64,000 nt of DNA from an uncultured Actinomycetes bacterium (GCA_937927875.1 CALEYV010000107.1:178-64177); one strand, 5' to 3'; shown: positions 1-64,000, counted from the first letter of the stretch. Numbers and translations: made by a program. Notes: generated by a model from the sequence alone, not told the origin.

Positions 1-1
1 C

Positions 2-1240
2 GGCGGGGGCGAGTACGGGCGGACGCCGATGACCCGCACCGGCGCCGGCTCGGTGCTGCTCGGCGACACGCCGGCCGACCAGACGGTGTGGATGAGCCAC
101 GGCGACGCCATCACCGGCGTCCCCGCTGGAGCCAGCGTCACCGCGACGACGCCCGGGGCGGCGGTGGCGGCGTTCGAGGACCGGGACCGCGCCCTCTACG
201 CGACGCAGTTCCACCCCGAGGTGATGCACACCGAGCGGGGCACCGAGCTGCTCCGCGCCTTCCTCTTCGAGGTCTGCGGGTGCCGACCGACGTGGACCCA
301 CACGTCGATCATCGACGAGGCGGTGGCGGCGATCCGGGCCCAGGTCGGCGACGCCCGGGTCGTCTGCGGCCTCTCGGGCGGCGTCGACTCCGCGGTCGCG
401 GCGGCGCTGGTCCACAAGGCGATCGGCGACCAGCTCACCTGCGTCTTCGTCGACACCGGGCTGCTCCGGCTCGGCGAGGCGGAGCAGGTCGAGGAGACCT
501 TCCGCCGCCAGTTCCAGGTCGACCTCGTGCACGTGAAGGCTGCCGACCGCTTCCTCGCCGCGCTGGCCGGCGTGAGCGAGCCGGAGCGCAAGCGCAAGAT
601 CATCGGCGAGACCTTCATCCGGGTCTTCGAGGAGGTGGCCGAGGACCTCACCGACGTCCGCTTCCTCGTGCAGGGCACCCTGTACCCCGACATCGTCGAG
701 TCGGGCGGCGCCGACAACGCCACCATCAAGTCGCACCACAACGTCGGCGGCCTCCCGGCCGACATGCGCTTCGAGCTCGTCGAGCCGCTGCGCAACCTCT
801 TCAAGGACGAGGTGCGCGCGGTCGGCGAGGAGCTCGGCCTCCCCGAGGAGATCGTGTGGCGCCAGCCGTTCCCCGGGCCGGGCCTGGCGGTCCGCATCAT
901 CGGCGAGGTGACGCCCGAGCGCCTCGAGGCCCTGCGCCGGGCCGACGACGTCGTCACCGAGGAGGTTCGGCGGGCGGGCCTGTATCGTGACCTTTGGCAG
1001 AGCTTCGCGGTGCTGCCGGCCGTACGCACCGTGGGCGTCATGGGCGACGACCGCACCTACGAGTACCCGATCGTGGTGCGGGCGGTGACCTCGGAGGACG
1101 CGATGACGGCCGACTGGGCTCGACTTCCGCACGACCTGCTCGAGCGCATCGCGTCCCGGATCATCAACGAGGTCCCGGGCGTGAACCGCGTCGCCTACGA
1201 CATCACCAGCAAGCCGCCCGGCACGATCGAGTGGGAGTGA
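2..1240 (+). CDS. guaA: GMP synthase (glutamine-hydrolysing), 5' end cut by window edge
   Basis: Frame is open from base 2. GATase tail motifs VWMSHGD and QFHPEV, PP-loop SGGVDS, C-terminal end PGTIEWE, stop at 1238-1240. Confidence 0.95.
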
Positions 1241-1245
1241 CCCCG

Positions 1246-2271
1246 ATGGACCACAAGAACCTCGAGACGACCGCCCAGGCCCTCGTCGCCCCCGGCAAGG
1301 GGATCCTCGCCGCCGACGAGAGCTCCGGCACGATCAAGAAGCGCTTCGACAAGATCGGCGTCGAGTCGACCGAGGCCAACCGCCGCGCGTACCGGGACCT
1401 GCTGTTCACCGCCGACGGCATCGGCGACTCCATCAGCGGCGTCATCCTCTTCGACGAGACGATCCGCCAGTCCTCCCTCGAGGGCGACGTGGCCTTCCCG
1501 AAGGTCCTCGAGAGCCAGGGCGTCATCCCCGGGATCAAGGTCGACACCGGCGCCAAGCCGCTGGCCCTGGCCGCCGAGGGGGAGACGATCACCGAGGGCC
1601 TCGACGGGCTGCGCGACCGGCTCGCCGAGTACCGGGGCCTGGGCGCCCGGTTCGCGAAGTGGCGGGCCACGTACACGATCACCGACGAGCTCCCGTCGCC
1701 GTACGCCATCGACGTGAACGCCGATGCGCTGGCCCGCTACGCGGCGCTCTGCCAGGAGGCCGGCATCGTCCCGATCGTCGAGCCCGAGGTGATGATGGAG
1801 GGCGACCACACCATCGAGCGGTCCCGGGTCGTCACCGGCAACGTGCTCCAGGCCCTCTACGACGCGCTGCACGAGCAGCGCCTCCACCTGCCCGGCACGC
1901 TGCTCAAGCCCAACATGGTGCTCTCCGGCTACGACGCCCGGGTCCAGGCGTCGGTCGACGAGGTCGCCGACCAGACCGTGGCCTGCTTCCGGGAGCACGT
2001 CCCGGCCGCGGTGCCCGGCATCGTGTTCCTGTCCGGCGGCCAGAGCGACGAGGACGCGACCGCGCACCTCAACGCCATGAACCAACGCGGGCCGCACCCG
2101 TGGCAGCTCAGCTTCTCGTACGGGCGCGCCCTGCAGGCCGCCGCCCAGCAGGCGTGGCGCGGCGACGACGCCAACCGGGCCGCCGCCCAGCAGGCGTTCC
2201 TCCAGCGGGCCCGCCTGAACAGCCTGGCCCGGTCGGGGAAGTACTCGAGCGACATGGAGCGCGCCGCGTAG
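1246..2271 (+). CDS. fba: Fructose-bisphosphate aldolase, class I (Schiff-base, eukaryote-type family)
   Basis: ATG at 1246, 5 nt after the guaA stop. Motifs GILAADESSGT, VILFDET, LLKPNMV (catalytic Lys context), FLSGGQS, SFSYGRALQ. Confidence 0.93.
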   Translation: MDHKNLETTAQALVAPGKGILAADESSGTIKKRFDKIGVESTEANRRAYRDLLFTADGIGDSISGVILFDETIRQSSLEGDVAFPKVLESQGVIPGIKVDTGAKPLALAAEGETITEGLDGLRDRLAEYRGLGARFAKWRATYTITDELPSPYAIDVNADALARYAALCQEAGIVPIVEPEVMMEGDHTIERSRVVTGNVLQALYDALHEQRLHLPGTLLKPNMVLSGYDARVQASVDEVADQTVACFREHVPAAVPGIVFLSGGQSDEDATAHLNAMNQRGPHPWQLSFSYGRALQAAAQQAWRGDDANRAAAQQAFLQRARLNSLARSGKYSSDMERAA

Positions 2272-2307
2272 GTCGGGCGGGCGTCCGCTTGCGTCGGCGG
2301 AGCCGCG

Positions 2308-2745
2308 GTGCGGGCACTCGTCCAGCGGGTCAGCGAGGCTCGGGTTCGCATCGACGGCGCCGTGGTCGGCGAGATCGGGCTCGGGCTGTGCGTGCTCGTC
2401 GGCGTGACCCACGGCGACGACGAGGCGACGGCCGGTCGGCTGGCCGACAAGGTCTGGAACCTGCGGGTCTTCCCGGACGGGGAGGCGTCGATGCAGCGCT
2501 CGCTCGCCGACACCGGCGGCGGCGCCCTCGTCGTCAGCCAGTTCACCCTCTACGGGGACACCCGCCGGGGCCGGCGGCCCTCGTGGACGGCCGCCGCGCC
2601 GCCCGAGGTCGCCGAGCCGCTCGTCGACGCCTTCACGGCCGCGCTCGCTGCCCTCGGCGCCCCGGTGGCCAGCGGCCGCTTCGGCGCGCACATGGCGGTC
2701 GAGATCGTCAACGACGGCCCGGTCACGCTGCTCCTCGAGGCCTGA
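2308..2745 (+). CDS. dtd: D-aminoacyl-tRNA deacylase
   Basis: 145 aa. GTG start preceded by GGAG. Motifs [33 protein letters not shown]. Confidence 0.92.
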
Positions 2746-2808
2746 CCTTCACGATCCCCTGATGGTCGGCTCAGCATCCGCTCAGGAGGGCGGGCGCACC
2801 ATGTCCTC

Positions 2809-3036
2809 GTGCCCACCGACGACCGCACCGAGGAGCTCCGCACCGCGCTCGACACCTGGGTGGTCGACCGCGGCCGGCGACGGTTCCGCCGGGTCCCGGG
2901 TGGCACCGATCCCGCCGACCCGCGCCTGCCCGCGGGGTGGGTCCCGTACCACGGGTCCTGGCGCGACCCGCGCACCGGCGCGCTGACCCTGATGCTCGAC
3001 CCGACCGGCACCCGGCTGCTGCGCATCGCGCCGTGA
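2809..3036 (+). CDS. Small hypothetical protein (75 aa)
   Basis: GTG-initiated ORF with strong third-position G/C bias in an otherwise empty 340-bp gap. No recognisable domain. Confidence 0.4.
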   Translation: MPTDDRTEELRTALDTWVVDRGRRRFRRVPGGTDPADPRLPAGWVPYHGSWRDPRTGALTLMLDPTGTRLLRIAP

Positions 3037-3082
3037 CCGCAAGAGCCGGGGCGCAGAGGCGCGCCGGTACCATGGCGCGGTC

Positions 3083-5401
3083 ATGCCCGACACCGAAGCG
3101 CCGGTCGCGCCGGCGGCCGCCCCGGATGTCGAGGCGCTCCTCGCCGGCCTGAACCCGGTCCAGCGCGAGGCCGCCACCGCCCCCGACGGTCCGCTGCTCA
3201 TCGTCGCCGGCGCCGGGTCCGGCAAGACCCGGGTCCTCACCCATCGGATCGCCTACCTGATCGCGACCCAGCGCGTCTCGCCGTTCGGCCTGCTCGCCAT
3301 CACCTTCACGAACAAGGCGGCCGGGGAGATGAAGGAGCGGGTGGCCAGCCTCATCGGCCCCGTGGCGCACCGCATGTGGGTCTCGACCTTCCACTCCGCC
3401 TGCGCCCGCATCCTCCGGCGGGAGGCGGCCCGGGTCGGGCTGCGCTCCTCGTTCAGCATCTACGACCAGGGCGACGCGGTGCGGCTCACCGACTACGTGC
3501 GCCGGGACCTGAACCTCGACCCGAAGCGCTTCCCGCCCCGCCAGCTGCACGCCCGGATCTCGGCCTACAAGAACGACCTCGTCACCCCCGACGAGGTGCT
3601 CGAGGCCGCCGAGACGAAGGCCGAGCAGCGCTACGGCGAGGTCTACCGCGAGTACCAGCGGCGCCTCCTCGAGGCCTCCGCGGTCGACTTCGACGACCTC
3701 CTGCTGCTCGCGGTGCGGCTCTTCCGCGACCACCCCGACGCGCTGGCCCGGTGGCGGCACCGGTTCGCCTACGTGCTCGTCGACGAGTTCCAGGACACCA
3801 ACCTGGCCCAGTGGGAGCTGGTGCGGCTGCTCGCCACCGAGCACCGCAACGTGATGGTGGTCGGCGACGCCGACCAGGCCGTGTACGCGTTCCGGGGCGC
3901 CGACTACCGCAACCTGCTGCGGTTTGAGGAGGAGTTCCCGGATGCGACGGTGATCGTCCTCGAGCAGAACTACCGGTCGACCCAGGCCATCCTCGACGCC
4001 GCCAACGCGGTGATCGCCAACAACGCCGCCCGCCGCCCCAAGCACCTGTGGACGGAGCAGGTCGGCGGCGAGCTCCTCACGCAGTACCAGGCCGAGGACG
4101 AGCACGACGAGGCCGCCTTCTGCGTCCACGAGATGCAGCGGCTCGCCGACGCCGACGGATACCGGTTCAGCGACCTCGCGGTCTTCTATCGCACCAACGC
4201 GCAGAGCCGCGTCCTCGAGGAGACGCTCGTGCGCGCCGGCGTGCCGTACCGGGTGGTCGGCGGCGTGAAGTTCTACGACCGCCGGGAGATCAAGGACGCG
4301 CTCGCCTACGTGCGGGCGCTCGTGAACCCCGACGACGAGGTGTCGTGGAAGCGAATCGTGAACGTCCCCAAGCGCGGCGTCGGCGACACCTCGGTCGGCA
4401 AGGTCGACGCGCACGCCCGCCGGGCCGGGCTGACGTTCCGTGACTCACTTCGCGAGGCCGCCGTCGCCGGGGTGGCCGGCAAGGCGGTCGCCGGCATCCA
4501 GGACCTGCTCACGCTCATGACGCTCTTCGAGCAGGCGTCGGCGGGCGGCGTCGCGCGCACGGTGGAGGCCATCCTCGAGCACTCCGGCTACCTCGCCGAG
4601 CTGGAGTCCGAGCGGTCGATCGAGGCGCAGGGACGGATCGAGAACCTGGCCGAGCTGGTCGGCGTGTGCCGCGAGTTCGACGACGCGCTCGACGTCGGCA
4701 ACCTGAGCGGACTGCCCGCCATCGCCGGCGTCGGCACCGCGGGCGACGACGGGACGCCCGCCGCGCCGCCGACCGGCGTGGCGCGCCTGGCGGCCTTCCT
4801 CGAGGCGGTGTCACTCGTGACCGACCTCGAGATGGCCGAGGGGGAGGACGAGGACCACAGCGCGGTGACGCTCATGACCCTGCACGCGGCGAAGGGGCTC
4901 GAGTTCCCGGTCGTGTTCATCACCGGGCTCGAGGACGGCGTGTTCCCGCACCTGCGCAGCCTCGGCGAGCCCGAGGCGCTCGAGGAGGAGCGGCGGCTCT
5001 GCTACGTCGGGATCACCCGGGCCCGGGAGCGGCTCTATCTCTGCCACGCGTGGCGGCGCACCCTCTACGGGGCGACCGACTACTACTCGGCCAGCCGGTT
5101 CCTCAGCGAGATCCCCGATGAGTTGGTGCACGCCATCGGCATGGAGCGCACGCGCGGCGAGGGCCCCGAAGCCCACCGGGAGGCCGTCGTCGACGCGGCG
5201 CTGCGCGCCGGCTCGACGTCCAAGCCGGCGATGCCAGCGATCCGGGTCGGCGACGACGTCGTGCACGAGACCTTCGGCGAGGGGGTCGTCCTCGACGTCG
5301 AGGGCGGCGGCGATTCGGCGGAGGCGGTGGTGCGGTTCCGGGACGTGGGCGAGAAGCGGCTGCTGCTGGCGTGGGCGCCGCTGCGCCGGCTCTCGGCCTG
5401 A
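3083..5401 (+). CDS. pcrA: ATP-dependent DNA helicase, UvrD/PcrA family
   Basis: 772 aa. Walker A AGAGSGKT, DEFQDT (motif II), VGDADQAVYAFRGA, TLHAAKGLEF, YVGITRA. Confidence 0.95.
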   Translation: MPDTEAPVAPAAAPDVEALLAGLNPVQREAATAPDGPLLIVAGAGSGKTRVLTHRIAYLIATQRVSPFGLLAITFTNKAAGEMKERVASLIGPVAHRMWVSTFHSACARILRREAARVGLRSSFSIYDQGDAVRLTDYVRRDLNLDPKRFPPRQLHARISAYKNDLVTPDEVLEAAETKAEQRYGEVYREYQRRLLEASAVDFDDLLLLAVRLFRDHPDALARWRHRFAYVLVDEFQDTNLAQWELVRLLATEHRNVMVVGDADQAVYAFRGADYRNLLRFEEEFPDATVIVLEQNYRSTQAILDAANAVIANNAARRPKHLWTEQVGGELLTQYQAEDEHDEAAFCVHEMQRLADADGYRFSDLAVFYRTNAQSRVLEETLVRAGVPYRVVGGVKFYDRREIKDALAYVRALVNPDDEVSWKRIVNVPKRGVGDTSVGKVDAHARRAGLTFRDSLREAAVAGVAGKAVAGIQDLLTLMTLFEQASAGGVARTVEAILEHSGYLAELESERSIEAQGRIENLAELVGVCREFDDALDVGNLSGLPAIAGVGTAGDDGTPAAPPTGVARLAAFLEAVSLVTDLEMAEGEDEDHSAVTLMTLHAAKGLEFPVVFITGLEDGVFPHLRSLGEPEALEEERRLCYVGITRARERLYLCHAWRRTLYGATDYYSASRFLSEIPDELVHAIGMERTRGEGPEAHREAVVDAALRAGSTSKPAMPAIRVGDDVVHETFGEGVVLDVEGGGDSAEAVVRFRDVGEKRLLLAWAPLRRLSA

Positions 5402-5402
5402 G

Positions 5403-5918
5403 TCAGGGGACCGGCAGCGGCTCCGGCGCCAGGACGACGTGGCGGAAGTCGACGATCACGCCGCCCGCCTCCGCGCCGAGCTGCGGGAACGTGAGCCGGT
5501 AGCGGTCGAGCTCCAGCGGCCGGAGCTGGTGGTCGTGGCAGTCGAAGTAGCCGCGGCGCAGGTTCCGCCAGGCGACGACGCACGACTTCGTGTCCGGTCG
5601 GCGCGCGATCAGCGCCACGAGCTGGTTGTTCTCGAGGTCGAAGTAGAAGCCGGTCCCGCCGAAGGGGTGCGCGAAGTAGCTCGGCTGGCGGTCCTGCTTG
5701 ATCCGGTCGACGATCGAGCGCTTGAGGCCGAAGTAGACGGCCCCCGTCTTCGGGGTGGCCTGCCCGCCGCCGGTCGCGAAGAAGAGCGCGGCCGCGAAGA
5801 TCAAGCCCGCGACGACGACGAGGGTGCCGCTCACGAGCAGCAGCCGCCGGTCCGAGGGTGCGGGGGGCACCGGCCTTGGGTACCTGCCGGGGCTGGCCGG
5901 GTCCAGTCGGGGCTGCAT
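5403..5918 (-). CDS. Hypothetical membrane-anchored protein
   Basis: 171 aa. One N-terminal TM helix ([22 protein letters not shown]) followed by a Cys-containing soluble domain. Good codon bias. Start uncertain. Confidence 0.6.
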
Positions 5919-5962
5919 ACGCTGGGCGGCCCCCGCCAGCCGGTGCGACCCCGAGGAACCCG

Positions 5963-6379
5963 ATGCAGCGGCCCTATCGCGTCATCATCGCCAAGCCCGG
6001 CCTCGACGGGCACGACCGCGGCGCCAAGGTGATCGCGCGCGCCCTGCGCGACGCCGGCTTCGAGGTCATCTACACCGGCCTGTTCCAGACCCCCGACCAG
6101 GTCGCGGAGGCGGCGCTGCAGGAGGACGCCGACGCGGTCGGCCTCTCCGTCCTGTCCGGCGCCCACCTGACGCTGTTTCCCCGCGTCGTCGCCCTGCTCG
6201 AGGAGCGCGGCCGCGGCGACGTCCTCGTCTTCGGCGGGGGGATCATCCCGGCCGAGGATGTGCCGGTGCTCGAGGCGGCCGGGGTCGCCCGCGTGTTCAC
6301 GCCCGGGGCGTCACTCGGCGACATCACCGGCTGGCTGGAGGACGCGCTCGACGCGCGCGAAGCCGCGGTGGCGGGCTGA
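5963..6379 (+). CDS. Cobalamin (B12)-binding domain protein, methylmalonyl-CoA-mutase-type small subunit
   Basis: 138 aa from the ATG at 5963. Canonical DxHxxG motif in [12 protein letters not shown], followed by GLSVLSG and GGGIIP. Confidence 0.85.
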
Positions 6380-6409
6380 GGCAGGCACCCGGCCGGACCA
6401 GGAGTCGCA

Positions 6410-7558
6410 GTGGACCTCTTCGAGTACCAAGGCAAACAGCTCTTCGCGGGGTACGGCATCCCCGTGTCGCCCGGCGGCGCCGCCGAGACCGTCGACGAGG
6501 CCGTCGCCGTCGCCGACCGCATCGGCTACCCGGTCGTCGTGAAGGCCCAGGTGCACGTGGGCGGGCGCGGCAAGGCGGGCGGCATCCAGTTGGCCGCCGA
6601 CGTCGACGAGTGCCGCCGCCACGCCGCAGCGATCCTGGGCATGACGATCAAGGGCCACGTGGTGGGCCTGGTGTGGATCGAGCAGGCGAGCGACATCGCC
6701 CGCGAGTACTACGCGTCGTTCACGCTCGACCGGTCGGCCAAGACGCACCTCGGCCTGCTCTCGGCCCAGGGCGGCATCGACATCGAGGAGGTGGCGGCGA
6801 CCAGCCCCGACGCCATCGCCCGCATCCACGTCGACCCCGTCGAGGGCCTCACCCCCGCCCGGTGCGAAGCGTGGGTCGACGAGGCCCGGCTCGACCCCGA
6901 GGCCCGCGCCGACACCGTCGAGATCCTCCACCAGCTGTGGCGGTGCTACGAGGAGGCCGACGCCGACCTCGTCGAGGTCAACCCGCTGATCCTCACCACC
7001 GACGGGGTCGTGCGGGCGCTGGACGCCAAGGTCACCCTCGACGGCAACGCGGTGTTCCGCCACCCCGACTACCAGGAGTACGAGGAGACCCAGCCTCGCG
7101 ACGCCCGCGAGCAGGAGGCGTTCCACAAGGGCCTCCAGTACGTCGGGCTCGACGGCACGGTCGGCGTCATCGCCAACGGCGCCGGGCTCGCCATGAGCAC
7201 CGTCGACGTCGTGAACGAGGTCGGCGGCCAGCCGGCCAACTTCCTCGACATCGGCGGCGGCGCCAACGCCGACGTCATGGCGGGGGCGCTCGAGGTCATC
7301 AACCACGACCCGAAGGTCCACGCCATCCTCATCAACATCTTCGGCGGGATCACGAAGGGCGAGGAGGTCGCGACCGGCATCGTGCAGGCCCTGGAGCGGG
7401 TGACCATCGAATCGCCGATCGTGATCCGCCTCGACGGGACGAACGCCGACCAGGGCCGGGCGATCCTGCAGCCGCACCTCTCGGACCGGCTCCGGCTCGA
7501 GCCGACGATGCTCGACGCGGCCCGGACCGCCGTGCAGCTGGCCGGGAAGGCCGGGTGA
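6410..7558 (+). CDS. sucC: Succinate--CoA ligase (ADP-forming) beta subunit
   Basis: 382 aa. MDLFEYQGKQLF, ATP-grasp region, NIFGGIT. Confidence 0.95.
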   Translation: MDLFEYQGKQLFAGYGIPVSPGGAAETVDEAVAVADRIGYPVVVKAQVHVGGRGKAGGIQLAADVDECRRHAAAILGMTIKGHVVGLVWIEQASDIAREYYASFTLDRSAKTHLGLLSAQGGIDIEEVAATSPDAIARIHVDPVEGLTPARCEAWVDEARLDPEARADTVEILHQLWRCYEEADADLVEVNPLILTTDGVVRALDAKVTLDGNAVFRHPDYQEYEETQPRDAREQEAFHKGLQYVGLDGTVGVIANGAGLAMSTVDVVNEVGGQPANFLDIGGGANADVMAGALEVINHDPKVHAILINIFGGITKGEEVATGIVQALERVTIESPIVIRLDGTNADQGRAILQPHLSDRLRLEPTMLDAARTAVQLAGKAG

Positions 7559-7565
7559 GCGCGAG

Positions 7566-8450
7566 ATGAGCATCTTCGTCGACGACACCACGAAGGTCGT
7601 GTACCAGGGCCTGACCGGCTCCCAGGGCCGGTTCTACGGACGGCTCAACCGCGAGTACGGCACCCAGGTCGTGGCGGGGACGAACCCGAAGAAGGCCGGC
7701 ACCGACGTCGACGGCATCCCCGTGTTCGCGAACGTGGCCGAGGCCGTCGAGGCGACGGGCGCCAACGCGTCGTGCGTGTTCATCCCCGCGCCCGGCGTGA
7801 AGGACGCGGTGATCGACGCCGCCGCCGGTGGCGTCGAGTTCATCGTCGTGATCACCGAGGGCGTCCCGATGCACGACGAGGCCTGGTTCTTCAACGAGCT
7901 GCGCCGCGACTACCCGAACGTGCGGCTGCTCGGACCGAACTGCCCCGGGATCATCAGCCCCGGCCTTTGCAACATCGGGATCACCGCCGGCCACATCGCG
8001 AAGGCCGGCGGCCCGGTCGGGATCGTGAGCCGGTCCGGCACGCTCACCTACCAGGCCCTCTACGAGCTGGCCCAGCAGGACATCGGCGTGACGACCTGCG
8101 TCGGCATCGGTGGCGACCCGGTGCCCGGCACCAGCTTCATCGACTGCCTCGAGGCCTTCGACGCGGACCCGGACACCAAGGCCGTGATGATGATCGGGGA
8201 GATCGGCGGCTCGGCCGAGGAAGAAGCCGCCGCCTACATCAAGGCCGAGATGTCGAAGCCGGTCGTCGTCTACATCGCCGGCGTCACCGCCCCGCCGGGC
8301 AAGAAGATGGGCCACGCGGGGGCGATCGTGTCCGGCGGGAAGGGCACCGCGCAGGCCAAGATGGATGCGTTGCGGGACGCGGGTGCGAAGGTGGGCCTGA
8401 ACCCGACCGCGGCCGGCGCGCTGATGGTCGACGTGGTCGCCCAGCTCTGA
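7566..8450 (+). CDS. sucD: Succinate--CoA ligase alpha subunit
   Basis: 294 aa. [22 protein letters not shown], active-site His context [11 protein letters not shown]. Confidence 0.95.
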
Positions 8451-8469
8451 CCCGACCCGGGGGAGTCGG

Positions 8470-8976
8470 GTGACGGGCGAGGACATGGATCGCACCGCGG
8501 CGGCCGGTGACGGGTCACCGCGACGGGACCGGGTGGCGACGTGGCTCGGCATCGGCGCGGGGCTGCTGGCCATCGTGCTCGTGGTCTTCGGGGCGCTGCG
8601 GCTCTGGAGCGCGAACGACGACAACTCGGCCGCCGACCGCACCCGGGCGCAGATCCACCGGCTCCGGCAGGCCGAGGTGGCCGCCCGACGGGTGCGCGGC
8701 CGGCTCAACGCGGCGGACGACGCACTGGCGCAGGAGGTGCAGGCGATGGCGAACACCTCGCGTCAGATCGGCGACGCCGAGAACGCGCTCACCGACGCGT
8801 TCAACGCCGCCACCAACCAGGCGAGCAACGGCGACCTCGGCGGGGCCAGGGCGGCGTACCAGGCTCAGAGCGGCGCGTTGAGCGACCTCGACACCAAGCT
8901 GGTGGGCCTCCGTCAGCACCTCGCGGCCGCGCAGCAGCGCTTGGCTGACCTCCAGCGTCTCGAGCAAAGACCGTGA
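8470..8976 (+). CDS. Hypothetical N-terminally anchored helical/coiled-coil protein
   Basis: GTG start with a GGGGGAG RBS. One TM (WLGIGAGLLAIVLVVFGAL), then an Ala/Gln/Asn-rich helical region. Confidence 0.6.
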   Translation: MTGEDMDRTAAAGDGSPRRDRVATWLGIGAGLLAIVLVVFGALRLWSANDDNSAADRTRAQIHRLRQAEVAARRVRGRLNAADDALAQEVQAMANTSRQIGDAENALTDAFNAATNQASNGDLGGARAAYQAQSGALSDLDTKLVGLRQHLAAAQQRLADLQRLEQRP

Positions 8977-9476
8977 CCGACGCGTGGACGCCCGCGCCCT
9001 CGGTCCCGTGGGTCGCGCGGACTCGGTGGCCGAGCCGACGACCGCTCACCGGCGCCGTGGTCGGGATCGTGGCGCTGATCCTCGGAATCACCATCGCGGT
9101 GCTCGGGCAACGGTCGGCCTCGAGCGCCTCGGACTCGCTCGACCGAGCCCGGCAGCAGCTCGGCGCCCAGCGGGTGGCCACGACGGCGGCGCAGCGCTGC
9201 GCCGACGCCATCGGGGCGACGCTCCCTCCCCACGTGGCGGCCGGCCAGGCGCTGCTCGGCACCGCGGCCCAGCTCGTGGCCGGCGACGCCCAGCTCATCG
9301 CCGCCACCCACGACCAGCAGCGCGCCGGCATCGCCGGCAACCAGGCCGACTACAACAGCGCGGTCAACCGCGCCAACGCCGCGGTGACCGCCGCCAACCC
9401 GCTGATCACCACCTCGAACCAACAGATCAGCGCGTTCCAGATGGGCACGCCGGCCCCGCCGGCCTCGTGCAGCTGA
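8973..9476 (+). CDS. Hypothetical N-terminally anchored helical protein (same architecture as 8470..8976)
   Basis: GTGA overlap with the upstream gene. One TM (AVVGIVALILGITIAVLG), then an Ala/Gln/Asn-rich region. Confidence 0.6.
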   Translation: MTDAWTPAPSVPWVARTRWPSRRPLTGAVVGIVALILGITIAVLGQRSASSASDSLDRARQQLGAQRVATTAAQRCADAIGATLPPHVAAGQALLGTAAQLVAGDAQLIAATHDQQRAGIAGNQADYNSAVNRANAAVTAANPLITTSNQQISAFQMGTPAPPASCS

Positions 9477-9543
9477 CGCCTCGGCGCGACCGACGTGCGG
9501 CGGCGCGCCGACGTCGGCGCCGTCGCGCGTAGGCTTCGTCGCC

Positions 9544-9858
9544 GTGACCAGCCCCACCGCGCCGCCACCGCCGCCTCCGGTCGGCTGGCAGCAGCCCTAC
9601 CAGGCGCAGCCGCGAGCGAGCACCTCCGGCTTCGCGGTCGCCTCGCTCGTCCTCGGGCTCGCGTTCTGCACCGGCGTCTTCGGCGGCATCCTCGCCGTCG
9701 TGTTCGGCAACCTCGCCTTGTCCCGGATCGACGCGTCGCAGGGAACGATGAAAGGACGCGGCCTGGCCATCGCCGGCATCGTGCTGGGCTGGATCTGGAT
9801 CGCCCTGACCGCGGTCGCCGCCGCGGCGTGGCTGGCCTACGGGATCAGCAACCTGTAG
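9544..9858 (+). CDS. DUF4190-type small membrane protein
   Basis: Pro-rich N-terminus, then two TM helices with the typical pattern GFAVASLVLG...GRGLAIAGIVLGWIWIAL. Confidence 0.7.
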   Translation: MTSPTAPPPPPPVGWQQPYQAQPRASTSGFAVASLVLGLAFCTGVFGGILAVVFGNLALSRIDASQGTMKGRGLAIAGIVLGWIWIALTAVAAAAWLAYGISNL

Positions 9859-10884
9859 CTACCGGGTGGGTTCCCCGCCGTCGGGAGCCTCCTGCAGCGG
9901 ACGCACCAGGAACCAGCCCGCGCCGAGCAGCGCGACCGCGGCCAGCGCCTCGTACCCGGCTTGACCGAGCGCATCGGACGTCCAGCCCGTGATCGCGCCC
10001 GAGAACCCGATGACGATCGCGATGACGCCGACCCAGACCGATCCCCGCCGGGTGTTCCCGGTCCCGGCCAGGCCGAGGAGCAACCCGACCGCCGCGATCA
10101 TCAGCCCGGTGAGGGTTTGGCTCCCCTCGTTCGAGCCGAGCACGGCCGCGCCGACCAGGCCCTCGATGGCGCCGATCACCAGGAAGGGGACCGCGGCCCC
10201 GAGGTAGCGCTTGCGGATCAGGACGCCACCGGCGACGAGGAAGATCACGCCGAGCGCCAGCCCCACGCCGGCCTGGTAGTTGCCGGTCTTGCCCTCGATG
10301 ATCGACTGGGGCGACACCCCGGCCAGGCTCTGGGCCTGGGCGCCGGTCACGAGGCCGGTCACGCCGACCAGCTGCCGTGGCGAGAGCACGAGGGCCTCGG
10401 CCGACTTCGGCGACTCGACCTGCCGGTGGACCTCGAACTGGATGTAGGAGGCCACGAACAGCAGGGCAATGGCGAGGAAGATGGCGCGGCCGCGGGTCCA
10501 CAGCAGCGAGTAGAGGGCGAGGTACATGGCCGCGCTCAGCAGGTAGACGGCGCGGAACCAGCCGGTGCCGCTCTGGCCGTTGGCGTAGAAGACGAAGAGC
10601 CAGAGGATCGGCGTCGCGAAGACGAGCGCGACGACCGCGGTGGCTCGCGCTGGCCCCAGCGGCGCCAGCGCGGCCGCGAGCGCCACGAGGATCAGCGCGA
10701 GGTTGAGCAGGATGCCCGGCGCCGTCGGGTTGTCGCTCGCGATCTTCGAGACGAGGTGCTCAGTGGCGGCGACGGCGAACACACCGGCACCCGCTCCCAG
10801 GACGTGCGCGAGCCCGCTCTGGGGTCGCATCTTGGCTCGCCAGCCGACTTGGTCGAGCTGGGCCAGCGCTGCGGTTCCGGCCAT
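9859..10884 (-). CDS. Polytopic integral membrane protein (about 9 TM), unknown function
   Basis: ATG at 10884 with a G-rich RBS. The longer ORF to 11160 has an Arg/Gly-rich, non-protein-like extension. Hydrophobic throughout. Confidence 0.65.
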   Translation of the reverse strand: MAGTAALAQLDQVGWRAKMRPQSGLAHVLGAGAGVFAVAATEHLVSKIASDNPTAPGILLNLALILVALAAALAPLGPARATAVVALVFATPILWLFVFYANGQSGTGWFRAVYLLSAAMYLALYSLLWTRGRAIFLAIALLFVASYIQFEVHRQVESPKSAEALVLSPRQLVGVTGLVTGAQAQSLAGVSPQSIIEGKTGNYQAGVGLALGVIFLVAGGVLIRKRYLGAAVPFLVIGAIEGLVGAAVLGSNEGSQTLTGLMIAAVGLLLGLAGTGNTRRGSVWVGVIAIVIGFSGAITGWTSDALGQAGYEALAAVALLGAGWFLVRPLQEAPDGGEPTR

Positions 10885-10985
10885 GGTCCCCACCCCCCGG
10901 TTAGAGGTTCCGGTGCCGTGATAGCTGCGGCCGTAGCCTGCCCTGGCCCACGCCGACCGGCAAGTGCCGGCGTGGGCCCTGTTGG

Positions 10986-11441
10986 TCAGGCCTTGGCGCG
11001 TTCGTTGCCGAGCAGGATGGCGCCGACGAGGCAGGCAACCGAGCCGATCAGCATGAAGATGAGCCCGACGCCGGTCCCGGCCCCCTGCTTGTCGACCAGC
11101 AAGAAGGCGAAGGCCTCCAGGGCGGCGAAGAAGCCGAGCGCCAGGTGGACCTGGTGCCACGTGAACCCGGCGATCCCCGACCCGAGGTCGACGTTCGCCA
11201 GCTTCGACAGCACGATCTGCAGCCCCATGACCAGGGTGAACAACACGATGAGCGTCGTCACCGGCACGAGGCCGCTGTGCCAGGCGCTGACCCCGCCGCC
11301 GCCGACCGAGAAGCCCCGGATCGACACGGACGGAGTTGTGTAGAAGTGGAAGAACGAGAAGACGAGTGTGACGAGCGCCCCCGCCGCGATCAGGATCTCA
11401 CCCGGGGTGAGCTTCAGGTTGACCTGGCTGCCTCCGGCCAT
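10986..11441 (-). CDS. Integral membrane protein (4 TM), paralogue of 11623..12117
   Basis: RBS AGAGGGGA before the ATG. N-terminal motif LTPGEILIAAGALVTLVFSFFHF is shared with the neighbouring gene. Confidence 0.65.
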   Translation of the reverse strand: MAGGSQVNLKLTPGEILIAAGALVTLVFSFFHFYTTPSVSIRGFSVGGGGVSAWHSGLVPVTTLIVLFTLVMGLQIVLSKLANVDLGSGIAGFTWHQVHLALGFFAALEAFAFLLVDKQGAGTGVGLIFMLIGSVACLVGAILLGNERAKA

Positions 11442-11622
11442 GCGTTCCCCTCTAATCAGGTGCCCCGCCGGCGCGCGCTCACTCCGAGCGCGTCACACCG
11501 TGGCGGCTGGCTGCGGTTCGGGTCCAGTCGAGTGCGTCGCCACCGAGGCGGCGACGCACCGGGTGCAGCACAGCACGGCCCACGGGCGAATGCAAGCATT
11601 CCGCCCGGTGTGCGGTCTTCGT

Positions 11623-12117
11623 TCATCCGGATCGGAGGGTGAGGAAGCCGCCACCGGCGAGACCGGTGGCGGCGATCAGACCCGCGTAGATGCCGACGTC
11701 GCGCGTCTTCACGAACGAGATCCGGACCGCGCCGCCGAGGTTGGCGGTGCTCGGCAGGCCGAAGGCGCCCAAGTTGACCGTGGGGCCGCTGAGCAGCTGC
11801 AGGGCGACCAGCACGAACGCCAGTCCGCCGAGCGCGACGAGCACCCGGCCCGCCACCGGCGAGCGGGGACGGCCCACGCCGACCAGGCGCGCCGCCACGT
11901 AACCGAGCATGAGGACCCCGATCACGACCGCGAGCAGCGTCGCCGTGTACGCCCACGCGTTGTCGTGGAACTCGTAACGAGTGCTCGGGATCGAACGGCC
12001 GTTGATCGTCAGGTTGGCGATCTTCCCGCCGAGCCAGTGCAGGAACGACAGCGCGAACAGGGCGACGCCGCTCACCCCGATGAGCTGCTCGCCCGGGCTC
12101 AGCCGCTCCCGCTCCAC
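11623..12117 (-). CDS. Integral membrane protein (4 TM), paralogue of 10986..11441
   Basis: I prefer the GTG at 12117 (RBS GGAGAGGGAG 6 nt upstream) over the GTG at 12159. Motif LSPGEQLIGVSGVALFALSFLHW. Confidence 0.6.
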   Translation of the reverse strand: MERERLSPGEQLIGVSGVALFALSFLHWLGGKIANLTINGRSIPSTRYEFHDNAWAYTATLLAVVIGVLMLGYVAARLVGVGRPRSPVAGRVLVALGGLAFVLVALQLLSGPTVNLGAFGLPSTANLGGAVRISFVKTRDVGIYAGLIAATGLAGGGFLTLRSG

Positions 12118-12221
12118 TGCTGCTCCCTCTCCGACGAGCCCGCCGGCGCAGCCGACCACGGCGCCGAGCGCGGCGCAAACCAGAGGACGGTGCCGGCCCA
12201 GGGCTCGGCTACGTTCGGCTC

Positions 12222-12785
12222 GTGCAGCGGCTTGGGGTGCTGGCGTCAGGGAGCGGGACCATCCTGCAGGCGATCCTCGACGCCCGGCTCCCGGTCGGGG
12301 TCGTGGTCGTCGACCGGGCCTGTGCCGCCACCGACCGCGCCGACGCGGCCGGAATCCCGGTCGAGGTCGTCGAGCGCACCTCGTTCGGGCCCGACTTCGA
12401 CCGGGTCGCCTACACCCACCGGGTCGTCGACGCCCTGAAGCGCCACGAGATCGACCTCGTCGCCATGGCCGGCTTCGGGACCATCCTCGCCGAGCCGGTC
12501 CACGCGGCCTTCCCGCGCCGGATCGTGAACACCCACCCGGCGCTGCTCCCCGCGTTCAAGGGCTGGCACGCGGTCGAGGACGCGCTGGCGGCCGGGGTGA
12601 AGGTCACCGGCTGGACCGCGCACGTCGCCACCCTCGAGGTCGACGACGGCCCGATCCTGGCCCAGGAGGCGGTGCCGGTCCTCCCAAACGACACGGTCGA
12701 GACGCTCCACGAGCGGATCAAGGACGTCGAGCGCCGTCGCTACCCGGAGCTGTTGCGGACCCTGCTCGAGGGGCGGACTCCGTGA
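12222..12785 (+). CDS. purN: Phosphoribosylglycinamide formyltransferase
   Basis: 187 aa. VLASGSGT, IVNTHPALLPAF, HVATLEVDDGPIL. Confidence 0.93.
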   Translation: MQRLGVLASGSGTILQAILDARLPVGVVVVDRACAATDRADAAGIPVEVVERTSFGPDFDRVAYTHRVVDALKRHEIDLVAMAGFGTILAEPVHAAFPRRIVNTHPALLPAFKGWHAVEDALAAGVKVTGWTAHVATLEVDDGPILAQEAVPVLPNDTVETLHERIKDVERRRYPELLRTLLEGRTP

Positions 12786-14290
12786 CGCGGCGCGCCCTCG
12801 TCTCGGTGTCCGACAAGTCAGGCCTGGTCGACTTCGCCCGCGGGCTCGTGGACCTGGGCTTCGAGTTCGTCGCCTCGGGCGGGACGGCGGTCGCGCTCGC
12901 CGAGGGCGGGCTCCCGGTCACCACCGTCGAATCGGTCACCGACGCGCCCGAGATGCTCGACGGCCGCGTCAAGACGCTGCACCCCCGAGTGCACGGCGGC
13001 CTGCTCGCCGACCTCGGCAACCCCGACCACCGCGCCGACCTCGAGCGCCAGGGCATCGAGCCGTTCCAGCTCGTCGTCAGCAACCTCTATCCCTTCGCCG
13101 AGCGGCCGGACGTCGAGACCATCGACATCGGTGGGCCGGCCATGGTGCGGGCGTCGGCGAAGAACCACGCCTGGGTCGGGGTCGTCACCAGCCCCGCCCA
13201 GTACGACGAGGTGCTGGCCGAGCTGCGCGCCAGCGACGGCACGCTCTCCGACGCCACCCGCCGTCTCCTCGCCCGGGAGGCGTTCGCGCACACCGCCGCC
13301 TACGACGCCGCGATCGTGGCGTGGCTCGAGGACGACGAGCTGCTCCCCGAGCACCTCGTCCTCCCGCTCGAGCGGACCGAGGAGGCGCTGCGCTACGGCG
13401 AGAACCCCCACCAGCGCGCGGCCCGGTACCGGCTCGTCGGCACGACGTCGTGGTGGGACTCGGTGCGCCAGCACAGCGGGCTCGCGCTCTCCTACCTCAA
13501 CTTCTACGACGCCGACGCGGCGTGGCGGCTCGTGCACGATCTCGGCTCGGGCCCGGCCTGCGCCATCATCAAGCACGCCAACCCGTGCGGCGTCGCGGTG
13601 GCCGGCGACCTCGCCACCGCCTACGCCAAGGCGCTGGCGTGCGACGAGCAGTCGGCGTTCGGCGGCGTGGTGGCGATGAACCGGCCCCTCGACCCGGCCG
13701 CCGCCGAGGAGATGGTGGCGGGCCCGAACGCCGACGTCGTGCTCGCTCCCGGCTACGAGCCCGGGACGGTCGAAGCGCTGATCGGCAAGCGCAGGAACAC
13801 GCGGCTCCTCGAGGCGGGGCCCCCGGAGCCCCAGCGGCTGGACGTGCGCCAGATCTCGGGCGGCTTCCTCGTGCAGGAGCCGCACCGCTTCGTCACCGGT
13901 CGCGACGACTGGCGGGTGGCCACGAAGGTCGCGCCGACCGAGGCCCAGTGGCGCGACGCCGAGCTGGCGTGGCGGGTCTGCGGCCACGTGAAGTCCAACG
14001 CCATCGTCCTCGTGAAGGACGGCCAGGCGGTCGGGATCGGCGCCGGGCAGCAGAAGCGCGTCGACGCCGGTGAGATCGCGGCCCGCAAGGCCGCCGGCCG
14101 CGCCGTCGGCGGCGCCAGCGCCAGCGACGCCTTCTACCCGTTCGCGGACGGCATCGAGGCCGCCGCCGCGGCCGGGGTGGCGGTGGTCTTGCAGCCCGGC
14201 GGCGCCATGCGCGACGAGGAGCTCATCGAGCGGGCCGACGAGCTCGGCCTGGCGATGGTGCTCACCGGCGAGCGGCACTTCCTGCACTGA
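12782..14290 (+). CDS. purH: Bifunctional AICAR formyltransferase / IMP cyclohydrolase
   Basis: GTG at 12782 in a GTGA overlap with purN. RALVSVSDKSG, GRVKTLHP, IKHANPCG, C-terminal GERHFLH. Confidence 0.95.
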   Translation: MTRRALVSVSDKSGLVDFARGLVDLGFEFVASGGTAVALAEGGLPVTTVESVTDAPEMLDGRVKTLHPRVHGGLLADLGNPDHRADLERQGIEPFQLVVSNLYPFAERPDVETIDIGGPAMVRASAKNHAWVGVVTSPAQYDEVLAELRASDGTLSDATRRLLAREAFAHTAAYDAAIVAWLEDDELLPEHLVLPLERTEEALRYGENPHQRAARYRLVGTTSWWDSVRQHSGLALSYLNFYDADAAWRLVHDLGSGPACAIIKHANPCGVAVAGDLATAYAKALACDEQSAFGGVVAMNRPLDPAAAEEMVAGPNADVVLAPGYEPGTVEALIGKRRNTRLLEAGPPEPQRLDVRQISGGFLVQEPHRFVTGRDDWRVATKVAPTEAQWRDAELAWRVCGHVKSNAIVLVKDGQAVGIGAGQQKRVDAGEIAARKAAGRAVGGASASDAFYPFADGIEAAAAAGVAVVLQPGGAMRDEELIERADELGLAMVLTGERHFLH

Positions 14291-15150
14291 TGACGGCGCG
14301 CCTGCTCCCCGGCGGCCCGGTGGCCGAGTCCGTCTTCGCCGAGCTGGCGCCCCGGATCAAGGTGCTCGCCGACGCCGGCCACCAGCCTGGTCTGGCGACG
14401 ATCCTGGTCGGCAACGAATCGGCGAGCGCCGGGTACATCCGCCAGAAGCAGGAGAAGGCGGTCGAGGTCGGCATGGCTTCGCCGCACGCCCACCTGGGCG
14501 ACGACGCCACCCAGGCCGACCTGGTCGCGGCCATCCGGGGGTTCAACGACGACCCGGCCGTCGACGCCATGCTGGTCCAGCACCCCACGCCGCCCCAGAT
14601 CGACTACGAGGCGGCCCTGCTCGAGATGGACCCCGACAAGGACGTCGACGGGCTGCACCCGGTGAACATGGGCCGCCTGGCCATGTCGATGCCCGGTCCC
14701 ATACCCTGCACGCCCGCCGGCATCGAGGCCCTTCTGGCCTACCACGAGGTGCCGGTCGCCGGACGGGAGGTCTGCATCCTCGGCCGGGGGACGACGCTGG
14801 GGAGGCCGCTCGCCTTGTTGCTCTCGCAGAAGCGCCCGACCGCCAACGCCGCCGTCACCGTCGTGCACACCGGCGTGCCCGACTGGCCCCGGTACACCCA
14901 GCGGGCCGAGGTCGTGGTCGCGGCCGCGGGCGTGCCCGGCATCCTCCAGCCCGAGCATCTCTCGCCGGGCGTGGTCGTGGTCGGCGGCGGCGTCCGCTAT
15001 GAGGGTCGCAAGCTGCTCCCGGACGTCGACGAGCGCTGCGCCGAGGTGGCCGGCGCGATCACGCCCCGGGTGGGCGGCGTCGGCCCGACCACCATCGCGA
15101 TGCTGTTCCGCAACGCGGTCGAGGCCGCCGAGCGGAGGCACGCCCGGTGA
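14290..15150 (+). CDS. folD: Bifunctional methylenetetrahydrofolate dehydrogenase / methenyl-THF cyclohydrolase
   Basis: The ATG overlaps the purH stop by 1 nt. LATILVG, YIRQKQK-like region, DVDGLHPVN, GRGTTLGRP. Confidence 0.95.
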   Translation: MTARLLPGGPVAESVFAELAPRIKVLADAGHQPGLATILVGNESASAGYIRQKQEKAVEVGMASPHAHLGDDATQADLVAAIRGFNDDPAVDAMLVQHPTPPQIDYEAALLEMDPDKDVDGLHPVNMGRLAMSMPGPIPCTPAGIEALLAYHEVPVAGREVCILGRGTTLGRPLALLLSQKRPTANAAVTVVHTGVPDWPRYTQRAEVVVAAAGVPGILQPEHLSPGVVVVGGGVRYEGRKLLPDVDERCAEVAGAITPRVGGVGPTTIAMLFRNAVEAAERRHAR

Positions 15151-15362
15151 CGACCGAGCCGGTCCCCACCGCCGAGGGCGCCTGCCCGCTGTGCGGCGTC
15201 GCGGTCGCGGTCGAGGCACGACGCTGCCCGGCCTGCGGGTGGTCGCTCGCCGGCGTCGACGGCCGACCCGGTCCATTCTCGGTCCGGGCGCTGTGGTGGA
15301 CTGGCGCCGGCTTCCTCGCCGTGTACCTCATCACGCTGGCGATCGTCGCGCTCACGCATTGA
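15147..15362 (+). CDS. Small zinc-ribbon membrane protein (71 aa)
   Basis: GTGA overlap with folD. CPLCG...CPACG pair followed by one TM helix. Good codon bias. Confidence 0.55.
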
Positions 15363-15387
15363 GACCGGCGAGCGCCCAAGGAGACTG

Positions 15388-16590
15388 ATGGCCGAGCTCA
15401 TCACCATGGTCGACGGCACCCTCACGGTGCCGGACGAGCCGAGCATCCCCTACATCGAGGGCGACGGGACCGGGATCGACATCTGGCCCGCCGCCCAGCG
15501 CGTGCTCGACGCGGCTGTGGAGCGCGCCTACGACGGACGCCGACGCATCGCGTGGGTGGAGGTCCTGGCCGGGGAGAAGGCGCACGACCGGACCGGCAGC
15601 TGGCTGCCCGACGAGACCGTGGCGTCGTTCCGCGAGCACCTCATCGGGATCAAGGGCCCGCTCACGACGCCGGTCGGCGGCGGCATCCGGTCCCTCAACG
15701 TCGCGCTCCGCCAGATCCTCGACCTCTACGTGTGCCTGCGCCCGGTGCGCTGGTATCCGGGGGTCCCCTCGCCGGTGAAGCGGCCCGACCTGGTGGACAT
15801 GGTGATCTTCCGCGAGAACACCGAGGACATCTACGCCGGCCTCGAGGTCGAGGCCGGCACGCCAGAGGCGACGAAGCTCATCGGGGTCCTCGAGCGCGAG
15901 TTCGGCTGGAAGATCCGGCCCGACTCGGGCATCGGCATCAAGCCGGTGTCGGAGACCGGCTCGAAGCGGCTCATCCGCGCCGCGATCAACTACGCGGTGG
16001 CCCGCAACCGCAAGAGCGTGACGCTCGTGCACAAGGGCAACATCCAGAAGTTCACCGAGGGCGCGTTCCGGAACTGGGGCTACGAGCTGACCCGCGAGGA
16101 GTTCGCCGACGTCGCGGTGACCTGGGACGACTGCGACGGCAAGCCCGGCGACAAGATCCTTGTAAAGGACAACATCGCCGACATCACCCTCCAGCAGGTC
16201 CTGACCCGGCCCGAGGACTTCGACGTCATCGCGACCACGAACCTGAACGGCGACTACCTCTCCGACGCGCTGGCGGCCCAGGTGGGCGGGATCGGCATCG
16301 CCCCCGGCGGCAACATCAACTACGTGACCGGCCACGGGGTCTTCGAGGCCACCCACGGCACGGCGCCGAAGTACGCGGGGCAGGACAAGGTCAATCCGTC
16401 ATCGCTGCTGCTCTCGGGCGTGATGATGCTCGAGCACCTGGGCTGGCAGGAGGCGGCGGACCTGATCACCAAGGCGTTCGAGGCCACCATCGCCGAGAAG
16501 GTGGTCACCTACGACTTCGCCCGGCTCATGGAAGGCGCCCACGAGGTCAAGACCTCGGCCTTCGCGGAGGCGGTCGTCGATCACCTGTAG
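15388..16590 (+). CDS. icd: Isocitrate dehydrogenase (NADP), homodimeric prokaryotic type
   Basis: 400 aa. [51 protein letters not shown]. Confidence 0.95.
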
Positions 16591-16665
16591 GCGCGGCGAG
16601 CCGGCTTGGCCCGGCCGCGGCGGTCGGGCACCCTGGGGAGCGAACACCAGGGTCGGGAGGGGAAG

Positions 16666-17460
16666 GTGCTGCTCGCCGAGCTGAACATCCGGCACTCCCG
16701 ACGCCACATGCCGACCCGACGGATCGCCCTCGGCGACGCGTACCTCCCGCTCAGCGGCCCCGGCTGGGGAGCGGTGCTCCTCGGCGCGGTGGTCGCCGAG
16801 CACCTCCCGGAGCTCGACGAGGAGCAGGCCGAGCTGCTGCCCCGCCTCGTCCACGACGCCCGCGACGGGCTCTCGGTCCCGCGCATCGCGCTCCGCTACC
16901 GCCTCCAGACCGACACCCACGGCCTCGACCGGTCCCGGCACCGGATCGTGAGCGAGGCGGAGCTCGGCGCCCCACCCTCGATCGTGCTCGAGCTCGACCG
17001 CCACGGCGCCGGCGTTCCCCAGCTGCTCGGCGCGGTGATGGCGGCCGCCGCGCTGCCGCCCTCGGCCCGACGGACGGCGCTGCGGGCGATCGAGGGTGCG
17101 ATCGCTCGTCCCGTTTTGCCCGACGGGCTGGTCATCCGCCGGCTCATCGAGGGGATCCCCGGTCTGCAGCCCTTCGCGCCGCACTCCGTCAACGGCGACG
17201 GGGGCGGCGGCAACGGCTGGGCCGGCATCCCGGCCGAGCGGCGGTGGGCGATGGAGGTCCTCGGCCTCGGGGCCGACATGACGGTCGAGCGCCACGACGT
17301 CCAGGCCCGCTTCCGCCGGCTGGTGCGGCTCGCCCACCCCGACCACGGGGCGTCGCGCGACGGCGCCGCCGAGCGGCTCGCCGAGCTCAGCGAGGCGCGC
17401 GAGCTGCTCCTCGCGCACACCGGGGCGCCAGAGTCGGCGAGCGCGGGGGCGAGCGGGTAG
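16666..17460 (+). CDS. Hypothetical protein with C-terminal J (DnaJ-like) domain
   Basis: GTG at 16666 sits 5 nt after GGGAGG. The C-terminal ~60 aa carry a J-domain pattern with an HPD tripeptide ([12 protein letters not shown]). The N-terminal ~190 aa are unassigned. Confidence 0.65.
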
Positions 17461-17472
17461 GTTCCCGCTCCC

Positions 17473-18459
17473 ATGGCGACCCGGGCGCTGCACGTCGCGG
17501 TCACCGGAGCCGCGGGCCAGATCGGGTACGCGCTCGTGCACCGGATCGCGGCCGGTGAGCTCCTCGGCGACGACCAGCCGGTCGTGCTGCGGCTGCTCGA
17601 GATCGAGCCCGCGATGCCGGCGCTCGAAGGCGTGGTCATGGAGCTCGAGGACGGCGCCCACCCCCTGCTCGAGGGCATCGAGGCGACCTCGGACGTCAAC
17701 CACGCCTTCGCTGGCGCCTCGTGGTGCCTGCTGGTGGGGTCGATCCCCCGCAAGGAGGGCATGGAGCGGCGCGACCTGCTGTCGGTGAACGGCGGCATCT
17801 TCAAGCCGCAAGGGCGCGCCATCAACGATCACGCCGCCGAGGACGTGCGGGTGCTCGTCGTCGGCAACCCGTGCAACACCAACTGCCTGATCGCCCGGAG
17901 CAACGCTCCCGACGTCCCCGACGAGCGCTGGTTCGCGATGACCCGGCTCGACGAGAACCGCGCCAAGTCCCAGCTCGCCAAGCACGCCGGCGTGCCGACG
18001 CGCGACGTCACGAACCTCGCGGTGTGGGGCAACCACTCCGCGACCCAGTTCCCCGACTTCTTCCACGCCCGCATCGCCGGCGCGCCCCTCCCCGAGGTCA
18101 TCACCGACCACGACTGGCTGCGGGGGCCGTTCCTCCAGACGGTGCAGCAGCGGGGCGCGGCGGTGATCAAGGCCCGCGGCGCCTCGTCGGCGGCGTCGGC
18201 CGCCCACGCCGCCATCGAGTCGGTCAACAGCATCTGGCGCCGAACCCGCGCCGATGACTGGCACTCGCTCGCGGTGCCGTGTCACGGCGAGTACGGGATC
18301 CCCGAGGGGCTCCAGTTCGGGTTCCCCGTGCGCAGCGACGGCTCGTCGTGGAGCATCGTCGAGGGGATCGAGCACGACGACTTCGCGGCCGAGCGCATCA
18401 AGATCACCACCGACGAGCTGCTCGAGGAGCGCCAGGAGGTCGCCGAGCTGCTCGGCTGA
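17473..18459 (+). CDS. mdh: Malate dehydrogenase (NAD)
   Basis: 328 aa. [39 protein letters not shown]. Confidence 0.95.
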
Positions 18460-18502
18460 GCGGGTCCGCGATCAGCGCCGCCCGCTACGGCAGCATGCTC
18501 GC

Positions 18503-19156
18503 GTGGCGGCACCGGAGCTCGACGAGCGCGGGCGCGGGCTCGACCGGGTCGTCAACTTCAGCGACGCGGTGTTCGCCATCGCGATCACGCTGCTGGTGCT
18601 GAACCTCAAGGTTCCGCACCTCACCGGGCGCAACATCGACCACCGGCTCCTCGACGCCCTCGGGCACGACGCCGGGCTCCTGGCCGGCTTCGTGATCTCG
18701 TTCTTCGTCATCGCCCGCTACTGGATGTCCCACCACCGGCTGTCGATCCTGCTCCGACGGGTCGACACGCCGTTCATCGTCTTGAACCTGCTCTTCCTCG
18801 CCTTCATCGTCTTCGTCCCGTTCCCGACCGAGGTCATCGGCGTGTACGGCGGCACGACCACGGCGGCCGTGTTCTACGCCGCCACGATGGTGCCGACCGG
18901 GCTGCTCTCGTGGGCGACGTGGGAGTACGCGCTGCGAAGCGGCCTCGACGACGGCCGCGCGCCGGCGGGAACGCTGCGACAAGCGAGGCTGCGGAGCGGG
19001 TACCTCGTGACGGTCTTCGCGATCTCGATCCCGGTCGCGTTCGCCGATCCGGCCGCGGCGCAGGTGATGTGGGCGCTGCTGGTGCTGCAGAACCGGTTCG
19101 CGATCCGGTTCAGCGGCGTGGCACCGCCAACCCCGGCGCGGCGGACGCGCGCCTAG
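18503..19156 (+). CDS. TMEM175-family potassium channel (DUF1211)
   Basis: First in-frame start after the mdh stop is the GTG at 18503. Hallmark RxxxFSD helix-1 motif (RVVNFSDAVFAIAITLLVL). About 6 TM. Confidence 0.8.
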   Translation: MAAPELDERGRGLDRVVNFSDAVFAIAITLLVLNLKVPHLTGRNIDHRLLDALGHDAGLLAGFVISFFVIARYWMSHHRLSILLRRVDTPFIVLNLLFLAFIVFVPFPTEVIGVYGGTTTAAVFYAATMVPTGLLSWATWEYALRSGLDDGRAPAGTLRQARLRSGYLVTVFAISIPVAFADPAAAQVMWALLVLQNRFAIRFSGVAPPTPARRTRA

Positions 19157-19908
19157 GACTCGTCGGGCGCCTGCAGCGCCGGCGGTGGGCGCAGCCCGAG
19201 CTCGGACCGCAGCGCGCCCAGCCGAGCCTGGGCTTCAGCCGACAGCTGCGCATGTTGGACCTCGAGCATCTTGGTGTCGACCGTGGTCCCGCCCAGCTCC
19301 GAGGCGGCCTGGGCGCGGGCCAGGCGGCGCTCGATCTTGGTGCGCACCTCCTCGAAGGAGGGCACGTCTTCGCCGACCGCCTCCGAGAGCTGGCTCATGG
19401 CCTTGTTGAGCTGCTCCTGCATGCGGGCCTGGTCGAGCTGACTCAGGAGCTGCTCCCGCTCGGCGAGCTTCTTCTGCAACGCGGCCGAGTTCTGGGTCAC
19501 GGCCGCCTTCGCCTGCTCCGAGGAGCGCGTGGCGTCGAGCAGCTGGTCGCGGAGCTGGCCGACCTGGGCCTCGAGGCTCACGATCCGGGATGCGAAGCCC
19601 TCCGCGGCCTGGTTGAACGTCGTCGCCTTGTCGGCGTTGCCGGCCCGCGCCTCCTGGTCGCTGAGCAGCAGGGCCTGCCGGGCCGACGCGTTCGCGTTCT
19701 CGTAGTCCTCCATGGCGCGGTCCAGTCGCAGCTGGGTCTGCTTCTGGTTCGCGATGACGTTGGTGGCCTGCTCGATGAGCTGGCGATGCTGCTGGCGGGC
19801 CTCTTTGATCGCCTGCTCGAGCTGGACCTTCGGGTCGGCCTTCTCGTCGAGGCGCACGCCGAGCTTGGCGCCCCAGTACCGCCACCAGCGACGGATTGCG
19901 TCCCACAT
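19153..19908 (-). CDS. pspA: PspA/IM30 family protein
   Basis: 251 aa. Continuous coiled-coil heptads. N-terminal amphipathic MWDAIRRWWRYWGAKLG, KVQLEQAIKEA. Confidence 0.9.
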   Translation of the reverse strand: MWDAIRRWWRYWGAKLGVRLDEKADPKVQLEQAIKEARQQHRQLIEQATNVIANQKQTQLRLDRAMEDYENANASARQALLLSDQEARAGNADKATTFNQAAEGFASRIVSLEAQVGQLRDQLLDATRSSEQAKAAVTQNSAALQKKLAEREQLLSQLDQARMQEQLNKAMSQLSEAVGEDVPSFEEVRTKIERRLARAQAASELGGTTVDTKMLEVQHAQLSAEAQARLGALRSELGLRPPPALQAPDES

Positions 19909-19938
19909 GCCCGAAATCCTACGCCTCGTCGTGCGCGA

Positions 19939-19974
19939 CGGCCTCGCCGGTCGCGGTCCAGCCGTTGCGAGGCC
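19939..19974 (-). terminator. Stem-loop between the hydrolase stop and the pspA start
   Basis: GGCCTCGC ...20 nt... GCGAGGCC, abutting the stop at 19975. Could act as a terminator or as a pspA leader structure. Confidence 0.3.
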
Positions 19975-20925
19975 TCAGTTCGAGCGCGCCCCGCGGTCGA
20001 TCGACCATCCGGGCAGCGCCCGCGATTCGAGCCAGACCTCGACCGCGTCGACGACGCGGTTCGGGTCCTCGAGCTGGGGCGCGTGACCCATCCCGTCGAG
20101 CACGTGCAGGTCGACGTCGTGGACCGACGCCGCGTGGCGCGCCGCCTCGAGCGGGACCAGCTTGTCCTCGGCGCCGTGGAGCAGCAGCATCGGGTGCGAG
20201 TCGCGGATCGTCGTCATGTCGCGATGAAGCCCGCGGGCCAGGTACGCGACGAGGGAGCGGGCGGCGTCCGCATACGCGGGGGCGGCGTCGGGCCACCGCA
20301 GCCGCTCGGTCGTGAGCTCGACAAGGCGCCGGCGCAGCTCGGGTTCGACGAGCTCGGCCCGGCCGACGCTGGTCTGCAACGAGATGTCGACGAGCCGCTG
20401 CGGTCCGAGCGCGCGGGCCCGCAGCGCCACGACGCCGGCACCGAGCGCGGGAACGGTCAGGGGCGCGAGCCAGGCCAGCCGCAGCCAGTCGGCCACCCCC
20501 GGCCTCGGGTGCGGGACGGCCGGATTGATGAGCACGAGCCCTTCAACCGGCTCGGGGCGCTTGGCGGCCACGCCGATCCCGATGCAGGCCCCCATCGAGT
20601 TGCCGATGATCAGCACCGAGCCGAGCGCGTCGAGCAGCCGGTGCACGACGCGATGCTGGGTGGCCAGGCCCGAGCTGCGGCCCCAGGTCCGGGTGCGCCC
20701 GAACCCGATGAGGTCGACCGCGGTGACCGTGGCGCCGAGGCGCTCGGCGAGCGGCGCGCCGAACGGCTCCCAGGTCAGGGTGTTCGAACCGAGTCCGTGC
20801 AGCAGGAGCACGCGCCGGCCGGGCTTCGCCTCGGCCGGACGCCACTCGACGGTGTGCACCGGAATCCCGTCGACATCGATCGTGCTGGTGGTGCCACGCA
20901 CGTCGTCGACGGCCGGTCCGGGCAT
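19975..20925 (-). CDS. Alpha/beta-fold hydrolase
   Basis: 316 aa. HGLGSN oxyanion region, nucleophile elbow GNSMG, C-terminal GHAPQLE. Confidence 0.85.
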   Translation of the reverse strand: MPGPAVDDVRGTTSTIDVDGIPVHTVEWRPAEAKPGRRVLLLHGLGSNTLTWEPFGAPLAERLGATVTAVDLIGFGRTRTWGRSSGLATQHRVVHRLLDALGSVLIIGNSMGACIGIGVAAKRPEPVEGLVLINPAVPHPRPGVADWLRLAWLAPLTVPALGAGVVALRARALGPQRLVDISLQTSVGRAELVEPELRRRLVELTTERLRWPDAAPAYADAARSLVAYLARGLHRDMTTIRDSHPMLLLHGAEDKLVPLEAARHAASVHDVDLHVLDGMGHAPQLEDPNRVVDAVEVWLESRALPGWSIDRGARSN

Positions 20926-20953
20926 CCGGAAAGCCTACGCGTACGGTGCGGAG

Positions 20954-21682
20954 ATGTCGGATCGCCTCGTCGGCGAGGCCTGGTCGCTCGGGTTCGCGTG
21001 CCGGGACGGCACGGGCGGGTTCGTGCGCCTCATCCGCTGGCCGGACCGGGCCTGGTACTGGACGTACGTCACGTCGCCCGGGTGGGGCCTGGTCGCGGTG
21101 CGCGACCACGACGTCGCGTTGCCGCGGCCCGGCTCGGCGCCGGTCGTGCGCGCCGACGGGCTGTGGGCCGAGCTCATCCCCGAGACGCCGGGCGAGCACT
21201 GGACGGTGGGCGTCGAGGCGTTCGGCGTCCGGCTCGACGACCCGCTCGACGCCGAGCGGGGCGAACGCGGCGAGCGGCTCCCGGTCGGGCTCGACCTCGA
21301 GTGGGAGGTCGGCTCGACCCCGTACGGGATCGTGCACGGCGAGCTGCTGGTCGGCGACGCGCGCCTCGCCTTCGACGGCACCGGCGCGCTCACCGAGGAG
21401 CAGCTCGCCGATGACGTGTGGAACCACGGCTTCTCCCGGCTGTCGTGGCAGCACGACGGATCGACCGGCGGCGCCGCCCGTGGCGACGCCGTCGAGCTCG
21501 AGGTCGACCCGGCCGGGCTCCCGACCGCGGCGCGCGCCGACGGCCGCCGGTTCGACGTGGCCGCGACCGCGGTGGTGCCGGTTGGGACCCGGCTCGTGCT
21601 CGGGCTCGTGACGGCGCCCGACGCGTGCGGCTGGCTGGAGTGGTGCCGCGGGGCCGAAACCGGTCGCACCGAGGCGCCGTGA
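20954..21682 (+). CDS. Hypothetical protein (242 aa)
   Basis: ATG at 20954. The upstream part of the track ORF is antisense to the hydrolase gene. Trp-rich soluble protein with no domain I recognise. Confidence 0.6.
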   Translation: MSDRLVGEAWSLGFACRDGTGGFVRLIRWPDRAWYWTYVTSPGWGLVAVRDHDVALPRPGSAPVVRADGLWAELIPETPGEHWTVGVEAFGVRLDDPLDAERGERGERLPVGLDLEWEVGSTPYGIVHGELLVGDARLAFDGTGALTEEQLADDVWNHGFSRLSWQHDGSTGGAARGDAVELEVDPAGLPTAARADGRRFDVAATAVVPVGTRLVLGLVTAPDACGWLEWCRGAETGRTEAP

Positions 21683-22171
21683 CCGGTCAGGATGCGGCGG
21701 TGTTCGAGGGCGAGCTCGTCGCGATCTACGTGGCGCCGGCTGGTGGGGCGCCGATGGAGGCGCGGGAGGAGGTCGAGGCTGTCGCGGGGCGGGGACTGGT
21801 CGGGGACCGTTACCTCGACGCCGACGGCACCTACTCGGGCACCCGGATCCCCGACGACCAGCGGGCCGTGACGCTCATCGAGGAGGAGGCCGTCGCGGCG
21901 GCCCGGGCCGAGGAGCAGCTCGAGCTCGATGCCGCCGAGACGCGCCGCAACCTCGTGACGCGCGGCGTCCCCCTCAACCACCTCGTCGACCGGGAGTTCC
22001 GGGTCGGCCCGACCCGGCTGCGGGGTGTCAAGCTCGCCGAGCCGTGCGCGTACCTGGGAGGGCAAGACGCGGCCCGGAGTGCGCGCCGCGCTGATCCACC
22101 GGGGCGGCCTGCGGGCTGAGATCCTCGACGGCGGCACCCTCCGGCCCGGCGACCGCATCACCCCGCTCTGA
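21679..22171 (+). pseudogene. MOSC domain protein, reading frame broken by one extra G near 22056-22058
   Basis: The N-terminal 125 aa in frame 1 end in LAEPCAYL. The canonical MOSC tail RPGVRAALIHRGGLRAEILDGGTLRPGDRITPL continues in frame 2 to the stop at 22169-22171. Removing one G from ctGGGa restores EPCAYLEGKTRPGV. Confidence 0.7.
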
Positions 22172-22227
22172 CGGGCGTCCGCTCCGCCCCGGCCCGCGTG
22201 AGCGGGGTCGCATAGCGTTCCAGCCCC

Positions 22228-23322
22228 ATGGATCGCACCTTCGAGACGACCGGCGCCGTCCACGACCTGCTCGAGCTGCTCGGCCGCCTCGACACGAGCT
22301 TCCTGACCGGCGACAAGGCGGTCGCCGACGACCAGCAGGTGCTCGAAGGGTACAAATGGATCTTCTCGATCCTGCAGGTCGCGCTCGACTGCTACGTCTG
22401 GGCCGACCCGGACAACCCGCGGTTCGTCGAGATCGTCGGCCCCTACAAGAAGTGGGGCGGCGACAACGCCGACGCCTACTACCAGTACGCCCCGGTCGAC
22501 CCGGCCCGCACCTACCGGGTCCGGGGCCGGCGGGGCGACGCGGCCTACCTCTCCCTGACCGTCTACGGCGGGCCCCGCGACGGGCGCTACTCGGAGCGCA
22601 TCGTCGGGACCGTCAACGACCGGGACGACCTCGACATCGCCGACGACGGCAGCTTCGAGCTGGTGCTCGGTCCGGAGCGGCCGGCCGGCTGGGACGGCGC
22701 CTTTCTGAAGCTCGAGCCCGACGCCGTGGTCGCGATCACCCGCGACTACCTCGACGACCCGGTGCGGGGCACCCGGTGCACCTGGCACATCGAGGCCGAG
22801 GATCCGCCCCGCCGGTGGCGCGAGGACGACGCCGACCTCGCCCGCCGGTTCCGGGCCGCGATCACCTGGGTGCGGGACCAGTCGAACATGGTGCCGCTCG
22901 GGCTCGGGGCGCCGAACCACGTCGACGAGCCCTACCCGGTGCAGAAGGTCACGTTCGGCTGGGCGGCCGGCGACGCCGCCTACGCGATGGGCAGCTTCGA
23001 CCTCCAGCCCGAGGAGGCCCTCGTGATCCGCGGGCGGTCGCCGGAGTGCGCGTTCTGGAACCTCTGCCTCTGGAACCAGTTCATGCACACCTACAACTAC
23101 GACTACGAGCGCTGCACCATCAACGGCGCCCAAACCGTTCTCGAGGCGGACGGGTCGTGGACGATCGTCGTCGCCGAGGAGGACCCCGGGCACCCCAACT
23201 GGGTGTCGACCGCCGGCCACCCGCGGGGCCGGCTCTGGTTCCGCTGGTTCTATCCCGCCGAGACGCCCGACGCGCCGACGACCGAGGTCGTCAAGCTCGC
23301 CGACGTACCCGCGGGGCCGTAG
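22228..23322 (+). CDS. DUF1214 domain protein
   Basis: 364 aa. WGGDNADAYYQYAPVD, YLSLTVYGG, CAFWNLCLWNQFM, RLWFRWF. Matches the family pattern from memory. Confidence 0.75.
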   Translation: MDRTFETTGAVHDLLELLGRLDTSFLTGDKAVADDQQVLEGYKWIFSILQVALDCYVWADPDNPRFVEIVGPYKKWGGDNADAYYQYAPVDPARTYRVRGRRGDAAYLSLTVYGGPRDGRYSERIVGTVNDRDDLDIADDGSFELVLGPERPAGWDGAFLKLEPDAVVAITRDYLDDPVRGTRCTWHIEAEDPPRRWREDDADLARRFRAAITWVRDQSNMVPLGLGAPNHVDEPYPVQKVTFGWAAGDAAYAMGSFDLQPEEALVIRGRSPECAFWNLCLWNQFMHTYNYDYERCTINGAQTVLEADGSWTIVVAEEDPGHPNWVSTAGHPRGRLWFRWFYPAETPDAPTTEVVKLADVPAGP

Positions 23323-23334
23323 CGCGGCCGCGCC

Positions 23335-24174
23335 TCAGGCGCGCTCGAGCTGCCAGACGATCGCCAGCGGCAGGCCGGCGATCGCCTCCTCGTAGAGCGA
23401 GTCGCCGATGCCGGGGAACGCCACGCGTGCCAGGTCGAGCGTGAACGTCGGCTCGCTGCACTCCTGCACGCGCAGGCCGACGCGCGAGAACGCCTCGAGC
23501 GTCCGACCCGGGAGGTGCGCGTAGCTCGCGACGAAGGCGGGGGTCCCGTCCTCGGCGCGGAAGCCGCCCTGCCCGCCGAGCAGCACCATGAACGGATGGA
23601 AGTCCGAGATGATCAGCGCGCCGCCGGGCCGGACGACCCGGGCCAGCTCGGCGATGGCCTCGGCCGGGTCGGCGACGTGCGACAGCGCGAGCGCGCAGAC
23701 GGCGGCGTCGAACTCGCCGTCGTCGAACGGCAGCGGCACCAGGGGGGCCTCCACGAACCGGGCGCCCGGGGCCCGTGGCCGCGCCACGGCCAGCATGTCC
23801 GGGGAGAGGTCGAGCCCGGTGACGGTGTGGCCGAGCTCGGCCAGGTACGCGGTGTGGCGGCCGGTGCCGCAGGCGGCGTCGAGCACGTTGCGGGGACGGG
23901 GCCAGGCGTCCAACGCGGCGCGCACCACGGGCTCCTCGACCATCACCAACGGGTTCGGCCCGTCATACACCAGCGCCCACTGGGCGTAGCCACCGAGCAG
24001 GTCCACTTCGGGACCGAAGGCCGGGGTCGCGAAGACCTCCTGGTCGAGGGCGCCGGCGATCTGGACCAGCTCGGCCACCCGGTTCGCCAGCATCTCGTCC
24101 GAGGCGAGCGGGCCCGAGCGCAGCAGCGCCAGCCCCTCCAGCCCCATCGCGAACTGGCCCACGGTGAACGGCAC
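23335..24174 (-). CDS. Class I SAM-dependent methyltransferase
   Basis: 279 aa. Motif I VLDAACGTGRH. Post-I LDLSPDML. RVVRPGGALIISD. Confidence 0.85.
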   Translation of the reverse strand: MPFTVGQFAMGLEGLALLRSGPLASDEMLANRVAELVQIAGALDQEVFATPAFGPEVDLLGGYAQWALVYDGPNPLVMVEEPVVRAALDAWPRPRNVLDAACGTGRHTAYLAELGHTVTGLDLSPDMLAVARPRAPGARFVEAPLVPLPFDDGEFDAAVCALALSHVADPAEAIAELARVVRPGGALIISDFHPFMVLLGGQGGFRAEDGTPAFVASYAHLPGRTLEAFSRVGLRVQECSEPTFTLDLARVAFPGIGDSLYEEAIAGLPLAIVWQLERA

Positions 24175-24188
24175 GATCCGACCCTACG

Positions 24189-24208
24189 GGGCGTCGCGGT
24201 CGACGCCC
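24189..24208 (-). terminator. Hairpin downstream of the amidohydrolase gene
   Basis: GGGCGTCG-cggt-CGACGCCC: 8-bp perfect stem with a 4-nt loop, in the 84-bp gap before the methyltransferase start. Confidence 0.3.
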
Positions 24209-24258
24209 GGCCCGTTTCCGGTCGGCGTCGTGCCGGTGCCGGCTCCCGCTGGTCGCCG

Positions 24259-25653
24259 CTACATCGGCGTCCAGCGGGTGGAGGGGTCGCCGAGCCAGCG
24301 GAGCATCTCGCGCCGTGTCGTCGGCCCGCGCGGTCTCGACGAGGGCGGGAGCGCACCGTCGGCGCGCAGGTGCGCGGCCTCGGGCTGGGCGGCGGTGAGC
24401 GGGTCGGAGGCCAGCGCGCAGCGCGTGGCGGTGGGGTCGATGCCGAACAGCGCCGCCGCGTTCAGCCCCAGCACGTTCCGCTTCACCTCGTCGGTGAGGG
24501 CCGGGTATCCGAAGCGGTCCTGGTACTCCGGGGTGATCTCGAAGGCACGGAACGCCTGCAGCTGCGGCTGGGGCGACCCGTACCAGATGGCGTCGGTCCC
24601 CCACAGCACCCGCCGGTCGCCGACTCGGCGCAGCAGCTTCCCGACCGCGTGCGCGGCCTGGTCAGGCTCGGTCAGCAGCTGGCGCCAGAGGGAGCCGACG
24701 TCGACCCACACGTTGTCGTTCGGGGGCACCTGGTGCGCGTCGAGGGACTGCAGCAGGGTGTCGACGCCGATCCGCGCCGACGCGTCGTACGCGCCCTCCC
24801 GGTGGTTGGAGTCCCAGGCGGCGTGGAACACGACGAACTGCATGTCGGGGAACTGGCGGGAGACCGCGACGATGTCGTCGGGCCCGTTGTGCGCGGGGTC
24901 GAACCGGATGAGCGGCAGGCCCTTGTGGGCGGTGAAGACCCGCACGCCGAGGTCGTGGGCCTGCTGGACCACTCGCAGCCCGAGGCTGGGATCGGCCAGC
25001 GAGTAGCCCTGCCCGGTCGGGCCCCACGCCGTGTAGACCTTGAACCCGGCGACGCGTCGAGTGGCCGCCGTCTGCGCCATGCCGTCGAGGCGGGCCTGCA
25101 AGTCCCCGAAGTTGGGCGCGATCACGTTGTGCACCAGCAGCCTTGACGCGCCGCCGTGGGTGAGCTGCGCCACGAGGTCCTGGGTCGCGAGCGCGTCGGG
25201 AAAGGGGATCGGGGCGTCGTTCGGCCCCGAGTTCGGGACGTCGGACAGCAGCGCCACGGTGGTGTCGCTGGCGAGGAAGACGTCGTGCAGGTAGCTCGCC
25301 CGGTTCACGCACTGCAGCCGGTCGGCTGACGCGCAGTCGGCGGGGACCATACCGAGCACGAGCTGGACCGTCTCGGGTGCGGTGCTGCGCCATGGGCCGC
25401 TCGGGATCACGTGGTGCGTGTGCACGTCGAAGACGAACTCGGTGCCGCTCAGCGCGTGGTCGCACGCCGCCAGGTCGGTCGAGGGCGGGACGCGGAACCG
25501 TCCGCCCGGCCGCTTCGCTGACGTTCCGCCGCCGCCGGAGCACGCAGCGAGGTTGAAGACGGTCAGCGCGGCCGCGACGCCGCCGGCCGTCTGCAGGAAC
25601 TGGCGGCGGTCGATCCCCAGCCGTCCCGCCGCGTCGTCGGCCGCCCGCAGCAT
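24259..25653 (-). CDS. Amidohydrolase-family metal hydrolase, predicted Tat-exported lipoprotein
   Basis: I prefer the ATG at 25653. It places the twin-arginine motif DRRQFLQ and the lipobox LAAC at the N-terminus, whereas the ORF is open to 25788. VHTHHV metal motif. Confidence 0.8.
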   Translation of the reverse strand: MLRAADDAAGRLGIDRRQFLQTAGGVAAALTVFNLAACSGGGGTSAKRPGGRFRVPPSTDLAACDHALSGTEFVFDVHTHHVIPSGPWRSTAPETVQLVLGMVPADCASADRLQCVNRASYLHDVFLASDTTVALLSDVPNSGPNDAPIPFPDALATQDLVAQLTHGGASRLLVHNVIAPNFGDLQARLDGMAQTAATRRVAGFKVYTAWGPTGQGYSLADPSLGLRVVQQAHDLGVRVFTAHKGLPLIRFDPAHNGPDDIVAVSRQFPDMQFVVFHAAWDSNHREGAYDASARIGVDTLLQSLDAHQVPPNDNVWVDVGSLWRQLLTEPDQAAHAVGKLLRRVGDRRVLWGTDAIWYGSPQPQLQAFRAFEITPEYQDRFGYPALTDEVKRNVLGLNAAALFGIDPTATRCALASDPLTAAQPEAAHLRADGALPPSSRPRGPTTRREMLRWLGDPSTRWTPM

Positions 25654-25836
25654 CGCCCGGTGGCGGTCCCGATCGTGCTGGCTCGGCGGGGCGGGGAGGA
25701 ACTCGCCGTTCGAGACCGGGCCGGGCGGCAGCGGCAGGTCGGGCGGCCGGTCCGGCCGTTGGCGCTCGACCCGCCGCGGCGGCGTCACGCTCGGGGACGC
25801 TACGCCGGTGCCGGCTCGGGCCCAGCGCGGCCCGGG

Positions 25837-26367
25837 TCAGCCAGCCGGCTCGCGAACCCGCGCCGCCCGGTATAAGCGGACCGGGTCCGGGATGCCCCGC
25901 ATCACGACCGGGCCGAGCTCGTCGAGGTGCAGCCCGCAGGTCGATTCGTCGAGGAAGGCCCGGACGCTCGCGGAGAGCAGCAGCTCACCGGGGCCGGCGA
26001 CGTCGACGATCCGGGCCGCCAGGTTGACGTCGTGGCCGACCAGGTCGTCGCCGCGCCGGGTCGGGCAGCCCCAGTGCATGCCGATCCGCACCCACAGCGC
26101 GGACGCCTCCGTGTCGCCGGCGAACCGGTCGAGGAGGTCGAGGCAGGCTCGGAGCGCCGGCGTCGCCTCGGGCAGCCACAGCAGCAACCCGTCGCCGAGC
26201 TCCTTCACGATCCTCGCCCCCGGCGGCAGCGCGGCGCGCACGAGCTGTTCCTGGCGGTCCAGGAGCGCCACCGCCTCGGCATCGCCGCGGGCGGCCGTGA
26301 ACTCGGTGAAGCCCACGATGTCGGTGAAGGCGACGGCGCCCGACGCGCCTCGCTCGTCGCCCGTCAA
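25837..26367 (-). CDS. Class III adenylate/guanylate cyclase, catalytic domain only (176 aa)
   Basis: The only start candidate is the TTG at 26367, inside a TTGA overlap with the upstream stop. AFTDIVGFT, KELGDGLL, IGMHWG, GHDVNLAARI. Confidence 0.72.
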   Translation of the reverse strand: MTGDERGASGAVAFTDIVGFTEFTAARGDAEAVALLDRQEQLVRAALPPGARIVKELGDGLLLWLPEATPALRACLDLLDRFAGDTEASALWVRIGMHWGCPTRRGDDLVGHDVNLAARIVDVAGPGELLLSASVRAFLDESTCGLHLDELGPVVMRGIPDPVRLYRAARVREPAG

Positions 26368-27107
26368 CGCTCGAGCACCGAGATCTTTCCGCTGCGGGCC
26401 GTGACCCGGATGGAGCCGTCGGTGCCCGACTCGCAGTCGCAGCGCACCGCTCCGCTCATGGTGTGCAGGTCCAGCTCGGGCCGCAGGCCGGCGGGGACGG
26501 TCACGGTGACGCTGCCCGAGTGGGCCTCGATGTCCACCGGGGCGGGCTCGGTCACCCCGACCGTGACGCTGCCGCTGCCGGCGCGCACCCGGACCGCGCC
26601 GACCGCGCCGACCTCGACGCTGCCCGACGCGGCGGCGAGGTCGGCCGAGCCGGCGCGGCCGACTCGGATGCTGCCGCTCTTGGTCTGGCCGCGGCACTCG
26701 CCCGCGCAGTCCTCCACGGCGATGGTGCCGGACGCGGTGCGGGCGTCGACGCTCTCGGCCTGCTCGACCGTGATGCTGCCGCTCTGGGTCGTGACCCGGC
26801 TGTCGCCGAGCGAGCCGTGCAGCTTCACCGGTCCCGACCGGCAGCCGACCAGCACGTCGGTGCCGACCGGGCAGCGGGCGACCACCTTCCCGGACTTCCC
26901 GGTGATGTCGATGCCGTCCGCGCCGCGCTCGACCTCACCGCCCGACTCGACGAGCACGTCGTCACGAGGCTCCCCGGTGATCTCCACCGACCCGGACCGG
27001 CTCGTCACCCGGATCGGCGTCGACGCCTCCACCGCCACGCTCGTATGTCGGGCCATCGTCTCCATCATGGGCCTCGCGGCCCGACCTGTGCACGTGACGC
27101 GCGTCAC
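26364..27107 (-). CDS. DUF4097-type (Toastrack-like) beta-strand repeat protein, no TM segment
   Basis: Eight or more repeats of the SGS(V/I)x(V/I) beta-strand motif. The start may instead be ATG 27068 or 27056. Confidence 0.7.
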   Translation of the reverse strand: MTRVTCTGRAARPMMETMARHTSVAVEASTPIRVTSRSGSVEITGEPRDDVLVESGGEVERGADGIDITGKSGKVVARCPVGTDVLVGCRSGPVKLHGSLGDSRVTTQSGSITVEQAESVDARTASGTIAVEDCAGECRGQTKSGSIRVGRAGSADLAAASGSVEVGAVGAVRVRAGSGSVTVGVTEPAPVDIEAHSGSVTVTVPAGLRPELDLHTMSGAVRCDCESGTDGSIRVTARSGKISVLER

Positions 27108-27135
27108 CGTGCAGGGGCGCCAGCGGCTCGGTTCG

Positions 27136-28410
27136 TCAGCTCTCGGTCGCGACGCCGAACCGGTCCACGTAGCCCTGGAGGGCGGCCCGCCGCTCGGCGG
27201 GGTCGATGCCGAAGTCGCCGGCCAGGTCGTATCGCACGCCGCCGTGCCGGCCCCGGGGGTGGTCGCGCACGAACTGCTCCATCGCGGCGCGCACGTCGGG
27301 GCCGAAGGGCTGGTCGGCGACCTCGTAGATGCGCTCGACGGTGCCGAGGTCGTCGGCCATGAACTCGTCGAAGCGGACGTCGAGCGACCGGTCGGCGGGC
27401 AGCCGATCGCGGTCGCGCAGGCCGGCCTCGAGCATCTGCTGGATCCGGTCCGACCAGTAGTGGCCGATCCGGTACGGATCGGGATGCTCGACGTTGAGCC
27501 GCGCCGTGTAGGCGAGCATGGTGGCGTTCGACGCGATCACCGACACCGGGTCGCGGTGGGTGACGACGAAGGTGGCGTCCGGGAACACGGCCAGCAGGGG
27601 CCCGAACTGCTCGAGGTGCTGCGGCGACTTCAGCACCCAGCGCTCCCCGCCCCGCTGCCACTGCAGGACCTGCAGCACCCGCTTCAGGTACTCGTACGCG
27701 GGGGTCTGGTCGTGAGCGAGGTAGTAGTCGCGCCACCTCGGCATGACGCTCATCGTCTCGAACAGCATCGTCGACCCGGCGAGGGCGAGCAGCTGGATCT
27801 CCTCGTGCACGTGGTCGACCGTCATCTCGTGCATCCGCTTGAAGTACGGCAGCGCCTCGTTGAGGAAGGCGAGGCCGACCTCGGTGCGCTCGCGCCGCGG
27901 GTCGGACGCGCCGGCGGCCACCGCGGCCCGCTCGTCGGGGGGCAGCACCGGCTCGAGGCTCTCCCAGTACGGGAGCGACCGCAGCGCCGGGTCGGCCGCC
28001 AGCAGGTTGTGGAGGTGCGTGGTGCCGGTCCTCGGCTGGCCCGCGATCACGATGGGCCGGGCGATCTCGACGTCCAGGATCTCCGGGTGTTCGCCGATCA
28101 GGTCCTCGACGAGCAGCCGGTTCTTCAGGTGGCCGACCAGCTGGCCGTGCACGCTGAGCGTGCCCATGCCGCTCAGGTTCGCCTCGCCCTCGATCGCGTC
28201 CGTCAGCGCCGCGAGGGGAGCGCGGAACGCCTCGTCGCCGAAATCCGAGCACCCGGTCGCGGCGGCGGCCTCGTCGCACAGCGCGTCGGGGTCGAACGAC
28301 ACGTCCGCCGCGAGCAGTGCCGCGGCGGCGATCATCTCGGTGACCGCCGGCGCGAACCGCGGCGCCGCGAGGTCGTCGATTCGGACCGGTGCCGGCCGAC
28401 TTGTGCTCAC
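27136..28410 (-). CDS. Sulfotransferase family protein
   Basis: 424 aa. 5'-PSB loop GQPRTGTTHLHNLL and a 3'-PB-like THRDPVSVIAS. Confidence 0.8.
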   Translation of the reverse strand: MSTSRPAPVRIDDLAAPRFAPAVTEMIAAAALLAADVSFDPDALCDEAAAATGCSDFGDEAFRAPLAALTDAIEGEANLSGMGTLSVHGQLVGHLKNRLLVEDLIGEHPEILDVEIARPIVIAGQPRTGTTHLHNLLAADPALRSLPYWESLEPVLPPDERAAVAAGASDPRRERTEVGLAFLNEALPYFKRMHEMTVDHVHEEIQLLALAGSTMLFETMSVMPRWRDYYLAHDQTPAYEYLKRVLQVLQWQRGGERWVLKSPQHLEQFGPLLAVFPDATFVVTHRDPVSVIASNATMLAYTARLNVEHPDPYRIGHYWSDRIQQMLEAGLRDRDRLPADRSLDVRFDEFMADDLGTVERIYEVADQPFGPDVRAAMEQFVRDHPRGRHGGVRYDLAGDFGIDPAERRAALQGYVDRFGVATES

Positions 28411-28461
28411 GGCCCGAGCGTCGCAGCCCGCGCCGCCGCCCGTCCAGCGGCGGACTGGGCG

Positions 28462-29913
28462 TCAGACGTCGAGCGCCGACAGCTCCGGGATCCAGGACCG
28501 AGCCCGCTCGACCGCGGCCTGCCAGCGATCGCGGTCGAGGTGACGAGCGGGCTCGATCCGCTGGTCCGGCGACCAGGTGGCCGCGATCGCGTCGTCGTCG
28601 GCCCACACGCCGACTGCCAGGCCGGCCGCGAATGCGGCGCCGAGCGCGGTGGCCTCCCGCACCGGTGAGACCTCGACCGGCCGCTGGCTGGCGTCGGCGA
28701 GGGCCTGCAGGAACGTCGGGTTGGCGCTCATGCCGCCGTCGACGCGCAGCACGTCGATCGGCCGTCCGGCGTCGGCAACGGCGGCCTCGACAAGGTCGGC
28801 GCCCTGGTGCGCCACGCCCTCGAGGACGGCGCGCACCACCTGGGCTGCCGTCGTGCCCCGCGTGAGGCCGAGGAGCGCGCCCCGGGCGCCGTAGTCCCAC
28901 GATGGCGTCCCGAGGCCCAGGAGCGCGGGGACGAACCACACGTCACCGCTGTCCTCGGCTCGTGCCGCCACGTCGTGCGACGCCGCCTCGTCCGGGATGA
29001 GCTCGAGGTCGGCGCGCAGCCACTCGACGCTGGTGCCGGCCGCGAACATGATCGCCTCGAGCCCCCAGGTGTCTCGACCCGCCACCCGGCGGGTCACGAT
29101 CGGGAACGTGCCGGCCGGCCCACGCGCGAAGTCGGGCCGGTCGGGGCCCAGCACGACGTCGAGCATCCCGCCGGTGCCGAAGGTGATCTTCGCGTCGCCT
29201 GGGCGCACGCACGCCTGGCCGAGGAGCGACGCTTGCTGGTCGCCGAGGATCCCGGCGATCGGCGGCGCGCCCGGCACCGCGTCGGCCGGCCCGACGACGC
29301 CCGTCGAGTCGACGACCTCCGGCAGCACCCCGGCCGGGATGCGCAGCGACTCGCGCGCAGCCGCCGACCAGCCGTCGCCGGTCCGGTCGAGCAGGCCGGT
29401 GACGTGAGCGTTCGTGCCGTCGGTGACGTGCAGGCGGTGATCCGACAGGGTCCAGGCCAGCCAGCTGTCGACGGTCCCGAAGCACAGGTCCCGGTTGCGC
29501 TCCGGGTCCACCGCGTCGAGGAGCACCTCGAGCTTCGTCGCCGACTGGTTCGGCCCCACCCGCCAGCCGGTCGCCGCCAGCTCCAGGCATCGGCCGACGG
29601 TGCGCACGTCCTGCCAGCCGATGGCCGGCGCCACGGGGTCTCCGGTGGCCCGCTCCCAGAGCACCGTCGAGCTGCGCTGGTTCGCGATGCCGACCGCGGC
29701 CACCGGACCGTGGTCGGCGACGAGCGCCCGCGCCAGGTCCAGCACGGCGTCGGCGAGCGCGGCGGCGTCGAACTCGACGAGCCCCGGGGCCGGCGTCGCC
29801 GGCGGCAGGGGTCGGCGCCGCTCGGCGACGACGCGCGCCGTGGCGTCGACGATTCCGACCCGGACCGAGGAGGTGCCCGCGTCGACGACGAGCACCGGGT
29901 CGTGCTCGGTCAC
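28462..29913 (-). CDS. FGGY-family carbohydrate kinase (glycerol-kinase-like)
   Basis: 483 aa. VVDAGTSSVR, GIANQRSSTVLWE, GDQQASLLGQ, TFGTGGM, RVDGGMSANP. Confidence 0.85.
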   Translation of the reverse strand: MTEHDPVLVVDAGTSSVRVGIVDATARVVAERRRPLPPATPAPGLVEFDAAALADAVLDLARALVADHGPVAAVGIANQRSSTVLWERATGDPVAPAIGWQDVRTVGRCLELAATGWRVGPNQSATKLEVLLDAVDPERNRDLCFGTVDSWLAWTLSDHRLHVTDGTNAHVTGLLDRTGDGWSAAARESLRIPAGVLPEVVDSTGVVGPADAVPGAPPIAGILGDQQASLLGQACVRPGDAKITFGTGGMLDVVLGPDRPDFARGPAGTFPIVTRRVAGRDTWGLEAIMFAAGTSVEWLRADLELIPDEAASHDVAARAEDSGDVWFVPALLGLGTPSWDYGARGALLGLTRGTTAAQVVRAVLEGVAHQGADLVEAAVADAGRPIDVLRVDGGMSANPTFLQALADASQRPVEVSPVREATALGAAFAAGLAVGVWADDDAIAATWSPDQRIEPARHLDRDRWQAAVERARSWIPELSALDV

Positions 29914-29920
29914 CGGCGGC

Positions 29921-31426
29921 TCACGGCCACGCCGGTGAGGGCCCGAACGGGGACGGCAGGCCGAGCTTGCCCGGGTTCAGGATGCCGTGCGGGTCGAGGG
30001 CGTGTTTCACCGCCGCCAGCACGTCGAAGCCGGCGCCGAGCGCCTCGGCGACGAACCGGGCCCGGTTCAAGCCGACCCCGTGGTGGTGGCTCAGCGCACC
30101 GCCGCCCGCGACGACGGCGCGCGTCGCGGCGTCCCACGCCGCCCGGTAGTAGTCCTCGCGGCCATCGGACGCGGGCTGGCCGGCGAACGTGAAGTAGAGG
30201 CAGGCGCCGTCGGGGTAGGAGTGGGACTGGTGCGCGGAGGCGGCGAGCGTGCCGTCGACGCGCTGGAGGGCGGCGAGGGCGGCGTCGTAGATGCCGGGCA
30301 GGTCGCGCCAGCGGGCCGCGATCTCCATCGTGTCGACCACGTAGCCGCGGCTGATCAGCGCCTCGAGCGCGCTGACGTCGTTGCGGTGCTCGAGCCACTG
30401 GGCGACGAGCGCCGGGTCCAGCACCGCCGCCGCCCGGCACTCCTCGGCGACCACCGCCATCACGGCGTCGACGAGCGCCGGGTCGGCCTCGTCGAGGACG
30501 AGCAGCGGGTGCACACCGGGGTCGGTCCCGAAGTTGCGGCCGCCTTCGACGTCGTCGTACAGGCGCACCACGGCGGGCGTTGCCCCGCGTTGCAGGATCC
30601 GGCGGCAGGCGTCGAGGCCGGCCGCGAACGATGGGAACCCGAACGCGGCCCGCCGCTCGGCCGGCGGCGTCGGGTGCACGCGCAAGCGCGCGCCGGTGAT
30701 CACGCCGAGGGTCCCCTCGCTGCCGACGAACAGCTGGGTGAGGTCGGGGCCGACCGCGGCGCGAGGCGCGCCACCGGTGCGGACGACCTCGCCGCTTGCG
30801 AGCACCACGTCGAGGCCGTGGACGATGTCCTCGATCTTGCCGTAGCGGGTCGAGTACTGGCCGGCGCTGCGGCATGCCAGCCAGCCGCCAACCGTGGACA
30901 GCTCGACCGACTGCGGCCAGTGGCCGATCGTGACGCCGTGGTCGGACCGCAGCTCGTCCTCGAGGACGTCGCCGAACGTGCCCGCCCGCACGTCGAGCAC
31001 CATCGAGTCCCGGTCGACGCTGACGATGCCGGTGAGCCCGCACAGGTCGAGGACCACGCCGCCGTGCACGGGCACGCTCCCGCCGCAGACGCCGCTGCGG
31101 CCGGCGGCCGGCGTGACGGGCAGGCGCGCCTCGCCGCAGATGGCGAGCACGGCCCGGACCTCCTCGACCGTCGTCGGGCGACAGACGACGGTCGCGAGCG
31201 CGGGCACCTGGGCTTCCAGCGCCCACACCATGGCCAGCGGCCACCAGTCGCGGCTCGCCTCGCCCCGCGCCGCGAGGTCGGTGTCGACGGTCGCGCACGC
31301 GCCGCGCAGGCGGTCGAACACCGGCGGCGGTACCTCGACGGCCGGCGCGGCGAGGTGCGCGGTCACGCCGTCCCCGGCGCCGAACGCGATCGGGGGCGTC
31401 GGTGCCCCGCGTCGGGCCTCGGGCAC
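29921..31426 (-). CDS. FAD-linked oxidase, alkyl-DHAP-synthase-like
   Basis: I prefer the GTG at 31426, 14 nt after the glpD stop. The ATG at 31507 would overlap glpD by 67 nt. PAAGRSGVCGGSVP, GGWLACRSAGQYSTRYGKIEDIV, GSEGTLGVIT. Confidence 0.85.
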   Translation of the reverse strand: MPEARRGAPTPPIAFGAGDGVTAHLAAPAVEVPPPVFDRLRGACATVDTDLAARGEASRDWWPLAMVWALEAQVPALATVVCRPTTVEEVRAVLAICGEARLPVTPAAGRSGVCGGSVPVHGGVVLDLCGLTGIVSVDRDSMVLDVRAGTFGDVLEDELRSDHGVTIGHWPQSVELSTVGGWLACRSAGQYSTRYGKIEDIVHGLDVVLASGEVVRTGGAPRAAVGPDLTQLFVGSEGTLGVITGARLRVHPTPPAERRAAFGFPSFAAGLDACRRILQRGATPAVVRLYDDVEGGRNFGTDPGVHPLLVLDEADPALVDAVMAVVAEECRAAAVLDPALVAQWLEHRNDVSALEALISRGYVVDTMEIAARWRDLPGIYDAALAALQRVDGTLAASAHQSHSYPDGACLYFTFAGQPASDGREDYYRAAWDAATRAVVAGGGALSHHHGVGLNRARFVAEALGAGFDVLAAVKHALDPHGILNPGKLGLPSPFGPSPAWP

Positions 31427-31440
31427 GGCGAGCGCCGGCC

Positions 31441-33090
31441 CTACGCGCCGAGGGAGGCGTCGAGCGCGGTCTCGGGCAGCTCGGCCGCCGCGCGCTCCCG
31501 GTCGCACGCGGCGCGGAACGCCTCGACCTCCCGGGCGACGGTGGCGTCGTCCCAGCCGAGATCGGGCGCGATGAGCCGCGCCACGTCCTCCGCCGCGTTC
31601 CGCGTCGCGTCGCGGGCCAGCAGGCGGGCCCGGGTTCGGCGGGTCAGGACGTCGTCGAGGGTGCGCGCCATCTCGTGGCGCACCGCGTACACGGCCTCGG
31701 CCCGCAGGTAGGGCAGGCCGGGCACGAGCGGGGCCCGGAGGCCCGGCTCGTCGCGGAGGAGCTGGAGCACGAACTCGGCCTCGGTCCCGTACCGGTAGGC
31801 GAGGTGCTCGTGCCGGCTCGGCTCGTCGCCGGCGGGCGGCGGCACGAACCCGTCCGAGCCGAGCAGGCCCAGCCGTGACGTGCGGCTGTGCCCGCGTCGC
31901 CGCAGCAGCCGCGCCGCCTGGTCGATGCTGTCGGCGGCCATCCGGCGGTACGTCGTGAGCTTCCCGCCCGTGACCGTGATCACCCCGCTCGGCGACACCC
32001 GCACGCCGTGCCGGCGGGACAGGTCGGCGGTCCGGGCGCTGCTGGCGGCCCGGAGCAGCGGGCGGACCCCGGCCCAGGTCCCGGTCACGTCACCGACCGC
32101 GACCGGCCGGTCCAGGGCCCGGTTCAGCGCGCCCAGCAGGTACTCGACGTCGGCCGGGGTGCATTGGGGGTCGTCGATCGAGCCGTCGTAGTCGGTGTCG
32201 GTCGTGCCGACGTAGGTGAAGTCCCCCCAGGGCACGACGAACACCGAGCGGCGGTCCTTCGGCACCGGCAGGATGACCGCGATCTCGTTGCGGACCTTCG
32301 ACCACGGCACCGTGAGATGCACGCCCTTGGCGGGCCGGATCGACGCCGGGTGGGAGCCCTCGTCGAGCGCCCGCACGTCGTCCGCCCAGACCCCGGTCGC
32401 GTTCACCACCACCCGGGCCCGGACGTCGAACTCCGACCCGTCGGCCCGGACCGTCACCGCCTGCACCCCGCCGTCGGGGCCCTTCGTGATGTCCGCCACC
32501 GCGGCCCGGTTGGCGACCGTCGCCCCGTGCGCAGCGGCGGTGCGGGCCAGGCAGAGCGTCAGCCGGGCGTCATCGGTGCGGGCGTCATAGAAGAGGTAGG
32601 CCGAGGCGAGGAGGTCGCCCCGCAGGCTCGGCATCAGCGCCTGGGCTCGCTCCCGGTCGACGCGCTCGTGGGTCTTGCGGATCCGTAATCCGCCCGTCAG
32701 GTCGTACATCCACAGCGCCGCCCCGAGGGCCCGTGCGACCCGGGGGTCGACGAGCCCGTCCTTGCTCAGGATCGGGATGAGGAACGGCAGGACCCGCACC
32801 AGGTGGGGGGCGTTGCGCAGCGCCCGCTGCCGCTCGGCGAGCCCCTCGTAGACGAGCGCGAACTCGCGCTGCTGCAGGTAGCGGATCCCGCCGTGCACGA
32901 GCTTCGAGGACTTCGACGAGGTGCCGGAGGCGAAGTCGTCGCGCTCGACCAGCGCAGTGCGCAGCCCCCGGGAGGCGGCGTCGAGCGCGCAGCCCGCGCC
33001 GGTGATGCCGCCGCCGACGACCAGGACGTCGAACTCCTCGTCGGCCAGTCGGCGCAGCGCTTCGACGCGGTCGAAGGCGGCGGGCGGCAC
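31441..33090 (-). CDS. glpD: Glycerol-3-phosphate dehydrogenase (FAD-dependent)
   Basis: 549 aa. DVLVVGGGITGAG, GTSSKSSKLVHGGIRYL, GGKLTTYR. Confidence 0.92.
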   Translation of the reverse strand: MPPAAFDRVEALRRLADEEFDVLVVGGGITGAGCALDAASRGLRTALVERDDFASGTSSKSSKLVHGGIRYLQQREFALVYEGLAERQRALRNAPHLVRVLPFLIPILSKDGLVDPRVARALGAALWMYDLTGGLRIRKTHERVDRERAQALMPSLRGDLLASAYLFYDARTDDARLTLCLARTAAAHGATVANRAAVADITKGPDGGVQAVTVRADGSEFDVRARVVVNATGVWADDVRALDEGSHPASIRPAKGVHLTVPWSKVRNEIAVILPVPKDRRSVFVVPWGDFTYVGTTDTDYDGSIDDPQCTPADVEYLLGALNRALDRPVAVGDVTGTWAGVRPLLRAASSARTADLSRRHGVRVSPSGVITVTGGKLTTYRRMAADSIDQAARLLRRRGHSRTSRLGLLGSDGFVPPPAGDEPSRHEHLAYRYGTEAEFVLQLLRDEPGLRAPLVPGLPYLRAEAVYAVRHEMARTLDDVLTRRTRARLLARDATRNAAEDVARLIAPDLGWDDATVAREVEAFRAACDRERAAAELPETALDASLGA

Positions 33091-33131
33091 GGGGTCAGGC
33101 TATCGGCGGGTCGGGCGCCCGCCCCGGGGGG

Positions 33132-33479
33132 TCAGGCGACGGTGCCGGCGTCGCCGCAGTCGGTCACGACCGGCAGGCCGGCCGAGGCCCAGGCGAGCAG
33201 CCCGCCGCTCAGGTTGGCGGCGTCGTACCCGGCCCGGCGCAGCGCGACCGTCACCCGCCCCGACCGCTCGCCGCTGCGGCACACGACCACGATCGGACGG
33301 TCGGCGGGGAGCTCGGCCTGGCGGCCGCCCAGCTCCCGCATCGGGATCCAGGTCGCCTCGGGCGCATGGCCCGCCGACCACTCGTCCGGCTCCCGCACGT
33401 CGAGGAGCAGGGCCCCCGACTCGACGCGCTGGCTGGCCTCGGCGGGGTCGACCATCGCCAGATCCGCGGCTCCGCTCAC
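33132..33479 (-). CDS. Rhodanese-like domain protein
   Basis: Active-site loop VVVCRSGERSG, LLDVREPDEW. Start ambiguous: GTG 33479, ATG 33455 or ATG 33515. Confidence 0.8.
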   Translation of the reverse strand: MSGAADLAMVDPAEASQRVESGALLLDVREPDEWSAGHAPEATWIPMRELGGRQAELPADRPIVVVCRSGERSGRVTVALRRAGYDAANLSGGLLAWASAGLPVVTDCGDAGTVA

Positions 33480-33636
33480 CGGCCCAGCCTTCCACGCCGG
33501 TTGGCCGCCCCGCACCGTCGGGGCGGCGCTCCGGCGCCCGCGCCCGCGGCTGCGATTTCGGCGGCCGGCTCAAGTTTCGCGACGCCGTCGCCGATGCCAT
33601 TGGTGGCGGCGGGGCGAAGCATCGCAAAGGACGGCG

Positions 33637-34437
33637 ATGAGGAGCTCCGTGGGCAAGCAGCGACGGAACCGGCGGGCTTGCGGCAAGGACGGCGCGAGCC
33701 ACCGGTTCCTCGCCGCGCTCGCAGCCGCGGCCGTGACGGCGTTCCTCATCGCCGGTCCCGTAGCGGCCATGGCGGCGGCTTGGTCCGGGAGCACCAAACC
33801 CGCCCTGACGCACCACCACCCCGACGGCGGCGGCCAGGCCAGCTCGTCGGCCGGGAACCAGGGCGACCAGGGATCCGGTGACCGTGGCCACGCCGACGCC
33901 GGTCGAGGCCGGGGCGATGACAGCGGGCGAGGCGACGGCAGCCACCACCAGCGCGCGCACGACGACGCGCAGGGCGGCCAGCAGAGCTCGGGGGCCTCGA
34001 CGCCGGTGACGACGCCGCAGCTGCCCGTGCCGCCGACGCTGCCCTCGAGCCCCGTCCCCGGCAACCTCCTGCCGGCCGCACCCGGCTCGGCGACCGCGAC
34101 CGCGGCCGCGACGCCGGGCGCCGTCCCGTCCCCGGCGAGCCGCCCGCGCGTGGTCGGCACCCGCACCGGCACCCCCGCCGCCGGCGCGGCGAGCGGCGCC
34201 CTCGCTGCCGGCGGACTCCCGGCCGCGGCCCCGACCCCGCCTCGTGACCTGTTCCCGACCCCGGGCGCGCCCAAGGGCGTCGGCGGCGCGCTGCAGACCG
34301 CCCGCTCGTACTCGCTGCTGCTCGCCCTCGCCGCGGCAGTGGTCGTCTTCCTCGCCGTGCAGGGGCGGCTCGGCCGGCGCGACCCCCGGATCTCCGCACC
34401 GCTGCGCGACGAGCTCGACTTCGAGGACTTCGAGTGA
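33637..34437 (+). CDS. Low-complexity His/Asp/Gly- and Pro/Ala-rich protein with N- and C-terminal TM helices
   Basis: ATG at 33637 with an AAGGA RBS. TM1 FLAALAAAAVTAFLIAGPVAAMAAA and TM2 LLLALAAAVVVFLAV. Stop overlaps the start of the GGDEF gene (GTGA). Confidence 0.55.
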   Translation: MRSSVGKQRRNRRACGKDGASHRFLAALAAAAVTAFLIAGPVAAMAAAWSGSTKPALTHHHPDGGGQASSSAGNQGDQGSGDRGHADAGRGRGDDSGRGDGSHHQRAHDDAQGGQQSSGASTPVTTPQLPVPPTLPSSPVPGNLLPAAPGSATATAAATPGAVPSPASRPRVVGTRTGTPAAGAASGALAAGGLPAAAPTPPRDLFPTPGAPKGVGGALQTARSYSLLLALAAAVVVFLAVQGRLGRRDPRISAPLRDELDFEDFE

Positions 34438-35924
34438 CCAGCGTCGGCCCGGCGCAGACGCCGGTCCACGACCGCCTCGAGATGCTGCAGGTGGTGCGGG
34501 TGACGCTCGCTGCGTTCGTCGCCGCGCTCCCGCCCCTGGTCGGGACCCGGGGCGCCCCGCTCGCGCTGCCGCTCGCCTACCTCGCCGTCGTCGGCTGCGC
34601 CGAGCTGGCCCGCCGCCAGGTGGCCCGGCTCGGGCCCGCCCTCCTCTCGGCCATGGTCATGGTCGACGGCGCGTTCCTGGCCGCCGCCGTCCTGCTCACC
34701 GGCGGCAGCTCGAGCCCGCTGCTGTTCCTCGCCTTCCTCGAGGTGGTCGCGGTGACGCTCCTCGCGTCACCCCTGACCGGGCTCCGCCTGGCGGTCTGGT
34801 GCGCGCTCCTCCTCTTCTTCGGGCGCGAGGCGGCGACCGTCGGGGTGATCTCGATCCGGAGCATCGGTGACGACCGCACCGCCGCCCTCAGCGGCGCCGC
34901 CTTCCTGCTCTTCGCGGTGGGCGCCGCCGTGTTCCAAGCCGTGAACGAGCGCGCCCTCCGCGACACCGGCTCGGAGCTGAGCGCCCTCGTCCGGCTGGGC
35001 GGGGCGCTGGAGCGAGCGCGGGGACCGGACGAGGTGGTCGAGGTGCTCGTCGGCTTCCTCCGTACCCAGCTCGGGTTCGCGCGGGTCCTCGTGCTCGTCC
35101 GCGGTGAGGACGGCTGGGTCACGGCGGGCGACGCCCGCACCGCCGGCGCCCAGACCGGGCCCCTCGGCCGGATCGGCAGCGCGGTGCTCGACGACGGCCG
35201 GGCCCGGCTCGTCCGGAGGCTCGACGGCGGGCTGCTCGCCGAGGAGCTCCCGGACGCCCGCAACGTGGTTGTCGCCCAGCTCTTCGGCGACGACGAGCCG
35301 CTCGGGCTCGTGGCGGCCGAGTGGTCGGGCGGTGGCAGCACCCGCATCTCGGGCCTGACCGTCTCCTCGCTGAAGCAGTCGGTGTCCCAGGCCGCGCTCA
35401 CGCTCCGCAACGCGCGACTGCTGCACGACGTCGAGTACCTCGCCACCCGCGACGAGCTCACCGGGCTCGCCAACCGCCGGCTCTTCGAGGAGACCCTCGC
35501 CCTCGAGATCGGCCGCCACCGGCGGACCGGCGCGCCACTCACCGTCGTGGCGCTCGACGTCGACCACTTCAAGGTCGTCAACGACGAGTTCGGCCATCCG
35601 GCGGGTGACGCGGTGCTCCGCGCCATCGGAGCTGCCCTCCGCGGGGGGACGAAGGCCTACGACCTGCCCTCGCGCTACGGCGGGGACGAGTTCCTCGTCC
35701 TCCTCCCCGGGTGCGCGGCCGCCGACGCGCCCGGCGTCGCCGAGCGGCTCCGCCGGGTCGCGGCCGAGGCCACCGAGCCGACCCCGGTGACCATGAGCGC
35801 CGGCACGGCCACCATCCCCGACGACGCCGGGGACGGCGAGTCGCTGGTGGCCGCGGCGGACGCCGCCCTCTACGAGGCGAAGCGGGCCGGCCGCGACCGC
35901 GTGGGGACCGCCGCGGCGCGCTGA
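34434..35924 (+). CDS. Membrane-bound diguanylate cyclase (GGDEF)
   Basis: 496 aa. About 5 N-terminal TM helices, a GAF-like middle region, then DELTGLANRR, VDHFKVVND, RYGGDEFLVLL. Confidence 0.88.
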   Translation: MTSVGPAQTPVHDRLEMLQVVRVTLAAFVAALPPLVGTRGAPLALPLAYLAVVGCAELARRQVARLGPALLSAMVMVDGAFLAAAVLLTGGSSSPLLFLAFLEVVAVTLLASPLTGLRLAVWCALLLFFGREAATVGVISIRSIGDDRTAALSGAAFLLFAVGAAVFQAVNERALRDTGSELSALVRLGGALERARGPDEVVEVLVGFLRTQLGFARVLVLVRGEDGWVTAGDARTAGAQTGPLGRIGSAVLDDGRARLVRRLDGGLLAEELPDARNVVVAQLFGDDEPLGLVAAEWSGGGSTRISGLTVSSLKQSVSQAALTLRNARLLHDVEYLATRDELTGLANRRLFEETLALEIGRHRRTGAPLTVVALDVDHFKVVNDEFGHPAGDAVLRAIGAALRGGTKAYDLPSRYGGDEFLVLLPGCAAADAPGVAERLRRVAAEATEPTPVTMSAGTATIPDDAGDGESLVAAADAALYEAKRAGRDRVGTAAAR

Positions 35925-35986
35925 GCCATCCCCTCGGGCGGGCCGGGAGCGTCGCCGGCGTCGAGGCGCGCGAGGCTGACCCGCGA

Positions 35987-37525
35987 ATGGCCGAGAACTT
36001 CGCCGCGATCGCCGGCCGTAAGCCCGACGCGGCGGCACTCGTCGACGAGGCGCGGACCCGCACCTGGGCCGAGCTCGACGACCGGGTCAACCGGCTCATC
36101 CACGCCCTGCGCGGCCTCGGGCTCGAGCTCGGGGACTGCGTGGCGGTCCTGAGCCACAACCGGGTCGAGCTCTTCGAGGCGCTGGGGGCCACCATGCACG
36201 CCGGGCTCGTCGTCGTGCCCCTGAACTGGCACTGGGTCGCGGACGAGATCGCGTATGTCCTCGCCGACGCCGGCGCACGCGCGCTCCTGGTCGACGAGGA
36301 CTTCGCCGCCGTCGCCGACGACGCGGTCGCTCGCCTGGATCACGACCTGGCGGTCATCCGGCTCGGCACCGACGAGTACGAGGCGCTGCTCGCGTCACAG
36401 CCGGCCGGCGAGCCGGACGACCAGCGGCTGGCCGGCCCGATGTTCTACACGTCCGGCACGACCGGGCGGCCGAAGGGCGTCCGCAACGCGCTGACCAGCG
36501 CCGGGATGCCGGCGTCGGTCTGGCAGCTCATGACCGCCGGCGCGGTCGACAACCTCGGGCTGCCCACCGACGGCGTCACGCTGCTCTGCGGCCCCGCCTA
36601 CCACTCGGCGCAGTGGGCGTTCGCGATGTTCCCGCTGCTGGCCGGCGGCACCGTCGTCATGCGGCGCCGCTTCGACCCCGCCGAGACGCTCGAGCTCATC
36701 GACCGCTACCACGTCACCAACGTGCACTTCGTGCCGACCCAGCTGGTCCGGCTGCTGCGGCTGCCCGACGAGGTCCGGGCGGGCTTCTCGGGCGAGAGCC
36801 TCCAGGTCGTGTACCACGGCGCCGCGCCGTGCCCGCCCGAGGTGAAGCGGCGGATGATCGAGTGGTGGGGCCCGAAGCTCGTCGAGTACTACGGCGGCAC
36901 CGAGGGGGCGATGCTCGCCACCATCACCGCCGAGGAGTGGCTGGCCCACCCCACCAGCGTCGGGAAGCCGTGGCCGATCGTTGAGGTGCTGGTGCTGCGC
37001 GACGACGGCAGCCGCTGCGAGGTCGGCGAGACCGGCACCCTCTACGTCCGCAACCTGCTCGGCATGGACTTCGAGTACCACCGCGACCCCGACAAGACGG
37101 CCGCCGCCCACCACGAGCCGGGCGTGTTCACCCTCGGCGACGTCGGGCACCTCGACGACGAGGGCTACCTGCACCTGTCCGACCGGCGCATCGACCTGAT
37201 CATCGTCGGCGGCGTGAACATCTACCCGGCCGAGATCGAGGGCGTGCTGCAGGGCCACCCGGCGGTGCGCGACGTGGCGGTGTTCGGCGTCCCCCACGAG
37301 GAGTACGGGGAGGAGGTCAAGGCCGCGGTGGAGCTCGAGGACGGCGCCGAGGCCTCCGACGCGCTCGCCGCCGAGCTGCAGGCGTTCTGTCGCGAGCGCC
37401 TCGCCGGCTACAAGGTGCCGCGGTCGATCGACTTCGAGGACGCGCTGCCGCGCCACCCCACCGGCAAGCTGTACAAGCGGCTGCTGCGCGACCGCTACTG
37501 GGAGGGGACCGGCCGCCGGATCTGA
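35987..37525 (+). CDS. Acyl-CoA synthetase / AMP-dependent ligase
   Basis: ATG at 35987. AMP motif MFYTSGTTGRPKGV, YGGTEG, GDVGHLDDEGYLHLSDR, PTGKLYKR. Confidence 0.9.
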   Translation: MAENFAAIAGRKPDAAALVDEARTRTWAELDDRVNRLIHALRGLGLELGDCVAVLSHNRVELFEALGATMHAGLVVVPLNWHWVADEIAYVLADAGARALLVDEDFAAVADDAVARLDHDLAVIRLGTDEYEALLASQPAGEPDDQRLAGPMFYTSGTTGRPKGVRNALTSAGMPASVWQLMTAGAVDNLGLPTDGVTLLCGPAYHSAQWAFAMFPLLAGGTVVMRRRFDPAETLELIDRYHVTNVHFVPTQLVRLLRLPDEVRAGFSGESLQVVYHGAAPCPPEVKRRMIEWWGPKLVEYYGGTEGAMLATITAEEWLAHPTSVGKPWPIVEVLVLRDDGSRCEVGETGTLYVRNLLGMDFEYHRDPDKTAAAHHEPGVFTLGDVGHLDDEGYLHLSDRRIDLIIVGGVNIYPAEIEGVLQGHPAVRDVAVFGVPHEEYGEEVKAAVELEDGAEASDALAAELQAFCRERLAGYKVPRSIDFEDALPRHPTGKLYKRLLRDRYWEGTGRRI

Positions 37526-37866
37526 GCGCGCGCCTCGCGGTGGCGCGCCCAGCCCAGCCCGGCTCCGGTGGCGGCCGCCGCGACGAGGACGGCCGCCGTC
37601 GACACCAGCACCAGCGCGCTGGCCGCCACCGCGCCCTCGAACCCGAGGACGGTGCTCCCGACCCCCGGCAGGCCCTCCTGGATCGACGTCGCCAGCCCAG
37701 CCGCCACCACCGCGCCGATCAGGGCGGCCACTCCCAGCGGCAGCGCGGCGGCGGCGAAGCAGGCCACGCTGACGAAGGCGAGGACGGCCGCCTGCACGCC
37801 GAGGATGACGGGCACGACCGCCGCCGACGGACGGGGCGGAGCGGGGGCGGGGAACGGGTCGGCCAT
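37495..37866 (-). CDS. Small integral membrane protein (123 aa, 3 TM)
   Basis: ATG at 37866 with a GAGGA RBS. High GC3. The 3' end overlaps the convergent ligase gene by 31 nt. Confidence 0.55.
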   Translation of the reverse strand: MADPFPAPAPPRPSAAVVPVILGVQAAVLAFVSVACFAAAALPLGVAALIGAVVAAGLATSIQEGLPGVGSTVLGFEGAVAASALVLVSTAAVLVAAAATGAGLGWARHREARAQIRRPVPSQ

Positions 37867-37953
37867 CGCGTGATCCTCGCCCTGATGGTCGACCCTGCGG
37901 ATGAAGGACGTATGAACGGTGCGTAAGTGCCCGGCTACGAGGCGCCGTAGGTT

Positions 37954-38616
37954 GTGGTCTCGATGACGCTCGAGCAGCCGCCGCCGGACCAGCCGCCCGC
38001 CCCGGTCGGGATGGCCTGGCTCGACCCGCCCGCCTGGGCGGGCAGCCTCCACGGATTCGTCGAGGCGGTCCTCGACGTCGCGGTGCGGCGGGCGGTCGAG
38101 GAGCCGCTCCCGGTGCACACCGCCGCCGACGTCCGCGAGGCGGCCCAGGCCCCCTCCGGCGTCGGCCTCACGACCTTCGTGGTCCCGGCCGTGGCCCGCT
38201 TCGCCGGCCGCTGGTCGAAGCGCGTCGTGAAGCTGGGGTCGAGGCTGTCGTTCTCGGTGAAGGCGCTCCTGCAGGCGGTGCCGCCGCTGGCGACCTCCGC
38301 CACCCTCGGCACCCGCGAGCTCCACGCGCTGGCGTCGCTGGTGGTGAACCGCCTGCGCGCCGAGGGCCTGCCCGTCGACCGGCGGTTCGTGCAGCGCGTG
38401 ACCGTCAACGCCTACGTGTGGCCCGGTGGGGGCCGCCCCCTCGAGGAGGCGCAGGCCCCGGCGGTGGTGCGGCTGGCCGGGCTGTGGGCGACGCGGCCGC
38501 TGGCCGGCGAGAAGGCCGGGGACTGGGTCGGGCGGGCCGCCGCCACGATCGAGGCCGCCGACCTCGGGCGCCGCCTCGCCCGCTACCACGGCGGGCCGGC
38601 CGCGCTCGGCCCGTAG
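37954..38616 (+). CDS. Hypothetical soluble protein (about 220 aa)
   Basis: Protein-like composition and high GC3. The antisense 364-aa ORF is Arg/Gly/His-rich. Start is GTG 37954 or ATG 37963. Confidence 0.55.
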   Translation: MVSMTLEQPPPDQPPAPVGMAWLDPPAWAGSLHGFVEAVLDVAVRRAVEEPLPVHTAADVREAAQAPSGVGLTTFVVPAVARFAGRWSKRVVKLGSRLSFSVKALLQAVPPLATSATLGTRELHALASLVVNRLRAEGLPVDRRFVQRVTVNAYVWPGGGRPLEEAQAPAVVRLAGLWATRPLAGEKAGDWVGRAAATIEAADLGRRLARYHGGPAALGP

Positions 38617-38631
38617 CGGGCCCGGCGCCGC

Positions 38632-39213
38632 TCAGGCGGCGTCTTGGTGGGCGACCCGCCAGGCCGCGATGGCGGTCTCGAGCTCGGCGTCGCGCTCCAG
38701 CTCGGCGACCGCGGCCCGCAGCTCGGGGGTGAGGGGGCTCACGCGGGCCAGCCGGCGCCGGAAGATGGCGACCAGCTGGCGGTGGTGGTCGAGCACCTGC
38801 GGCGGCGGGTCGTCGTGGCGCGCGAACGCGACGCTGCCGTGGCGGCGCACCTCCCGGACGAGCTCTTGGACCTCCCGGACCGTCACCGCCGCGCACACGC
38901 GCAGCACCGACGGGTCCGTCTCCTCCTCAAGCCGGGCCGGGTCGGCCAGGACCTCGGTGCAGAGAACGACGAGGCGGGCCGTCTTCTTGCCGACCCGTTC
39001 GCGCAGCTCGCGGCGGTCGAGCTCGGCGCCGCGGGTGGCGTCGACGATCATGCCGGCGATGGCCTCGCGCCGTGACCCGCCGTCACCGAGCACGAGCGAC
39101 GCGACGCCGAGGACCTGCGCCACCGACGGCGACTGGGTGCCGGTGGCGGCGTGCAGCTCGGTGGCCCAGTTGGCGGCGGCGAAGAAGCGCTTCCCGACGT
39201 GGAAGTCCGTCAC
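38632..39213 (-). CDS. Hypothetical protein, possibly a degenerate HD (RelA/SpoT-hydrolase-like) fold
   Basis: GTG at 39213 is the first start after the upstream stop at 39276. Helical protein whose spacing resembles HD-domain helices, but with the His/Asp positions substituted (LVLGDGG). Confidence 0.5.
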   Translation of the reverse strand: MTDFHVGKRFFAAANWATELHAATGTQSPSVAQVLGVASLVLGDGGSRREAIAGMIVDATRGAELDRRELRERVGKKTARLVVLCTEVLADPARLEEETDPSVLRVCAAVTVREVQELVREVRRHGSVAFARHDDPPPQVLDHHRQLVAIFRRRLARVSPLTPELRAAVAELERDAELETAIAAWRVAHQDAA

Positions 39214-39275
39214 GGGCTCGAACCTACCGAGCCCGGTCGGCGCCGCGGTGGACCCGGAGCGCCTGCCGGATCGGG

Positions 39276-40226
39276 CTACGCGGCCTGCTCCGGATGGTCG
39301 AGGAGCTCGTCGAGCTCGGCCCGCTCCGCCGCGCTGAGCGTCCACGCCGTCGTCGCGGCGGCGTTGGCGAGCACCTGGTCCGGCGCCGTGGCGCCGGCGA
39401 TGACGCTCGACACGAGCGGGTTCGAGGCCAGCCACGACAGCGCCAGCTCGGGCAGCGTGTGCCCGTGCGCGGTCGCGAAGGCTCGCAGCCGCTCCACGGC
39501 CGCGAAGCGCTCGTCGCTCAGCAGCCGGCCGACCCGGTCCTGGGGCCAGCGCGCCAGCCGGGTGCCGGGGGGCGGCGGCTCGCCCGCCGCGTACTTGCCG
39601 GTGAGCAGCCCGCTCGCGAGCGGGAAGTAGGGAACGAGGCTCATGCCGAGGCGCTCGCAGGCGGGCAGCACCGCCGCCTCGGGCTCGCGGTGCAAGAGGC
39701 TGTACTCGTTCTGCACCGCCTCGAACCCCGGCCCGCCGAGCGACCCCGCCGCTGTGGCCGCCTCATCGAGCTGTTCGGCCGAGAAGTTCGAGCAGCCGAG
39801 CTCGCGCACGGTGCCGGCGTCGACGAGGCGCTGGAGGGCCTCGAGCGTGTCGCCGATCGGCGTCTTCGGATCCGGCGCGTGGAGCCAGTACAGGTCGATG
39901 TAGTCGGTGCCGAGCCGGCGGAGGCTCTCCTCGACCGCTTGCGGGACCCACTGCGGGTCGCCGCCGGTGAGCCCCTCCGGGGGCGGGCGCATCCCGAACT
40001 TCGTCGCGACGACGACCTCGGAGCGCTGGGACCCGAGGGCGCGGCCGAGGAACTCCTCGGACTGCCCGCCCCCGTACAGGTCGGCGGTGTCGAAGTGGTT
40101 CACGCCGGCGTCGAGGGCGGCCGCCACCACGGCCCGGGCCCCGTCCTCGTCGATTCGGCTCCCGAAGTTGTTGCAGCCCAGCCCCGCCACCGAGACCTGC
40201 AGCTCGCCGATCGCTCGTGTCTCCAT
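39276..40226 (-). CDS. Aldo/keto reductase
   Basis: ATG at 40226 (METRAIGELQVS). GVNHFDTADLYGGG, DLYWLHAPD, GCSNF, NEYSLL. Confidence 0.9.
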   Translation of the reverse strand: METRAIGELQVSVAGLGCNNFGSRIDEDGARAVVAAALDAGVNHFDTADLYGGGQSEEFLGRALGSQRSEVVVATKFGMRPPPEGLTGGDPQWVPQAVEESLRRLGTDYIDLYWLHAPDPKTPIGDTLEALQRLVDAGTVRELGCSNFSAEQLDEAATAAGSLGGPGFEAVQNEYSLLHREPEAAVLPACERLGMSLVPYFPLASGLLTGKYAAGEPPPPGTRLARWPQDRVGRLLSDERFAAVERLRAFATAHGHTLPELALSWLASNPLVSSVIAGATAPDQVLANAAATTAWTLSAAERAELDELLDHPEQAA

Positions 40227-40471
40227 GTCGTCACGCTCCGTCGCGTCGTCGGTGCCCGAGCCGGGCGGCGGCCCGCCGCACCGGTTGCATTTCGCCCAAC
40301 CTGAGCGCGCGCTGAGAGCGCTCATCGACCGCTGGGGGGTTCTTTACGCCGGGCTGATGCGGCGCTGCCTACGTTACGCGGGAAGCGGCCTCCCGAGCTC
40401 GGCGCTGGGTTCCAGAGCAAGGCGTCGGGTGGGGCGGCTCGTGGCTCCCGGCCGGAAGCTGCCCGCACAGA

Positions 40472-40511
40472 CCCCCCGGGCCGGGAACCGGGCGAGCCGT
40501 CCCCCGGGGGG
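40472..40511 (-). terminator. Hairpin just downstream of the GT-C-like gene
   Basis: CCCCCCGGG ... CCCGGGGGG: 9-bp arms enclosing a nested CCGG-gaa-CCGG hairpin. It starts 13 nt after the stop at 40524. Confidence 0.35.
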
Positions 40512-40523
40512 CCGCGCCGCTCG

Positions 40524-41939
40524 TCACGACCGGGCGAGCGCGGCCGCCTCCTCAGCCGGGCGGCGGTCCCGGGCCGCCGCGAAGGCGACCAGCAGCACCA
40601 GCGGCAGCGCGTAGGCGAAGGTGCCCCGCAGGACGGTGTCGGCGACGCCGCCGGTGTGGTGGGTGGGCAGCTTCCACGCCGCCAGCAACACCACCGCCTG
40701 CAGCCACAGCACCCACGCCAGCGGAGACGGGCGTCGCTCCGTCACGACGGGCAACGCCCACCCCGCGTACCACGGGAGCGTGTACTCGGCCGCCACCGCG
40801 TACGACGCGGTGGCGGCGCCGGCGGCGAGCTCGAGCCGGTCGGCGCGCGCCCACCGCCACGCCAGGCCCAGAGCCAGCACCGCGACGAGCGCCAGCGACA
40901 CGTAGAAGAGCACGTCGAGGGTGGAGTTCGACGGCATCAGGCCCGGCAGGTCTCGCCCCGCGTCCTTGCCGACGAACAGCTGGGCCGGCAGGTTCCACGG
41001 CGATCCCGGCGTCACGGCGTGGTCGGCCCCCGACAGGACGTGCGACTGCCCGGCCACGAACGGCAGGTACACGACGCCCACCAGGCCGACCGTCGCCACC
41101 GCCGCGCGCGTCGCGACCCGCCGGTCCCCCCGCCGCCACGCCCACAGCAGGACGGGCGGCAGCGCCACCAGGCTCGTCACCTTGACGAGCGAGGCGACCG
41201 CGATCGCGACGCCGGCCGCGGCACCGCGCCGCTCGGCGACCAGCACCACCGCGGCGAGGATCGCGAGGCCGATGAACGCTTCGATCTGCCCGCTGTTCAC
41301 GATGATGGCGCCGAACACCGGGTGGAGGCCGAGGAACGCGAGCGCGGCCGGGCTGCGCGTCCGCCGCCAGACCAGCGCCAGCGCGGCGATGACGACGAGC
41401 GCGGCGCCGAGCTGGAAGAGGAGCCGGTCCACCGTCCGCGAGTCGCCGGCGGCGAAGGTCAGCGCCGCCGCGTAGGCGACGAACGCGGGGCCGTACACCG
41501 AGCCCCGGTGCTGCCAGATCGGGCTGACGAGGTGCTGGAAGGGGTCGGACTTGAAGTCGGCCGGCACGTGGGCGTACGGGCTGGCGTGGTGCACGCTGAC
41601 CATCCGGCCGTACATGGTGTAGGACCACACGTCGTTCGACGAGCGCGGCCCGACCGACACCGCGACGAGCAGCACGACCCCGATCGCGGCGACGACCGGC
41701 CGGGGCCCGAGGCGGGGCCGGCGGGCTTCGAGGAGCGCCACGCCGCCGCCGGTCGCGGCGGCGCCGAGGACGAGCAGCGTGCTCGCCACCGAGTGACGAC
41801 GAGCGACCGTCACCGCGATGAGCAGCGCGGCGGCCGCCACGAGCAGCGCCAGCCGGACGGTGGAGGGTCCCGCGTCGGTCGGGCGGGCGTCCCGGGTCTC
41901 CCGGTCGAGGGACGCCGGCGGCTGGTCCGGCGCGGTCAC
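40524..41939 (-). CDS. Polytopic membrane protein, GT-C-type glycosyltransferase-like (MptB/DUF2029-like)
   Basis: 471 aa, about 12 TM. First extracytoplasmic loop SNDVWSYTMYGR...ASPY...YGP resembles polyprenyl-phosphate-sugar-dependent transferases. Confidence 0.7.
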   Translation of the reverse strand: MTAPDQPPASLDRETRDARPTDAGPSTVRLALLVAAAALLIAVTVARRHSVASTLLVLGAAATGGGVALLEARRPRLGPRPVVAAIGVVLLVAVSVGPRSSNDVWSYTMYGRMVSVHHASPYAHVPADFKSDPFQHLVSPIWQHRGSVYGPAFVAYAAALTFAAGDSRTVDRLLFQLGAALVVIAALALVWRRTRSPAALAFLGLHPVFGAIIVNSGQIEAFIGLAILAAVVLVAERRGAAAGVAIAVASLVKVTSLVALPPVLLWAWRRGDRRVATRAAVATVGLVGVVYLPFVAGQSHVLSGADHAVTPGSPWNLPAQLFVGKDAGRDLPGLMPSNSTLDVLFYVSLALVAVLALGLAWRWARADRLELAAGAATASYAVAAEYTLPWYAGWALPVVTERRPSPLAWVLWLQAVVLLAAWKLPTHHTGGVADTVLRGTFAYALPLVLLVAFAAARDRRPAEEAAALARS

Positions 41940-41993
41940 GATGCCGCGGACGCTAGTCGGCGCCGCCGCGCGCGCCCGGTCGCGCCGCGCCGC

Positions 41994-42236
41994 TCAGAGG
42001 TCGATGAGCGGCTCGGTGTCGCTCGACGGCGGATGCCGTGTCGCGGCGGCCGCGGCGCGCCGTACCGAGATGACGAGGACGACCGCGACCGCGACCGGCA
42101 GCAGCCACCACGGGTTGTAGCCGTCGGCCAGCACGGCCGTCGCGCCAAGCGCGACACCGACGAGGACGGCCGCGAGCCAGTCGTCGCCGACGACGAAGTC
42201 GTACCAGAACCGCGCGAAGCGCCCGAGCCAGCCCAC
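41994..42236 (-). CDS. Small membrane protein (80 aa, 2 TM)
   Basis: GTG start 1 nt after the upstream stop. High GC3. Confidence 0.55.
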   Translation of the reverse strand: MGWLGRFARFWYDFVVGDDWLAAVLVGVALGATAVLADGYNPWWLLPVAVAVVLVISVRRAAAAATRHPPSSDTEPLIDL

Positions 42237-42237
42237 G

Positions 42238-43002
42238 TCAGTCCTGCGTCACCGGCGCGGTCGGCGTCGGGACCACCGCGGTGCGGCGGCGGAGGTCGGC
42301 CACCAGCGCGAACGAGACCGCGACGAAGAACCCGATGAGCCCGAGCAGCGCCAGGTCGGAGCCGGGCCAGGACAGGCCGACGCCCTCGCCGCCCCAGAAC
42401 ACCCCGAACGCGCTCAGCATGATCCCGACCGTGAACTTCAGCGAGTTCTCGGGCACCCGGCTCAGCGGGCGGTGCACGAGCGCCCCGACCGCGGCGACGA
42501 CCACCAGCGCGCCGCCCGCGCCGGCCGCGGCGAGGCCGAGGTGACCCCCGGTGCTCCCGAAGCTCACGACGATGAACACCACCTCGAGGCCCTCGAGCAG
42601 CACGCCCTTGAAGGCCAGGGTGAACGAGTACCAGTCGAGGCTGGCTCGCGTCGTGTGCGCGGCCTGCCTGGACTCCGCGACCTCGCGGGCGAAGATCTTG
42701 TCCTCGTCGTGCAGCGCGCGCACACCGGCCGCGCGCAGGATCGCCTTGCGCAGCCACTGGAGCCCGAACGTGAGGAGCACCGCGCCGACCACGACCCGCA
42801 GTGCCTCGATCGGGATCTCGGTGAGCGCGGGGCCGAGGGCGGCGATGAGCGCCGCGAGGGTGAGGAACGCAGCACCGACGCCGATCGCGGCCGAGCGCCA
42901 GCCGCGCGTCATCCCGACCGCCAGCACGATGGTCAGGGCCTCGACCATCTCCACCCCCGAGGCGAGGGCGGCGCCCAGGACGACCAGGACCTGGGGGGTC
43001 AC
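42238..43002 (-). CDS. Integral membrane protein with internal duplication (GDT1/COG4280-like putative cation transporter)
   Basis: Two homologous halves, each with an acidic TM motif (GVEMVEALTIVLAVG and LLEGLEVVFIVVSFG). Start is GTG 43002 or ATG 43107. Confidence 0.62.
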   Translation of the reverse strand: MTPQVLVVLGAALASGVEMVEALTIVLAVGMTRGWRSAAIGVGAAFLTLAALIAALGPALTEIPIEALRVVVGAVLLTFGLQWLRKAILRAAGVRALHDEDKIFAREVAESRQAAHTTRASLDWYSFTLAFKGVLLEGLEVVFIVVSFGSTGGHLGLAAAGAGGALVVVAAVGALVHRPLSRVPENSLKFTVGIMLSAFGVFWGGEGVGLSWPGSDLALLGLIGFFVAVSFALVADLRRRTAVVPTPTAPVTQD

Positions 43003-43090
43003 GGGGTCCGCCGATCGCTCCGCACGACCCCCATCCTGGTGGATGGCGGCCGGCGGCCGGGATCCAGGGCTCCCGACCGGGCCCTCGGGC

Positions 43091-43612
43091 TCATCGCGGG
43101 CGCTCACCGATGCAGCTGATGGTCCCGTCGGTCTCGAGGACGCAGGCCCGCACGCCGGCGGGGCCGGCGTAGCCGCGGCCGCGCAGCGCGGCGTCGAGGT
43201 CGGGGCGAGTCAAGCCGACCCGTCGCAGGTGGCCTTCGAGGACCTGGCCGTTGTGGACCAGCAGGATCGGGCCGCCGTTGACGAGCTGGCTCAACCGCGG
43301 GGACTTGAGGAACACCCAGCTCAGCAGCCGGTTCAGCACGATCAGCGTGCCGGCGCTGACCAGCCCGGCGGGGAGGGACAGGTCGCCGTGGATCATCGCC
43401 GTCTCCACCGCGCTGCCCAAGAGGAGGACGACGATGAGGTCCAGGACGCTCAGCTGCGCGAGCTGGCGCCGCCCGATGAGCCGGAGGATCGCGATGAGGA
43501 AGAGGTAGATGCCCGCCGTGGTGCCGGCGACGATCAGCAGCACCGGGACCGAGCTGGAATGGGTCGGGGCATGGACGGTGCCGATCAACCCCGCACCCGG
43601 ATGCCACCTCAT
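43091..43612 (-). CDS. DUF421 (YetF-like) membrane protein
   Basis: ATG at 43612. RLIGRRQLAQLSVLDLIVVLLLGSAV, then a soluble C-terminal domain LLVHNGQVLEGHLRR...VLETDGTIS. Confidence 0.8.
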   Translation of the reverse strand: MRWHPGAGLIGTVHAPTHSSSVPVLLIVAGTTAGIYLFLIAILRLIGRRQLAQLSVLDLIVVLLLGSAVETAMIHGDLSLPAGLVSAGTLIVLNRLLSWVFLKSPRLSQLVNGGPILLVHNGQVLEGHLRRVGLTRPDLDAALRGRGYAGPAGVRACVLETDGTISCIGERPR

Positions 43613-43625
43613 GAACGGGATTCGA

Positions 43626-44591
43626 TCATGAGGCCCGGAGAGCGGGGAGGAGCTCGGCTGCCGCCCAGCTGATGAACTGCTCTTGGGTGTCGGCACCGAC
43701 CTGCACCAGGGCCACGTGCGTGTACCCCGCGGCCTCGAACTCGCGAACCCCGGCCACATGACGCCGCACGTCCGGTCCGCACGGCATCTGGGCCGACACG
43801 TCCTCATCGCGCACCGTCCGGGCCGCCTGCTCGAACGAGGCCGGAACTGGGAGCTCGGCGTTGACTCTCCACCCGCCCGTGAACCAGCGGAACTGATCCA
43901 TCGCCCGCTTCGCCGCCGCGCGCTCGTCCGGGTCGTACGACAGCGCGATCTGGCCGATGCGCGGCTTGCCCTCGCCGCCGCCGGCGTCGAACAGCCGACC
44001 GAGCTCGGCGCGGGGCTCGACGGCGATCATCGCGTCGGCGTGGCGACCCGCCAGCCGGCAGCTCGCCGGTCCCGAGACCGCGATCCCGATCGGCGGCGTG
44101 GTTCCGGGCAGGTCCCAGACCCTGGCCGACTCGACCTCGAAGTGCTTGCCCCGATAGGTCACCATCCCGCCGGCCCAGAGCGCCCGGATGATCTCGACTG
44201 CCTCCTCGAGCATCTCGTGACGCACCCGGGCCACCGGCCACCCGCCTCCGACGATGTGCTCGTTCAGGTTCTCGCCCGCGCCGAGCCCGAGGGTGAACCG
44301 TCCGTCGGACAGCAGCTGCATGGTCGCGGCCTTCTGCGCGACCACGGCCGGGTGGTAGCGGCGGAGCGGGCAGGTGACGTAGGTCATGAGCGGGATGCGA
44401 TCAGTGGCCTGGGCGGCCGCTCCGAGCACGCTCCACGCGTACGGGGCATGCCCCTGCGAGTCCAGCCAGGGGAAGTAGTGGTCACTGATGACGGCGAAGT
44501 CGAAGCCCGCTTCCTCGGCGAGGACGACGTCTCGGACGAGCTGCTTCGGACCCGCCTGCTCGCACATCATCGTGTAGCCGATCAGCGTCAC
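43626..44591 (-). CDS. LLM-class F420-dependent oxidoreductase (G6PDH-family type)
   Basis: GTG at 44591 in a GTGA overlap with the upstream gene. IGYTMMCEQAGPKQLV, SDHYFPWL, GLGAGENLNEH, FRWFTGGWRVNAELP. Confidence 0.85.
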   Translation of the reverse strand: MTLIGYTMMCEQAGPKQLVRDVVLAEEAGFDFAVISDHYFPWLDSQGHAPYAWSVLGAAAQATDRIPLMTYVTCPLRRYHPAVVAQKAATMQLLSDGRFTLGLGAGENLNEHIVGGGWPVARVRHEMLEEAVEIIRALWAGGMVTYRGKHFEVESARVWDLPGTTPPIGIAVSGPASCRLAGRHADAMIAVEPRAELGRLFDAGGGEGKPRIGQIALSYDPDERAAAKRAMDQFRWFTGGWRVNAELPVPASFEQAARTVRDEDVSAQMPCGPDVRRHVAGVREFEAAGYTHVALVQVGADTQEQFISWAAAELLPALRAS

Positions 44592-45475
44592 GGCGCCGCT
44601 CCCTCCTCCTCCAGCATCCGCGTCACGACCGTCAGGTCTTCGTCGCCGAGTCCTTGCTCGACGGCGCGCTGCCATTCCTCGGCCAAGCCGGCGAACGCCG
44701 TGAACCGGTCGTCGCCGGCGGCCTCCAAGGCGAGACGGACGTCTTTGAGCGCGAGCGACAGCGCGAACTGGGCCGAGTACTCGCCGCTCGCGATGCGCTG
44801 CAGCTTCGCGTCCTGCCACGCCGACACCAGCGGCCCGTCCCGGAGGGCATCCATCACGCGTTCGGCGTCGAGCCCCAGTCGTCGCGCCAGCGCGATGGAC
44901 GCCGCGATCGCCTCGTTCCCGAACGCAAGCCAGGTGTTGTTGACCACCTTGAGCCGAGATCCCGCGCCGACGCTGCCGGCCCAGATCGTGTGCTGGCCGA
45001 GGGCGTCGAAGAGCGGCGCGACGCGTGCGCGAGCCTCGTCCGGTCCGGAGGCGAAGATGGTCAGGGCACCCTGCTCGGCCGGGTCCTTGCTGCCCGACAC
45101 CGGCGCGTCGACGAGCAGCACGTCCGGACGCTCGCGGTCGACCATCGCAGCGACCGCTTCGATTCCCGACACGCCGATCGTGCTCATCTGCACCCAGACG
45201 GCGCCACGAGCGAGCGCGCCGAGCATGCCCTGGTCACCGGCGATCGAGACGACGGCATCGGCGTTCGTCACCATCGTGGCGACGATGGCGGCGCGCCGGG
45301 CGGCGTCGGCGGCCGTCCCCGCGACCGTCGCGCCGCGCTCGGCCAGGTCCCGGGTCGCGTCGGGCTTGCGGTTCCAGACGACGGTTGGGATCCCGGCTCG
45401 CAAAGTACTGATGGCCATCCCATGACCCATCGCGCCGATCCCGAGGATCGCGACCGTGTCCTGCTCGGCTGCCAT
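44588..45475 (-). CDS. NAD(P)-dependent beta-hydroxyacid / 6-phosphogluconate-dehydrogenase-like oxidoreductase
   Basis: ATG at 45475. Rossmann motif AILGIGAMGHGMA, DAPVSGS, KVVNN. Confidence 0.88.
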   Translation of the reverse strand: MAAEQDTVAILGIGAMGHGMAISTLRAGIPTVVWNRKPDATRDLAERGATVAGTAADAARRAAIVATMVTNADAVVSIAGDQGMLGALARGAVWVQMSTIGVSGIEAVAAMVDRERPDVLLVDAPVSGSKDPAEQGALTIFASGPDEARARVAPLFDALGQHTIWAGSVGAGSRLKVVNNTWLAFGNEAIAASIALARRLGLDAERVMDALRDGPLVSAWQDAKLQRIASGEYSAQFALSLALKDVRLALEAAGDDRFTAFAGLAEEWQRAVEQGLGDEDLTVVTRMLEEEGAAP

Positions 45476-45734
45476 CGGTTGCTCCCTTCGGCCCCGCTCC
45501 CTCGGTTGCCCCCGCCAGCGTCGCGCCCCGCAGCCTCGGTTCGCGTGCCGTACCGGGCCCAGGTGTCGATCCTCGGCCTGCCGCGCTGGAAACCGGCGGG
45601 CCCCTACGATGCCGGCCAGACTTCGACGTGCGTCCCCGGCGCGCCGGTGACCGCCCGGGGCGCCACTCGGTCGGGGACGCAGTCGGTGCCGGCGGTCGGT
45701 GCGGACCACGGCCGCCCTGGATCACGGAGCGAGC

Positions 45735-46265
45735 ATGCACTGGGCTTCGGTGTTCGACCACCCGAACCTCGACGGTGCGCTGACGATCGCGGCCAAGACC
45801 GCGGCCGTCTACCTCTTCCTCGTCGGCGGCCTCCGCCTGTTCGGGAAGCGCGAGCTCGGGCAGCTCAGCCTCTACGACCTCGTGATGATCATCATCCTCG
45901 GCAACGCGGTCCAGAACGCGATGATCAACAACGACAACACCCTCGGTGGTGGGGTCGTGGCCGCCGGCGTGCTGCTCACGATGAACTGGGGCCTCAACCG
46001 GTTCATCATCAGCAACCGGCGGGCCGAACGGTTCCTCGTGGGCGGCCCCGTCCTCATCGTGCACGACGGCCAGCCGCTGCGAGACCGCATGGCCCGGGAG
46101 GGGATCAGCGACGAACAGCTCGCCGCCGCGCTGCGCGAGCACGGCATCGACGACGTCAGCGACGTGCACCTGGCCGTGCTCGAGAGCGACGGCACCATCA
46201 GCGTGGTACCGCAGGGCACCCAGGTCCTGAAGACGCGCCGCCACTACCGCGGCCTCCGGCTGTGA
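45735..46265 (+). CDS. DUF421 (YetF-like) membrane protein
   Basis: ATG at 45735 with a GGAG RBS. RLFGKRELGQLSLYDLVMIIILGNAVQNAM, VLESDGTISV. Confidence 0.8.
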   Translation: MHWASVFDHPNLDGALTIAAKTAAVYLFLVGGLRLFGKRELGQLSLYDLVMIIILGNAVQNAMINNDNTLGGGVVAAGVLLTMNWGLNRFIISNRRAERFLVGGPVLIVHDGQPLRDRMAREGISDEQLAAALREHGIDDVSDVHLAVLESDGTISVVPQGTQVLKTRRHYRGLRL

Positions 46266-46822
46266 CGCTCGTGCTGGCCCTGGCGCCCGTCAGCGCGGGC
46301 CGGGTCGGGGAGCAGGCCGCCAAGACGGCGATCATCGTGGTCGTCCTCCTGGTTGGGTTCCGCCTCACCGGCCGGCGCGAGATCGCGCAGTTCAACGTCT
46401 ACGACCTCGCGATGCTGATGGCGCTCTCCAACGCGGTGCAGAACGCGATGACCGGCGGTCTCGGCAACCTGCCGATCGGCCTCGCCACCTCCAGCACCGT
46501 CGTCATCACCGCCTGGGCCCTGAGCCGGGTGCTGGCCCGCCGGCCCCGGCTCGAGCAGCGGGTGCTCGGCAGCCCCGTCCTGCTCGTGAACGACGGCCGG
46601 GTCATCGACGCTCGCCTCCGCCAGGAGCACGTCTCCCGCGAGGAGCTGGACGAGGCCTGTCGGGAGCACGGCGTCGGCAGCCCCGAGGGCTGCCGCCTCG
46701 TCGTCCTCGAGATCGACGGATCACTCAGCGTGGTACCGGGCGACGCCGACGACCACTCGGCCTCCTCGCCGCCGCCGCCCGACAAGCCCCGCCGCGCCCG
46801 GAGCCGCCGCCGCGGCCACTGA
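46262..46822 (+). CDS. DUF421 (YetF-like) membrane protein
   Basis: GTGA overlap with the preceding paralogue. RLTGRREIAQFNVYDLAMLMALSNAVQNAM, VLEIDGSLSV. Confidence 0.8.
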   Translation: MTLVLALAPVSAGRVGEQAAKTAIIVVVLLVGFRLTGRREIAQFNVYDLAMLMALSNAVQNAMTGGLGNLPIGLATSSTVVITAWALSRVLARRPRLEQRVLGSPVLLVNDGRVIDARLRQEHVSREELDEACREHGVGSPEGCRLVVLEIDGSLSVVPGDADDHSASSPPPPDKPRRARSRRRGH

Positions 46823-46952
46823 GCGTGATGGGCCCGGCCGCGGCCCAGAGCCCAATGCCGGCGCCGATTCTCGTCAAGTCCGGGGCCGGGTTGGTCGTCA
46901 ATGAAGGGGTGAGACGGGGCTACCGGACGCTCCGCGATCGCCTGCACCAGCC

Positions 46953-48113
46953 GTGACGACCTTGACCGCTGACTCCCGCCGCCGGCCAGTCCTGCTGTCG
47001 CTGGTCGCCGCCGCGGTCGCCGCCGTCCTGCTGGTGCCGGGGGGCGCCGGCGCCCAGACCGCCCCGCCCGCGCCGCCCGGCCCGCCGCCCGCGGTCACCG
47101 ACCAGCTGCTCCAGGCCGCCATCGAGCTGTCGCAGACGACGACCCGCCTGGACCAGGTCGCGGCCCAGGTCGCCGAGGTGCAGGTCCGGCTCCACACCCT
47201 CGAGGCGGCGCTGGCGGAGGTCACGGCCCGCGCCAACGCGACCCAAGCCCAGATTGACCAGCTGAAGGCGGAGCTCGGCGGACGCGCCGCCACCGTGTAC
47301 GAGCAGCACGGCAACCAGGGCGCGGTCCTGCGGGTGCAGCACGCGGTCGACATCAGCCGCGGCGAGGAGTACACGGACGCGGCCGCCACCGAGACGAACA
47401 ACCAGCTCGACCAGCTGTCGGCGGCCGAGGCCGAGCTCCAGCAGGAGCGCGCCCAGCGCGACGCCGAGCGCCAGTCCATCGCCGACGACCAGCTGCGGCT
47501 GCAGTCCGAGCTGGCCAGCCTGCAGGCGGTGCGCGCACGCGACGTAGAGATCCTCGGGCAGCTGGGCGGCGTGCCGATCATGGGCGACGCGCGCCTCAGC
47601 GCCGACCAGCTGGCGGCGTGGTTCCACTCGACCGGGCAGGAGGCGCACCTGGCCGGCGGGATGAGTATCGAGGACCTCACCAAGCTCTACATCCAGGAGG
47701 GCTCCGACGAGCACGTCGCCGGCGACCTCGCGTTCGCGCAGGCCATCCTTGAGACCGGCTCGTTCGGCCACGCCCTCGACAGCAACTTCGCCGGGATCGG
47801 CGCCTGCGACAGCTGCACCAGCGAGATCGCGTTCCCGAGCCCGCGCGACGGGGTGCGGGCCCAGATCCAGCTCCTCCGCAGCTACGCCGACCCGGCGAGC
47901 CGGGCCGCGAATCTGAAGCACTCGCCCGAGCCGGCGCTGTTCGGCAGCCCGCCCGACGCGGCCGCGGCGTCGTACGACCACTTCGCGTACAAGGGCGCGG
48001 CGCCGCTCTGGAACGTCATGGGCAACGGCAAGTGGGCGACAGATCCCGACTACTCGACGAAGATCCTCGAGCTCTACGCGCGGATGGTCGGCTTTGCCAG
48101 CCAGCACGGCTGA
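46953..48113 (+). CDS. Secreted peptidoglycan hydrolase: signal peptide, coiled coil, glucosaminidase-type domain
   Basis: 386 aa. Signal peptide LLSLVAAAVAAVLLVPGGAGAQ, about 170 aa of heptad repeats, then AFAQAILETGSFGH...FAGIGA. Confidence 0.8.
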   Translation: MTTLTADSRRRPVLLSLVAAAVAAVLLVPGGAGAQTAPPAPPGPPPAVTDQLLQAAIELSQTTTRLDQVAAQVAEVQVRLHTLEAALAEVTARANATQAQIDQLKAELGGRAATVYEQHGNQGAVLRVQHAVDISRGEEYTDAAATETNNQLDQLSAAEAELQQERAQRDAERQSIADDQLRLQSELASLQAVRARDVEILGQLGGVPIMGDARLSADQLAAWFHSTGQEAHLAGGMSIEDLTKLYIQEGSDEHVAGDLAFAQAILETGSFGHALDSNFAGIGACDSCTSEIAFPSPRDGVRAQIQLLRSYADPASRAANLKHSPEPALFGSPPDAAAASYDHFAYKGAAPLWNVMGNGKWATDPDYSTKILELYARMVGFASQHG

Positions 48114-48200
48114 CCGAGCCGCCGCGCCGACACGGGGTCGCGGCGCGAGCTCCGCGCGCTCGGCCACCCGATGGCTGACGGCCCGGCCGGCCGCCCAAGT

Positions 48201-48217
48201 TGAGTAGCGGCTACTCA
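48201..48217. repeat. Perfect 17-bp palindrome TGAGTAGC-G-GCTACTCA
   Basis: 8+1+8 inverted repeat, noticeably AT-richer than its surroundings, in the 254-bp convergent gap between 48113 and 48368. Confidence 0.5.
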
Positions 48218-48297
48218 GGGTCGGGCCGACCTCCTACCCGAGAATGAGGCCAGCCCAGGCCCGCATCCACTCCGCCGGCGCCTGGTCGCGAGGACGG

Positions 48298-48337
48298 GGC
48301 GCTCGAGGCCCCGGGGAGCCGTCCCCGGGGCGTCGAG
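48298..48337. terminator. Strong GC hairpin between convergent genes (candidate bidirectional terminator)
   Basis: CGCTCGAGGCCCCGGGG-agccgt-CCCCGGGGCGTCGAGCG: 17-bp arms with one mismatch and a 6-nt loop. It lies 31 nt downstream of the DinB stop. No U tract. Confidence 0.4.
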
Positions 48338-48367
48338 CGGGGCGACGCCGCGGAGCAGCTCGGGCGG

Positions 48368-48859
48368 TCAGTCGCCGGTCTGTCCGTCGATGCGCTCCCG
48401 CATGAGGTCGAGGTGACCGGCGTGGCGGGCCGTCTCCTCGAGCAGGTGCACGAGCACCCACCGCAACGACACCGAGCCGAAGAGCTCGTGCTCGCGGGCG
48501 CTGACCTCGTCGAGGGACGCCCGGTTCGTGATCGCCCGTCCGCAGTCCACCTGGTGGCGGTAGTCGGCAAGGACCGAGTCGACCGTGTCCGCGGGGTCGA
48601 GCTGGAACATCGCCGCGTTGTCCCCGGTCGGGACCGGGATGTCCTCGCCCGCGAAGCGCCACCGGAGCCAGAGCCGCTCGACCCCCGCCAGGTGCTTGAC
48701 GGTCCCGAGCAGGGTGAGCCCGGACGGGGTCATGGGCTCGCTCGCTTCGGGCAGCGTCAGGCCGTCGGCCTTGCGCTCGACGACGGCCCGGTACCAGTCG
48801 AGGAAGCCGGTCAGCAGCTCGCGCTCGTCGGCTTGGCGGCCGAGGCCGCCATCGGTCAC
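48368..48859 (-). CDS. DinB/DUF664 family protein
   Basis: GTG at 48859. Four-helix-bundle pattern FLDWYR...GTVKHLAGVE...LLEETARHAGHLD (His triad). Confidence 0.8.
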   Translation of the reverse strand: MTDGGLGRQADERELLTGFLDWYRAVVERKADGLTLPEASEPMTPSGLTLLGTVKHLAGVERLWLRWRFAGEDIPVPTGDNAAMFQLDPADTVDSVLADYRHQVDCGRAITNRASLDEVSAREHELFGSVSLRWVLVHLLEETARHAGHLDLMRERIDGQTGD

Positions 48860-48876
48860 CGCCGGATCGTACGGGG

Positions 48877-49764
48877 CTACTCGGGCCGCGGACGCCCGAG
48901 CCGGGCCCGCAGCGCCGGGTCGCGCACGAACACGGGCAGGTTGTCCTCGTCGAGGTAGGACGGTCGCGCCGACGATCCCCCATCGACGGTGAGCACCTGT
49001 CCCGAGACGAACGACGCCAGGTCCGAGAGCAGGAACAGCACCGCTCCGGCGACGTCGTCGGGTCGGCCCCGACGCCCGAGCGGGATCGCCACCCGCTCCC
49101 CCGGGCTGTCGTCGGCGGTGCTCCCAGCCTGGTTCTTCGGGGTCCGCACCGTCCCGGCCGCCACCGCGTTGACGCGGACACCGTGCGGTCCCCACTCCAG
49201 CGCCGCGGTGCGGGCGAGGGATGCGAGCCCCGCCTTCGCGGCGGCGTACGCGGCGCCGAACGGCAGCGCGGACAGGCCGGCGATCGAGGCGATGAACACC
49301 ACGCTGCCGCCCCCGCCCTGCTCGAGCAGCCGGCGGGCGACGCTGCGAGACGTCACGAACGCCGACGCCAGGTTCAGCTCGACGATCTCCCCGAACGTCT
49401 CGGGCGGCGTCGTGACGAGCGACCCCCACTGGTCAGGGCGCAGTCCCCCGGCGACGTGCACCAAGCCGTGCAGCGGGCCGGCGGCCGCCCGGACCACCTC
49501 GTCCACCTGCGCCGCGTCTCGTGCGTCGGCGACCACGACGTCGAACGGGCCGCCGACCTCGGTCAGGACCTGCTTGGCCAGCTCGAGGCGCTCGGGATCG
49601 ATGTCGACCGCGACGACGCGGGCGCCCGCGCTCGCGACGATCCGGCACACCGCGGTGCCGATCCCGCCCCCGCCGGCTCCCGCGACGAGCACCACCTTCC
49701 CTGCGAGACCGAGCGCGTCGTCGAGCACCGCTGACCCCTCCCGTGACGGCCCGTAGCATCCCAT
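48877..49764 (-). CDS. Short-chain dehydrogenase/reductase (SDR)
   Basis: [17 protein letters not shown], catalytic YAAAK. Start is ATG 49764 or GTG 49728. Confidence 0.88.
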
Positions 49765-50557
49765 CGGGCCGGCCGAAGGGAGCAACCGCGGCGTCGCAGA
49801 CGGGGGACGAGGCGGCGCGGTCGGGGCTGCTCCACGGCCGGGTCGCGGTCGTGACCGGCGGCGGTGACGGTTTCGGGCGAGACCTCGCGCTCGGGCTCGC
49901 CGATCACGACGCCCGGGTGGGCGTGATCGGCCCGTGGGGGCCGAGGCATCGGTGGCCGACGCCGTGCGACGCGGCGGCGGAACCGCGGTCGGCGTCACCA
50001 GCCAGCTCGGCTCGCGGGCGGAGGCAGAGCAGGCCCTCGCCGAGGCCACGGGCGCGCTCGGTCCCCTCGACGTCGTCGTCCACGCGCTGGTCGATCCCGC
50101 GGCGCTCGTGGCGGCGCCGCTCACCGAGACCGACGAGGCCTCGTGGGACGCCCGCTGCGAGGCGGCGCTCCGGACCGCGCTCGCCTGCGCGCAGGCGTCC
50201 TTCGTCCAGCTGCGCGACCGCGGCGGCCGCCTCGTTTTCGTGACCCCGACGGTCGGCCTCACCGGCGCGGCGGGGCTGGTGCCGTACGTCACGGCGGTCG
50301 AGGGGATCCGGGCGCTCGTGAAGTCCGCGGCCCGACAATGGGGGCGCCACGGCATCACCGCGAACTGCGTCGCGCCGCCGGTCGCGCTCGTCGCGGCGGG
50401 CGCCGAGGATCCCGGGATCGAGGCGCCCGCACTCGGTCGGCCCCCGGCCACGCGGCGCGACGTCGCTCCGGTGGTGGCGATGCTCGCCGGCGACCCGGGA
50501 CACTTCGTGACCGGGTCCACGGTGACCGTCGACGGCGGCGTGGTCATGGCACCGTGA
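49743..50557 (+). pseudogene. SDR-family gene split across two frames at a G5 run (49936-49940); also lacks the catalytic Lys
   Basis: The Rossmann N-terminus [32 protein letters not shown] is in frame 0. The remainder (AEASVADAV...[10 protein letters not shown]) is in frame 2. Adding one G restores a single ORF. The YxxxK position reads YVTAV. True start unclear (GTG 49743, or non-canonical). Confidence 0.6.
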
Positions 50558-51315
50558 GCGGCCCGCTCGACGGCCGCGGAGTCGTCGTGACCGGCGCCGG
50601 GCGCGGCGTCGGACGCGGCATCGCGCTCGCGTGCGCAGCCGCGGGCGCGGACGTCATCGTCGCGTCGCCGGGCGAGAACGGGGCCGAGACGGTGGCCGAG
50701 ATCGAGCAGCGGGGAGGCTCGGCGGCCTGGGTTCGCTGTGACGTCACCCGCGGCGACGACGTGCGCGCCGTGATGGCCGCCGCGCGGGGCCGCCGGGGCG
50801 TCCACGTCGTCGTGCACAACGCGACGAGTCGCCGGTCGAGTGAGCCGACCCGGCTCGAGGACCTCGACGGCGCGGCGTGGGAGGACCACGCCGCGGTGTC
50901 GCTGCGCGGCGCGTACCACTGCGCCCGAGCCGGTCTGCCGGCGCTGCCGCGGGACGGCGGGCGCTTCATCCTCATGACCTCGCCGGCCGGCATGGAGGGC
51001 TCGACCATGCTCCCCGCCTACGGGATCGTGAAGGGGGGCTTGCGCGGCTTCGCGAAGAGCCTCGCCCGGGAGTGGGCGCCGCTCGGGGTGACCGTGAACG
51101 TGGTGTCGCCGCTGGCCGAGACGCCCGCCATGATCGCCGCCGCCGAGCAGGACCCCGGCCTCCGGCCCCGCCTCGCCCGCCGCATCCCGCTCGGGCGCAT
51201 GGGCGACCCGGAGCACGACATCGCCCCCGCCGTCGTGTTCCTCGCCGGTGACGGCGCCCGGTACATCACCGGCCAGACGCTCGTGGTCGACGGGGGCCGG
51301 TTCATGCTGCTCTGA
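50554..51315 (+). CDS. Short-chain dehydrogenase/reductase (SDR)
   Basis: GTGA overlap with the upstream [21 protein letters not shown], catalytic YGIVK, VVDGG. Confidence 0.88.
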
Positions 51316-51354
51316 CCGCCGGCGCGGAATGGTGCCCGCAGCGCGTTCTCGCTC

Positions 51355-51460
51355 GCTGATCCCGACCCGGCGCGTCGTCGAGTTGCGGTTCGACCCGACC
51401 GCGTGGTGCTCTTCGAGGTGATGGTGGGCGACCGGCATTCTTCTCCGGCTGATCCCGACC
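51355..51460 (+). repeat. Two copies of the 13-bp direct repeat GCTGATCCCGACC, starts 93 bp apart
   Basis: Exact copies at 51355-51367 and 51448-51460, in the 233-bp gap between the SDR gene and the LLM gene. Confidence 0.5.
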
Positions 51461-51467
51461 GCGACAC

Positions 51468-51492
51468 CGCGCCCCGCGCCGAGCGGGGCGCG
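51468..51492 (+). other. Perfect 10-bp GC hairpin in the leader of the LLM gene
   Basis: CGCGCCCCGC-gccga-GCGGGGCGCG, ending 57 nt upstream of the TTG start at 51549. Confidence 0.35.
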
Positions 51493-51548
51493 CCGGAGCT
51501 CCCGACCCTGGCCACGGCCCGGGCGGGCTGGCTCCAGGACGCGCAACG

Positions 51549-52520
51549 TTGAGCGCGGCGGGGCCGCTCGCGGCCGGCTCGCTGTCGGTGCGCCTGTACC
51601 CGCACGGCGACCTCGCGCCGCCCGACCTCGTCACCGAACTGCGAACCCAGGCCGCGCTCGCCGCCGAGCACGGCTTCGACGGGATCATGACGAGCGAGCA
51701 CCACGGCGGGTTCGCCGGCTACCTCCCGAACCCGCTCCAGGCCGCGGGATGGTGCCTCGAGGCCATGCCGCGCGGGTGGGCGGCGCCGTGCCCGCTCCTG
51801 CTGCCACTCCGCCCGCCCGCGCTCATCGCGGAGGAGGCGGCGTGGCTGGCGGCGCGGTTCCCGGGCCGCGTCGGCGTCGGCGTGGCGGCGGGCGCGCTGC
51901 CCGCCGACTTCGAGGTCATGGGCCTCACGATGGATCACCTCACCGATCGGTTCAGCGCCGGGCTCGAAGCCCTTGCCGCCATGCTGGGTGGGCGCGCCGA
52001 GGGAGCGCTCGCCGGCGACCCTGCGCTCGCGGCGTGTGCCGCCGCACCCGTGCCGCTGGTGAGCGCGGCCATGGGATTCAAGGCGGTGCGCCGGGCGGCA
52101 CGCCTCGGCGTCGGGATCCTGTTCGACTCTCTCTCGGCCCCCGACCGGTGTCGCGTCCTCACCGACGCGTACCGCGAGGCCGGTGGCGACGGCCCGTGCA
52201 TCCTGATTCGGCGGGCCTGGCTCGGCGAGCCACCGCGGGCACGCGTCGACGAGCAGCTCGACCGGTACCGCAGCTACACGCCGAGCAGCGCGCAGGCGCA
52301 CTGGGGCGAGGGCAGCCAGCTGGTGGACGCCGCCGACCCGGGTGCCGTCGCCGAGGAGCTCGCCGCCGTCGCGCGCGAGGTCGGCGCCGACGCCCTGAAC
52401 CTGCGCGTGCACGTGCCCGGGGTCGCGCCGAGCGCGGCCCGGGAACAGATCGCCGGCCTGGGTGACGCGGTCGTGCCCGCCCTTCGGGACGCGCTGGGAT
52501 CACAGGGCGTGGCGTCGTAG
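51549..52520 (+). CDS. Luciferase-like (LLM-class) flavin/F420-dependent oxidoreductase
   Basis: 323 aa. TTG start. [26 protein letters not shown]. Confidence 0.78.
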
Positions 52521-52655
52521 AGCGCGAGTGCTCCCGACGCGCGAGGACCGACGCAGGTACCGCGTCGACGGTCGTGGAGCGACCCGATGCGGACTCGATG
52601 AGCAGTTCGTGCGCGAGACCGTCCGGGGCAACGCGGTCCGGATGGTGAGGCTCGA

Positions 52656-53483
52656 CTAGTCGCTCGGCTCGTCGCCGGGGTAGCTGGCGGTCGTGGCGCG
52701 CCGCCATCCGCCCGCGGCTCGGCTGCCGCCGTCGACGTGGATGGTGGTGCCGTTCACGAAGTGGGCCAGGTCGCTGGCCAGGAACACGACGACGGCGGCC
52801 GCGTCCTCGGGGGTGCCGAGCTCGCCGAGCGGCGGGACGACCGACGGCTCGTACTCGCCGGCGCCGGTCAGCATCTCGGTCCGCACACCTCGGTCGCCCT
52901 CGGTCGGGATCGCGTCGGGCGCGATCGCGTTCACGCGGATGCGCTGCGGCGCCAGCTCGAGGGCCAGCGTCTGGGTCAGCTGGGCCAGCGCCGACTTCAT
53001 CGCCGCGTACACCGCGAAGCCGGGCGCGGCCTGGTGAGCCTCGATCGAGGTGACGTTGACGATCGACCCGCCCTCGGTCATGAGCGGGACGACGAGCCGC
53101 ACCAGGCGGGTGACCTGCGTGAAGTTCTCGGCGACGAGCGTGTCCTCGCCCTTCTGGGAGAGGTCGAGGAACGGGGTGACGAACGTGCCCCCGGCGTTGT
53201 TGACGAGGATGTCGACGCGACCGTGGGCTTCACGGACCTCGCCGATGAACGCCTCGACGGCCGGCGCGTCGCGCACGTCGAGCACCCGCGCCAGCGCGGG
53301 CCGGCCTGCGTCCGCCACCGCAATCTCGGTGTCGGCCAGCGTGTCGGCGACCCGGTCGCACATCGCGACCGTGGCGCCGAAGCGGCTGAGGAGCACTGCG
53401 GTGGCCCGGCCGATCCCCGAGCCGGCGCCGGTGACGACCGCCACCCGGTCGGTCAGCAGGATCGAGGACGGGTCGTAGGGCAC
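52656..53483 (-). CDS. Short-chain dehydrogenase/reductase (SDR)
   Basis: GTG at 53483. VVTGAGSGIGRA, NNAGG, VTSIEA, catalytic YAAMK. Confidence 0.88.
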   Translation of the reverse strand: MPYDPSSILLTDRVAVVTGAGSGIGRATAVLLSRFGATVAMCDRVADTLADTEIAVADAGRPALARVLDVRDAPAVEAFIGEVREAHGRVDILVNNAGGTFVTPFLDLSQKGEDTLVAENFTQVTRLVRLVVPLMTEGGSIVNVTSIEAHQAAPGFAVYAAMKSALAQLTQTLALELAPQRIRVNAIAPDAIPTEGDRGVRTEMLTGAGEYEPSVVPPLGELGTPEDAAAVVVFLASDLAHFVNGTTIHVDGGSRAAGGWRRATTASYPGDEPSD

Positions 53484-53515
53484 GCCGGGAGGGTAGTGAC
53501 GGCGCGCGCGCCGGG

Positions 53516-54190
53516 TCAGCCGTGCCCGAGGTGCTGGAAGTGATGCCAGGTGCCGACCCAGTTGATCGACGCGATGCCCAGCACGAGGCCGACCGCGACG
53601 GTGACCACGAGCAGGCTGAGCCGCGCCCGGGCGCCCGCCGCCCGGTGCTCCACCGCACCGCGGCCCGGCCGCTCGCGCCAGTCGGCGGCCGTGAGCGTGG
53701 CCGTCTCCTGCAGGTGCCCGAGGACGTGGATCAGGATCAGCGCCCCCCAGACGAAGAAGGTGGCCTGGTGGAGCCACAGGTACTGGTGGCCGACGTTGCG
53801 GCCGAGCGCCACGAGCAGCAGGCCGGTGCCGAGGAGGAGCAGCGACGAGAGGACCACGAGCGGTCCCGTCACGCGCAGGACGACCGGCGGCGGCCCTTTC
53901 TTCGAGTACGCGCGGTCGCCGGTGTAGTAGCGGGCGAAGCGATAGCCCGTGGTGGCGGTCTTCAGCAGCACCAGGGGCACGAGCAGCAGCCCGAGGAAGA
54001 CGTGCAGCGTGATCAGCTGGCGGATCTGCAGCACGGTGACGCCCTCGACGGCGAGGATGACGAACAGCGCGGCGCCGACGCCGCCGGTCAGCCGCGAGTT
54101 CCCCTCCGCGCCGCCGCCGGGGCCGGCCGCGAGCGACGGGTCGGCGGCCCCGGTCGGGCGCTCGGCGATCACGAGGTTGGCGAGGTTCAT
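53516..54190 (-). CDS. His-rich 5-TM membrane protein (cytochrome-b-like / DUF4405-like candidate)
   Basis: ATG at 54190 with an AGGAGC RBS, 25 nt after the ferredoxin stop. Conserved-looking His in the TM helices (TLHVFLG, WLHQATF, LIHVLGHL). Confidence 0.65.
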   Translation of the reverse strand: MNLANLVIAERPTGAADPSLAAGPGGGAEGNSRLTGGVGAALFVILAVEGVTVLQIRQLITLHVFLGLLLVPLVLLKTATTGYRFARYYTGDRAYSKKGPPPVVLRVTGPLVVLSSLLLLGTGLLLVALGRNVGHQYLWLHQATFFVWGALILIHVLGHLQETATLTAADWRERPGRGAVEHRAAGARARLSLLVVTVAVGLVLGIASINWVGTWHHFQHLGHG

Positions 54191-54215
54191 GGGTGCTCCT
54201 GGTCGGTGGCGGCGG

Positions 54216-54419
54216 TCATTCGTTGGTGAGGATGAGGGCCAGCTTCGGGCAGTTCTGCACCGCCCGGCGGGCGTGGGCGAGCAGGGCGTGCGGGATGACC
54301 TCGTCGTCGATGATCGGGTAGCCCCACTCATCGAGGCTGACCCACTCGGGGAAGAGCTCGGCGCAGACCCCGTGGGCCTCGCACTCGATCATGTTCACGC
54401 GCAACCGGTGCTTCTTCAC
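54216..54419 (-). CDS. Small ferredoxin (67 aa)
   Basis: GTGA overlap with the upstream gene. Pattern CEAHGVC...C typical of single-cluster actinobacterial ferredoxins. Confidence 0.75.
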   Translation of the reverse strand: MKKHRLRVNMIECEAHGVCAELFPEWVSLDEWGYPIIDDEVIPHALLAHARRAVQNCPKLALILTNE

Positions 54420-55732
54420 CGCCAGCTCCCGTCGGAGCGCGGGATCGGCAGCGCCGGCGGCTCGCCGGCCCGGCAGCGGCCCTGGGCGGCGTGGCGACGG
54501 ACCTCGTCGTCGAAGGCCCGCAGCGCGCTGGCCGCGAATCGGATCACCCCGTCCGGGTAGTGACAGGCGCCCCGGCCGAGCACCTGGGCCGAGACCTCCT
54601 CGAGCCGGCCCAGCATGGCCGGCACGTCGCGGCCGGCGGCGATGCTCGACATGGCGTCGGCGACGGCCCGGAGTCCGTGCACGCACGGGCCGCACTGGCC
54701 GGCGGTCTCGCCGGCGAGGTACTCGGCGACGCGCGCGGTCGCCACGAGCCCGCAGCACCCGGACGGGAAGGCGTACACGACGCCGGTGCCGAGCGACGCA
54801 CCGACGGTGCGCAGCGCCGCGTTGCTGAGCGGGACCGGCCATGCGTCTTCGGCCGCCACCCAGCTCCCGTAGTAGCCGCCGAGCAGGAACGCCGAGACCT
54901 GGGCGTCGAGGTCGCCGACCGCCCGCACCGCGTCGCGCAGCGGGGTGCCGATCGCCACCTCGCAGACGCCGGCCCGGGCGACCGCGCCGCCGATGGTGAG
55001 CAGCGCCGAGCCCGGCTCGTCGGGGGTGCCGAGGGCGCGGAACCAGTCCGGCCCGTACCGGGCGATGAGCGCGACGTGGGCGAGCGTCTCGACGTTCTGC
55101 ACCAGCGTGGGCCGGCCGTCGACGCCGCGCTCGAACGGCCGGGGCGGCGTGAACGTGGGCTTGGCGACGCCGCCGTTCACGTACTGCACGAGCGCCGTCT
55201 CCTCGCCGGCGACGTAGCGGGTCGGCACGCCGATCAGGCGCATCCGGGCCGCGTCGAGGCCCGCCGCGGCCCGGGCCTCGATCGCGCGCGCGACCGAGGT
55301 GATCGCCGGGCGGGCCGAGCGGTCGACCGCCACCGCCACCTCGTCGGCACCCACCGCGTCGGCGGCGAGCGACGCGCCGTCGAGCACGAGGTGGGGCAGG
55401 GCGGCGAGCAGGAGCCGGTCCTTGCGGCTGAGCGCTTCGCCCTCGCAGCCGTTGACGAGCACCACCGACCGGCCCCGCCGCTGGGCGACGGTGCGCAGCT
55501 TGCGGGCGGTCGGGAACGACGCCCCGCCCCGGCCCCGGAGGCCGGCCGCCTCCACGGCGTGGATCAGCGACCCGCCGTGCCGGTGGCCGCCTCGCCGCGG
55601 CGGCGGCCCGTAGGTGGCGAGGTGGTCGTCGAGGCTCACCGCGCCGTCGGGCCGGTAGCCGGCCAGGAGACGGGGGAGGCCCTCGGGGGCGGCGGGCCGG
55701 GGCGGTGCCACCCGGCTGGCGGTCGGCGTCAT
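54416..55732 (-). CDS. NuoF-like flavo-iron-sulfur protein (Complex I 51-kDa family, SLBB plus 4Fe-4S region), stand-alone
   Basis: ATG at 55732 in an ATGA overlap. GLRGRGGASFPTARKL, VLVNGCEGEALSRKD, RYVAGEETALV, ETAGQCGPCVHG, GACHYPDG. Confidence 0.85.
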   Translation of the reverse strand: MTPTASRVAPPRPAAPEGLPRLLAGYRPDGAVSLDDHLATYGPPPRRGGHRHGGSLIHAVEAAGLRGRGGASFPTARKLRTVAQRRGRSVVLVNGCEGEALSRKDRLLLAALPHLVLDGASLAADAVGADEVAVAVDRSARPAITSVARAIEARAAAGLDAARMRLIGVPTRYVAGEETALVQYVNGGVAKPTFTPPRPFERGVDGRPTLVQNVETLAHVALIARYGPDWFRALGTPDEPGSALLTIGGAVARAGVCEVAIGTPLRDAVRAVGDLDAQVSAFLLGGYYGSWVAAEDAWPVPLSNAALRTVGASLGTGVVYAFPSGCCGLVATARVAEYLAGETAGQCGPCVHGLRAVADAMSSIAAGRDVPAMLGRLEEVSAQVLGRGACHYPDGVIRFAASALRAFDDEVRRHAAQGRCRAGEPPALPIPRSDGSWR

Positions 55733-56868
55733 CCGCTCGCCCCACCCGCGGCCGCCGCCTGGGCCACGAGCGAGCCGCTCACGACCTGGCGGGCGAGGTC
55801 GGGGTTGACGGTGATCGTCACGTCGAGGGCGGGCCGCCCGCTGCTCTGCAGGCGCGTCGCCAGCCGGTCGCCGCGGAGGTTGATCACCGACCCCCGGTAC
55901 TGGTCGGGTTGCTGCCCGGGGCCGAGGGTGACGACGCTCGTGTCGAGCAGGATGCCCCCGCCCTCGACCGGCGGGCCGGTGAGCGCGATGTCGAGCTGTC
56001 CGCTGCGGCCGCCGTCCAGCGAGGCGGCGATGTGGACGGTCACGTTGCCGGCCCGGTCGGGGTTCGATTGGCTGATCGTGCCGCTCACCTGCGCGGAGAA
56101 GGGCAGGGCGGGCAGCGCGGCACCCGACGGAGCGGTGACGGCGGGGGAGGCCGCGCTGCTGGACGCGGTCGAGCTCGACGAGGCGCGGGCGAGGATGCTG
56201 TCCGGCGTCCCGGCCCGGCGCGCCCAGCCCGCCGCCAGCGGCCCGCCGGCCAGCCACACGACGAGGAGGATCGGCGCCAGCAGGCTGGCGCTCAGCCCGG
56301 CGATCCGCACGCCGGGGCGCTCCGGCCAGCCGGTGGCGAGCCGCCACCAGGCGGCCGCGATCACCGCGACGACGCAGGCGACATAGAGCGCGAGCACGAA
56401 CCCGATTCGGGTGTCGCTCCCGGTCCCGAGCCCGTGCACGACGACGAGCGGCCAGCACAGGTACGCGAACCAGTGCACGAACCGCCACGTCTGGTGGCGG
56501 ATCCGGTGCCGGAGGAGGCTCGTGACCATGAGCGCCAGCAGCACGTCGAAGGCGGCCGCGCCCAGCCCGAGCCACACCGGGCGGTACACGGACACGAACG
56601 GGATCACGGTGTCCTTCCACCCGATGGGCGCGAACGCGTCGACGACGACCGCGGTCACATGCACCCCGATCAGGGCGGTGGCGAGCAGCGACGAGTTGCG
56701 ATGGAGCAACTCGATGACGAACCGGGGCCAACCGGTGCCGGACCATCGGACGGAGGTCACGATGCCGAGCACGACGCTGAGCGTGAGGACGACGAGGGCG
56801 GCGAGGCCGCTGCCCCGGGCCAGGTACCAGAGCACGCTCGGGCTGCCGGACGCGGCGAGGAGGCTCAT
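55729..56868 (-). CDS. Ferric-reductase-like (MsrQ/YedZ-type) transmembrane protein with extracytoplasmic C-terminal domain
   Basis: 379 aa, 6 TM. His pairs in two helices (LLHRNSS...GVHV and VHWFAY...VVHGLG). Ser-rich linker, then about 150 aa of beta-rich sequence. Confidence 0.8.
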   Translation of the reverse strand: MSLLAASGSPSVLWYLARGSGLAALVVLTLSVVLGIVTSVRWSGTGWPRFVIELLHRNSSLLATALIGVHVTAVVVDAFAPIGWKDTVIPFVSVYRPVWLGLGAAAFDVLLALMVTSLLRHRIRHQTWRFVHWFAYLCWPLVVVHGLGTGSDTRIGFVLALYVACVVAVIAAAWWRLATGWPERPGVRIAGLSASLLAPILLVVWLAGGPLAAGWARRAGTPDSILARASSSSTASSSAASPAVTAPSGAALPALPFSAQVSGTISQSNPDRAGNVTVHIAASLDGGRSGQLDIALTGPPVEGGGILLDTSVVTLGPGQQPDQYRGSVINLRGDRLATRLQSSGRPALDVTITVNPDLARQVVSGSLVAQAAAAGGASG

Positions 56869-57794
56869 GCCGCGGCCTCGACCGGCCAGCCCGCCGTGCG
56901 CACGATCGTCCCGTCGGCGCGCACGAGCCGCGCCGCCAGTCCGAGCCCAATCAGCCAGCCCACGGCCGGCTCGCCGCGCACGATCGCGGCCGTGCTGGCG
57001 ATGTTGGCGTCGACGCAGGTCTGAGCGACCACGCTGACGGTCCGCCAGCAGGTCGCGGCCGGCTGGCCCGACCCGGGGTCGATGATGTGGTGCAGGGCGT
57101 CGTCGCCCCGCTGCCAGCGACGGACGGTGGTGCTCGAGGTGGCGAGGCCACCCGTCGTGATCGCCACCGTCTCGCCCGGGGCGTCCGGCGGTGCGGCGTG
57201 ATCGTCGGTGACCCGCACCGGCCAGCCATCGGTCCGCGTCTCGCCGGCGACCGCGATGTCACCACCGAGGCTGACGAGGACGCCGCCGTCCACCGTGCTG
57301 GCGATCGTGGCGGCGGCCCGGTCGACCGCGAAGGCCTTCGCCGTCGCGCCGAGGTCCAGCTCCACGCCGTCCGGCACCTGGACCGTGCTCCCGGTCCGGT
57401 CGACGACGATCGTGCGCCAACCCGGGACCTGCTCGACGATGCAGGTCAGCGGGTCACCGGTCGCGGCGACCGCCGCGAAGTCGCGGTCGTAGCCGAGGAC
57501 CCGCAGCGACCGCCCGATGGTGGGGTCCACGTCGCCGTCGGTGAGGCGGGCGGCCCGCAGCGCGACGTCGAGCGCGTCGAGGAGCACCGGGCCGACGCTG
57601 ACCGGCCGGCCGGCGCCCGCGTTGACGGCCATGAGCTCCGAGTCGGCCCGGAATCGGCTGCAGGCACGGTCGACCTCGGCAAGGACGTGGTCCAGTCGCG
57701 CTCGGGCTGCGGGCAGCGCGGCTCGCTCGGTCACGGCGAGGATGGCGGTGGTGCCCAGGGCGGGGAACGCCTCGGTCGCCCACGGCTCGGTCAC
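56865..57794 (-). CDS. apbE: FAD:protein FMN transferase
   Basis: 309 aa. GTG start in a GTGA overlap. SELMAVNA, DPTIG, DLGATAKAFAVD, GGLATSS, HHIIDPGSG. Confidence 0.9.
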   Translation of the reverse strand: MTEPWATEAFPALGTTAILAVTERAALPAARARLDHVLAEVDRACSRFRADSELMAVNAGAGRPVSVGPVLLDALDVALRAARLTDGDVDPTIGRSLRVLGYDRDFAAVAATGDPLTCIVEQVPGWRTIVVDRTGSTVQVPDGVELDLGATAKAFAVDRAAATIASTVDGGVLVSLGGDIAVAGETRTDGWPVRVTDDHAAPPDAPGETVAITTGGLATSSTTVRRWQRGDDALHHIIDPGSGQPAATCWRTVSVVAQTCVDANIASTAAIVRGEPAVGWLIGLGLAARLVRADGTIVRTAGWPVEAAA

Positions 57795-58105
57795 GTGCCC
57801 CCGGAGGTCGCGACGTGACGGTGGTGGGTCTGGACCGGGGCGGGCGCCGGCTGGAGGCTGGGGTCGGTGACGCTCGGGTCCACCGTGGTCGTGGTGGTGC
57901 TCGGTGCCGGCGCGGCCTGGGTGGGGGCGCCCGAGCCCGAGGACGGCGGCGGGTTGGTCGACGCGGAGCCGGAGGTGCCGGGGAGGGCCTGGGCGACCAG
58001 CGCCGAGAGGATCCCGGCCAGCGCCACGCCGCCGGCGGTGAGCCAGCGGGACAGGCGGGAGACCCGACGGAGCCCGTCGTCGCGGTCGCTCGCTCGGTGT
58101 CGCAT
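57791..58105 (-). CDS. Membrane-anchored Ser/Pro/Thr-rich peptide (104 aa)
   Basis: ATG at 58105 with a strong GGAGGA RBS. One TM (WLTAGGVALAGILSALVAQA), low-complexity tether, C-terminal HHRHVATSGGT. Stop overlaps the apbE start. Confidence 0.6.
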   Translation of the reverse strand: MRHRASDRDDGLRRVSRLSRWLTAGGVALAGILSALVAQALPGTSGSASTNPPPSSGSGAPTQAAPAPSTTTTTVDPSVTDPSLQPAPAPVQTHHRHVATSGGT

Positions 58106-58202
58106 CTCGTCCTCCAGGAGCCGGCGCCCGGGGGGGGCAGGCGCACCAGCCAGGGTCCCAGACCGGGGTGCCCGACCCGACCAGGAAACGGCAAAAAAAG
58201 GA

Positions 58203-59645
58203 CTAAGTCCGGCCGGCTGGGGCCTGGTTTGCCCCCTCGGCCCGGGGAGGGCGGGCGCCAGCCCGCAGCTCGACGGCGACCTCGAGCCCTCCGGAGGACC
58301 GCGAGCGGAGCTCGACGCGGCCGCCGTCGGCGGTAACGAGCTGGCGCACGATCGCCAGCCCCAGGCCGAAGCCCCCGTTGTCGCTGGGTGCGGCCGACCC
58401 CCGCCAGAAGCGGTCGAAGGCCCGGGCTCGGTCCTCGTCGCTCATCCCCGGGCCGTCGTCGCGGACCCAGACCTGGACCCGATCGCGACGGCGGCCCGCG
58501 CCCAGCGAGACGGTGGTCCCGGCCGGGGCCTGGGCGAGGGCGTTGTTCAGCAAGTTGTCGAGCACCTGCTCGAGGCGCTCGGGCGTGGCGCTCGCCCACA
58601 GCTCCGCCGGGACGTCCACCGTCAGCTGGACGTCGTGCTCGGCGGCGAACGCGAGCCACGCCTCGCGACGACCGACGATGACGGCGCCGATGTCGACGTT
58701 GGTCGGCTCCGAGGGCGCCCGCTCGGCGCGTGCCAACGCCAGCAGCCCGTCGACGAGCCGCGTGAGCCGCTCCACCTCCGCACGCGCTCCTTCGACGTCC
58801 TCGGCCGCGGCCGGCTCGACCTCGCTCTCCAGGTTCTCGAGTCGAAGCCGCAGCGCGGCGAGCGGCGTGCGGAGCTGGTGTGACGCGTCGGCGACGAACG
58901 CCTGCTGGGCCCCCATGAGCGACTCGAGCTGGGCCGCGGTGGTGTTGAACTCCTGGGCGAGCAGGCGCACCTCGGCCGGCCCCGGCGGGACGGGAGCGCG
59001 GGCGTCCAGGTTGCCGCGGCCCAGGCGCGACGCGGCCCGCCCCAGCTCGGCCAGCGGGCGGGTGACGGACCGCGCGACCAGCAGGCTGACGGCGAACACG
59101 ATGGCGAGCACGCCGCCCCCGATGCCGGCCAGCAGCAGCCAGTTGTTGCGCACCCGCTCGTTGACCGAGGACAGCGGGTGCGTCACGCGGACGACGCCGG
59201 TGACCTGGTTGCCCGATTCGACCGGCACCGCCACGGACCACAGGTCGCCGAGCGAGCGAGACGAACGAGTGCCGCTCGTCTCGTGACCGCTCAAGGCTCG
59301 AGCGATGTCGCCCGGCTGCAGCAGGTTGGGGCGCTCGTGCTCGGTGTCGCCCGGCGGCTCGGACGTGGCGACGCGGCGCCCGGCGGCGTCGGTGATGATC
59401 ACTCGGTCGCCCGCCTCATGCTGGTAGCGGGAGAGGAGCGCCCGCAGCTCGGCCTCGCCGGCCGCGTCAGGTCCCGATTCGAGGTTCTCCTCGGATCGGA
59501 CGGCGAGGGTGACGGCGTCCTGGTGCACGGACTGCTCGAGTCGACGCCGCTCGGAGCGCGCGAACGAGAACCCGAGCGGGACCTCGAGCCCGATCAGCAC
59601 GAGGACGGTGATGGTCAGGTAGCTGAGGAGCAGCCGCTTACGCAC
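58203..59645 (-). CDS. Sensor histidine kinase (2 TM, HAMP, HisKA, HATPase)
   Basis: 480 aa. H-box ADASHQLRTPL, N-box LLNNALAQ, DDGPGM, GFGLGLAIV. Confidence 0.9.
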   Translation of the reverse strand: MRKRLLLSYLTITVLVLIGLEVPLGFSFARSERRRLEQSVHQDAVTLAVRSEENLESGPDAAGEAELRALLSRYQHEAGDRVIITDAAGRRVATSEPPGDTEHERPNLLQPGDIARALSGHETSGTRSSRSLGDLWSVAVPVESGNQVTGVVRVTHPLSSVNERVRNNWLLLAGIGGGVLAIVFAVSLLVARSVTRPLAELGRAASRLGRGNLDARAPVPPGPAEVRLLAQEFNTTAAQLESLMGAQQAFVADASHQLRTPLAALRLRLENLESEVEPAAAEDVEGARAEVERLTRLVDGLLALARAERAPSEPTNVDIGAVIVGRREAWLAFAAEHDVQLTVDVPAELWASATPERLEQVLDNLLNNALAQAPAGTTVSLGAGRRRDRVQVWVRDDGPGMSDEDRARAFDRFWRGSAAPSDNGGFGLGLAIVRQLVTADGGRVELRSRSSGGLEVAVELRAGARPPRAEGANQAPAGRT

Positions 59646-60324
59646 TGGTACCCGAGCGGTTCCGGAGCCGGAAGCCGACCCCCCGGACGGTCTCGATCCA
59701 CGTCGGGTCGCCGAGCTTCTTGCGCAGCGAGGCCACGTGCACGTCGAGCGTCTTCGTCGGCCCGTACCAGTGGGGGTCCCAGACCGCCTCCAGGATGCGG
59801 CCCCGGCTGAAGACGGCTCCCGGGTCCTCGGCGAGCAGGGTCAGGAGGTCGAACTCCTTCGGCGTCAGCATCACGTCGCGGCCGTCGACGCGCACCTGCC
59901 GGGTCCGGGGGTCGATGGACAGCGTCCCGACCTGCAGCGGCGTGCTGTCCGCCACCCTGGTCGTTCCTCGGCGCGTGACGGCTCGGATCCGGGCGACGAG
60001 CTCCCGGAACCCGAACGGCTTCACCATGTAATCGTCGGCACCCAGCTCGAGTCCGACGACGCGGTCGACCTCTTCGGTCCGGGCCGTCACGACGATGATG
60101 GGGACGTCCGAGTCGGCTCGGATCTGACGACACACGTCGAACCCGTCCACGTCTGGCAGGCCCAGGTCCAGCAGCACGATGTCGGGACGGGGAGCCTCGT
60201 CCTTCACGCGCGCCGCGACCTGGTTGCCGCGCGTCGCACGCTCGACCTCGAAGCCCTCGCGAGTCAGCCCCTTCGCGAGCGGCGCGGCGATGGTTTCGTC
60301 GTCCTCGACGATGAGGACCAGCAC
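59638..60324 (-). CDS. OmpR-family response regulator
   Basis: 228 aa. LIVEDD, DIVLLDLGLPDVDG, KPF, winged-helix region LTPKEFDLL...VRGVGFRL. 8-nt overlap with the kinase gene. Confidence 0.92.
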   Translation of the reverse strand: MLVLIVEDDETIAAPLAKGLTREGFEVERATRGNQVAARVKDEAPRPDIVLLDLGLPDVDGFDVCRQIRADSDVPIIVVTARTEEVDRVVGLELGADDYMVKPFGFRELVARIRAVTRRGTTRVADSTPLQVGTLSIDPRTRQVRVDGRDVMLTPKEFDLLTLLAEDPGAVFSRGRILEAVWDPHWYGPTKTLDVHVASLRKKLGDPTWIETVRGVGFRLRNRSGTSA

Positions 60325-60489
60325 GCCTCCACCTTCTCATCAGCCCTGTGGGAGGCGGGTGCGCCTTATCCGAATCTTGGCGATTGGGAAGCTGGCGCGA
60401 CCGGGACGCCGCCCCGGTCCGCGAGGACCGGCCGGCCGCCCTACGGGACGAGGCGCACGACCGATTACGGAGGCTTCCTCACTATGTGG

Positions 60490-60504
60490 CAGACTCACTG
60501 TCTG
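60490..60504 (+). promoter_or_regulatory. Inverted repeat CAGAC-tcact-GTCTG abutting the marR start (candidate autoregulatory operator)
   Basis: 5-bp arms with a 5-nt spacer, immediately 5' of the ATG at 60505. Short, so chance occurrence is possible. It would be inside the CDS if ATG 60484 is the true start. Confidence 0.2.
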
Positions 60505-61020
60505 ATGACCCATGCTGCGAAGGGAGCGCCGGTGGGCGCCGGCTCGAAGGTTCCCCGGACCCCAGGCTCGGACCCGGTCGGCCAGCTGGCCGAGCTGCTG
60601 TTCCGGACCACCATGCGCTTGCGGCGCGGCTCGGCGAAGGAGCTCGCGCCCATCGGCGTCACCTTCGGCCAGGCCCGGGTGATGCGGGTCCTCGCCCGAG
60701 CGGACGGGCCGATGCGCATGGCCGACCTCGCCGCTGCGCTCGAGATCGTGCCCCGCTCGGTGACCACCGTCATCGACTCGCTCGAGGAGGCGGGCCTGGT
60801 CTGTCGTGAGCCCGACCCCCACGACCGGCGATCCGTCCTCGTGGCACCGACCGCGTCCGGTCAGGCCGCCCTCGAGCGCATGAACCGCGCTCGCCGCGCC
60901 ACCGCCGAAGACCTGTTCGGGCGGCTCAGCGAGCGGGAGCGAGCCACCCTGCTGAGCCTCCTCGTTGCCCTGAACGGGGACACCACCGGCACCGTGCGGT
61001 CGCACCGAGGGGCACGCTGA
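60505..61020 (+). CDS. MarR-family transcriptional regulator
   Basis: Winged-helix core GVTFGQARVMRVLA...MADLAAALEIVPRSVTTVIDSLEEAGLV.R.PDPHDRRS. Alternative ATG at 60484. Confidence 0.88.
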   Translation: MTHAAKGAPVGAGSKVPRTPGSDPVGQLAELLFRTTMRLRRGSAKELAPIGVTFGQARVMRVLARADGPMRMADLAAALEIVPRSVTTVIDSLEEAGLVCREPDPHDRRSVLVAPTASGQAALERMNRARRATAEDLFGRLSERERATLLSLLVALNGDTTGTVRSHRGAR

Positions 61021-62933
61021 TGGGCGCGCACGCGGGGCCGATGTGGGGCGCGATGCGATCGATGCGTCGCGACCAGTCGGTGACGGACGCCAAGGTGGCC
61101 AAGGGCACCGCGCGTCGGATCCTCCGGTTCGCCCGCCCGTACCGGAACATCCTGCTCTTCTTCCTCGGGGTCGTCGTCGTCGACGCCGTGATCGGCGCCA
61201 TCAACCCGCTGATCCTGCGCGAGATCATCAACCGCGGCATCCTGCGCCACAACTCGGGGCTCATCGTGAACCTGGCCCTGCTCGTGGCCGGCCTGGCGAT
61301 CGTCGACGCCGGCCTGTCGCTGGGACAGCGGCTGGTCTCGGCGAAGATCGGCGAGGGCCTGATCTACGACATGCGGACGAAGGTGTTCGACCACGTCCAG
61401 CGCATGCCGATCGCCTTCTTCACCCGCACCCAGACCGGCGCGCTCGTCACGCGGCTCAACAACGACGTGCTCGGCGCCCAGGAGGCGTTCACGGACGTCC
61501 TCTCGACGGTGATCGGCAACCTCATCAGCGTCGGCTTCATCCTCGTCGTGATGTTCCTGCTGTCATGGGAGCTGACCCTCGTCGCACTGCTCATCCTCCC
61601 GGTGTTCGTGCTCCCGGCCCGCTGGCTCGGCCGTCGCCTGCAGTCGATCACCCGCGAGGCCTACGCGCTCAACGCGCAGATGAACACGACGATGACCGAG
61701 CGGTTCAACGTCGCCGGCGCCCTACTCGTCAAGCTGTTCGGGCGGCCGAACGAGGAGACGAAGTCGTTCGCCGACCGGGCCGGGCGCGTCCGCGACATCG
61801 GCGTGATCCAAGCCATGTACGCGCGGTTCTTCTTCGTCGCCCTCACGCTCACCGCCGCCCTCGCGACCGCCCTCGTCTACGGCTGGGGCGGCGTGCTCGC
61901 CGTCCACGGCGCGCTGAACATCGGGACCGTCGTCGCGCTCACCGCCTACCTCGCCCGCCTGTACGGGCCGCTGACCCAGCTGTCGAACATCAACGTCGAC
62001 GTCATGACGACGCTGGTCTCGTTCGAGCGGGTGTTCGAGGTCCTGGACCTGCCGCCGATGATCGCCGAGAAGCCCGACGCGGTGGCCATCCCCCGCGGGC
62101 CGGCCCGGGTCCAGTTCGACCACGTCGAGTTTGCCTACCCGACCGCCGACGAGGTGTCGCTCGCCTCCCTCGAGTCGGTGGCGTCGCTCGTGCACACCCC
62201 GAGCGAGCAGATCCTCTACGACGTCAGCTTCAGCGTCGAGCCCGGGACGATGGCCGCGCTCGTCGGTCCGTCCGGGGCCGGCAAGACGACCATCTGCAAC
62301 CTCGTGCCCCGCCTCTACGACGTGCGCAGCGGCTCAGTGAGCATCAACGGCATCGACGTGCGCGACGCCACGCTCGACTCGCTGCGCTCCAGCATCGGGA
62401 TGGTCACCCAGGACGCCCACATGTTCCACGAGACCATCCGCTCGAACCTGCTCTATGCCAAGCCCGACGCCACGGACGCCGAGCTGCTGGCCGCGCTCGA
62501 CGCGTCGCAGATCGGCCCGCTCATCACCTCGCTGCCCGACGGGCTCGACACCACGGTCGGGGACCGGGGCTACCGGCTCTCCGGCGGCGAGAAGCAGCGG
62601 CTGGCCATCGCGCGGCTGCTGCTGAAGGCGCCCGACATCGTGGTGCTCGACGAGGCCACGGCCCACCTCGACTCGGAGTCCGAGCTGCTGGTCCAAGAGG
62701 CGCTCCGGACGGCGCTGGCGGGCCGGACATCGCTCGTGATCGCCCACCGGCTCTCGACCGTGCGGGACGCGGACCAGATCCTCGTCGTCGACGCGGGACG
62801 GATCGTCGAGCGCGGTTCGCACGACGAGCTGCTCGCCGAGGACGGGCTCTACGCCGAGCTGTACCGCACCCAGTTCGAGCGTCAGGCCGTCCACGGCCAC
62901 CCGCTCGCCAGTCCCGCCAACCAGCCCGCGTAG
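61020..62933 (+). CDS. ABC exporter, fused permease/ATPase (MsbA/MdlB-like)
   Basis: 637 aa. The ATG overlaps the marR stop by 1 nt. 6 TM, Walker A GPSGAGKTT, signature LSGGEKQR, Walker B IVVLDEATAHLD. Confidence 0.92.
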   Translation: MGAHAGPMWGAMRSMRRDQSVTDAKVAKGTARRILRFARPYRNILLFFLGVVVVDAVIGAINPLILREIINRGILRHNSGLIVNLALLVAGLAIVDAGLSLGQRLVSAKIGEGLIYDMRTKVFDHVQRMPIAFFTRTQTGALVTRLNNDVLGAQEAFTDVLSTVIGNLISVGFILVVMFLLSWELTLVALLILPVFVLPARWLGRRLQSITREAYALNAQMNTTMTERFNVAGALLVKLFGRPNEETKSFADRAGRVRDIGVIQAMYARFFFVALTLTAALATALVYGWGGVLAVHGALNIGTVVALTAYLARLYGPLTQLSNINVDVMTTLVSFERVFEVLDLPPMIAEKPDAVAIPRGPARVQFDHVEFAYPTADEVSLASLESVASLVHTPSEQILYDVSFSVEPGTMAALVGPSGAGKTTICNLVPRLYDVRSGSVSINGIDVRDATLDSLRSSIGMVTQDAHMFHETIRSNLLYAKPDATDAELLAALDASQIGPLITSLPDGLDTTVGDRGYRLSGGEKQRLAIARLLLKAPDIVVLDEATAHLDSESELLVQEALRTALAGRTSLVIAHRLSTVRDADQILVVDAGRIVERGSHDELLAEDGLYAELYRTQFERQAVHGHPLASPANQPA

Positions 62934-62960
62934 CCAGCCGCCGCGGGCGCGGCGACCGGC

Positions 62961-63950
62961 TCAGTGGTGGTCGGCGAACTCGATGAAGTCGTACGGGTAG
63001 CCGCGGGGGAAGGCGCTGGCCCAGAACAACTGGATGTTCTGCTGCTCGTCGAGGTCGAACTCGACCGAGGCCAGGTTGTCCTCGAGCTGCTCGAGGCTCC
63101 GAGCGCCGATGATCGGCGCCGTGACTCCGGGCCGGTTGGACACCCAGTTCAGCGCCACCTGGGCCGACGTCTTGCCGGTGTCGGCCGCCACCTTTCCGAC
63201 CGCGTCGACGATGCGCCACGCCCGGTCGTCGAGCCGGTAGGTGAAGGTGATCGGCTCCTCGGCGTCGCCGCCCCGGGTACCGGTCGGCAGGTCCTCGCCC
63301 CGGCGGTACTTGCCGGTCAGGATCCCGCCCGCCAGCGGGCTCCAGGGGATCACGCCGAGGCCCTCGGCCTGGCAGAGCGGCAGCAGCTCGCGCTCGATGT
63401 CGCGGGTCACGAGCGAGTACTCGGGCTGCAGGCATGAGAACCGCTCCCAGCCGTGCAGGGCCGACTTCCCCAGCGCGGTGGCGAGGTGCCAGGCCGCGAA
63501 GTTGCTCGCCCCCAGGTAGCGAACCTTGCCCTGCTCGACCAGGTCGTCGAGCGTCGCCAGGGTCTCCTCGAGCGGGGTCCGGTCGTCCCAGCAGTGGACC
63601 TGGTAAAGGTCGATCCAGTCCGTGCCGAGCCGGCGAAGCGAGGCCTCGACGCCGAGGCGGATGTGCCGGCGCGACAGCCCGATGTCGTTGGGCCCGGGCC
63701 CGGTCGCGAAGCGGACCTTCGTCGCCAGCACCACCTCGTCCCGCTTGGCGGCGATGGCCCGGCCGGTGATCTCCTCCGAGACCCCCTCGTTGTAGACGTC
63801 GGCGGTGTCGATGAAGTTGCCGCCCGCGTCGAGGAAGCGGTCGACCATCTGGCGGCTGGTCGCCTCGTCGGCCTCCCGGCCGAAGGTCATGGCGCCGAGG
63901 CACAGCTCCGATACGCGTATCCCGGTCTTGCCCAGCGGTCGCAGGTCCAT
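62961..63950 (-). CDS. Aldo/keto reductase
   Basis: 329 aa. [34 protein letters not shown]. Confidence 0.9.
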
Positions 63951-64000
63951 GGCTTCCTCTCGTCGGGGGGTGCGCGATCCTCGCCCGGGCTGCCGGCGAC

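Follow-up and report, generated by a model that had tools for sequence, protein, structure and literature searches.

Gene clusters that combine an MsrQ-like membrane protein with flavinylation functions were catalogued by Meheust et al. (2021, eLife 10:e66878, PMC8238504), who listed 1797 of them, mostly from Actinobacteria. They are defined operationally by a PF01794 gene in a cluster with an apbE or an FMN_bind gene; 31 carry a NuoF-like PF10589 protein, and NAD(P)H was proposed as the cytosolic donor for these NuoF-linked clusters (PMC8238504). An FMN_bind partner gene is typical of the published systems, but not obligatory. The ferric-reductase domain is common to NOX, STEAP and MsrQ with Fre, in which two stacked b haems on two His pairs carry electrons from cytoplasmic NAD(P)H outward. 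In Listeria, flavin-based extracellular electron transfer (Ndh2, EetA/B, PplA, FmnA/B) leads in a monoderm cell from NADH to the outside and ends on a membrane-anchored carrier flavinylated by an ApbE. The synthetic Flavin-tag (Tong et al. 2021; review PMC12052999) is a short, unstructured target of ApbE that is placed at a protein terminus and receives the flavin on its final Ser/Thr. In FMN_red proteins (Huang et al. 2024, PMC11334425) the motif lies on a disordered C-terminal extension and the FMN is delivered to a site elsewhere, as was confirmed experimentally.

The window analysed here is a 64,000-nt stretch of DNA from an uncultured Actinomycetes bacterium. An original prediction had described six coupled minus-strand genes between positions 58105 and 53516, and all six ORFs are present: g1 (57791-58105, 104 aa), apbE (56865-57794), the gene of an MsrQ-like Ferric_reduct protein (55729-56868), a NuoF-like gene (54416-55732), a ferredoxin gene (54216-54419, 67 aa) and g6 (53516-54190, 224 aa), for which homologues of the same length support the start at 54190. 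The four 4-nt overlaps (GTGA, ATGA, ATGA, GTGA) are legible directly in the sequence, as is the 25-nt gap 5' of g6, and AGGAG precedes g6. Three further assemblies have the same operon junctions, and although one of them diverges by about 2%, the g1/ApbE junction is identical in all three; this junction is therefore not an assembly frameshift. Gene calls in public collections give the same boundaries for all six products, of which only the ferredoxin cluster bears a name. Pfam matches (ApbE, Ferric_reduct, Complex1_51K/NADH_4Fe-4S/SLBB, Fer4_15) agree with the domain assignments made earlier. The prediction had not recognised the gene combination as a characterised system; ApbE together with MsrQ-like and NuoF-like proteins had, however, already been catalogued (PMC8238504). 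The operon falls under the operational definition, as its PF01794 gene adjoins the PF02424 ApbE gene, and by its domain content it belongs to the catalogued class of putative NADH-driven electron exporters.

As in the MsrQ-like systems of Meheust et al. (2021) and Huang et al. (2024, mSystems 9:e00375-24), ApbE is clustered here with a six-TM, predicted di-haem PF01794 protein. The operon differs from the published systems in that it has no FMN_bind partner gene, that a disordered single-pass protein with a terminal motif, g1, adjoins ApbE, that the MsrQ-like protein has an extra TM helix and a beta domain, that ApbE has no signal peptide, and that a ferredoxin and a second, putative cytochrome b are conserved. 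We found no mention of a small g1-type protein in these two published accounts.

The check on synteny proposed with the prediction gave a strong result, with a gene arrangement far from chance in 80 species-level genome loci. ApbE was encoded upstream of the MsrQ-like gene in 72 of the 80 loci, and NuoF-like and ferredoxin genes were found downstream in 78 and 77, respectively; order and strand of these three genes were always the same. The arrangement g1-ApbE-MsrQ-like-NuoF-like-ferredoxin is kept in MAGs of Acidimicrobiia, Thermoleophilia and Streptosporangiaceae, and according to their record titles the loci stem mainly from MAGs of peat, bog, permafrost and other soils. In an Allobranchiibius relative the MsrQ-like protein is short, and a small ORF is found whose product ends in ...THSS. 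Directly upstream of the operon (58203-60324, minus strand) Pfam identified an OmpR-type response regulator (59638-60324) and an sCache_3_2/HAMP histidine kinase (58203-59645). These two are the likely regulators of the operon; most loci have such a pair within 7 kb, at varying positions and in varying orientation.

The MsrQ-like protein matched Ferric_reduct (PF01794) with an E value of 3e-7 (31 bits, cut-off 28), and its MsrQ/NOX-type ferric-reductase domain with six TM helices is encoded at 56239-56868 (minus strand). A homologue search with this protein gave more than 1560 proteins at E<=1e-5. The haem-ligand histidines withstood alignment, H56 and H70 (TM2) and H132 and H145 (TM4) being invariant in 82 sequences, and H56/H70 and H132/H145 would provide two putative bis-His haem b sites. 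The AF2 model (pLDDT 83) was matched by Foldseek to SpNOX (8QTA), NOX5 (5O0T) and STEAP structures with a probability of 1.0. Since the Pfam core aligns to TM1-4, the first helix of MsrQ/NOX is absent from this protein. In contrast to NOX, STEAP and MsrQ with Fre, it thus lacks the first TM helix and has gained a seventh element (TM6 plus beta domain), and there is no fused FAD/NADPH dehydrogenase domain, the proposed input coming instead from separate NuoF-like and ferredoxin proteins.

The predicted extracytoplasmic location of the C-terminal domain agrees with the Pfam helix alignment and with the Arg-rich loops 1-2, 3-4 and 5-6. Residues 257-371 (55756-56100, minus strand) form an eight-stranded all-beta domain in the model (pLDDT >90), preceded by an invariant GWARRAGTP segment and then a disordered linker. 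Within this segment, conservation among 82 sequences is complete for G214, G220 and P222 and at least 90% for W215, A219 and T221. The beta domain gave only weak matches in the PDB, to avidin/streptavidin-like barrels (E>=0.09). Every one of the 80 loci encodes it, and the full-length homologues among the matches listed contain it; apart from the near-invariant Y324 it has no conserved cofactor-type residues.

The NuoF-like protein is predicted to be a soluble NAD(P)H dehydrogenase with FMN and one FeS cluster. It matched Complex1_51K (1e-35), NADH_4Fe-4S (2e-16) and also SLBB in Pfam, and aligned with Nqo1 (2FUG chain 1) at 2e-46, with which it has in common the FMN/NADH-binding fold and the SLBB/N3 region. 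The motifs GLRGRGGAxFP, GEETAL and NVETLA are retained. Unlike complex I NuoF, it has an invariant alanine (Ala344) in place of the first N3 cysteine and two other invariant cysteines (C327, C347, C350, C390 and C420 are all invariant), and its score of 206 bits against the TIGR01959 cut-off of 559 is below the equivalog level. Neither nuoE nor nuoG is conserved in the loci, as was already noted for the window. The ferredoxin (Fer4_15 at 8e-9 in Pfam) shows the single-cluster pattern CxxHxxC...CP, with C13, C19 and C57 invariant in 77 sequences; among solved structures, ferredoxin 4ID8 and the ferredoxin-P450 fusion 8AMQ are nearest to it. For g6, which is present at variable positions in 58 of 81 loci, a five-helix membrane protein was modelled (AF2 pLDDT 83) without a significant fold match in the PDB. 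H63, H141, H155 and H159 are invariant among its homologues, of which 12 of 42 matched PF01292 (prokaryotic cytochrome b561/Ni_hydr_CYTB; best 9e-7) and three of 42 DUF4405; the window protein itself had no PF01292 match in Pfam. From these features g6 is probably a second cytochrome b of the operon, a putative di-haem protein whose relationship to Ni_hydr_CYTB/DUF4405 is distant; this point had been missed previously.

ApbE was recognised by PF02424 at 2e-48, and alignment with 1VRM, 4XDT and 6NXI showed that DPTxG, DLGAxAK and HHIIDP are retained. As it scored 57 bits against an equivalog cut-off of 498 (NF007774), it is a member of the family and not an equivalog of E. coli ApbE. In agreement with the original prediction, none of the products contains a canonical FMN_bind domain: Pfam gave no match to PF04205 at E<=0.1 in eight proteins, i.e. 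the six operon products, the response regulator and the histidine kinase. Apart from one unrelated match, neither FMN_bind nor Dxx[ST]GA[ST] was present in the filtered ORFs within 7 kb in the 80 loci.

The first gene product, g1, had no family match in Pfam or NCBIfam, whereas phmmer gave 174 clusters at E<=1e-3. In 75 of the 80 loci an orthologue is encoded immediately upstream of ApbE or, if there is no ApbE, of the MsrQ-like gene. The orthologues consist of an Arg-rich conserved N-terminus (D.GLRRVSRLTRW), one predicted TM helix (about residues 22-42; 57980-58042, minus strand; a hydrophobic segment in all orthologues), LPGxS, a hypervariable A/S/T/P/G-rich linker and a conserved C-terminal 22-mer in fixed register (LxPPxxPP...VVSG[GA]S). 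The tail has a median length of about 64 residues (range, 34 to 126), and the positive-inside rule predicts an N-in/C-out orientation. As LPG is preceded by a small-x-small site, g1 may be released by cleavage instead of remaining tethered.

The g1 product of the window ends in HVATSGGT, and its stop codon overlaps the GTG start of ApbE. While the prediction had found no flavinylation site in any of the six products, this extreme C-terminus (TSGGT-stop) is a site of the flavinylation type: the last four codons (57794-57805, minus strand) encode a predicted flavinylation motif, SGGT, with Thr104, the last residue, as candidate FMN acceptor. In 69 of 76 orthologous loci g1 had an exact [ST]G[GAS][ST] terminus, as had 116 of its 150 top-ranking relatives in the database, against a background of about 5 among roughly 11,450 other ORFs of the same loci (about 0.04%). 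This terminus is the most conserved feature of the family. The seven deviating orthologues end in SRGS, SSVS or STTS or carry two to three extra residues. In 182 non-redundant tails, Gly at -2 and Ser/Thr at -3 and 0 were found without exception (100%), position -1 was Gly rather than Ala in 71%, and the acceptor was Ser rather than Thr in 90%. The motif is retained in loci with a spacing of +20 to +29 nt between g1 and ApbE, and likewise if g1 adjoins the MsrQ-like gene without ApbE, and is thus independent of the gene overlap.

Position by position, the end of g1 fits ApbE specificity, with hydrophobic residues at -5/-4, S/T at -3, G at -2, a small residue at -1 and S/T at 0. A relaxed [S/T]GA[S/T]-like core co-localised with apbE is the criterion by which DUF2271 and DUF3570 were found, and g1 likewise has such a core, conserved and co-localised with apbE. 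The canonical D-x-x-[S/T]-G-A-[S/T] is absent from g1, which has no Asp at -6 and Gly at -1. Exchange of the motif Asp for Ala had only minor effects, and 7-aa Flavin-tags perform best at protein termini and with Ser also accepted (PMC12052999); for an Ala-to-Gly exchange at -1 we found no report in the literature. On this basis the carrier that seemed to be missing from the operon is probably g1, as candidate ApbE substrate. It would be a natural counterpart of the engineered Flavin-tag (DxxSGAT), from which it differs by the lack of Asp, by a mostly VVSGGS end and by a candidate acceptor that is the true C-terminal residue. In FMN_red proteins the tail acts in cis as part of the same folded flavoprotein, whereas the g1 tail belongs to a separate membrane-anchored polypeptide. 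Listeria PplA likewise ends its chain as a membrane-anchored carrier, a role proposed here for g1, but has folded FMN_bind domains.

An aspect overlooked before is the absence of an export signal from ApbE. The window protein shows no signal peptide, lipobox or TM helix, and in this protein and about 70 orthologues, none of them with a signal peptide, the N-termini begin 10 to 25 aa before the first beta-strand and include no hydrophobic segment. This conflicts with the predicted outward-facing g1 tail and poses a topology puzzle. Cytoplasmic ApbEs exist (PMC12052999), and extracytosolic ones require a FAD exporter, as does the extracellular FmnB of Listeria with EetB/FmnA (PMC9973259); none is encoded nearby or conserved in the loci. 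Because ApbE is signal-less and no FAD exporter lies nearby, g1 would probably be flavinylated in the cytoplasm, before translocation of the tail. We found no precedent in the literature for export of a pre-flavinylated peptide, and the Tat pathway is no general answer, since orthologues do not consistently keep the RR pair of the N-region.

The overall idea of the original prediction, an NAD(P)H-fed transmembrane electron exporter, fits the architecture. We regard it as somewhat probable that the operon encodes such a chain of the MsrQ-like, flavinylation-associated kind, in which the folded FMN_bind carrier is replaced by g1 with a C-terminal [ST]G[GA][ST]-COOH ApbE target. From gene order, domains, conserved cofactor ligands and the terminal motif we infer the following route. 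NAD(P)H would reduce the FMN of the NuoF-like protein, and electrons would pass via its FeS cluster to the 67-aa ferredoxin and then, across the membrane, to the inner and outer haem b of the MsrQ/NOX-type protein; in Listeria, by comparison, they cross via quinone. The outer haem would reduce FMN phosphoester-linked to the C-terminal Ser/Thr of g1, which may dock near this haem (GWARRAGTP) and/or on the beta domain and would pass electrons to an external acceptor such as Fe(III), humics, O2 or a protein. The unfolded tail would have been flavinylated in the cytoplasm and then translocated, and g6 may link the external flavin with the quinone pool. The TM helix of g1 (N-in) may take the position of the first helix that is absent from the ferric-reductase domain.

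It is unlikely, but deserves weighing, that g1 is only a structural or assembly subunit, its SGGS-type end a docking or processing signal, and that ApbE acts on a substrate encoded elsewhere or just binds or hydrolyses FAD in the cytoplasm. As such a subunit it could, for example, stand in for the missing first helix of the ferric-reductase fold, and g1 still adjoins the MsrQ-like gene in seven to eight loci without adjacent ApbE. The topology puzzle, the mostly SGGS motif without Asp and the hydrolysis of FAD by some ApbE/Ftp enzymes (PMC4767422) point the same way. However, the conserved end agrees with ApbE specificity at each position, in most loci g1 and ApbE are translationally coupled, no other candidate site was present in the neighbouring filtered ORFs of the 80 loci, and both Ftp classes still transfer FMN when given a substrate (PMC4767422).

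Distinctly improbable in our view is a NOX-like oxidase forming superoxide/H2O2 from O2, or a feed for an extracytoplasmic repair enzyme as MsrQ feeds MsrP, with g1 as an accessory and no extracellular respiration. Its TM domain is structurally nearest to bacterial NOX, NOX5 and STEAP, its family is shared with MsrQ, and the neighbouring two-component system suggests an inducible stress response; yet the 80 loci have no conserved extracytoplasmic reductase, of the MsrP type or otherwise, a plain NOX with its cytoplasmic FAD domain needs neither a dedicated ApbE nor the g1 motif, and the loci are largely of peat, bog, permafrost and other soil origin. Flavinylation of Thr221 in the conserved GWARRAGTP just outside TM6, by analogy to the covalent FMN of the membrane subunits NqrB/RnfD, can be given very little credence: the segment should lie close to the outer haem, but A-G-T is neither G-A-T nor G-G-T and does not fit [ST]G[AG][ST], the conserved g1 terminus would be left unexplained, and the site is likewise extracytoplasmic, so that the ApbE-location problem stays.

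With g1 as the flavin carrier, a further step can be proposed only tentatively, as possible rather than probable: g1 would found a new class of ApbE substrates, a natural flavin tag with FMN esterified to the last residue of a disordered membrane-anchored (or signal-peptidase-released) peptide, modified in the cytoplasm by a signal-less ApbE and then threaded outward. If this is true, modification of g1 in the cytoplasm would need no FAD export, and the tail would be a tethered or secreted flavin shuttle, which would collect electrons at the outer haem of a NOX-type protein and take them across the monoderm cell wall to acceptors that are insoluble or lie at a distance.

Six minus-strand open reading frames (ORFs) occupy positions 53516-58105, as originally predicted. 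The four 4-nt stop/start overlaps (GTGA, ATGA, ATGA, and GTGA) and a 25-nt spacer containing AGGAG ahead of the last gene were seen directly in the sequence. The first ORF, g1 (57791-58105), encodes 104 amino acids and has no Pfam match. It is followed by genes for an ApbE protein (56865-57794; Pfam ApbE, 2e-48), an MsrQ-like protein (55729-56868; Ferric_reduct, 3e-7, residues 21-141), a NuoF-like protein (54416-55732; Complex1_51K, 1e-35; NADH_4Fe-4S, 2e-16; weak SLBB), and a ferredoxin (54216-54419; Fer4_15, 8e-9), and by g6 (53516-54190), an ORF without a real Pfam match. None of the operon products matched FMN_bind in Pfam. The contig is metagenomic, is assigned to the Acidimicrobiia, and has a high GC content (~75%). 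In public collections all six products are predicted with boundaries equal to those of the window ORFs, and only the ferredoxin cluster has a name, the label "ferredoxin" being attached to 13 of its 27 members.

The operon proved to be conserved in related genomes. More than 1,560 homologues were found for the MsrQ-like protein with its C-terminal domain included, and a genome scan for this protein yielded 80 species-level loci from Acidimicrobiia, Thermoleophilia (Solirubrobacterales, Gaiellaceae), and Streptosporangiaceae; all of these stem from metagenome-assembled genomes (MAGs), and frameshifts are present in some of the long-read assemblies. In tblastn searches with the window proteins as queries, 72 of the 80 loci had ApbE upstream of the MsrQ-like gene, 78 had the NuoF-like gene downstream of it, and 77 had the ferredoxin gene after the NuoF-like gene, exceptions being mostly due to contig ends. 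According to ORF clustering, 58 of 81 loci contain g6, whose position varies, and neither an extracytoplasmic reductase nor a transporter or an FAD exporter is conserved. In seven loci (L013, L015, L016, L018, L022, L023, and L083) ApbE is not adjacent, and g1 lies 9-126 nt upstream of the MsrQ-like gene. A database protein of 502 residues (P0093) is called as a fusion of g1 and the MsrQ-like protein, probably owing to a frameshift near the g1 end. Another one, of 310 residues (P0367), joins, by read-through, the C-terminal half of a g6-like protein to an entire g1-like protein that ends in VVSGGS, so that g6 is located directly upstream of g1 in that genome.

The original prediction found no flavinylation site in any of the six products. 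This statement has to be revised in the case of g1, which ends in a candidate motif: an exact [ST]G[GAS][ST]-stop end is kept in 69 of 76 g1-like ORFs (SGGS 32, SGSS 7, SGST 7, SGAS 5, SGGT 4, SGAT 4, TGAS 4, TGGS 3, and TGSS 3), and the motif deviates in seven. Such an end occurs in only about 5 of 11,450 other ORFs of at least 50 amino acids in the same loci. Among eight window proteins, a relaxed pattern was present at the end of g1 and at one internal site of ApbE (TGST, residue 134), but nowhere else. Across the 80 loci, no filtered ORF contained the canonical site Dxx[ST]GA[ST], bar one unrelated match.

In 75 evaluable loci a g1-like ORF is located directly upstream of ApbE; where ApbE is missing, it directly precedes the MsrQ-like gene. 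These ORFs share an Arg-rich N-terminal segment (RDxxLxRVxxxT[RK]), a single hydrophobic helix followed by (L/V/F)PG(H/T/N), a hypervariable linker rich in A, S, T, P, and G with tandem repeats in some cases, and a conserved C-terminus. A phmmer search with the window g1 against 1.84 billion representatives gave 174 clusters at E<=1e-3. Among the best 150 of these, the motif forms the exact end in 116 and lies at most three residues from the end in another 4; several of the rest end in SRGS or TRGS, and most others resemble fragments or frameshifted fusions. No match at E<=1e-3 came from a profile search of 5.8 billion proteins with the N-terminal 50 residues of g1 alone. The final 22 residues of 182 non-redundant tails keep a fixed register, L(-21)-x-P-P-x-x-P-P ... 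[T/S](-11) ... V(-5)-V(-4)-S(-3)-G(-2)-G/A/S(-1)-S/T(0), counted back from the final residue, with S(-3) in 93%, G(-2) in 100%, and S/T(0) in 90/10% of cases; the part past the helix comprises 34-126 residues (median, 64), of which 6% are charged. Since the motif is retained with gaps of +20 to +29 nt to ApbE and also without an adjacent ApbE, it is not a by-product of gene overlap. The linker behaves as a length-variable spacer. In two loci it contains perfect tandem repeats, seven copies of NQGTGQS (L023:6374-6844) and three of GGSSAGGAIA (L072:5539-5982), with the N-terminus and the terminal motif kept in both. ORFs of the g1 type are likely under-annotated.

The window ApbE aligns with the ApbE/Ftp structures 1VRM and 4XDT, with 6NXI also matched, and retains DPTxG, DLGAxAK, and HHIIDP. 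The ApbE target has been described as "[S/T]GA[S/T]-like", with the final residue being modified (Huang et al. 2024, PMC11334425; Meheust et al. 2021, PMC8238504). At the sequence level the g1 C-terminus matches this target, and the acceptor would be the last residue of the protein. The minimal flavinylation motif comprises seven residues, Ser is accepted as acceptor, and Flavin-tags are most effective when placed at either terminus of a protein (2025 review, PMC12052999); exchange of the motif Asp to Ala had only minor effects (Bertsova 2019, cited in PMC12052999). In FMN_red proteins with the motif on an unstructured extension at the C-terminus, its flavinylation was confirmed (Huang et al. 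2024, PMC11334425). DUF2271 and DUF3570 were discovered via a conserved motif in a neighbor of an orphan apbE gene (Meheust et al., PMC8238504), and g1 was identified here by the same logic. A limited literature search found no description of a g1-type ApbE substrate, which is absence of evidence only.

ApbE proteins are typically secreted lipoproteins, although cytoplasmic ones exist (PMC12052999), and extracytosolic ApbEs require exported FAD (PMC9973259). Neither a signal peptide nor a lipobox or a transmembrane (TM) helix was found in the window ApbE and ~70 orthologues. With an Arg-rich N-terminus and a tail almost free of charge, g1 is predicted to have this tail on the outside. These points would be reconciled most simply by flavinylation of the unfolded tail in the cytoplasm followed by translocation, for which we found no precedent. 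Tat export of pre-flavinylated g1 was considered, and an RR pair does precede the hydrophobic segment in Solirubrobacterales (TRRW/TRRF); it is confined to some clades, most Acidimicrobiales having TKG/TKT, and Tat export was rejected as a general explanation. Given a small-x-small site ahead of LPG, g1 might be cleaved and released.

A further explanation of the g1/ApbE arrangement is that a single membrane-anchored ApbE was split by a frameshift. One additional G in the GGGGG run at ~57800 would join the two frames, and five apparent fusions are present in the databases (P0246, P0264, P0378, P0261, and P0268). The latter seem to be truncated or frameshifted translations that probably result from errors in assembly. 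The same locus is present in three other assemblies, one of them ~2% divergent, with an identical junction in all, and the genes are separate in ~70 species with gaps of -19 to +29 nt; a split ApbE was rejected on these grounds. Programmed frameshifting at the overlap was dismissed as well, given the varying spacing and the lack of a slippery site that is conserved.

For the MsrQ-like protein, an AF2 model (pLDDT 83) comprises six TM helices, a short helix, a disordered linker (residues 233-248), and an eight-stranded all-beta domain (residues 257-371, pLDDT above 90). In Foldseek searches, the TM part matched SpNOX, NOX5, and STEAP at probability 1.0, and the beta domain gave only non-significant hits in the PDB, weakly to avidin/streptavidin-like barrels (E>=0.09). 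Pfam aligns Ferric_reduct with TM1-4, which, given the known MsrQ/NOX topology, indicates that the first helix of that arrangement is missing. The residues H56, H70, H132, and H145 are invariant, so the haem-ligand histidines are in place. As loops 1-2, 3-4, and 5-6 are Arg-rich, an N-out/C-out topology is predicted with the beta domain outside, in agreement with the original prediction. The stretch G-W-A-R-R-A-G-T-P just past TM6 is invariant or nearly so and is a candidate flavin or phosphate contact.

The NuoF-like protein matched Nqo1 (2e-46) and retains GLRGRGGAxFP, GEETAL, and NVETLA, with a score far below the NuoF equivalog cut-off. Its N3 motif SCGxCxPC reads AGQCGPC (residues 344-350; window 54700-54760, minus strand), the first cysteine position being Ala344 in all 72 orthologues. 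Invariant cysteines are C327, C347, C350, C390, and C420, of which the extra ones, C327 and C420, could be the source of the fourth cluster ligand. The ferredoxin has three invariant cysteines (CxxHxxC...CP), and among solved structures, ferredoxin 4ID8 and the ferredoxin-CYP143 fusion 8AMQ are closest to it. In the 224-residue g6 product, there are five long helices, and four His are invariant; 12 of 42 homologues match Ni_hydr_CYTB (best, 9e-7) and three match DUF4405. Foldseek of its confident AF2 model against the PDB gave only non-significant helical bundles (E>=0.23). g6 is a likely candidate for a second di-haem cytochrome b.

Directly upstream of g1, genes for an OmpR-type response regulator and an sCache_3_2/HAMP histidine kinase (58203-60324, minus strand; Pfam) overlap at their stop/start codons; most of the 80 loci have such a pair close by, in varying position and orientation. 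The kinase stop and the g1 start are separated by a 97-nt spacer (58106-58202, minus strand), in which seven T directly follow a CCGGCCGG palindrome. This element, not called by the consensus scan, could be a terminator dividing the regulator genes from the operon; a promoter and terminator scan of the locus gave nothing informative. Beyond the response regulator, the source organism has genes for a MarR regulator, a fused ABC_membrane/ABC_tran transporter (637 aa), and an aldo-keto reductase (~60480-64000; L001:222-3688). The ORF cluster including the transporter is found in 15 loci. The trio also lies a few kb upstream of ApbE on a complete 3.54-Mb metagenomic JGI contig of a relative (L086:1688-5131), with no adjacent regulator/kinase pair called; in the gap upstream of ApbE that is expected to hold g1, no gene is annotated there (L086:7465-8078).

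No cultured organism with the exact system was found, as this 3.5-Mb contig is metagenomic and Allobranchiibius sp. CTAmp26 (GCA_017565405.1; L084:8001-14147), named as a species strain and not as a MAG, has only a reduced version. There, g6, response regulator, and kinase genes are on one strand and those for ferredoxin, a NuoF-like protein (360 aa), a Ferric_reduct protein without the beta domain (187 aa), and ApbE on the other; a 129-aa TM and Ser/Thr-rich ORF ends in QTHSS, not in the g1 motif.

The gene combination, which had not been recognized in the original prediction, falls under the operational definition of MsrQ-like flavinylation-associated clusters, of which a NuoF-like subtype with 31 clusters was already counted (Meheust et al. 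2021, PMC8238504). Therefore, it is not a new kind of system; no member has been experimentally characterized as far as the literature found shows. In contrast to those clusters, the operon has a disordered peptide with a terminal motif in place of FMN_bind, an ApbE without export signal, an MsrQ-like protein with an extra TM helix and the beta domain, and a conserved ferredoxin and putative second cytochrome b. Based on cofactor motifs and homology, electrons would pass from NAD(P)H via FMN/FeS of the NuoF-like protein to ferredoxin, the two b haems of the MsrQ-like protein, FMN on the g1 C-terminus, and an external acceptor. The FRD bundle may be completed by the g1 helix, g6 may connect to quinones, and the regulator/kinase pair may control expression. 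We lean slightly towards the view that, in such a chain, g1 is the substrate of ApbE.

To specialists, a flavin tag occurring naturally at a C-terminus would come as a surprise, as would a cytoplasmic ApbE whose target is exported. If g1 is flavinylated, ApbE substrates extend beyond folded flavin-binding domains, and small, mostly unannotated ORFs beside "orphan" apbE genes merit a systematic search. The signal-less ApbE makes it testable where and when exported proteins are flavinylated and whether a flavin-bearing peptide can be translocated. The system would represent a minimal natural design of a covalent, tethered flavin electron carrier, of relevance for Flavin-tag biotechnology and for extracellular electron transfer in Actinomycetota of soil and peat, habitats rich in Acidimicrobiia and Thermoleophilia, most of which are uncultured.
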